A DNA stretch of 64,000 nucleotides from Orbicella franksi (GCA_964199315.1 OZ116711.1:4650001-4714000); one strand, 5' to 3'; positions 1-64,000 are shown, counted from the first letter of the stretch. The notes: a model not told the origin generated them from the sequence alone. Translations and numbers: made by a program.

Positions 1-526
1 TTTAACAACGTTTTCAAAAATTTCAACTTGGAAGAAATTAAAACTCAACCACCAACGCAGGAAAGTGCTTTTTTGTAGCTTTCATTTTCATGGTCACACT
101 TAAGCATTTTATTCACAGGCACAGACTTTTTGTTGATGGTATGTTTTTGAATGCAGTACTTGTTCAAATTTTCTAACCCTTGGCAGTTGGGATTCCTCGA
201 GTTTTGACACTTGGCAAAAATATTGCTGCAACACGAAATCATTTTTCAAGATCGAGAAACTCTAAATTGGAGTCACTGATCTACAAGCTTGTACAAATTC
301 AGCAAATAACAGTTATAACTTTTTTAAGTTTATCATTATAGTTTTACGATGATTTGAAGTGTTTACCTACTCCTATACTTTTGATTCTTACTCTAATATA
401 AAGTACTCTTCTTAGTTACAAGAACATGTTTGATCTTTAAACTGAGTCAATATGTCATGCATAAAGTAGTTAGTATTGACCAATATTGCGTGAAGTCTTT
501 TATATACAATTATTTCTCCATTTCAG

Positions 527-3500
527 GACAAAGCCCTCCTGTGTTGTCCAGTCCAAATCAATCTCCCTCAAGTGTGTCAAGCGTAACAAGAAGACAACAG
601 TCATTATCATCTCCAGGAGCAGTTCATCTTTGGTCTGAGAAAACTGGTAAGATGTATTAATTTTCACACTCTAAGATCCTGTACTGCGATCAGGATAAAC
701 GTTTTCTTGCTTGAATGTGACCAGGAACTTCCTTTATGCAAGTTGTTCTGTTTATAAACTTAAAGTAATTAGCTTGTGGCCAGGACCATTACTCAGTGTC
801 TGCCAAGGAGAAGTGAAACCGTATAGGAACTTGGGAATTGTGTGTTTTGTCGTCAGGTCTGCATTTGTGGAGGTAGACTTTTGTTCCTCTTCCTCGCATT
901 ATTGGGACTCAGTTTTGACTCACTGAGTGCCAAAAGAGATTTTTCGCAGAGAGTTTTTCGCTTTCTGAGCTCAGCTTTCACATCTCGACTCGTGGACAAG
1001 TCCTGAGTAGATTTGAACCTTGGACGACATCTTATGATTTTACACGTTTCATAATGTTGGGATTTAACTATCTTGTATTGCTCTCTTAGATAGCGCACTG
1101 AAAATGCCGTCTCCATTGAAGCCTAGACAAGACAACAGTTTAATCAGCCGTGTTAGAAACAAAACGATCGACAAGGTACAAACTGAATTAATACACATAA
1201 AGCAAAAATAAGATATTTATATTCTTATGACAGTAGGGTCCCAGATAGTGATATAACTTTCTCAAACTCATTAATAATTCATCAAGTTTAAACAAGGGAG
1301 ATCATGACCGTGACGGTGTTTGGATATCTGATCTTAATTAGCATAGATTTTTACGATTTACTTCTCCGTTTTCTTCCCAGTTCAAGTTTTGGTTTAGAAG
1401 ACATATCAAACACTCAAGACAGTGTTTGACCACACTTCCAAACACATCGAGGTTCGTCAAAAATACTCCGCTGCGCGTCGTATTTTCAATTCTCTTCTCG
1501 GTGTTTGGAAATGTGGTCAAACATGGTCTTTCGTGTTTGATATGTTACTTCAACACCGCTGGGTATCAAAAATTCATGTAGTGTTTGTGAGCGTAGTTTT
1601 AGGCTCTTCAATATTCTACCAAGAGTAGATGACATTATCCCATCCTTCCTTTCTTTTTCTGTTTTTTCATATGAGGTGGATGATTTGGCTTGGAGGCTAA
1701 ACCAAGTTCCGCACAACGTAAGTTCTTGATAGAAGTCGTTTTAGTTCTCAAATTATTCAGTGTGGTGAAAATGTTTTTGTTAATTTAGATTAAACCAATA
1801 TCTGTGACAAAGTTTTTTTCATTACTCATCTGTTTTTTTGTCCAACTCTTGTGTCTGGTTCATTTAGATTGCTCGTAGATTAAAGCAAAGACCTATCATT
1901 GGGTTTCTGTTTGATGAGGTAAGGTTAATGAAGGATTATATCTCTTAAAGGAGCTCAATCACGGTATTTTGAGTTATTTTGGCCACGTACAAAAGTACCT
2001 GTAGATTGAAGGAAACCTGAAAATAATAGTTTTCTTAGATAGAAAAACACCAAAGAGATAGTAATAAACCATAAAGAAACAAAGATGGTTGAGGATGTAG
2101 AAGATTAACACGGATTACAAAAGACGAACTTGAAAAAATTTGGCTAAACTTTTCAAGATGCGCAAACCGTGAACTCTCTATATCAGTCCCTCCAAGCTCC
2201 TGAACGTTTGTACAAGAGAGGCCTGGACATCTGTGTAATCTGGTACCCAGATCTTCTCATTCTTCGGAAATACCTGGGTACGAGTATTAGCTCCCGGCCA
2301 CAGCAATGCGTTTTCGTTTGAAAACGCATACTGTTTGATGTGTTGTCGCCCATCGTCCACTCTAAAACGACCGAAAACGCTGATGACGACGGAGGCTGTC
2401 GAAAACGGTTTCGAAAGTGGAGTGTTATAAAAATGTATTGTTTTGGAAACACCCCGTCTTTAGTGCGGACAGTTGAAAACGGAGGTTTTTGAAAACGGTG
2501 ACGAAAACAGCGCTATCTACTGTCGCATCCATCAGGGTGTTCGGGCGTCTTAGTGTGGACGATAGGCGGAAACGCATCAAAAAGTATACGTTTTCGAATG
2601 AAAACTAATTAGTGTGGACAGGTGAAAACCAAACGAAAACGCTAGTGTGGACGAAGATGTTTTACTTCGTTTTCTTCGAAATGAAAACAGAGACTTTTGA
2701 AAGCGCATTAGAGTGATCGGAGCCTTACACACATTTAGACACAAATGTTCATGCTGACAAAGTATTTGAGATGACCACCTTGTGTTGGGGTTATTTGCTT
2801 TTCAGATCCCAGAAGCACGAACTCAAGCTATTTTTACTGACTGTCAGCTTCACATCTGGGCTGTAGAAGGTAGGTAAGAATGCCTTTCGAAATAAAAGCT
2901 TCTTCGGAGGTTTCTTCTAATATCGCAGTTAAATCGTAACCGGTTATCGCTGGAGTGGCTAGTTTTTAACAACAAGGGACTTGTTATTTGAAAATGTGAA
3001 CCACCTCTTGTTACTTGTTTTCTTTACTAATGCTCTTTATGTTGTCCCGTTTCCTTTTTAGTTCTCTCCAGACTTGTTGCATGGTCGTACACGGAAGACA
3101 CATTTGGTGTGGTGCAAAAGGTATTTCATTTTTTACTGCATCGATATAAAACTGAATTGGGCATTCCAGGTTTTTCGGTAGAGCGGCAGATTGCCTAATT
3201 ACCTTTTAGGTAATTAATATTTAAGCGATTCCACTCGCTTACAAGCACACAACTGCTGCACACAAGGTTGTTTATAAACTGTAAACCTCCAAACGATTTT
3301 ACAGCGGATTACCGTTAAAGTTAGGTGGGGCGAAAGATTGTCTTTTCACGGTATATGTGAGCAATGTTTTTTAATGCACAAACCTTTTTTTTTTCACATT
3401 TGTTTTCCTTGTGTTCTTAATCCAGATCGCCTTTTCTTTTTTTCATTTTCAGAGCCTCCCAAAAATCTTTGTCTCACTCTTAAATTTACTGCAGGTGGGA

Positions 3501-4927
3501 TATTCAACACTGCTTTTACTATCTGAGTTGACTTGTTGCTTTGCTTCACATTCAAGCACTACCGAAATAGAAGACGCCGATGGTAGCCATTGTCTTTGAA
3601 AAGAAATTGTAACAAAATAACGCGGAAGTAATTTTGCAAACACATTATGCTTAGGCAATGCACAACGGAATCAATTCGTTATTTCTCTTACGGGACAACC
3701 CATGCACGTACCAATGGTTGCGGATTTATTCTTGGAGTTTTGATCAAATCATTACGCCGTGAGCGGTTCTCAGTTGAGTGTCGAAAGTAATCAGGCAATT
3801 ACTTTGTTTTTGGTGTCGGGTTTGGTTTTACTACCGTTTGAGATTGGCTGAGTAGTCTAATTGGTAAATAATTGGTTTGGTTTTACGACGCAGTTGAAAA
3901 CCGCCATAAACTGAAGAAATAACGTGTTTTTTGATTGGCTCTCTTGTGTTTCTAATCATGCTTTTGTGACAGGCATTTCTAAAACTGGTTTAATAAACCT
4001 GTTATTGCTTGTTTTGTATTCAGGCTTTGGACCAGCATTCCAAGCTTTCCTTGGCATTAACATCAAAACCAGAAATCCAAGCCAGGCCCCGTCAGCCCCA
4101 GGGCTATCAGCTGAGAACAAGTACGTGATACTTACCTTTTTCACAACATATATGCTCTGTTTTTGTTTTTTATTTCTCTAACTTACACTAAACCTGTATT
4201 TTTTTACGCTTTCCAGCACTCGTGTCCTCGATTTACAGAATAACCAACATTTTCCACGAACATTTACGGTAAGTTGCTAGTCTTTTATTGACATAATAGT
4301 GGACTTGAATTCGTGTGACTTTCGAGAAACGAACATTAAATTTGTTTCCTTGTAACTTAAAGTTGTAAACTTGTGCAAAGTGGCATTTCTATAGTGTTTT
4401 TCAAGAATTTTGCATAGCGCTTTTTTTTTTCATTTTTATTGGTATGGTCGTCACCAGATTAGAAAGAAATCGTGCCTTAAAGGAGCGTCAGTCACAGTAT
4501 TTTGAGTTTTTTTGGCCATGTATAAAATTACCTTACATTGAAGAAAACCTGAAAATAATAGTTTACAAAGATAGAAAAACACCAAAGAGCTAATACTAAA
4601 CCATAAAGAAACAAGGATGGTTAAGAATGGAGAAGATTGACACGGATTACGAACGAAGAACTTGAAAAATCGAGGCTACACTTTTCAAAATGCGCAAACC
4701 GTGACGAAACTCCTTTAACTAGCAGATTTTGTCTTGATGTATTATGAAATTCTCATACATCGCATTAAAAAGAAATGTATGTGAATCGGTAAGGAGAATT
4801 GATATTTCCAGCTTGGGATCGCAAGGATTGACATTTCTCTTGCTGTGTTGTTGTTTTTCACAGGAATATTCCGATGGCCGTGGAACATGAAAAGAAGCTT
4901 GAATCGTTTTTGAAATTCAGAGAGTAG
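527..4927 (+). CDS. NDC1: Nucleoporin NDC1 (TMEM48), 3' part; gene begins upstream of the first exon I can place
   Basis: Phase-consistent GT-AG exons 527-646, 1090-1175, 1868-1918, 2806-2869, 3062-3120, 3453-3494, 4024-4120, 4217-4268, 4864-4927 (TAG). Spliced C-terminus ...PIIGFLFDEIPEARTQAIFTDCQLHIWAVEVLSRLVAWSYTEDTFGVVQKSLPKIFVSLLNLLQALDQH...SSIYRITNIFHEHLRNIPMAVEHEKKLESFLKFRE* matches the recalled human NDC1 tail ([33 protein letters not shown]...AIYRITTTFGEHL...EHQKRLQQFLEFKE). Confidence 0.92.
1945..2175 (+). mobile_element. Non-autonomous Kolobok-type MITE, copy 1 (NDC1 intron; right end degraded)
   Basis: Begins TTAA|AGGAG; interior clearly homologous to the complete copy at 4481-4714. 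Confidence 0.6.
2287..2727. mobile_element. PIF/Harbinger-like MITE
   Basis: Degenerate TIRs (ttagctcccggccacagcaatgcgttttc ... gcattagagtgatcggagcctta) with internal repeated gtccac/gtggac and gaaaacg motifs; related to 10413-10768. Superfamily is inferred. Confidence 0.5.
3761..3904. mobile_element. Short MITE, (TA)GAGCGGTTTTCA-TIR family
   Basis: gagcggttctcagttgagtgtcg ... cgacgcagttgaaaaccgc; same TIRs as 30497-30770 and 36139-36285. Confidence 0.6.
4481..4714 (+). mobile_element. Complete 234-bp non-autonomous Kolobok-type MITE, copy 2
   Basis: TTAA at 4477-4480 and 4715-4718 flank AGGAG...CTCCT termini. A TTAA target with purine-purine ends is the Kolobok signature (piggyBac ends are pyrimidines). 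Confidence 0.7.
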
Positions 4928-5683
4928 GCGACGAAAAATCAAAGTTTACTTCTGGCAAAAAAAAAAACCTTTCAAAGAAATGATAAACTACCTGTAAAAA
5001 AAGTAGAGTATATGATGATGCCGTTGACCTCATTCAGTTTGCGTTGAAAATATGTTCTTTTGTAGCTGACCTTGATAAACAACAATGTATTGTTTTAGAA
5101 CTAGGGCGTAGGGACGTTTGTCGGACCTTTTCGGGACCCTTTCGTTAGGGCGACAGTGTGACGCAAGCGTGCGAGTGTTGACGTGGTATTTTGATTGGTT
5201 AATGTAAAAAGTCGGAAAATCTTCGTGTGTTTCTCCAAAAATTCGCGAAGAACAACCTTTGTTTACCCAGTCTGGATTTTTCACCAAAATCTGAAGTTCA
5301 ATTTCAGCGAACGGGTTTCACAAAGCAATTTCATATGAAGAAAAAGGCAGAAATAGAATTACGTCTTACTTTAACTAAAATTGTTTGGATAGGAAGCGTT
5401 ACTGTTTGTATAGTTAAAGAATCGTGAGTTCCTTAGCTTGGGGAGTTGAAAAATGTAAGTTCAATAAATTAGATTTACATGAAAAATGTCTAAGGAATGA
5501 TTTCATTATGTAATTAAAATTGACGTATAGAATTCTTTTTCAATTAGACGCAATTACCATTAACCAATGATCCTAATTAGCTAAACAATTAATATATGCA
5601 ACAGAACTTAATGGGAAATTAAGTTTGGAGCAAAGCTAACGAGAGGTAACGTGCCTTTAAGCAAAGGTTCGAAACTTTTCAAA

Positions 5684-8405
5684 ATGGCGTTTGTTACGAT
5701 TTCAAGCTGGACTAAAAAATGTCCAAAGGGTTGTTTTTTGACAGCTCTCGGTGTTGGGAGCGCGGCGCTTGCCGTGGCTGTCGCGTACAAGGCTGTACAG
5801 GCGCGGGGCAAGTCTTCGGAGTTTGATGACCGCGGTTTCCCCGCAATGGCTGACTATCCCGATCTTCGCCACCATAACAATCTCATGGCGAAGCATCTGA
5901 CCCCCCGGCTTTACAGCAAACTTCGCGATAAAGTCACCGCAAGCGGTTTTACATTGGATGCGGCTATTCAAACCGGAGTCGACAATCCAGGACATCCGTT
6001 TATCCTTACTGTGGGAGCCGTCGCCGGAGATGAAGAATCGTACGATACTTTCGCGGAGCTTTTTGATCCCATCATCGAGGAGCGACACAACGGCTTCAAA
6101 AAAACGGACCTGCACAAAACTGACCTGGACTCATCCAAGATCCGTGGCGGGAAATTTGACGAACGTTACGTGTTGTCCTCGCGCGTGCGCACGGGACGAT
6201 CGATTCGCGGGTTCAGCTTGCCGCCTCACTGCTCACGCGCAGAACGAAGAGCGGTAGAGAACATCGTGTGCGAGGCTTTAGATGGACTCAAAGGTGAGTC
6301 TCCTTAAAAAGACTAAGAACTCTGTTGGATGCAAAATGGTTTTCAAAATGAGTAAAACCGAATAATAACCGGGTGAAAAGAAAGAAAAATGCAAAAGAAG
6401 TTGTAGGAAACTGTAGATTACGACCGATGGTCAAAATTGTACAGGATTGAAAGAGATTGCAAATATCATAACTTTTGTCGATAGGACTTGAAGTTCAAGC
6501 GATGTTTGGTGAGAAACTGGTCCGCCTCGTTTGAGGTGAAAAGAAAGTCTCTTCGTTTTGTGACTAAGATTTCAGCATGAGTGCGAACTTTCCCAAGATA
6601 AAATAACTTTATCCAGTGTTTAAGGCCTTCTAAACGAATTTGATTTGAAACCGGCCCAAGACCCAATTTTTCACGGTCTCTCATTACTAATGGCGGTAAA
6701 ACAATCACTAATTAATTATTAACGGCTCGAACGCGCGCTTTTATTGGTTGAAAGCCATAAACAGAAAATCAAAAAAAAAAATAACTGTAAGGACAAAAAT
6801 TGCGTACAGCTTTTTTCACGTGTCAACTCATTCACGGCAGTTTGAGCTACTCTGACCACGTGCAAAATTACCTTTAAATTGAAAGTAACCTGAAAATAAT
6901 AGTTTACTAAGATATAAAAACACCAAAGAAATAATAATAAACCATAAAGGAACAAGGATGGTCAAGGATGTAGAAGATTGAAACGAATTACAAACGACGA
7001 ACTTGAAAAATTTAGGTTAAACTTAACGTAGCTCCTTTAATCTGGTTATGTTCGAATGCCTGTGTTTCCTTCTTAAATATAAACAGTATAAAAAAGAAAG
7101 TGATGTTGAGTTGCCGGGATAACCCCACGATTCTTTTCAAAAACGTTCAGGTAACCTGTCTGGGAACTACTATCCGCTGAACGGCATGACCGCAGCCGAA
7201 CAACAGCAGTTGATCGACGATCACTTCCTGTTTGACAAACCAGTCTCCCCGCTTCTCACGTGCGCTGGCATGGCACGTGACTGGCCTGACGCGCGTGGAA
7301 TCTATCATAACAACGACAAAAACTTCCTTGTTTGGATCAACGAGGAGGATCACACGCGCGTCATCTCCATGGAGAAGGGAGGTGACATGAGGGCAGTGTT
7401 CGATCGCTTCTGTAAAGGTCTCAATGAAGTGGAGAGACTTATTAAGCGTAAGGGACATGAGTACATGTGGAATCAGCATCTGGGATATATTCTCACTTGT
7501 CCTTCTAATCTTGGGACAGGCCTTAGGGCTGGAGTGCACGTGAAGCTACCCAACCTGGCCAAGGTAAGAAAACTGCGAATGCCCCCTCCCCTCTACCTCT
7601 ACCTCCCCAATGGGAAGGAAATTGCTATATGAGCAGATTTCAAGTTTCAGATACATACTATTTTAGACTTCAAGCTGTTTCTTTTTTCGCTCAAAAATCG
7701 TCGAGTGAAAAGCGTTCGTACAACTATAGAGTCGCAACTTTCTTACCGAAATATTCAGTTAGTCTGGTTACAGATTCTCTCTGTCGTTGTAAGGTATTTT
7801 ACAAGAATAGAACCCCTCCTTTCTTCCCGACCCCTATACTCTATCCTTAATTATCTCTCTCTACAAGCTATTAAATTATAGACGTGGAATAACTGTTAAT
7901 TATAGCTGTGGATTACACTACCACAAGTTGGCAAATTGCCTTTGTTGAGAATAAAAAGTAGCGTTACAAAAGCTTTCAAAAAAACGTTTTTAAACAATGT
8001 ATTGCGGAAATGAAACTCGGTACTGTCTGTCGTGGGACTGGTTCAGTTAATTCTATACATAAAACTGAGCATCTTTTTTTCTCCTTCAGGATTCAAGATT
8101 TGGCGAAATTCTGGACAAACTGAGATTGCAGAAACGCGGAACTGGTAAGAACTCATGCTTCAGGGCTGTACGTTTTTCATTTATTTTCCATCGCAATCGT
8201 TCTACATGTTTATGTTGCCTTTTTCTTTTCAGGCGGTGTTGACACAGCAGCCGTGGGCAGCACATTTGACATCTCCAATTCTGACCGTCTCGGCTTCTCG
8301 GAGGTGCAACTCGTCCAGAGCGTGATTGACGGCGTCAATCTTCTCATCAACATAGAGAAGAGGCTGGAAAAGAACAAGGCCATCGATGACCTTATCCCCA
8401 AATAA
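5684..8405 (+). CDS. CKMT: Creatine kinase, mitochondrial-type, paralogue 1 (416 aa)
   Basis: Exons 5684-6293, 7151-7563, 8090-8144, 8233-8405 (1251 nt, all GT-AG). Motifs [45 protein letters not shown] and [10 protein letters not shown]; creatine-specifying Ile (HPFI) and Val (GVDT) are present; hydrophobic N-terminal leader. Confidence 0.93.
6830..7040 (+). mobile_element. Kolobok-type MITE, copy 3 (5'-truncated) in CK1 intron 1
   Basis: Interior homologous to 4481-4714; ends CTCCT|TTAA at 7032-7040. Confidence 0.6.
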
Positions 8406-10192
8406 GGAAGTCGTGACGTTTGCTGGGTTTTGCATCTGCTTTCTTGCATCGCTTTCTCGCAGCTGTGCTTTAAACTGCTTTAGAAACTGAGGCTTGTCAA
8501 TAATCATTAATTAATGAAGCAGCGGTCACCATACGCGCGCGTGATTATATATTAGTGACCGCTGTGCAGTTTATCCGTGGCAGGCTTTGCTTGTCTGGCG
8601 GTGGGCCGACTGCAACTTGACAAGCCGCCTGAAGTGATAAAGCAGAAAACATGCTGATGTCTGACAAATGACTGGAATAAAAGAATTTAAAAAATACACC
8701 AAATTGATTCTTTGTGGATATTGCTATCGAATACTACACGGTTCTCAAAGTCATCCTTTCTATTTTATCCCGAAAAGTACTTTACTTGACGGACAAAAAC
8801 ATTTTTACAACATCCTAACCAACAAAACGATGTGATTAATTCACAAATCAGATATCAGAAAATCTCCTAGAGAAAGGACTTTACGCCGGTGTGTTCCCAC
8901 CCCCTACCCTGTCAAGTCTCCTGTTTTGCGCTGGCGTCTAGTTCTCTCACGATTCTATCCGTGTGTTCAATGATGGAATAAAATTCGAAAAATAGAGGCC
9001 TGTGGACAGTGTAGTGCGGCCTTGTCTGTTTAAACGCTTGCCCACATGTGTGATGCATATATACCACTCACAAGCACTGGCAGATCGAGGCCAGGGGGAG
9101 GTTAAGGGGAGGGGCAAGCAAACATGGGTCCTCTCTCGCTCGAAGAATGGAAGGCTTCCTGGACTTTTAGGTCTTAGTTTAGACAAAGGCTGTGCTTTCC
9201 TTTCCCTATACCCAGCACTGCTTATGTACCGTAACGAAAACTTAATTGTTCGCGCCTTTTTGCGTTTGCGCAACGTAGCACAGCAATGTGGCACTCGTAG
9301 AGGTAGAGAGGTAACCCTTTACCCCTATGAATTCTATATGACAAGTGCTTATCCTTGCGCTTGTTTCACACCTATGAATCAGCCGTAAGCGTTCTCTTTG
9401 TCTATGGCAACTAATACTATGCACACCTTTCGTTTTGGTGACGTCTGAGTTGAGTCAATGTAACCCTGCTCTTGGCTCTCGGGCTTTTTTCACACTCGTA
9501 CCCAATCGCTTTTACGGGTCAGATCGGATTGCTTCAAAGAGAAAGCGGTTTGGATCGAGTGGAGCGCGCGGGGAGTTAGGAGACGATCCTTCCCATGACA
9601 CCCAGCGCGTCTTAATCCATCCTGATTTCCAATCTTCTCTCCTCACAAAACACGAAAATAGCGACTGGGTACGAGTCTGGGCTTTTTTGGCCTTTTCAGA
9701 TATGGGAGGGTTACAAAGGTGGTTTTCGAACTGTCACGCCAAAAAAGCCTCTGTCACTGACAAACTTCTACTGACCCTTCCCCAGATGGTCACAATACAT
9801 GAACTACAAAGCAATATTTCACTACGTTGTTCTCACATGAAATCATTTATTTACAACTGGTCCAGCCTTTTTTTTACCTAATGCAATCTGGATGCAAAGA
9901 ACAACGTTTTATAATATAGCTGCACTTGTTGTAAGATAAAAAAACACTCTCTGGCATGGGATCGGAAAGCGTTTAAAAGTGGTTGGAAAACGAGGAAAGA
10001 TCGTTAAAAGTATGTTGTTAGTTACATCGGATATTGCAATATTTAAATGCAGTTTTGCCGTCGTTAAGCAATAAAACTTGCCACGAAAAACTGCAAGGCA
10101 TTTTTGCACTTGACATTCCGTTTGTCGTATTCTGAGGTCCGGTCCTGTTCAAAGTCTTTGAGTTGATATCTTGGAGTCGATAGGCAAACGTT

Positions 10193-13100
10193 TTATTTGT
10201 ATGGCGGGACTAGGTCATTTATTGGTCGATTACTGTCCAGTCTCTTTTCCATCGCTATGAGAAGATTGACACCGTCAATCACTTTCTGGACAAGTTCCAC
10301 TTCGGAGAAACCCAGTCTGTCTAGATTGGAGATATCAAACACATTTCCTTCCGCGGCTGTGTCTACACCTCCTGTTGAGTTAATAGATTGCATTGATAAG
10401 TATTCACCATTTTAACTACGCCGGGGGAATTTAAAATCGCACGTTTCACTCTGGAAACGCATCAAATGTTTTCCGTCCACACTACGCCGGAAAAATTTAA
10501 AAACGTTACAATCACCGGTGGATTTGTGTTTGAGGAATACTCGGTCAGCGAAATCACGTGATTATCGCGATGCCATCGTTTTCGAAAAGCTCCGTTTTTA
10601 AAATGTTTTCCGTCCACACGAAAACGAAAAGCCGCGGTTTTTAAATTCCATCGGTTTGAAAAGCGTTTTCGAAACGGATTGATGTGGACGGTAGGCCTAA
10701 CCGGTACCGTAGAAATCATGTAAAGCTGCGTTTTCAAATTTCTCTGATGTAGTGTGGAGGCTGCCTTAGCTAGAAATTAAGGAATGTTTTTTGTCCCTCA
10801 GACAGGCAGCGAGCGAGGTGCGAAATAAGAGTGAGAGAGAAAATGGTCGTTCGAGAATTGTGGAACGTTTATCATGAAGTCTCAAACAAACAAAGCAATA
10901 AAAAACAAGCAAGTAAGCAAGAAATTACCCGTTCCGCGTTTCTGTAACCGCAACTTTCCTAGAATCTCGTCAAATCGCGGATCCTGAAAATAAACATAGC
11001 ACCTCAGTTAGTCGATAGTGGATGCCCTCTGCTATACTTTTCAGTGACACACATGTGTACATGTATATAAAAAGTGAAAGTGGATAGGAGAATTACTACT
11101 ATTTGTTTGAAATTTTAAATAGAGAGTTAGGACCTTTCCTGAGTGTGGTAATCTAAGATGTACTCCAGCTCTTAAGGACGGTAACATATTTAGAACCTCT
11201 TTTGGGATATTTTTATAACAAAATCGTGGCAACGGCGCTTTTAGCGTCCCTAACAGCTCTGGTTTAGCCAAAACACAGTCTAAATAGGCTTATTGCCGCT
11301 TCCATTCGATTACATAAAATGTAGGGGTAACCACGCGTGCCTGTTTCACCTCGCCAGTAAGTCATACATTTGCGTCTCTCGCATTTGTTTTGCTCGCGCA
11401 CTATGCCATCTGCAGGTATATGCTTACAGCTGGATTTCAGTGTAATCTTTTCCGGACACCAGCCAAGTTCTCACCTGGAAACCGTAAACATTTAGTGTTT
11501 AGCGATATTCTCCTGTTTTGTTGTTCCTGGTTTTCGTACAGATTCATTGAACTTGATTTGGTCACCTCAGAAAAATTTTGCTTTCATTTCAGTGGCGCAC
11601 TTGGCAGCGGTGTTGTTTACGTCAATTCAACCCAAGTGCGCGTGACGTGTAAAGCATGTCTTATGTGGTGCGCAAAACGCGTGCGCACTAACAAAAGAAG
11701 GCACCGTCCTCAAACCAGTTCCTTCCCGCTTTGGAAGGGATTCGTTATTTTCTTACCTTGGCCAGGTTAGGTAGCTTAACGTGCACTCCAGCCCTAAGGC
11801 CTGTTCCAAGATTAGAAGGGCAAGTGAGAATATATCCCAAGTGCTGATTCCACATAAACTCGTGCCCTTGACGTTGAATAAGTCTCTCCACGTCGTAGAG
11901 GCCGCGACAGAAGCGATCAAACACTGCCTTCATGTCTCCGCCCTTCTCCATGGAAATGATGCGCGTGTGGTCCTCCTCGTTGATCCACACGAGGAAGTTT
12001 CTGTCGTGGTTATGCCAGATTCCTCGCGCGTCAGGCCAGTCACGTGCCATGCCGGCGCACGTGAGAAGCGGGGAGACTGGTTTGTCAAACAGGAAGTGAT
12101 CGTCGATCAGCTGCTGTTGCTCTTCCGCTGTCATCTCGCTCAGTGGATAGTAGCGACCAGACAGGTCACCTGGAATTATTTGAAATATTGAGTTTTTCAA
12201 TTGTGCCATGACCACCTAAACTTTGATCATGTTAGGCGGGCGCGCGCACGAGGAATAACAGGTTAGCACGTGCACAGATGACAAGTAGAACTTAATGACA
12301 CTCTGGTCAAGCAAGACGTAATTTTCACCCAGAGATTTTTGAGTTGTCAAAGTCTAGGTTGTTGTCCAGAGCTTAGGACCATTGTGAGTACATCGAGTTC
12401 TTAATTTACTGGCTCGCACGTTTTATGCAACATATTATTCTGTAGCGCGTACTTCCCTTGAAAGTAAAGAGATGAAAGGTCGTATGTTCTGACATTCTTA
12501 GCGATTGTTTGTGATTCTGTAGGTGAGTTTGCAGTTTTCCAAGGTACAAATATGGCGCGCAATTTAATATTTGTCTCAGAATCAGCTTGGAAACATACCT
12601 TTCAGTCCCGCAAGTGCCCTGGTAACAATTTTTTCAATTTTTCTTCTCTCCGCTCTTGAGCAATGCGGCGGTAAACTAAAACGCTTGATGGATCTTCCAG
12701 TTCGCACGCGGGAAGACAGGACATAATTCGCATCAAACTTTCCGCCGCGAATTTTGGACGAATCCAGGTCAGTCTTGTGCAAGTCCGTTTTCTTGAAGCC
12801 ATTATGGCGCTCTTCGATAATCGGATCGAACAATTCTGCAAATGTTTCGTATGTCTCTTCATCACCAGCGACTGCTCCCACAGTGAGGATAAATGGATGT
12901 CCCGGGTTGTCGACTCCGGTCTGAATCGCCTTGTCCAGTGTAAAACCGCTCGCTGTTTTTCTATTTCGCAGTTTAGCGTATAGTCGAGGAGGCAAGTGCT
13001 TCGCCATCAAGTTGTTGTACTGTCGCATGTCTGGATAGTCCGCTATCGGAACGAAACTTGGTTTAGATTCTTCCGAGCGCGCGCAGGAACACCCAGATAA

Positions 13101-13196
13101 TTTATAAACGCCGATTCCGAAGGCGATGGCGGCCACAGCTGCGGCACCGTAAATGACATTTTTGTCGTTTTGAAATACTGAGAAAATAGCAGGCAT
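10193..13196 (-). CDS. CKMT: Creatine kinase, mitochondrial-type, paralogue 2 (414 aa)
   Basis: Exons 13196-12599, 12169-11757, 10983-10929 ([18 protein letters not shown], missed by the ORF track), 10371-10193; 1245 nt. Same three intron positions and phases as paralogue 1; all catalytic motifs intact. Confidence 0.93.
10413..10768. mobile_element. PIF/Harbinger-like MITE in CK2 intron 3
   Basis: Repeated tttccgtccacac/gtgtggacg motifs; right end gtagtgtggaggctgcctta mirrors the internal/left ccacactacg motif. Confidence 0.55.
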
Positions 13197-13933
13197 GGCG
13201 AACTTAGCTTGAAGGGAACATCTGAATAATCCACTTTACAGATCCACCCGAATGTAAGTGATTTGGACAAAATATGTAATTGACTAATGATATTACGTCA
13301 TAAATTGAAATGGTATATTCCTTCAAGAGACTGAGTCGAGCTATTTTAGGAGTAGGTGATTCTGTTTCAACCCTTTTACAGCGTAGCCTTGAAACGTATA
13401 ATGGATTCGCAATGTTTATTTTCACGCTGTAAAGAAACAACTTTCTCTCGAGATACAGAGTATATTTGCGCCACGCGCGATTTAGCGAAACTATCCCCAG
13501 TGCCCCTCTAAATTTTTGCGCTCGTTTCACGTCTTTGTAGCACCCGTCTTTGTACGTTTCGCGACTCTGTGAATGAACTCCAAGTCGGACCAAATTGAAA
13601 TTTGAATTTTTTTTTCTTGAATTTGAATTTTGTGGACTCTCGATAATGAAAGGTTTGTGGGAGTTATGTCGGTCTTCTTTTGGTATTTCTAGAATTATAA
13701 TGTGGTTGTAAAAAGTTTATTATTTTTATTCACATGGACGTGCATATGGGGAAATTAAACAATACCAAGAAACATTTTTTCCTTCCCCTTTTGAACTTTC
13801 TGACCCCTAGTCATCTCAAGATATTTCAGTCCTCCACCACAATTTATTACAAACCCAGAAAAAAAGAAACAGAGGCCTCTGCAAAAAAGTAAAAAACTTG
13901 AGGATTACAAAAATGGCGCAGGAGCTAATAAGC

Positions 13934-14135
13934 TTAAAGGAGCTACTTTACGTTTTGCGCATCTTGAAAAGTTCAGCCTAAACTTTTCAATTTCGTTGTA
14001 TGTAATCCGTGTCAATCTTCTCCACCCTTAACTATCCTTGTTCCTTTATGGTTATTATTTTCTCGTATGTGTCTTTCTTTTTCTGTTTTTTTTTAATTAA
14101 ACTATTATTTTCAAGTTTCCTTCAATTTAAAGGTA
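13934..14135 (-). mobile_element. Kolobok-type MITE, copy 4 (inverted, truncated)
   Basis: TTAA|AGGAG terminus followed by the reverse complement of the 4481-4714 interior. Confidence 0.6.
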
Positions 14136-14804
14136 ACACCACAGTCATACAGAAAGAAGTGAAAGTAACAGGCCACTTTCGATATATCAAAATTCAGCTT
14201 GATAGCAAGGCCTAGAAGACAAAAACAAAAGAGCCATTTAATTTCCTTTGTTCATGTCCTCTAGGCCTCACTACTAAGCTGAATTTTAATATTTTGAAAA
14301 CACTCTATTGCAAAGACTGAAAGTAACCTTGCGTTGGCAGAGGCCCTTGAAGACTAAATCTCATTAACCGGTCATCAGGTGTTCTTTTTATCACCAGCAA
14401 AAAAGGAATGCCTCAACACAGGTTAAAATCTCATAGGTATTGGAAAGTCTTGGAATACAGCCAACACACTTTATATCACACCAGACTTTATTGCTCTTAA
14501 ACAAAAAATGCTGTAAGTACAACACTTTACAGAGTCAACTCATTTGCCTACAAGTTACTTTTCTTTTCATGGTCAAGATATCTACAACCAAGTTCATAAA
14601 ATGTCTATAGTAATTTAATAAACAAAAACATAAAACCTTGTGAGTAACATTGCTTTATTTAGAAATGAATATAGTATGTTCAGAAATGTTTGTCTTTCAA
14701 ACTCTGTAAATATTTCCATACATTTTTAAATATCATGGTTCCAACCTTTGCAGAGAGTAAACACTGTATGTTTTACTAATAGTCAAAACAACACACCATT
14801 ACTA

Positions 14805-14976
14805 GGGTTTCATTAACGGCCAGGCACAGGGCAAAATGACCAGCTGCAAGATGATTTTGCCTGCCTGGTTTGACAATCTAGGGAAAGTGTTTCTTATAAA
14901 GAAGTTTAGTTCGAAAAATATTGCCCACCTGTGAAAATCAGTTGCCAAAATGCTGAAAATGTTAATGACACCCCTG
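14805..14976. mobile_element. hAT-type MITE downstream of DDX41
   Basis: TIR gggtttcattaac ... gttaatgacacccctg flanked by an 8-bp direct repeat CATTACTA (14797-14804 and 14977-14984). Confidence 0.55.
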
Positions 14977-15228
14977 CATTACTACAATGCATATCTAGTA
15001 TGACAACCAGTATGAAAAATAGTTCCTTTCATTACAAGTTTGTTTCTTTTGGTATCTGAATATTTTACAACAGTTGCAGTTTTTTTTTCCAAGAGCCCCT
15101 GCCTCATGCCAGACAATTTTTCTTTGCAAGTAACTTTGGTGACTTTTTAACACAACTGTTTGATATACCAGTTGACTTCCACAATGTCTTTCATGACCTA
15201 ATCACCAGTGGCACATTAGGTTGATTTA

Positions 15229-18387
<3,159 letters not shown>

Positions 18388-21300
18388 ATGCGGCGATGGG
18401 GTGGACTAAAGAGTTGTTTCTCGGTAGAGTGCGAGGGCAATGGTGACATGGCTGTTTTAGATCTGCGGCATTGCAATCTATCTTCCGTGCCAACAGATGT
18501 CTTCAGGGCTGAGCCAAACTTGGAAGAAATTTACCTGGATGCTAATCAGATTAGAGAATTACCAAGGGTACTTTGAAGAGTTTATTTATTTTTACTTCGA
18601 CTCGGTCGTTTTAATTTAGTGTTCGTAATTTTGACATTGCTACGTTGGTATTTAAAAAGCGTTAACTTTTCCTTTGTTTTTTTCTGCCGCAGGCGTTGTT
18701 CGGGCTGCACAGTTTACACATCCTTGGCTTGAGTGATAATGAATTAACTGTGTTACCATCAGCTGTTTCAAACTTAACGAATTTACGAGAAGTTGACATC
18801 AGCAAGAACGGTGAGAAGTTATTTACTGCACTACCGCGTACGTTCGAATCGAACGTTATCTGAAAATTCTCTTGGTCTGTCGCTTATATCGTTCAGATCG
18901 ATTAATCTTCATCTGTTTTTTGAAGGTATAATTGATTTGCCAGAAAGTGTGAAAAATTGCAAATGTCTGGAGCAGTTTGATGCGAGCGTGAATCCAATCG
19001 GAAAGTGAGTAATCGCAAGGAACATTTTTGTATACACTCTTATATTGTCTTAATGCTTACTCTCTGTCTGTCTTTTGTTTTCGTTTTAATATTCTTATCA
19101 GAAGTCAACGTCTTTTTGCAAACTTTGTTATCAGCTGTTTGCTGTTCGTATCGGATTTCTTAGACTTGATATAAGAAGTTTTCCAGCGCATGATACATCT
19201 GTTGAACTAAAATATATTGCGCCAGAAAAAAATTAATTTTGGAAATTATCCAATTAAGATATTTCTTAAAAGTTGATGTTTTAATACGTGTTTCGTGTCA
19301 AGTATATTTAATTTGTTTAATTTTCTTTGTTCTGTTAATTTATCTTGATCAAGAATGGTGTGTGGTTTTTAAACTGTTCTACAAGAAAAGTATTAGGAAA
19401 AAAATTATAAATGAGCTTTTAAGGTAGAATTCACACCACAGAAAGCCTTGTAAACTTGCCAAAGTCATGTATTATGTCAAAAAAACCCACCCACACAACA
19501 GGAATTTGACAACTTAAGAGAAATTTAACTAATTTTGTCACATGCAGGTGAGTGTTTTCTGTTTTCTGATTATGTAAGAGTCTTATGACAGTATATTAAT
19601 GCAAAGCATTCATCCTTTAAGACATTCTTAATATTGTTTGAGGATTAAATTTGTTTGATAATCCTGTTAAACAGGATTTTTGTGAAGATCCTGAAGGGTC
19701 GTCAAAAGGATCTTCAAAATTCTCAATCTCAATAAAGGTTCTCAAGGATTTTCGAGGGTCTTAAAGTAACTTGCCAAGATCTTTGAGGGCCTTGCAAAGA
19801 CCTTTAAAAGAGCTTTGGCAAGATAATTTCTGAGATCTTTATAGATTGTCATCAAATTCAGGATCTTGAGAGGTTAAGGATCTTTGAAGAAATCCCTATA
19901 TGTTTAAGAATCTTTGGCAATGCCTTAAAGATTCCTGATGTGACATGGATCTTTTAATTATCACATGTAAAGAGCTTAACAATATAATTAATTATCCTAG
20001 CAAAAATCCTTTGAAAGACCTCAGCAAGATCCCTTAAGATCCTGCTATGTTTTTCACCAGAGATGGCTCTTTGCATTATTCGTGATATAGATTTCATGAA
20101 CGCAATAAAACACAGTTGTCCATGTTTTATAATTAATTTAATTTCTTTTATAAATTATGTTCTTTTTAGCCAACCAAACTGTGTCACAATTTGTGACTCA
20201 AAGAAATGATCAGAGCACAACAGAAATGTGCAGTTCTTGAAAAAAAATCATGGAAGATCATTGGAAATTCTGAGGTGGTGAGAGGGGGTGGATCTCAAAA
20301 TATCAAAAGGTTTAAAGGAAAGTATGGAGCTAACTGGAATTTCTGGGGGGTAGGAGGGGGTTCAAACAAAAAAAAAACCTTTCCTGGAAAGGGTATGAAT
20401 TTTTTCTTGAACTTAACTATTTTTATGAGTGTTCCTTCTTTTCTCTTCCCAAATTCTAACTTGATTGTTCTGTTCCCTCATGTTGAAATTATTAAGTTCT
20501 AGAAAATTGTTACTTCATTTTCCCAGAATTCCGGATGGCTTTACCCAGCTATTAAATTTGACACATGTCTATTTGAATGATGCGTTTTTAGATCGTCTGC
20601 CATCTAATTTTGGAAGGTAAGTTAAGTTTTGTGTTAATTTAGACCTGTGTTTTGATTATCCTGACTTTTTCTTCTTTTATGCCAAGTGTAGCTTTGTTTC
20701 TTGTAGGCATGTCACGACTACGGTTACCATTTCTGTTCTTGTTTGTAGGTTATCAAAGCTCAAGGTTCTTGAACTGAGAGAGAACCACTTACGGTCCTTG
20801 CCAGAGTGAGTGCTGTTATATTTTTTTGTTAAAGGACAAACTATTAATTTTTTGAGGGGAGTTGGGCAATTTTCCCCCAAAATCTCTGCACAGCAGAAAC
20901 TGCTGGAAAAAAAAAACATGTAAGGGGGCCCATGGGAGGAAAAAATTGAGCAAGTGCTATCTATTATCTAGGACCTATTCTTGATGTTAAAAAATTCTTA
21001 CACAAGCTATTGTCCACCAAGTTTATTTTTATATGGTGATGTTTATTTTCCTTTGCCTTGTTTTTAAAAGGTCTATGTCATATTTTACACAACTAGAAAG
21101 ACTTGATATTGGAAACAATGAATTTATTGAACTGGTAGGTATTTGGTAAAAAATTAAACATCAGGTGTATATAATTTTATCTGTCTCTTATATGTTTTTT
21201 TTAGTATCATATAGTTTCATGAAGCACATAACATATGTGATTTTGCATTCCAAAAAAGGTTAATGAGTACTTCCCTAACTCATGAACTGCCATTTTCAGA

Positions 21301-24300
21301 TAATTTTTCAGTATAGGTATGATGTCCTCTTTAAGTACCGAGTAATAAGTGAGAACTTCTAGATTTAAAGATGGTGGTTTTTTTCGTAGCCAACAGTTGT
21401 TGGATGCTTGGTCAATCTTAAAGAACTCTGGATGGATAGTAATGGTGTAAGAGAGCTTCCCCCAGTAAGTATTGAAAACTGTACTTTCTGTACCTAAGGT
21501 GAATGAATAACTAGTGAGTTATCTACAAGTAGCTAGTTGCTACTAGAGCATAATGCTTTCTAGAAACATGGGATGGCCTGGCATCTCATTCAGGGATGTG
21601 TGTTTATTGCTCAAGCTAGCTGGGTAAGTAACAGACAGGGATAGTGGTCATATGTTTTATTTACGGGTTGAAAATCATGCCACATTTAAAATTTTCACAA
21701 GTGCATTATTCTGTTGTTCAGAGTATGTTCCCAAAATGAGCTAAAAAAAAACCCAGAAATTGCTGATAGTTAGATGGCTCTTGGCCAGCTTTTGTCACAA
21801 ATCACTCATCCCCTATAGAATCTACACTGGTGCCTTTTAGGGGTGCAGAATGAACTAGAACCACACCCAAAATTCTGGTACCTGTGGGGGTTTTGGGAGG
21901 GGGGGGATCTGTGAATTTCTTACAGGCTTACCTATCAGAGGGGTTCCTGTGGGGTTAATTGGTTTTATTATTTCAGTGAAGTGGGTGATTAACTCTAATG
22001 CTATGGATATTTTTTCTTTAGGAAATAGGACTCCTTCGACAGCTTTTGTTTCTTGATGTTTCCAAAAACCAGCTGGAGCGTCTTCCACCAGAAATAGAAT
22101 GTCTTCAGTCCCTCACTGATCTTTATTTGTCCAACAATCTGTTACTTGAGTTACTTGAAAACATTGGTAAGTATCATTTTCTGAATGTTACTTGATTGAC
22201 TCTCCTAGTCAATGAACCCTGGGGAGTAATTGTGGTTTAATTCAAATTCTCTGACAAGCACCCTTGACCTTTTCATAAGGGAGTCCCCCAAGCCAATGAA
22301 CCATTTATTAGTCTAAGAATGGGAGTGTTTTTTTTCAAACACAGCTAAACATTAAAAGAGTTTAGATTTTTCCCTTATTTGCCTGAATCTTGCTAGTTAC
22401 ATTGTGTTATTTTTGTAGACCATTTTGGTCCCTAACTAAAATATTGTTGAGTACATGTACAAATCCTTGCTGGTTGGGAATTATTCATAATTATAAACTG
22501 TTCCCTATCTTAATTTGTTTTAATCCTTTTGCTAACATTGAAGAACTTCTTGTGTTGACTAGGTTCCCTTGGAAATTTACAGACACTTAAACTTGACGAG
22601 AATCACCTTGTAGAACTTCCAGCCAGTATAGGAAGGTAATTCATGTATTTTTATCACTTCTTCAACTTCATTTGCTCCTTCTTTATTTCTTCTCACCGCT
22701 GGTTAGTTTGACAAGAGCATATTCACTTACACTGTAAAGTGAAGGGGGCTTCTGGGAAAAAAACGTTCCTTTTTATTCATATTGTTGACTTCTTGGTTAA
22801 TCTGATATCTGAGTTTTTATGGTTCTTGTTACTTATTTCTGTCAGCACTTTCACTTTTTTTGTGTATTGTGTGTATCAAGAAAATATCTATACACAACCC
22901 AAGGGGAGTTACTGGAAATTCCAAGCAGGGTTGGGGGGGGGGGGGGGGGGGGGGGAGGTGGGGTCAAAACCCAAATCTTTATTGGCCACTGTGAACCAAA
23001 ACTGGAATTTCCAGAGGGGTTTTGGGGGTGGTTTTTTGGGGGGGAGGGGAGTGGGGGTGGGTTCAAACCAAACAATCTCTATGGGAGGGGTGTTTCTGGA
23101 ACAACACATTGTTTCACTGCTATTCATCAGACTATTGTGAATTTATGTTTTATTTTAAATACTTATTTTAGATTGTCCAATCTTGAAGAACTTGTGGTAA
23201 ATCACAATGAATTGGAGGTAAATCTTTGATTTGTTTTATTTACTTCAAGGTATATAAAAATGAAAAAAATGTTATTATGAGCATATTGATGCTTTGATAT
23301 TAGTAAATAAATTTGAACCCTGGACTTAAATGTTTTTTTTTCATGTATTTTCTGTCTTCTTTACAACAATGTGTTGCAGAGTTTACCATCCTCTATTGGA
23401 TACTTGAGGAAACTACGTATCTTATATGCTGATGAAAACTTTTTGGAGGCAATCCCATTAGAGGTATTTTTGTCATTTTTGGAGTAACATGTAATAAATT
23501 AGTATCCATCTAAGGGTTGGCAGCAAGACCAGTAATCTAATGTCCTGTCATTTTTATGTCAAGTAGATCACGGAGAAGTGGATTGTATGAATGATTTCAA
23601 TACTTGCAAAGCGCTTCTATCCAATAAAATTACACAAATCAGATATTCACAACTTTGTTTTGTTTGCCAGTTAGGTAGCTGTATATCAATGACTATACTA
23701 TCATTACGCGACAACAGGATTGTGCGAATCCCTGATGATATTGGTCGCATGCCAAACCTTCAAGTTATGAACCTTGCATGCAACAGGTGAGATGACTAAG
23801 CCTTCATGATCAACTTCATGTTTCTCCTAACTTTCTCAGTACATTTTCTATATTTTCATTTGGGAGAAATTTGTTGTAATCTAAGACACTTTGAGCATCT
23901 GCTCCACCAGCTTTAACATTCCACTGTGATGATTAGTGATTCCACAAGTACTCATTTGGTCTTAACTTGTTCTTTACTCTTAATCAACAGATTAGAATGT
24001 TTGCCATATACTTTCAGAAAGCTGACCAGTTTAAAAGCTCTATGGCTTTCAGAAAACCAGGTAGCAGAGGGTGTCTCTAAAATCACCTTTTCTCAATTCA
24101 TAAATCAATGGTAACTTAATAAACGTAATTGTTGTTCAGTAGATAAATCTTTTGGCTTTCTGTTTCAGTCCAAGCCAATGGTTCCTCTACAGTCTGATTT
24201 TGATCATGGAACTCAGTCACATGTGCTGACATGCTTTATGTTTCCACAACAGCCTCCTGCTGACGAAGGTATGGTATGAGCAATATTGGTGTCCCTTAGC

Positions 24301-27300
24301 TATCTTATTTTGGTACCTCTCTCTCTCTCTCTTTCTCCGTCACTTTCAACTGTCAGTCTGCCCATCCATCTGTCCACCCTTTTCTCCTCTCTCCCTTTCC
24401 TTCCTTCCATCCTGTACATGTCCATGCATCCTTCTCTTGTCCCTCCCTCCCTCTCTCCCTCCGTCCTTTTTTGCCTGTGTTCCTCTTATTTTACAGTGAT
24501 AGATGGGTTCTACAATTGTTGTAGTATTAAACTTTCAAGGTTCAGACCTTCACTTCACTTTTGTTCCTACAATTTCTCTTTCATCAGTTCCTTCAGAACA
24601 ATACAGTGAGGATTCGGCAGGCAGCATTCCAGCCTCTCTACTTGAAGAACAAATCAGGCAAAGATCTTCCATTGTGTTCAACATTGATGAAGATGACTAT
24701 TTGGTAAGTGAGTTTCACAAATAAAGGTCATTTTTTTACAGAGTAAACCCTGAAGGGGTACTCCCAGATATAAGCCATATGGGTATGGTCAGGCACTTTA
24801 GTCTGGGATGGGGTAGAGAAATCAGACAGGTTTGGTCTAGAATAGGGTGTAATGTATTGGGAAAGTGGCCACTGTACAGAACAGAGTTCTTTACCTGGGG
24901 TTCTGTGATAGAAATAATTGAAATGCAGAAGTGACTTTGTAAGATATTGGTTTAGTTAGCACATATTGGACTAGGATAGTGATAAAGGTTCTGCATGGAA
25001 AATAGCTAGTCTGGGATAAGATAGGGGTTTTTGGTGCCTGGTCTAGAATAGCGTTGCAAAATCAAGGTAACAGTGGTCTAATATAGGGTAAGGGTTTCAG
25101 TTTCCCAGTGACACACTCCTACCCAAAGCTTTGTAGAGTGTTCCCCCCCTCCCTGGGGAGTAAACATTGTTTTCTGTGTTTATATGTTCTTGCAGTCACG
25201 GTTAGCCCGGTATCAATCACCTTATCCCAAAGATGTGAAGGATCGTGCAGCGCAATATCTTGCAAGCAGACGGCAGCAACAGCAACAGGAGACAGAGGTA
25301 ACCCAACCTGTATTACCCTCACAGCACCAGTGTCATCAGCAAGAACGGCACCAGTATAGATACCAGTATCAGCACAGAAAACCTCACTCGGTGAGAACTG
25401 CACGCACTTTACTAACCTAACCTCAAAATGTTGATTTTCGTCACTAACTGCCCTTAATTTTTTTAATGTCAGTTCTGAGAATGTAGTGGTAAATCACGGC
25501 AACATCTCTTAGCTGATGAATTTTTTTATTCTCAGTACCTGTCTACTAGACACTATATTGGTTACTGCAAGCAGAAACAAGTTGTTCATTGCTTTTGGGA
25601 TATAAGGGCTAAAAACTAGTGTACAAATGAAAGCACCCTATCCAGAATCACTCATGCCAAATAGGTGTTCTTGTGTTCCAGGATTTTCTTACCAGAAATT
25701 ACACTGTTTCGCCCTAAGTGTGTGATACCTGTACATTATAACTGTTAAATATAAAATTTCCTTAAAAATTACAGAAATACATTGACCTTTTGATTGCTTC
25801 TCTGCAACCTGCAATTTTTACTGGAGATTTTGCCAGGCCAAAGAACACCGCATTCATATGTCTTTACAAAAACTATTCTTTAAACTATAATAAGGATGCT
25901 CACACTCACCATGGGAGATGTAATTAAGGATCTAGAACTGTTAAAATTTACTATAGATGAAGCCGAAATAAAAGAATTGGGACTTTCCTATCCCAGATTC
26001 CCAGATTTACCTGTTTTCCTTTTTTCCACCAAGCTGGGAGCAAGGAACAGACAACAGTCAGTAAATTATGTACCGCCCTGAACTGATATTCAGTTTCCCA
26101 GCCATCGGATAACCCCCAATAAATTACTACACAACACCGACCACCGCATAGCTTGTTATCAATATTGTACTTTTTCAAGTCAAATATCAGATTTTTCCTG
26201 AACAGGAGAAAAACAAGACGTGCAAGGTAAGGTGTCTTTTTACGCAGGGTATAACTTCTCTTACAGTCTACAGATTCGAACAGTACACAACAGCAGCAAC
26301 AAGCTGGTCAACAGCAACCCGTGGCAGTGGTGGTACAGTCAGTAGATCGTAGCCAGCAGCCGCAGTTATTAAGGCCTCAAGAGGTGCGTACAGTTGAGGT
26401 GCCCTGGTATGAAGATCAGGTTGGTTCCTGTGCTTTCTCAGTTCCAGTAGCCTGCTTGGCTGGCACAGAACGAGGAAGAGAAGGGGAGTTTGGGTACCAG
26501 TACAAAGCCTGAGGAGAGTGTACAAAACGTTGTCTCTTCAGGTTTTGCTCTTGCGTCTGAATTATCCTTTTCTCTTCTCTTTCTATGTCTGCCATGCGGG
26601 TTCTAGTTCAAGAGAAAAAAGTACATTACCAACAGATTGTTCTTACTTCGAAGGGACCACAGCATCATACACACCTAACTTCTAGTTTCCCAACTGAGGC
26701 TGAACGTTCCTTATTTTTAGTTTATTTGAGCCTGAAAAATGTTCCTTGGATTGGCTTATTTTGATTTAAAATTTGAAAAAATATCGATGCTATAGTAAAT
26801 CATTATAAAGCGCGTTTAAATATATTTGTTTATGTCTTGATAACATCACGGTCAAGTGAAATTACTTGACACCCTTTCTGTATGTGATATATTTCTTTAT
26901 TTTGCCTTTTTTTCAAGAATGTGACAAGTTAAACTTTTGCCCACATGTTAGCCTTGGGTAACGCCCTTAGCATTTTGTAATATTATTAACTTCTTTCAGT
27001 TTCTTGTCCAAAGAAGGTTTTATAACCAAAAGGAACTGAAATTTACTTTTAGTTGTTTTGGATCAGTTTATTAGCATACCAACATTGATATACGGTGATG
27101 AAATTGTGCTGTCAGTTCAAGCTTAGAATTGTTTACTTGCGAATTTACATTTCAAAATGACCTTTTCGTTTGAATAACTAGCGAGATACCCTTGTAATCT
27201 CGAACATGAGTAGCCCCTCTTTTCCCATTTCCTTGGAGCTAAAAGCGCTAATAAGAGCAAGGAACAAAAAAAAGGCTTCTCTCAGTCAGTGTCGATTGTA

Positions 27301-30300
27301 ATCTTCTGAGACTTGCTTTCTTTTTCCAGATTCAAAGCCCTCCGACTGAAACCTCAGAGCAAAGACAAGGTCAGCCAGTGGCAGTTGTCAATAACTCACT
27401 GAGCAGCAATCAAAGATTGATATCGACTGGTATCGCCCAGCGAGGCAATACGGTGAGTGGCCCTGGTAATCAAAACGTGGAACCACAGCACGTGAGAGGA
27501 AGACAGGCGGTTGTGAGGAGTATACCGGGAGAACGTCTTATCGGGGTAACTAAATCAATGTGTTAACTTGTAATTAAAGAAATGTCCAATAAAAGAGAGT
27601 TGGAAAATGGTGATAATTATAACGAATTGAAGAAATGGCACTATTTAAACTTCAAAAATTTTGCTAACGTTCAGAATTGAAGCCGTCTGACAACGTAAAA
27701 AATCCGAACAAATATTGCACCCGAAAATTAAATTGCGGGCCGAAGATTTTTCCTTGAGTTGTTATGAACGTCCAATATCATGTCAGTCAAAACAATTGAA
27801 AGCACAAAGTTGCGCATCAATGTATGCCAGTCATACGTGATGAAGGAAGCATTATTGAATGCTTCTAACCTCGAAGGTTCTATTGTTTTATCTAAAGTAT
27901 TTTTTGCCCAAACATGTCTCAGACATACACACAAGTGCTTTTTCTGTTACTCTTTCATCATCAAGAATTGACTCGACGGGGGGTTGTGTCCTGGTGTACC
28001 GGTACACAGAGGGAATAACCATTGTACTCCTTTCTTTACGAGCCTTTGTGTAGCTGTTGTATATTGTTGGGTCGTTTGTATCGGTTCTTGAGTACCGGTA
28101 CACGAGGCCAGAACCCTCAGGGGTGAGCCCAGAGGAACGACTTTCGTCACACAATTAGTCTGATTCATCTATTGTAAGGCTCTCACTACCATATGGCATC
28201 CATATTAACGGGACTTGGAGTTTGCTTTGGGACAGTTTCCATATTGAGGCACTTTTTCCTGATCACTTTGGTAAAGCTGTTCTTTGTTGTTTCAGGGACA
28301 AGCTGCTATTCAAGAGGAACCAGTCAATCGCACCCCACCTGTGTATCAACCACCCCCACCCTACACCCCAAGGGAAAACCGAGTCTCTCCTCCCCTACCC
28401 CCTGAGGGTGACCGCAGGCCATCAGTGGAAACACAGCATTCATTCCGGGAAGAAGTTCCCAGCTCTCTGTCTTCATTTCACGGACGTTCAGGTGCACGAC
28501 TGTGGAGTAGTTCCACAGGGACACCAGACGCGGGACAATTAGGTGAAATGCACTCATTTAACGAGCAAGAACCTAGTTTTCTTCAAGGCCCTTTAAGGCC
28601 ACCATCGTATTACGAAGCTACAAATCAGTCCGACAGAGTACCTCTTGGAGGTGTTGTCCACCACGTCATGAATACCTCACAAGGTGTCAACAGTGCAGTT
28701 ATCACGAATGGAACTAATATAAATGAAAGATCGCCCCCTCCTCAGTACTCGGTCCAGCCGGAAGTAATTACGGAACTTCCGGTTCGGCAGGTGTTACCGG
28801 AACCGGAAGTTCCCTCAAGCGTTGGCAGGCAGCCAGTTGCTCAAGTTAGACCGGGAATGAATGGTTCGCAGAGATTTGACATTTCGCAGGAAGACGCGCA
28901 GAGATTCGAGAACAGAGTTCGACAGCTTCAGCGCGAAAGAGCGATGGAGCGTGGAGAAGTTAGCGTCGACGGAACACGAGCGAACGTCGGAGACAATCGG
29001 AGACCTCACGAAGTTGCCCCGACGATACCTCGAGTTCTCAACAGGAGTAATTCGTCTGAGTCTCGAAATTCTGAACAATCTCTGCATTCATCACAAGACG
29101 ACGATGAACCTGTCGATAATGACCCAACAATAGAACTGGTGAGGAAGTTTATTCTGCAGAGGGGAGGGAGGGGAGGGTGGGATTAACTATTCTGATAGGT
29201 TGAAAAAAATCGGTTTTCTCCGATTGACACGAGTTTGTAGCACGTGATGTACATGGTTCACACAGGCCTTGATAAGTCCATTAATAAATTTCCATATTCT
29301 TGAGAAGTTGTTGAAAATGAAAATTTGGGTTTTTTTTCCCACAAAAATCATTGAATTCTTAGTAATAGTAGTAGTAGTAGTAGTAGTACTTTTAAATTTT
29401 GTTTGTGGTTTTGTGGAAAACGTATTGTTGAATATTATTGCTGTCAATTATCCCTGAAGTCCTTGAATAGTGTTTGGAAAAAAGGCCTTAGGTCTGTATG
29501 AGCCATTATTTATTAACCAATCGGCAGAAATCTCCGCTTAAGCATTGTAGTTCGAAGCAAAGGTAACTTCGTACTTTTGAAAGTTGCGAATATGCTGGAT
29601 AGTAACGGCGGTTAGGAAACTGCGGAGAGCAGAGGGCTTCCTTTAGCACAGTAAGGTTGGCATGGTAGGATGTATGGAGATACAGAATAGTTGAAGACTA
29701 TTGTATAGGAAAATTGGAGAAAATGCTTTTTGGTCTGTTTCTTGTATGTAACTGAGTCATAATTCGTCGTTTATGTTATTTTAGAAGAGAAAAAGTAAAT
29801 TGCATTTTGTTCATTGTTTTTACAGCTTCAAGTAGAAGTTTACAAGAATCCTAATCTTGGCTTCAGTATAGCTGGTGGAATTGACTCCGGTTCAAATCCC
29901 TTTCACCCTAACGACAACAAGGTTTGTGAAAAATGGCGGCCATAGTCTTCAACATTTACCGAAGAAAGTAGTTTTGAATTCAAAGAGTGAACAACGCGCG
30001 TGCGGCAAATTTTCCTGCCTTTTCATACCATCGCTTCGTTTAGATCAAACTGTGACATCTAAATAAAACAATTATTTTATTCGCCCTTGTTGAACACGAG
30101 GTGATTATAACAATCTTGGCGTCACGCGCTTCGTTTGTTATTTATCACATTGTATTCACCGGTTCATGGAATAATTTTTTTCGTAGTATCCTGAAATTAA
30201 GAAGCATGCAAGTCACGCAGATTGAAGAAATGATCCCTTAAGGGGGATGATAACATTGATAGTGAAACAAATTCTACTAGCTAGTTTTACAAGAAATGTA

Positions 30301-31904
30301 AGGAGACACGTGAGGAGAATTATATGTTTTTATTTGATTACTTTCGTTTCATAGAACATATATGTCACGAAGGTTCAACCTGATGGGCCAGCATCGTACG
30401 GGCTCATTCCTGGAGACAGAATTCTAGAGGTGAGGAAGCACTTCATTAGACATTCCAAAGCCTTAACGTGTCAGTTAAATCATCCTGCTCATAGTTTAGA
30501 GCGGTTTTCATTTGAGTGTCGAAAAGTAATTGGTTTTGCATTACTACGCTACACGAGTGGCTTAAAAAACTTGCGCAACTTTTTCATCCAATCAGAATTA
30601 AAACCAACACCAATCGTGACTCGTTCACACACGTTTTCCCGCGCTTTGTTTCAGCTACATGCAATTACTTCAAGTTTTGATTGGTTCACTGTATTGTCTG
30701 TGTCCTTTGTGATTGGCTAAAGTGATTATTTTGGTTTTGGTTTTACGACACTCAATTGAAAACCGCTCTATCAAGAATTCTCTTTAGCTAAAAGAGCATG
30801 AAAGGTTATTACCAAGGTTATCCCTCTCAAGCTATTTTTAGAGATGGTGCTCAGTCCTCCCTCGGATGTTACCTCGCGCGTAACATGGATGCTTTCGCGA
30901 AGGATGAAAAAATGCGCGCTAAGTCTCTTGGGCCGTCTACGTGAGTGAAATAAATGGTGCAGGGTTGGCTATTGTTCGAAACGGGAATGATCGAAAATTA
31001 ACTTGACCTGGTTACCTTGGAAATAAGGCCTATGTTGGAGATTAACTCTGTTACCCTTCATTCCTTCTTGCTACAGCCTCATCAAATCAGTCCTTCATTG
31101 TTCAGCTCAATCTCTCTCTAACTTAGCCATCCCCCCCCCCCCTCTCCCTGGGAGGAGATTCCCATATGAAAAGCTGGTCAAAATTTTGAAAAGAACCCCT
31201 AAGAGGAACCAAGATCCTGTTTTGTGGGCGTGGCTTGAAAACTTGTTCACCCCGAACAGGTACCAATAGACCATTTTACAGTTGCCTGCTCAGTGACCTG
31301 GCCTTTGGACGGCAGCGAGACTGAAGTTGACGTTGCTTTGATACAGACCTCAGTGCTTTTGTCATGTAAATGCACCTAATTAGCATCAGAACAACTTGTT
31401 TTACGCAACAAAAGCAGTGAGGTCTGTATCAAAACAAGGTCAACTCCAACCTCGCTGCCATCCAAAGGCCAGGTCACCGAGCAGACAACTGTAAAATGGT
31501 CTATTCTAAAACATCACAAGACCTGACAATGACTTTTTTCGGCTCAATACCCTAAAAGGTACCACGGAACCTCCCGCTGTATGGAGGCTGAATACCCCAG
31601 GAATACCCAACCCGCTTTTTCAAACCCTGAAAGGTACGACGAGTCCCCCCGTCCTTCCTATATAAGAGTCTCCCCCGGGCGTTTTCCTTGTTGCTAATCT
31701 ATTTGTTGTTTTCCTTCCTAAAGAAAAACGAAATGACATCTACCTAGAAAAGTCGAGCAGTTGATATGTTATCATGTGTTTGTTGTTTTGCAGGTCAATG
31801 GAATCAACCTGAGACGCGTGACTCACGAGAAAGCTGTACTCTTTCTAAAACACAACCAAGTTGTGAATCTGCTTATTGCGAGAAAGAAAGAGCAACCTTC
31901 TTGA
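18388..31904 (+). CDS. ERBIN/LRRC7: LRR and single-PDZ protein of the LAP1 subfamily (Erbin/Densin-180 co-orthologue), about 968 aa in the shortest model
   Basis: 22 phase-consistent exons: 18388-18567, 18693-18810, 18926-19004, 20527-20616, 20749-20805, 21071-21134, 21390-21464, 22022-22166, 22563-22635, 23172-23217, 23380-23463, 23671-23786, 23991-24060, 24169-24268, 24597-24703, 25196-25297 (or 25390), 26267-26419, 27330-27452 (or 27545), 28296-29138, 29826-29921, 30355-30429, 31794-31904. Motifs [56 protein letters not shown]; one PDZ ([12 protein letters not shown]...NPF...[12 protein letters not shown]...GDRILEVNG). A single PDZ argues against Scribble. Confidence 0.92.
19670..20045. 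repeat. Degenerate minisatellite-like tract built of ggatct/agatcc/ctttga motifs
   Basis: Dense recurrence of aaggatcttc, aagatcttt and gatcct in LAP1 intron 3. Confidence 0.55.
22900..23105 (+). repeat. G-rich interspersed repeat (ggaatttccagagggg family) with a 23-G run
   Basis: G run 22933-22955; related segments near 20260-20400, 21860-22025 (inverted) and 37800-37890. Confidence 0.55.
24310..24480 (+). repeat. CT-rich low-complexity tract
   Basis: (CT)n and ccct/tctc runs in a LAP1 intron. Confidence 0.7.
30497..30770. mobile_element. MITE with TAGAGCGGTTTTCA TIRs (274 bp)
   Basis: tagagcggttttcatttgagtgtcg ... cgacactcaattgaaaaccgctcta; TA at both ends. Confidence 0.75.
31265..31505. 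mobile_element. Near-perfect foldback (palindromic) MITE nested in a GC-rich interspersed repeat
   Basis: aatagaccattttacagttg...ctcagtgacctggcctttgga... mirrored by ...tccaaaggccaggtcaccgagcagacaactgtaaaatggtctatt over about 100 bp per arm. Confidence 0.8.
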
Positions 31905-32549
31905 GAAACGCAGTCGAACGAAATGTCAAAAAACCTATGGTTGTAGTAGGATCTTTCAAACAAGACGAAGTACGGCACAGCAAACTGCGATGCAAGGCAA
32001 CGCTGCAATAATCGACTGAGGCTTTTGGAACACTGAGTAGTTCCGTAAAGCTCAAAAAGAGCAAAGATTTGTCACGCCTCAAGAGCTAAGTTGGCATTGC
32101 CTCGCGCTCACTTCGCATCGTCACGCAACGCTTCTGCGTAACGCAACAAGAAGACTTAGGAACGTTATCATTAACTTGAAACTGCAAATGCACTAAGGAT
32201 CCGTTTTCTTGGAAATAAAAGATTAGAAAGCGAAAATAGTACTGAGCTGCAGATTTCAGTTTTAATTAATCGACGCACTTCTGGAAAACAGTTCCTTTGG
32301 TTCCGAGCGTTAAAATTTTAATGAGATGTATGGAGGCTCAACAATGCTATGACAAAATGGGCCCATTTAGGGTTCATAAATGATAACAGCTCTGGATTCC
32401 TTAACGTATGTCTATCCGTCCCTTCAGATCCAGATTTGTTACCAGATCTTTGCTTTACTAACTAGGAGCAGAGACAGCGCGTGACATAGCGTGTTTCCCA
32501 GCCTCGTTTCAGTACAACGAGAAATCAGCTGTTAGCAGGGCATACCGTG

Positions 32550-32637
32550 CTCTCCTTTGCAGCCGTTTTTAAAGATGTCACGCAACGATCCTCCAAAGAG
32601 AGGGTTGCGTGACATCCCAAAAACGGCTGTGAAGGAG
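32550..32637. mobile_element. Short hairpin MITE (ctcct..gcagccg ... cggctg..aaggag family)
   Basis: ctcctttgcagccgttttt..gatgtcacgcaac ... gttgcgtgacatc..aaaacggctgtgaaggag; a related copy lies at 47082-47148 in the FYB-like 3' region. Confidence 0.6.
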
Positions 32638-33044
32638 TTTAATTAGGCATATCTTGGTCTCTGGTAGCTTAGCTCTCAGGAGAAAGCGACTACTGTGGAG
32701 AAAACGGCTGAAATTTTGGCTAGCTTTTTACGGTTTCTCGTGCTTAACAATGGTGATATCTCCTGGTAATTCACTACCCTGGAGCCGGCAAATAAAATAC
32801 AGAAACGAAGGACTTGTGTTTTTGCTTTGTGTTGAGTACATGAACCGGCCATAACTTTATAGAAATAAATACCCTTACTGACTGTGTGAAATATGCCGTG
32901 TCAAGTCAAATACGTCAGAAGACAGCGTTGATAATTGAGAATTCCTCCTGCCCCACATCCCCTTTCTTATAATATTACGTAAATGTGAAATGAAATAATC
33001 TACAATATCCCTGTGGGGAAAGTTATCTATGAAACCTTAAAAGC

Positions 33045-34468
33045 GAGGCCCCGTTAAGGGGGGTACCCATGTCCCCTGTCTGAAATTCGCCACCAGCCAT
33101 GTCGGCATTTCGCAAGATTCCTAAGTCGCCTGTCGGAATTTCGTCTCAATGGAGTTGTGTCGGGAAATTTGACCTTGTTCGATTAAAACGAAGCTACACG
33201 TATAACACATCGTAATACTTTTGTTTATTTAAAAAAAAAACTGACACAGTGCTCTGAAGTCGCACGCATTGAACATGAGCCTCACGCATCGAATTCAATC
33301 TTGCGCTCTCACGCTGAAGCTATTATTTCTCACGCATTGAGGGTTCCTTGCTGTTTTAGTCAAGTACATACATAATTAAGTATCTCTTTAGATATAATTT
33401 ACTCCTTGTACGTTTTGCACTTGCTTCGAACACTTTTCAGCAGTAGGAATTCCTATGCAGAGCCAGGATTTCTCCGGTCAGTGGGTTTAATGATTACTTT
33501 ATGGTTACTTTTAAAGCATCACATTTCGACTCAGAATGAAGGAAAAGACTTCTTAGCTACCTCAATTTTTCAAAATTTTGTAAGGGGCTGGGGGCATGCT
33601 GGGGGGCATATCGGGGGCATTCTTTCTAAGGGCTTGGGCACGCTTTCGAGCGCTGAAGTTGCTAACCTCCTTGGGCACGCTTTCGAGCGCTGAAGTTGCT
33701 AACCTCCTGGGGGATGTGGGGGCACGCTCCGCCCGGGAAATTTTGAAATTTAGACGCTTGGAATTGCTATTTTCAGCCATTTTCCAGTCAGTATTTGGAC
33801 CTAAAGTACAATCGGACCTATGACTATTTTTACCATGTTTATGTTTAACAACCGTTCTTTAACTCAAAATCTCAACGGCCTCAATCAGATAATCTTCCTA
33901 TGTATAATCTTCCTTTGAATTTGGCGTAACCCTTATCTTCTGCTGAAGACGAGAAGACCTTGCCAGCTTTCCCCTGTCTCTCTTTTCCTTCCATAATGCC
34001 ATTTGTTGATATTACAGCTTCATATTCTTTTACTGGTGACCCACTAATAAAAGTGTGAAGCAGACGGTCGAAGATCTCTTTTCTTTTTCCTTAAGCGTGT
34101 TTTTAGGCGTTTTAGGGCACTGCTCACTCAGCTGAGAGTGAGAAAAAATACTCAGCAATGACGGACTCGATTTATTCGACGTGGTTGTTTTAGTATATAT
34201 AGGAAAGCCTGGGTTTCGCGACCCGTCGACATCGCGCGTGAGAGAGGAAAACACATTTAAAACTCTGGAAATGCGTCTTCACTTCGACTCAGACGTTTAA
34301 AACAATCACTGCATTCTCAGTTCCGAAATTCGTTGTCGGTCCATCTTGCCATTGGTGTCGCTTTCTCTATTTCGTTGGAGTAGTCTGTCGTTCGTCGACA
34401 ATTCATAGCTCTCATGTCCCCGTTTCAAGGCCATGTCGCTTGTCGGAATTTACCCCTAACAGGGTCTC
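33045..34468. mobile_element. Putative 1.4-kb non-autonomous TIR element upstream of the FYB-like gene
   Basis: Left gaggccccgttaagggg vs right cccctaacagggtctc (inverted); subterminal catgtcccc/ccatgtcg/ctgtcggaattt motifs at both ends; internal tandem duplication (ttgggcacgctttcgagcgctgaagttgctaacctcc x2) at about 33634-33708. No ORF recognised. Confidence 0.45.
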
Positions 34469-36138
34469 TATAGCAAGAATGCCAATGAAGTCTGTCACAA
34501 AGAAATCTGGTGTTTGAGTGGAATGAGAACGATGAAGACCAACATCCAATCAAAACAAGTGTTTTTTTGAACCTTGAAGTTGACCAATCAAAATTTTTTT
34601 CAGATCGTGTCGCAGCCTTGGCGGAAGTATTTTGTGGAACGTTTTGCGCGAAGGTTAGCAAAGGGTTATGTAGTGGAATTCTAGCTAATTCTGAAGCAGA
34701 ACGAGGTTTAAAAGTTCGAGAACTTAAGCTGACCACCCTTATGTGAAAAAGAAAGGTATGTATGTCGAACATTTGATAAATTGTTCAATGTACATGCAGA
34801 TTCACGAGCTTGCTAGCTGGAACTTTTTAGCGCGGTTCAGCCCGTCCTCCGAGCCGAGCTTGGTTTTCGTCCTCATTTTGATCATTTTATATGTCATATG
34901 GTCATTTAGGAAGTAGTGGCTCGTAGCAAGCGTTCAATATTGTGATCTGAGTCGGCGAAGTTTCAATATTGTTGTTTGGCTGTTGAGCATTTGATCATGA
35001 TACGCCAGGATAGGCCAACCTTCAACCTACGATGGCCATTTGTATTTGACAGGATCTATAAACAGGACGAATGAGCTTTTTATTTAGAAAGCAAGCAAGG
35101 AAGCCAGCTGTAAAAGCGACCGAAACAACCATATTTTCGGTATAAATGTTCGCATGTTTGTTTGTCGCCTCTAGATGTCGGACCCTCGAGCAGTCAAACC
35201 TCACAACTGATAAGAGCTTGTATTTAAACATACCGTTCACTGCCATTTTGGGTTTCGTGATCACACTTATGAATTTTAATGTTTCAGTCCCGGAAGCGAA
35301 AGGAAAATGCTGCTTCAAAATGCCGTTTAGTCTTCAATTTTGTCATCAAGAGAATTATCCCTATTGCACATTCTCATTTCTTTATCGAAATGCTATTTCT
35401 AATTTGCAAACTTTTACTTTTGTTGACGTTCTCACAGGAGGTTATTAAATCTACTCAATTATGTAAACAATTTCTGTGGTTGGGAAAAAGATCAAACAAG
35501 TTTTTCAGCTCAATTAATTGTGCACGATTTGGCGGACAACAGGTTGAAATTCACTTGTCTCGGACCCTGTAAGTGTCAGAAAGGTGAAGCAAAAGGCCTG
35601 TATGGTTTTTAAGAGTATTTATTAAAAGCTCGTTACCAAGGTTTTCTTGACATATTTTCAGCTTGAGAGAATGGCATCCTATGATTTCTGCACCAGCAGC
35701 CATAAACTAGTCTTGCCTAACTAGGCCAAGAATTGACTAATTAAACTGCAGCCTTCCTACAGTGGAGCTTTTCTCTGTATTTTGTAAGAAACTGGTAACA
35801 TCAGACTGAATCCGACAATAACAAATCATATAATATTACCTTAATCTTTAATAATTGTAGCTATGCGATCTGAGCTGTGAAAGAGATACATTACATTATT
35901 ACACTGACAAATCTAGTTAGCAATTGGCAAACGAAAACTGCAAGAATGGCTTAGTTAACAATGTTTCAGATCTAGCCAACTAGCGAAACTTTCTTCTGTG
36001 GTGATATCTAGTTGAACCTATTCCACTTAATAACACATAAAATGCAGGAGAGCGAAACAGAACAGTAATACAGGTCAGCAGTAAAGACTGTTCTCTTTGC
36101 TACACAACTTGTTGCAAACACTTCTGGTTACTGTACTT

Positions 36139-36285
36139 TAGAGCAGTTTTCAATTGAGTGTCATAAATCCATAACCAAACCCATTACTTACCAATCAGAC
36201 TGCTCAGTCAATCTCAAATGGTAGTAAAGCCAAAACTAAAGTAATTACCTAATTGCTTTCGACACTCAATTGAAAACTGCTCTTA
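36139..36285. mobile_element. MITE, TAGAGC(A/G)GTTTTCA-TIR family
   Basis: tagagcagttttcaattgagtgtc ... gacactcaattgaaaactgctctta. Confidence 0.7.
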
Positions 36286-36931
36286 ACTTGAGCTATTAAT
36301 TCTTGGCACTGTTGAATCTTCTGTCTGCCCTGATCTCTGTTAAGTCTTATCAAGCATTATTTAAGCCGCGAGTATTACATTCCATATTCTTTATATAACA
36401 GATCGAACTTGTGCAAGAACATATAATCATGTGATCTAACAGGAATACATTAGCAGAGATAACATGATGTAACTAGCATACATTAGTCACGCAACAGACA
36501 GCATTCTATATATTCATTGCAGTGGTGATCTGTGGAAATTAGAAGGGCACCCACTACTGTGACTATGATTTTTGCTATTCAGTGTTGATTTTGATCATGG
36601 TGATGTGTGATTAAAACTTCTAATCTTATGGCCAATCACAAATGCAGGCAGTATGATCAACTAGTGTGCTTGCTGTAGGAAACAATTATTGTTATTTTTA
36701 ATGGCTGTGACATTTGTTTCAATGAGCCTGTAAAATCATTAAGTGTGTCAGTCTGGCTTCATACCAATGAAAATGGGGACAAGCTACCAAAGAGACAATC
36801 GTAAATTATTTACGTGAGCACTACGGGATGAATATGCACTGTATAAAGATGTGGAATAATTATTACAATACTTGATTTTTCCTTGTCAACAGATACCTAT
36901 TTAACTATTATTCCGATCACCACAACCCAGA

Positions 36932-39900
36932 ATGTCGATAACACAGAATGCAATATTGGAGAAGAAAAATTCATTGCACAGGACTCCACCACCAAAGGCC
37001 CCACAGGCTGTAAAAAAGGCATCACCCCCAAGGAACAACAAGTTCCAAAAAAGGAGTGATGATCCATCAGCTATTGCCCAGTTAATTCCTTCTATAAAAC
37101 TGAGGAAAACTGGCTTCCGTGACAGCTTGATCGCAGAAGACATTGATAACAAAAACACTGCAAATGCTGATGAGCCGACAAATGAACTTCAAAGTCTCAT
37201 GGCCCGAAGGAGAGCTTTGTCTGAGCACAAAGAAGAGGAGGAGATCGCAGAAGACATTGATAACAAAAACACTGCAAATGCTGATGAGCCGACAAATGAA
37301 CTTCAAAGTCTCATGGCCCGAAGAAGAGCTATGTTTGAGCACAAAGAAGAGGAGGAGATGAAACCAAAACCAAAACCGAAGCCTAAACCACTTAAACCAG
37401 CCCCAGAAAATATCAAGCAGGAAGAGGACAAAGAAAATGAGACTAAACTACGTTCAGATTCTGGCAGAGGTGTTACTGACGAGAGCAAAGATATTTTAAC
37501 TGATTCAAATAAGAAAATTGTTTGCCATGATTCTAGGGGAGAGCCAAAGCTCTGTGTTTTGCCAACACTTGAAAGTCTTGGGAAACCGCCACCAAAGTGT
37601 CCTAAACCTGAAAATTTAATGAAGTTATTGGAGAATTATGACAGCAATAGAATTGTGATGTCACCACGACGAAACACGTTGAATAGGCTGGAGAACAATA
37701 GCAGCTTGGGTAAGCTTTGCTTCTGTGCTTCTCACTTAACAAATCTTAATGTATAATTGTGTGGGTCATGAAATATCCATAGCCACCCCAAGGAAGTTTT
37801 TTTTTTGAAATTCTACATGTAAAGTTGGAGGGTTCAAAAGCAAAAGTATTAAAAGGAAAGTAAAAGCTTTTAAACTGGAATTTCCTGAGGGTTTTTAGCC
37901 CCACATATCTCATTCTTCTTGTATTAAAGGAGCTGTATCCACTTACATATACTCACATCATGCAACAGGGGTGCACCATTTTGGGCCAATGAGCCACATT
38001 TTAGTAGTTTTGATAAACCAAAAGTAAGCAATAATGTGACTGAACTGGATTTTAACCTGGATTTTAACCTGAAATAAAAGGAAATAAAAGATGAATGACT
38101 GATTGGAGGAGGCAGTGTGGCCGTGTGGTTAGGGCACTGGAAGTGAAATCAGAGGTTGCGGCTTAGGGTCCCATTCTGACCACAAGCTGGTGTTGTTCTC
38201 AGTTGTCCTGAGTTGAACTGCTTGGCCACACTTGTAAATAGCTAACTGGTCTGCCTCCTGCCAGTTGGAATTCTTAACCATGTTATGTTCATTAACATGA
38301 TTTGTTTCATTGTTTATTTCCACTGGCCATGAAAAGCCCAATTGGATATTATTTGAAGATTTTAGTTAATGTTTATTTTTATTTTAAAGCTAATTTTCAC
38401 CTTGGTTTGTTTTCAGATCATAGTATTGCAGAAGAGGAAGATGAAGGAGAAGAGTATGATGATGTAGATGATGATCTTAAGGCTCAGATTCTGGGCAGAA
38501 ATGAAGCTGAACAGGAAAAGGAGACTACAGCAGAGGAAGGTAATGATATAGGTCAACTTTTTGATGGTAGCTTATTTGGCATGCGTATTTGCCTTTTAAT
38601 CCATTTACGGTGAAAAGTATTCAGCTTGTTTTCAAGTAGGACCACAAGTGGTTTCAGTGCAAACAATGAGGGGGCATTTCAGGAGACTAACCTAAATATG
38701 TGGCAAATTAGCTTTTGGATAAAAAGAGTACACTAATTTTAAAAGTTGACCAGCAAACATTATTTAGTGATAAAATTTGACAATGTGCAGATTACGCTAG
38801 ATCTTGCCATGTTATTGTTCAGAGTCTTTACTGTCATCAGTCACAGCTGGCTGAGTTTCTTAACTCAGTTGCCTTGTAAGTCAACAATCTTGAACATATA
38901 CAGCAATGGAAAATTAATCTTGACAGTCCTTGCCTGACCTTTAGTTAAGCTACTACATTTCCGGTTTGAATTTGCCCAAACTGATTAAGACTCTGAGACT
39001 CACCTGGAGAGCAAGTGAGCAGGCACATGCTGATTTCCTGTATGACAAATACCTTTGGGATCCAGCTTTAGCTGTGATCCTCTCAGGGTTGATTCCTTTT
39101 CTCCAACTTTTTGCGCATGCTGTGTGAACAAGACTCAATATGTATACCTTTACTACATAACAGGAATTATGGAGGAAAACTATGATGATGTTGATGAGAT
39201 GAAAGCAAAAGTTGAGGAGATAAATAATGCAGAAGCAAAAAATACTGAACCTATCTGTGACGAGAGCTACGATGACTTAGACGCTGTGGCAGAGCAAGCT
39301 CGTGAACATTTACAAAATGGTATCATATAAAGTCTTTATCGAAAAATTTTTAGGAGAGTTTTTGCCCTAATACCAATAAGGGTTCTAGACTCCAGATCAA
39401 GCAGTTGAGTTCAAGCCCTGGCCGGGGACATTGCATTATGTTCTTGGATAAGACACTTTACTCCCACATTTCTTCTTTCCACCCAGATTAGTAACTGGAT
39501 GTGGTGAAGTAAATGGTAGGGTTAAACAATGTGATGGCCTACCATCCCATCCAGGGGGAGTCAAAATAGTCCTAGTTACTTGGAGAATTTATATTGTGTA
39601 AACTAAATAATAGATCGTTTAAATAAGTCGACATTGGCATTCTCAATTGCTGATGTGCAAGGGCCCATTGGCAAGTGGGAATCAAAAGTTACTTGTCCAG
39701 GAGGACAATTAACATAGAATTAACATTGGATAGAATGTCGACTGTGTCAAAATTCTATGGAAACCAGAGATAATCACCAGCCTGATAGGCACTGTAGGCT
39801 CGAAAACAGACATAAATACCTTTACCTAGTTATTGAATCTTTTATTTCTTTTCTATGTTGCCCCTAGATCTCATTTTCCCTACAAATCTAATTTGCAAAG

Positions 39901-42900
39901 GTGATTCCTCAATGGCTTTTGTTTTGGTCCTTTGATGGAAAGGTCCACCCTTGAGCCTTGCCATCCCAGGGTCTTAACACATGTGGTGTTCTTAGGGAAG
40001 ATTGCTTACCCCAGTGTACAATGTACCCTCGACTCCACCTATAATAAGCAGCAAAAGTGTTGAGACACTTTGCAGTAATTTTGAGTGTCTCGGAATCGTT
40101 ACCCCCTTCCCCCCCCCCCCCCCCAAACAGTGTTGATTTTTCTATTTCTAACATTGCCCAGACCACAGCAGCTGGTCACAACATTGAACTGGGGGGACAG
40201 GGGGTGTCAGAGATTACCACCAGATACATATGAATTAGAATTTGTGGTTAGATACTGCAAAGTGTCGTTTTCTAATTAGGGCAACTAGCTTCCTACTTGT
40301 ATTGAACTGGGGAGGGAGATAGGGGTATGGGAGTAAGTCTCACTGCTTTATTTTGTGAGCCTTGTGCCTCTCATAAATCCCCAGGATTGCAACAGTCTTT
40401 ACCTTGCTTGGATGGGCACATGCAATCATATAGTATTCATAGTTCCACCTGTAGCTTATATTCTTCTGTGTGCTCCTTTGTTATTCTTTTCTAATTAAAT
40501 TTTATTTGTTTTCCAGATTTTGCCGTTGAAGGGGAAAAATTTGGAGAAGAAATGTATGATGCAGTGGGGACTAGCCTTAATGGACAGCCAGAGGTGAAAG
40601 AAGAAGAGGCTTGCAACTCTCCTATTGAAAACAAATATTCACCTTCAGCAGTCCCCAGGTACACTGTGCATGTTGATACTACAAATTTCAACCACAGAAT
40701 GCTTGTAAAAGGGCATTAGAATGTTGTGTATATGGTGGCATAACTCTCTCAAGGTCAAGTTTATTCTGACAACACAAGGTGTAGAGTGTAGAGTCCTGGA
40801 AGGTGTAGAGGTGAGGTTGGATGGAGGGGGTGTAGTTGAAGATTTATAAAGTAGCATGGAGGTACAGTAAGATTTGTGGCGTAAATTTGCATTTTTTCTT
40901 TTCTGAGGTGTTAGATAAGATTAAAAATTTTCTCTGCTCTGTATTTTGGGTGTTGGTTTATTTATTGTTCAAGGGGGTATTTTGTGACCTCTAGGTAAAT
41001 GTTTGACATTGAGTAAATAATAATAATAATAATAACAATGACAATGACAATGACAATGACAATGACAAAATAATATTTTAAGAGGAGGCCTCCAATCACC
41101 TAGAGGTGGTTTCGGGAGGGTCCTCTAAAAAATAAAAGCCTAGAATATACATTAAGTGTCTAAAATACAAAAGTAATAAAAGCTAAAAACATGATACTAA
41201 AACTAAGGATTAAAACTAGAACTAGGATTGAATGAAAACTGTTTCAGTTTGTATTTAATTTGTTTATTCTTGTTAATGCTTACATGTGTCAACTAGATCT
41301 TTTTGGCGTCAAATCATGCCTTTTTCACACCTTGTCTCTTGGCTTATTTTGGCAGAATCTTGTATTTTTTGATTGGATCTCAGTTAATGCTTCATGAACC
41401 TTTTTAGCAGTGCAAACAAAGAGAAAGGCAAGAAAGATCTCAAGAAGGAAATGGAAAACCAGAAAAAGAAAGAAAGGGAAGAACAGAAAAGGAGAAAGGA
41501 AGAAGAGAAAAGAAGAGAAAGAGAGGAAAGAGAAGAAAAAAGAAGGAAAGAAGAGGAGAAAAAGAGAAGGGACCGGGATGATAAAGAGCTTCGAAAAAAA
41601 CACAAGGTACCTGGGATTAAGATCAGGTTGCCAGCTGACAATGTTATGACTGACTGACTTTTTAACTGTAATATTGTTACCTGGAGTGATTGTTTTATTC
41701 CAGAAACCCTTTGAAAATGTTTTGGAGTAGCAGGCAGTATGACAGGGGTAGTAACCAAAACTAGTGAGACAATCTCAGATAGTGCAGAGCGCAATTGATA
41801 GCTCTGGTACAGTAGTTCCATAAGTACTCACCCATGCTCGGTTCACTTCCGGTTTGTGTCTACCTTAGTAGTCTGCTACGGCTTTTCCCCTTTGCAGTGT
41901 GTATGTTTCAAGGTTGTATTTTCATTCAAGGTCCAAAAATTACGCACAAATTAATTACTACTGGTGTTTTACGTTGATTTTACGTTCATTTTAAATTCAA
42001 TAATACGCTGAAGCAGCAAACGTGACAATTTAGCTCTTCACGCCAACTTTGTAACTTGATACTTTTGTTTTCCTCGCAGAGGCCTGTAATATGAAACCCT
42101 TGTTTTCTCCAAAACATACGGAAGATGTCCTTGTTTTTTGGAGATAAATGAAAGAAAGTTTAATATCTGATATGGTGATGAAGAAACGGAACAGAAACAA
42201 TGTTGTTTTATTAAAAATGCAAATTTTTACCGATGAACAGGAACTAATTTAATTATCAGATAGTCACGAAATACCACTTTCTTCTTCTGTTGCCACCTTT
42301 GTTGTTAACAATAAACCAATTCAAAATTATTACGCAACGATATTGATGGCTGAGAAGCATTTTAACGAAAAGTATTGAAGATAAACAGCGCTACTTGGCT
42401 GATATGAATGAGTCTCCTCAAAGACTGATTAAATTAATTTGCGCTTTCATTAGGTGCCACGGCGTCTGCAGCAATATTTGAGCATTTTCCTGGTTTCTTT
42501 TGTTACAAATTTACAATTTGCGGAGTATTAAAGCCACTAACTTGGGAACTTTTTGGTCTCTCTTACAGACACAATTAAGGCAAGAAATAAACAAGCCGCT
42601 AAGGAGAAGCAATATATTTGAACCCTGAGAAGCACACTATTGTAGATTGAAAACAGCAGATGATATTTGTTGAACCGACCTGTGTGTAATTCTAAAAGCT
42701 ACGCAGCCACAGTAACGTTTCACTTTTGCAATAAAAAGGGACAATTGGCGCTACCTGAAAAATAACTGCCGTCCTTGGTCACATGATATGACATTTAAAA
42801 TACCACGTGAAAAGATAGTGTATAACACTAACGATGCTAGAACGCATGCGTCTTACATGTTGAGCTCTACCATAAGGAAAACCACTCAACATTTGTGCGT

Positions 42901-45900
42901 GATTCCGTATACAATGTATCCTTCACCTAATATAGAAGCCACGAACGCTAACTAATCTACGCATGCGTTTAGGACAAATTAGTTTTGTTCTAAGGAGAAT
43001 GGTACCACAAGGAGAGGAAGGGGTTACCTGAAACAAATATATAGCTTTGCGATGTTCAAAGTTAAGCGATGGTGATGAAATGTGTTTTACGTAGACTACA
43101 CATGTACCTTTCCCACCCTACTCCCACTACTTCCTTGCCTCTAGACTAATTAATTAATTGAAATTAATTAATTAAACAAACATTAAAGTTTACACCTTAG
43201 CGCCATAGGGCCATAGCGCCATAGGGCCATAGCGCCATAGCGCCATAGCGCCATAGCGCCTTAGTTCCTTAGCGGCAGGCAACCCCCATAACCATCCCAA
43301 TAGTGCACTCTGCACTAAAAATGGCAGGGAGGGATTTGAAATTAATCAAAATTAGTGAACTTCAATGTGAAATAGGCAGTAAGGAATTTATTGTAGGTGA
43401 AAAACTGCCAACTGTCAGCACATTTGCAGGGCTGTTATATTGTAAGTTTTTTTGTGGAGGTATGGTGGTGTCTTCGCTGGTGCACTTTCCTCCAGATCAA
43501 GTGGTCCGGGCTCAGTGAATTTGGTTTATGGGCGAGGCAATTTACTGGCTCAGTGCCTCCCTGCAGTGACCTAGGTGTATAAATGGGTACTGGTGAATTT
43601 AATGCTGGGGTAACCCTGTGATGGACTAGCATGTCATTCATGCTACATGTCGCTTCATGCTACAGAAACTGGAGATAATTAAGGATGTGCCTGATGGGCC
43701 ACTTGGCTCATATGCAGACTTTACCATGTAACCTTTTTTTATATAGTAAGTTTATACTGACAGTATGCGTTTCTCCTTTTCAGTTAAAACCTGGAGCTGA
43801 AGGCAATGGTGTTGGAGAAGCTAAGAGAAACTTTACTGGTGATGGAAAGTTTGAACTGCCAGTGAAGGAAGGGGAGACACTGGTTATTATCAGTGAAAAA
43901 GGATGTCCTCAAGGAAAATGGCTTATTAAGAACCCTGAAGGACACTGTATGTTTAATTTGTGTCAGTTACTGTAGTAATGAAGAGAGGTGTGGTGACCAC
44001 ATGATTAGTGCGCTCATCTCTGGTATGAGCGGTCCGGGTTCAAGCCCTGGCCAGAGAGATTGTGTTTTGTTCTTGGAGAAAGACACTTTTCTCTCACAGT
44101 GCTTCTCTCCACCCGGGTGTATGAATGGGAACAGGCAAATTTAATGTTGGTGGGTAACCTTGCGATGGACTAGCATCCCATCTTGGTGGGAGTAGAAATA
44201 CTCCTAATTCTTTTATGCTGCAGAAACTGGCCTGATGGGCTTCTTGGAACCTGCTTATATGCAGACTTCTCCACTGTAGTTATGATTTGATTTATAGCCC
44301 TCCTTCCAGTAAGCACCTTGCAGGACCTCCCTATCAAGTGGGGCTGTATAAAGTGAATTATTATGGTAACTATTGTGTCCATTGCAGGGGTTTCAGATGG
44401 TCAAACCAGGCAGGCAAAATCATCCTCACGGCCAGTCAATTTACCCAGTACCCAGCCCTTAATGAAACCCCTGCTATTGTGTGCTCTGTGAATAGCTAGG
44501 AGGAGGGTTTAAATGACATCTGGAAACATTTCAAGATTTGTTGAGTTCATGTTCCCAAGCATCTCATCACTATTATATACTGTGAGATAGAGAGAACTAT
44601 GCTGTTGTTTTGTTGTTTTGATGAAAAGAACAACATGTTTCAAAATCCATAACTGACATGATTTTAAATGTTGATTTTTGTTTTTTGGTTGTTGTCTTTT
44701 CCAGTGGGTTACCTACCTACAGACCTCATTCAACTCAAAGTAAGTTTCTTTTAAGTTTAAAATCAGTGTTCCTCTGTATGCTAGTAGCAGCAATTTTCTT
44801 TCTGTTCTATTTTTATCTTAGCATTTCTTATATTTCATTCAGATTTTCTTATATTGTTCTCTTAGGCAATTATACCCATGAAAATCATTAACTCAAGCAT
44901 GCACGTTTTGTTTGATAATAATGAAAAGTTGCGTTTATTTTTCAGGTTGACAGTGAAGGAAATCGAATAAGGTATAGGTCTATTTTGTCAAATAGTCAAT
45001 GAAATTCTCTAGATTATTCATTAAGAAGCATCACAATATGCTTGTGGCTAACTTCCTATATACATTATCTTTACAGTCGAACCTCTCCACAACGGCCATC
45101 TAGGGGAGAGAAGAAACTGAAAGTGGCTGTTGTAGAGAGTTGGCCATTATGGGGAAGTAGGGCTATAATATGACCCCGGATTTTTTTGTGGGGTGAACAT
45201 TTTTATTGAAATAACAAATGCTTATTTTAGCTCGTAAATATATAACATAATCAAAATATATTGATCAATAAAACAGAAACAGAGACCAGTGATGTGTGTT
45301 TCCATTCAAGTTTTGTGACCTTTAACAATGAAAAGTTGTGGTTTTGTATACACCGTTTGTTAGTCGTTGATTAACTGGTTGTTATGGAGATGTTGTTTCG
45401 GTAATTGGGATGCACTTTAGTGGCCATTACCATTGTGGAGAGGTGGCTGTTGTAGAGAGGTTAAAATAAAAGTGAATGTATGGACAATCTGCTGAGACAA
45501 AAAAATAGTGGCTATATTGTTATGAGGTGGCCATTAGTGGAGGTTTGACTCTATCAACAATATTTGCGTAGTTTTTCATTTATAGTTTCTATTTTGTACT
45601 TTGATGAACTGACAGAGTAAACCATGTTTCAAACAACACATATTGATATACAGCAGTGCCATACAGTTATTAATTGTCTAAAAAGAAAAATTATCTAACC
45701 AATCTACATGTAAATAGACATTCAAAACACGAAATTATGTGAAACAAGTATGTTCATGATTTCCATGGCAGATAACTAACTTGACTTGATTGATTTTAGT
45801 GCAATTATAACAGAAGACTTCTATGAAGATGTTGACCAATATCAAAGTGCAACCAAAATAGAAGAAGGTATGTTGATGTATGTATATATAGTGCGGACGT

Positions 45901-47035
45901 ACAAGAGTTTTTCTTGCCTTTTTCTTCTACTGATGCTGAAAGCTTTGATGGAAATATTGAAGTTAGCGCAAGGACAAATAAAAGCCTATGGATCAGATCT
46001 CAAACCTTATTTGGCAATGAAAGTGAGAATTATGCACTTTACCACTAAAGTCTTCTTTCTTGTAATTCTGGGCTTAAATTTGATTGAGAAGAGTAGAAAA
46101 TAACCTTTGTGACTTAGCCTGTGTCCCCCGATTTTTTGAGGGGCACACAGGCTATTGAGACTGGGCTGCTTTTCTTTTGGAACAGGATATGCTAATAGCT
46201 GTGTTTGTAAGCATGGTGATCTGGGTGTAGACACAGTATGCCTGAGTGCATTAGGCTGCTAGACTTGAAATGTGCTGACCCTGCATTCAGTTTCTTAATA
46301 ACTGCATCAACCACTACCTGGTGTCTCACGTTTGACCCATGGGTTTGGACCCTTGGGTTTGAACCCTTGGGTATTAAGGATGCTTACTCTCACAGTGCCT
46401 TTCTCAGCTGGAAGTATAAATAGCCAACAGTCAATTTATTGGGGAAGTGGTGGAAGGGGGCAGGTCTTGGTACAATGGACTAGCCACCCATTCAGGGGAG
46501 ATTAACATCACTTTTGGTCACTTCAAGCTACAGAAACTGAGATAAGCTCCAGGACACATGGCCAATACAGACTTCACCTTTTACCTGCTTTCAGCTAGTG
46601 TGGATTCCTAATCATGTTACGTTCATTTGCAATATTGACATAAATATCAGTTCTTTATTTTGATTTCTGAAATATTTTCTCTCTTTGCACTGTCTTCTTG
46701 TTCAGAAGAGGACGACCAAGAAGTTTATGATGACATAGCGGCTGGGCAAGGTATGAATGATATGGGCTAAAGTGCCTGAACTTAATAACTTAATAATATT
46801 TATTATTTCAATTCATATTTGCATTTTTCACTCATTTTATTTAACTGCACAACGAATGCACTTGCTAGCTTTGACCCTTGCAGGCTCTTGAAGGCTTAAG
46901 ACATTAATTTTCACAAATTTTTGCTGAAAATTGTTCTTTAATTGATAATGTAATTTACTAAACCATACTGCTATTTTTTTTTTTGCAGAACCCATTGATG
47001 AAGACTTGTACGAGGAACTTCCAGCTGATCAGTAA
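36932..47035 (+). CDS. FYB: FYB/ADAP-PRAM1-FYB2 family adaptor with one helically extended SH3 domain (592 aa)
   Basis: Coding exons 36932-37709, 38417-38539, 39164-39319, 40517-40658, 41411-41606, 43784-43946, 44705-44739, 44946-44971, 45800-45867, 46706-46750, 46989-47035 (1779 nt); in-frame stop upstream of the ATG. Family hallmarks: LPTLESLGKPPPKCPKP (cf. ADAP PLFTLGPPPPKPNRPP); K/E/R coiled coil ending KELRKKHK, then SH3 (ELPVKEGETLVII..KGCPQGKWLIKNPEGHLGYLP); YDDV motifs; DQEVYDDI (cf. ADAP DQEVYDDV). A probable 5' UTR exon ends near 34755. Confidence 0.8.
37129..37356 (+). repeat. In-frame 114-bp (38-aa) tandem duplication inside FYB-like exon 1
   Basis: Units 37129-37242 and 37243-37356, nearly identical: IAEDIDNKNTANADEPTNELQSLMARRRA(LS/MF)EHKEEEE. 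Confidence 0.95.
38105..38345 (+). mobile_element. tRNA-derived SINE (family B)
   Basis: tRNA-like head gcagtgtggccgtgtggttagggcactgg with A-box and degenerate B-box, followed by a non-tRNA body. Confidence 0.5.
39380..39820 (+). mobile_element. tRNA-derived SINE (family A), interrupted copy
   Basis: gttcaagccctggccggggacattg...ccatcccatccagggggag; tail resumes near 39760; homologous to 43981-44268. Confidence 0.55.
41019..41068 (+). repeat. Compound microsatellite (AAT)n(AATGAC)n
   Basis: taataataataataataac followed by aatgac repeats, seen directly. Confidence 0.85.
43198..43263 (+). repeat. 8-bp tandem repeat (TAGCGCCA/TAGGGCCA) x about 8
   Basis: Seen directly; probably part of an interspersed element end. 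Confidence 0.85.
43455..43727 (+). mobile_element. tRNA-derived SINE (family A)
   Basis: Shares gtataaatgggtac, gtaaccctgtgatggactagcat, gcttcatgctacagaaact and cctgatgggccacttggctcatatgcagacttt with the other copies. Confidence 0.65.
43981..44268 (+). mobile_element. tRNA-derived SINE (family A), most complete copy
   Basis: A-box-like gtggtgaccacatgattagtgcg, B-box-like gggttcaagccc, conserved body and gcagactt tail. Confidence 0.7.
45072..45553. mobile_element. Tc1/mariner (pogo/Tigger-type) MITE
   Basis: ta|cagtcgaacctc ... gaggtttgactc|ta termini, with internal repeated gtggcc/gttgtagagag motifs. Confidence 0.65.
46380..46585 (+). mobile_element. tRNA-derived SINE (family A), 5'-truncated
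   Basis: ttactctcacagtgcct...atggactagc...gctacagaaactgagataagctcc...cagacttcaccttttacct. Confidence 0.55.
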
Positions 47036-47891
47036 TATTATTGCATTGTGAAAACTCATCCCTAGTCTCCTCCGCAGCCGTTATTTGAAATCGTCACGCA
47101 ACGCTTCTCCGATGCGTGATGACCTAAATAACGACTGCAAGAGACTAACTGAGGGGTTCCCAAGATGATCAGTGTGTGTCACTGGTCTTCATCCTGCAGA
47201 TTTTATCTACTATTGTACAATGTACAGATGAATATTTTAGCCATTTGATATTAATATTTTTCTTAATATTTTTCTTATAAGAATTGAAATTCAAATTTGT
47301 TGACACGTACCTCCCGGGGTGGGTCAGAAAAGTGCACACGGGCTATAAGCTTGTCAGCTGTTTATGGTGATCTCACGCAATTCTAAAAGAGAGGTGACAT
47401 CACGCAATATCGATGAATGTCTCGTAACAACCCAAGTAACGGACAGCCAGAACGAGGGAATAAACGTTCTTATATCCAAAATTTTGTCATTGAATGTGGT
47501 AAGGAAAAAAAGAAATAGAATTTAACGCTTTTAAGTTACTTTAGGAAATAGTGTATTTTTCTAAATACACATTCGAAGAACAAGTGTGTTTTTTTTTTAC
47601 AAAAATATGTTACAAATGAGCTGAGGGGCGAACCAATTTGTATACTGCGAGTAATTTACTAAATAAAGGAAGGGATCTTAATGGAATTGGAGATTATAAA
47701 TTGAAATATATTGTACTTTTGCAGTTACATGTAAGACAGCAAGGGAAAATCAGTTATTTGAAATAAAGTTGTAATTTGGTATAACATTGATAATTTTGTT
47801 GTTTTCGCTTCAGGAAACTAAACGATTCATTTTGACTCGTAAACGTGTTACTACTACATCATGTTGGCCATTGACTTTTGTATCATTTGGT

Positions 47892-47907
47892 GGCTCCTAA
47901 AGGAGCC
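47892..47907 (-). terminator. Histone 3' stem-loop of H2B
   Basis: Minus strand reads CAAAACAAAC-GGCTCC-TTTA-GGAGCC-ACCAAAT, then CAAAAGTCA (putative HDE). Confidence 0.9.
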
Positions 47908-47939
47908 GTTTGTTTTGGCGCGAAACCTCTAAAGTGAGT

Positions 47940-48311
47940 TTACTTGCTGCTGGTGTACTTAGTCACAGCCTTGGTTCCTTCACTCACGGCGTGTTTGGCC
48001 AGTTCACCGGGTAGAAGCAGCCTGATGGCGGTCTGGATCTCGCGGGAGCTGATGGTTGATTTCTTGTTGTAGTGGGCAAGGCGGGAAGCTTCGGTGGCGA
48101 TGCGTTCGAAGATGTCATTGACGAACGAGTTCATGATGCCCATGGCTTTGCTGGAGATACCAGTGTCAGGGTGAACCTGCTTCAACACTTTGTAGATGTA
48201 GATAGCATAGCTTTCCTTTCTCTTTCCCCTTCTCTTCTTCTTTCCATCAGCGGCGGCCTTTGCCTTACCGGCTTTCTTCTCACCTTTCTTCCCTGCAACT
48301 TTAGGTGCCAT
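47940..48311 (-). CDS. H2B: Histone H2B, replication-dependent type, intact (123 aa)
   Basis: Full ORF ...[26 protein letters not shown]...AVTKYTSSK; intronless; TATA upstream and stem-loop downstream. Confidence 0.97.
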
Positions 48312-48612
48312 GTCTGAAGATCAGATATGAAATACCTGCCCACTCGGTTGACCCTCTATTTATATGAAAATGAGTGAAGGATCGATTAACTTACGGATCG
48401 AAATCCTCGATTGGTGATTGGTTAGATCTTAAAGCTGACCCTTGAGGTCAATTTTTCTACAATGGCCCATTCAATGTATTAGACCACTAGGTTTTGATTG
48501 GTGCTTTTCGATCCTTCCTACCTCGGTAAGAACTATAAATATGTTGCTGTTTGCAAAGTGATGTTACTTACTCTCTATTTTGAGACAACGAAGTTTTTGT
48601 ACATCGTTAATC
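48312..48612. promoter_or_regulatory. Bidirectional H2B/H2A promoter
   Basis: TATAAA at 48359-48364 (-) and 48534-48539 (+); CGATCCTTC at 48376-48384 (-) and 48509-48517 (+); several ATTGG/CCAAT boxes between them. Confidence 0.75.
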
Positions 48613-50640
48613 ATGTCTGGTCGCGGCAAAGGGAAAGCAAAGGGCACTAAGTCCAAGAGCCGCTCATCCCGAGCAGGGCTTCAGTTCCCAGTCGGTCGTA
48701 TCCACCGTCTTCTTCGCAAAGGCAACTATGCTGAGCGTGTTGGCGCCGGTGTCACAGTGATATGTGTATCCCCGTGATATGTGTATCCCCGCACACATAT
48801 CACTAGTGATATGTGTATCCCCTCCAAAATGGCGACCAGTGATATGTGTATCCCCCACCCCCCTCCCCTCTACTTTAAAAAGCAATATCCTCCTTGAAAG
48901 CGCTCTCGTCGTCCGGTCGCTTACTGGACGAACGACTAACCCAAACAGGCTTAAAACACAAATCTCAATTTTTGTAGTTGAAAAAGTTTACGTATCTGCT
49001 GCTGGAATTGTGTTCTTGATCCTAACTGGTTTTCTGCGAGCAGGATATAATGAATTTAAAGTTGAACACCAAATGGATCTAGATATATTTCAATTTGAGT
49101 TTCACGGCACCGGATTTCTAGGACGATATTAATTGCGCGGTTCGACGCGGTGCATTCTCACCCCTCGAGTAACGCATATTCTCCACTGTTCATCGCCTTG
49201 TTTGCATCTGAATTATTCGTGGAGTGAAGCACATATCACGGCTTCGACCCGATCGCCATAAAATGATTAGTGGCACTCGTGTATCCCCTGCACCCGCTTA
49301 TCAGTTCGACTTTTTGTAAGATATGTTAAGTCTCAAGCTGTATTAACATTGCTATACTGCGAATATTGCTAGCACGTTTCATAATATTCGACGTTTATTC
49401 TTCGGCAGTTAGCCTAGATTACGGCTGTCTTCAGGGGATACACATATCACTGCGCCATGTAATAATTAGTGATATGTGTATCCCCTGCATGCGGTCGGCG
49501 ACGGTGTACAAGCGAGGTCAGTGAAACTCCAGAAATCCCAAGCTATGAATAAATGCCGGGTGTGAATATTTCTAGCAAGCCAGTTTTGACAATGCAAATG
49601 TTATGGGCATTTTTCTTCTTGGGTAGAAAGCCAATATAACAGCTGTGTCCATGGGGATACACATATCACTAGTTCATGAAATAATCAGTGATATGTGTAT
49701 CCCTTATTATCCCGTGCACGCGTGCACGCGTTTTTAGTGGAATTATCGAGTTTCAAACTTCAGTGAACCCAAGCCGTGTAAAAACGTCGGGTGCTAATAT
49801 TGCCTGCAGTTTTGACAAGGTTGATGCGCTATATTATAACAGTTGTGTTTCTGGGGATACACATATCACTGCGCCATGAAATAATTAGTGATATGTGTAT
49901 CCCCTGCACGCGATTTCAGTTTAGATATTTAGACATTCGAGTTGCAAACTCCGCAAACCTCAACCTGGGTATAAACGTCGTAGCGAGTAAGCAGCCAGCA
50001 CGTTTCGGTAATAATTGGCCATTTTCTTCGATCAGGTAGATAGCCAATCTAACGGCTGTGTTTAGGGGATACACACTGAGATCACTGCGCCATGAAATAA
50101 TTAGTGATATGCGTATCCGCTGTTCGAAGTTTTAGTCAGATATACAATCGAGTCGGTTAGAACTCAACCAAACTCAAGAAATCCTAATCTGCTCCGTTGG
50201 GCGCGAATTCATTTCTGGTTTCTTCTACTCTTTACAGCACTCGTCGGAACCTCGCAACCGAGTCGCCATTTTGTTCGTTGAATGCCCAGGCGCGTATCAG
50301 TGTTTTGTGTATCCCCACAGGGGATACACATATCACTAGTGATATGTGTGCGGGGATACACATATTACGGGGATACACATATCACTGTGACACCGGTGCT
50401 CCAGTGTACTTGGCTGCCGTGCTTGAATATTTGAGCGCCGAGATCCTCGAGTTGGCGGGCAACGCTGCTCGTGACAACAAGAAGACAAGAATCATTCCCC
50501 GTCACCTTCAGCTGGCTGTCCGTAATGACGAGGAGTTGAACAAACTGCTTGCCGGTGTCACCATCGCACAGGGGGGTGTTCTTCCCAACATCCAGGCTGT
50601 ACTTCTGCCCAAGAAGACCGAGAAGAAAACCAAAGCTTAA
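48613..50640 (+). pseudogene. H2A: Histone H2A disrupted by a transposon insertion; otherwise intact
   Basis: 48613-48749 joined to 50397-50640 gives 381 nt and a canonical 126-aa H2A (MSGRGKGK...[18 protein letters not shown]...[12 protein letters not shown]). With the insert, the frame stops at 48777. Confidence 0.93.
48750..50392. mobile_element. Non-autonomous Ginger1-like DNA transposon, 1,643 bp
   Basis: TGTCAC...GTGACA termini; 74-bp TIRs (48750-48823 and 50319-50392, one mismatch); CCGG duplicated at 48746-48749 and 50393-50396. TG..CA ends with CCGG-specific 4-bp TSDs are the described Ginger1 signature. No integrase ORF recognised. Confidence 0.82.
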
Positions 50641-50663
50641 ATAAGTTTTGACTCGAAACAAAC

Positions 50664-50679
50664 GGCTCCTCTAGGAGCC
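50664..50679 (+). terminator. Histone 3' stem-loop of H2A
   Basis: GAAACAAAC-GGCTCC-TCTA-GGAGCC-ACCAAAT, then AAAAAGTCA. Confidence 0.9.

Positions 50680-64000: not shown

Follow-up and report, generated by a model that had tools for sequence, protein, structure and literature searches.

At positions 48613 to 50640 of the 64,000-nucleotide stretch of the Orbicella franksi genome analysed here (the window), a histone H2A gene is split by a long insertion with CCGG on both sides. This raises the questions of what kind of element was inserted, whether it disabled a working gene, and whether it reached a histone gene by preference or by chance. A preliminary description, made from the sequence alone, had proposed a recent knock-out by a Ginger1-like element, the family of which might settle preferentially in histone genes, their redundancy making them a safe harbour. 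Here, we analysed the interrupted gene and its neighbours, the copies of the family in the genome, and the candidates for a coding partner.

The interrupted H2A gene and the inserted element

Both parts of the gene lie on the plus strand. The 5' part (48613-48749) contains codons 1-45 plus two bases, with M1-A45 at 48613-48747, and the 3' part (50393-50640) runs from G46, which begins at 50395, to the stop codon (G...KA*), the insertion lying between codons 45 and 46. In its present state, the H2A frame reads on into the inserted DNA and is closed by a stop codon after 54 residues. When the element and one CCGG were removed and the two pieces were joined via the remaining CCGG, an uninterrupted frame of 126 codons was obtained, with a single residue different from four sister genes. 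Downstream of it, an intact histone mRNA 3' stem-loop (50659-50704, plus strand) was recognised by the Rfam model RF00032, with a score of 35.3 bits vs a gathering score of 34. The locus thus presents the organisation of a replication-dependent H2A gene, that is, an intronless histone-fold frame, once the element is taken out, and then a 3' stem-loop. The four sisters, paralogous H2A genes of the same chromosome, all carry the intact site, which reads GTTGGCGCCGGTGCTCC with one CCGG; therefore, the 4-bp duplication in the window is real. The proposal that removal of the element restores a flawless H2A was borne out by this lesion-free frame and by the four empty sites.

The element, which we annotate as a probable non-autonomous DNA transposon of the Ginger1 type, occupies 48750-50392 (plus strand), and no transposase frame, or any other coding frame, was found along its 1643 bp. 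It is flanked by the left CCGG copy (48746-48749), defined by the sequence and by the single CCGG in the four paralogous empty sites, and by the right one (50393-50396), defined by the sequence. The order at the junctions is GTTGGCG-CCGG-TGTCACAGTGATATG...CATATCACTGTGACA-CCGG-TGCTCCAG. The termini of the element read TGTCACAG...CTGTGACA, and the outermost bases, TGTCA...TGACA, were the same in the window element and in every full-ended copy found in the genome. The left terminal inverted repeat (TIR; 48750-48823, plus strand) and the right one (50319-50392, minus strand) are 74 nt long each and differ at a single position (48776/50366). The left TIR is made of repeats of the motif GTGATATGTGTATCCCC, and this end motif of 17-20 nt is repeated in both TIRs and again in an internal array (49430-50128). 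The array consists of four repeats of about 210 bp with spacings of 219, 200 and 216, each of them including a head-to-head pair of end motifs (GGGGATACACATATCACT, 16 nt, AGTGATATGTGTATCCCC). The anatomy previously assigned to the insertion, with TG..CA ends, 74-bp TIRs with one mismatch and a CCGG duplication, was right in coordinates and structure. An inverted-repeat search returned a longer match (81 nt at 98%), as it also took in the palindromic CCGG together with three flanking bases.

The mismatch between the two TIRs was considered as a family trait and rejected, the T at 50366 being a derived change of the right end present in two copies only, that of the window and one other. The latter, on C7, is only about 96% identical to the window element, and the two copies probably share this change by coincidence. 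A Transib/RAG-like element, with a CACAGTG tip and a 5-bp target-site duplication (TSD), was also rejected, as three nucleotides precede the heptamer at the tip here (TGT-CACAGTG) and the TSD measures 4 bp.

Copies, targets and age of the family

The family was followed along the whole assembly (497 Mb, 805 contigs). The terminal 24-mer of the element, with 0 matches in 100 shuffles of the window, gave 97 forward and 95 reverse matches in the genome, and the reversed control pattern gave 0. At least 40 full-length copies showed 97-100% identity to the window element, two further copies that were fetched were about 96% identical to it, and the count of ends led to an estimate of about 100 copies in total. 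A group of five same-strand copies was detected at C14:15.9-17.1 Mb, separated by 250-330 kb, all of them at 97% and with the same end defect; these were probably spread via segmental duplication and not by five insertions.

The target duplications were tallied on 33 copies with both ends. Identical 4-bp flanks were present in 22 of them, corresponding to CCGG in 14 cases (64% of the matched duplications), CCGC/GCGG in six, TCGG in one and GAGC in one. Thus, CCGG leads, as had been anticipated, with other 4-mers in 8 of the 22, and CCGT was found on single flanks only, never as a matched pair. Since the direct flanks CCGC, GCGG, TCGG and GAGC are not palindromic, they represent a duplication of the target, and a mere lengthening of the TIRs would not account for them. 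In a few copies, one end is longer by 5 nt (ACAGG), which hides the CCGG there. Genome-wide, 56 exact junctions of CCGG plus a family end were counted. The bias extends beyond these four bases, in a palindromic form oriented by the element (A-N-T-G-CCGG-C-A-N-T), with T at position +4 in 13 of 19 cases and A at position -4 in 10 of 19.

Three mini copies, of 78 bp each, include only the two outer ends of the element and show their own CCGG or CCGC duplication (L066, C2:4286552; L067, C5:18261819; L068, C7:15956332). About 39 nt per end may be sufficient for movement, or else the mini copies may be the products of deletions in place. These copies also bear on whether the element could be the solo LTR of a retrotransposon, as LTRs likewise start with TG, end with CA and make duplications of 4-6 bp. 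However, the matches listed include no two same-orientation copies at a distance of a few kb, as a pair of LTRs would show, and the 74-bp inverted ends, together with ends-only copies that have duplications of their own, are typical of cut-and-paste movement. We consider a solo LTR excluded because of the missing direct pairs among those matches and of the mini copies. An artefact of assembly at the junctions, for its part, would not place a precise duplication of CCGG right at the termini of a family, and that either of these two explanations accounts for the locus seems extremely improbable. In 20 sequencing runs from 10 studies, under several coral labels, each run contained 0.57-0.64 of the words sampled from the stretch; with 0.70 of the sampled stretch belonging to the element, this share fits the presence of the family and is silent on the junctions.

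Regarding age, the window copy showed four differences from its nearest relative (C2:21895885) and seven substitutions with respect to the majority of 30 copies, three of them private and one of these corresponding to the TIR mismatch. In addition, the two copies of CCGG at the insertion, each containing a CpG, remain unaltered. We therefore agree with the earlier view of the insertion as recent, on the basis of the four differences and of the intact CCGG copies, in the sense that it is young but not necessarily brand new.

The host histone unit and the choice of target

The interrupted H2A has as divergent partner an H2B gene (47940-48311, minus strand) with an intact frame of 123 codons. The other two genes of the unit are pseudogenes. 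That of H4 (51732-52145, minus strand), delimited by alignment to an intact sister unit, shows ACG at the start codon, a 2-bp deletion that causes a frameshift and a 3-bp insertion, and the promoter region upstream of it, common to H4 and H3, has been replaced or deleted. That of H3 (52410-52812, plus strand), identified from the sequence and by alignment to the sister unit, has lost K4 and Q5 through a 6-bp deletion and presents a 2-bp frameshift near 52572 and several amino-acid changes; half of its 3' stem-loop is deleted. In the sister unit (L032, C14:4445300-4449000), all four core histone genes are intact.

In addition to these lesions, the H4 pseudogene contains a 92-bp palindromic MITE (51794-51885, termini TAGCCTGCGAACGCAG...) between two copies of a 9-bp duplication, CATCCATGG, at 51785-51793 and 51886-51894. 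This MITE is missing from the sister unit and belongs to an abundant family (685 first-look candidates), in which the best full-length match reaches 88%; the family seems to be older than the H2A insertion. Identities of 77-88% were obtained for the other short copies of the MITE family, and the 47-nt ends recur, at about 96%, in longer elements.

Our reading of these data is that the host unit was decaying before the insertion, with H3 and H4 already dead. H2A and H2B, in turn, looked as if they were still under purifying selection when the element arrived. The H2A of the window showed 10 fixed differences with respect to all four sisters, nine at third codon positions and one amino-acid change, and the three differences that the outgroup assigns to the branch of the window itself are all silent. 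Similarly, the H2B protein is the same as that of the sister unit, with DNA differences at about 10 places. As both genes seem to have been still under selection, what the insertion put out of action, and recently so, was probably a functional gene, although a redundant one; this spare H2A would have been expressed before. Hence, the knock-out claimed in the preliminary description stands as regards the frame, which is cut to 54 residues, and has to be toned down as regards its target, which was a spare H2A in a unit with its H3 and H4 already dead.

Alternatively, the H2A could have been non-functional at the time of insertion, the element being then one more lesion in a dying unit, with nothing knocked out. 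The two pseudogenes, the loss of promoter and stem-loop parts and the old MITE in the same unit are in line with this, as is the H2A-H2B spacer, a promoter region several indels apart from that of the sister unit. However, the H2A frame shows no lesion once the element is removed, nine of its 10 fixed differences are silent, its stem-loop scores above the Rfam threshold, and the H2B protein has not departed from that of the sister. An H2A already dead on arrival is thus possible but doubtful.

The target was spare in the sense that about 18 dispersed H2A copies, 85-96% identical, were found in the genome, most of them at 3.8-6.4 Mb of the chromosome of the window. The main tandem histone array is located on another chromosome (C10:602401-732912) in units of about 6 kb, and the DNA identity between its H2A and the window and dispersed copies is no more than 79%. 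At the position corresponding to the insertion, the main-array H2A reads GGCGCAGGTGCT, without CCGG. This array is organised in two head-to-head blocks, and the protein encoded by its H2A has an N- and a C-terminus unlike those of the dispersed copies.

The idea of a safe harbour, according to which the family would prefer histone genes as redundant sites through their GC-rich, CCGG-dense coding DNA, was correct in its premise. The histone coding DNA of the window contains 1-2 CCGG sites per 137-411 bp vs 1.23 per kb overall, about four times the density of the window. The preference itself did not hold up: no histone-like DNA was found within the 1.5-kb flanks of any of the 29 other copies inspected, no other family end was located inside a histone unit among the matches listed, and the main array offers no CCGG at this site of H2A. 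By a rough estimate, histone genes account for a few hundred (about 0.1%) of the approximately 600,000 CCGG sites in the genome; chance alone would therefore produce about 0.1 histone hits per about 100 copies, and the one observed is that which drew attention to the family. In favour of an association, the copy at C1:30732301-30733920 sits 5.4 kb from an orphan H2A (C1:30726586), when roughly 0.04 neighbours within such a distance would be expected by chance. We take this copy as a weak hint of histone association, and a preference of the family for histone genes as very improbable.

The reading that we favour, and hold to be quite probable, is that of a young non-autonomous transposon of the Ginger1 type that landed by chance in a redundant H2A of a half-dead unit, with no targeting of histones. 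In the mechanism that we propose, a transposase provided in trans, presumably of the Ginger1 kind, would bind the 17-20-nt motif that recurs in the two TIRs and the internal array, would cut at the TGT...ACA ends, and would insert the element at a CCGG opened by a 4-bp staggered cut, the duplication of CCGG resulting from repair of the gaps after joining. One such event would have separated codon 45 of H2A from codon 46, leaving the frame of 54 residues, and the landing would be a matter of chance, at one of the many CCGG sites of the genome. The insertion would have been tolerated because the H2A gene was redundant.

The search for a coding partner and the relation to known transposons

Genome-wide patterns of the 24-, 28- and 32-nt ends were used to search for an autonomous partner with the same ends, such as the preliminary description had envisaged. 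Among the matches listed, no element with these ends and an integrase ORF was found, nor any pair of family ends at 3-7 kb that could be taken as a coding candidate. One pair at 3.2 kb (L031) enclosed no long frame, and another pair at 5.3 kb, on C11, was rejected as it turned out to be an ordinary copy carrying a foreign insertion of 3.65 kb. The 20 unpaired ends that were fetched all run on as the same non-coding element, and every copy inspected lacked coding capacity. Protein searches with OTU, Ulp1 and the coral integrase+OTU transposase gave no match between ends of the window family.

The foreign element on C11 (L028+L038, C11:1584307-1587958) lies inside the TIR of a copy of the family. 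It has inverted ends of its own (TATGGCAAGC...) and a 6-bp duplication, TTGGAG, and contains broken integrase-like frames (DGFSRRI...VDHGVEN...NQRIERLWRD).

Two frames with Ulp1 (L080 and L081) were also rejected as partners, as they are not integrases. The first of them (L080:1630-4677, C8:13033129-13036176) encodes 1015 aa with a DFAENY-type DDE-like region and a C-terminal Ulp1 protease domain, and is enclosed by 279-nt inverted repeats; it belongs to a transposon superfamily other than that of the window element.

The genome is rich in TIR elements that encode an integrase with OTU, which were the only integrase-type cut-and-paste transposases found in our genome searches. Three such families, of 4.4-5.0 kb, were sampled (L037:1471-6342; L039/L076, C10:17347535-17352510; L040/L077, C3:11020145-11024551), and the transposase frame of L037, of 906 aa, showed rve and OTU domains (Pfam). 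Like the window element, they have ends starting with TG and TIRs made of repeated short motifs. They differ from it in their end motifs, with termini TGTTC, TGTTG or TGTTA, in the absence of DNA similarity between the window element and the integrase+OTU transposase, and in their duplications, which are of 5 bp (CACCT, CCGTG, GGCGG, plus two others whose copies differ by a transition) and not specific for CCGG; in one of the families, termed C, the length may be 6 bp. In the regions upstream of six integrase+OTU families, the end motif of the window family was absent. These 5-bp duplications also depart from the published rules for Ginger1 (4 bp) and Ginger2 (6 bp).

In the published outline of the superfamily, Ginger1 elements have 5'-TGTNR...YNACA-3' termini, TIRs of 40-270 bp and a 4-bp TSD, which is CCGG in 75% of cases and CCGT/ACGG in 24%, and their integrase resembles that of Gypsy (H2C2, DDE, GPY/F) and ends in an OTU or Ulp1 tail, their diversity being greatest in Hydra (Bao, Kapitonov and Jurka 2010, PMC2836005). 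The Gypsy-like integrase and the CCGG/CCGT duplications that the preliminary description had given for Ginger1 agree with this outline. The coral family coincides with it in its 4-bp TSD, CCGG core, TGTNR ends and TIR length, and the assignment to Ginger1 made earlier is supported by its ends, TIRs, TSD and target preference, and left incomplete by the failure of the searches described above to find a Gypsy-like integrase partner. As the integrase+OTU elements sampled in the same genome make 5-bp duplications, membership in Ginger1 is probable and not proven.

The element might instead be moved by another transposase, or by an undescribed lineage of integrases other than Ginger1. The searches without a coding partner, the 5-bp duplications of the sampled integrase+OTU families, the non-integrase nature of the two Ulp1-bearing frames checked and a minor target class of CCGC rather than CCGT would be in agreement with such an origin. 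However, a 4-bp TSD, a strong preference for CCGG, ends of the TGTNR form and TIRs of 74 bp are combined in the way described for Ginger1, and GingerRoot and Ginger2 are set apart by their duplications of 6 bp. On balance, an origin outside Ginger1 seems unlikely to us. We know of no other superfamily that has a 4-bp CCGG TSD, TGTNR ends and a 74-bp TIR together.

A more elaborate version of such an origin, which we regard as quite improbable, would attribute the movement of the CCGG-specific family to a lineage of integrases missing from the assembly or unrecognised in it, distinct from the integrase+OTU elements and reading the 12-bp palindrome A-N-T-G-CCGG-C-A-N-T. In this case, the dispersed histone units would receive a modest excess of insertions, since 12-bp sites would be available in their coding DNA, within open, S-phase-active chromatin.

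For the assignment to Ginger1, which we retain as probable, the closest relatives to be compared are GingerRoot and Ginger2/TDD. These are integrase-related and, like the window element, cut-and-paste transposons with TIRs. GingerRoot occurs in corals too and favours GC-rich targets, but without a sequence-specific target, and both differ from the window family in their TSD, of 6 bp vs 4 bp.

On the side of the host, the locus resembles the birth and death of orphan histones, as its four genes form a dispersed unit that has diverged from the main tandem array and has decayed in part, other genes staying intact. It differs in that its last lesion is a clean, dated transposon insertion with paralogous empty sites, and it illustrates how spare, dispersed histone units decay gene by gene. 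In this sense, the window provides a clean and datable case of a Ginger1-type element disabling a gene of a stony coral, with the paralogous empty sites as proof. The insertion reveals no new mechanism, and the idea of a histone safe harbour fails its first test.

In conclusion, what is new here is a coral family, of a transposon type already known, which adds a non-autonomous coral member to a superfamily known mainly from Hydra. Compared with Ginger1 as outlined in its published description, the coral family has in common a 4-bp, CCGG-led TSD, TGTCA...TGACA termini in accordance with the published consensus, a TIR of 74 bp within the published range, a cnidarian host and the condition of a young, multi-copy family. 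It departs from that description in being non-coding, with no integrase partner found in the genome searches, in its minor target, CCGC/GCGG and not CCGT/ACGG, in the internal array of head-to-head end motifs, and in the palindromic bias around CCGG, for which we saw no counterpart in the published description of Ginger1 targets. Thus, the coral family brings to the superfamily a slightly different target spectrum as well as mini copies made of ends only.
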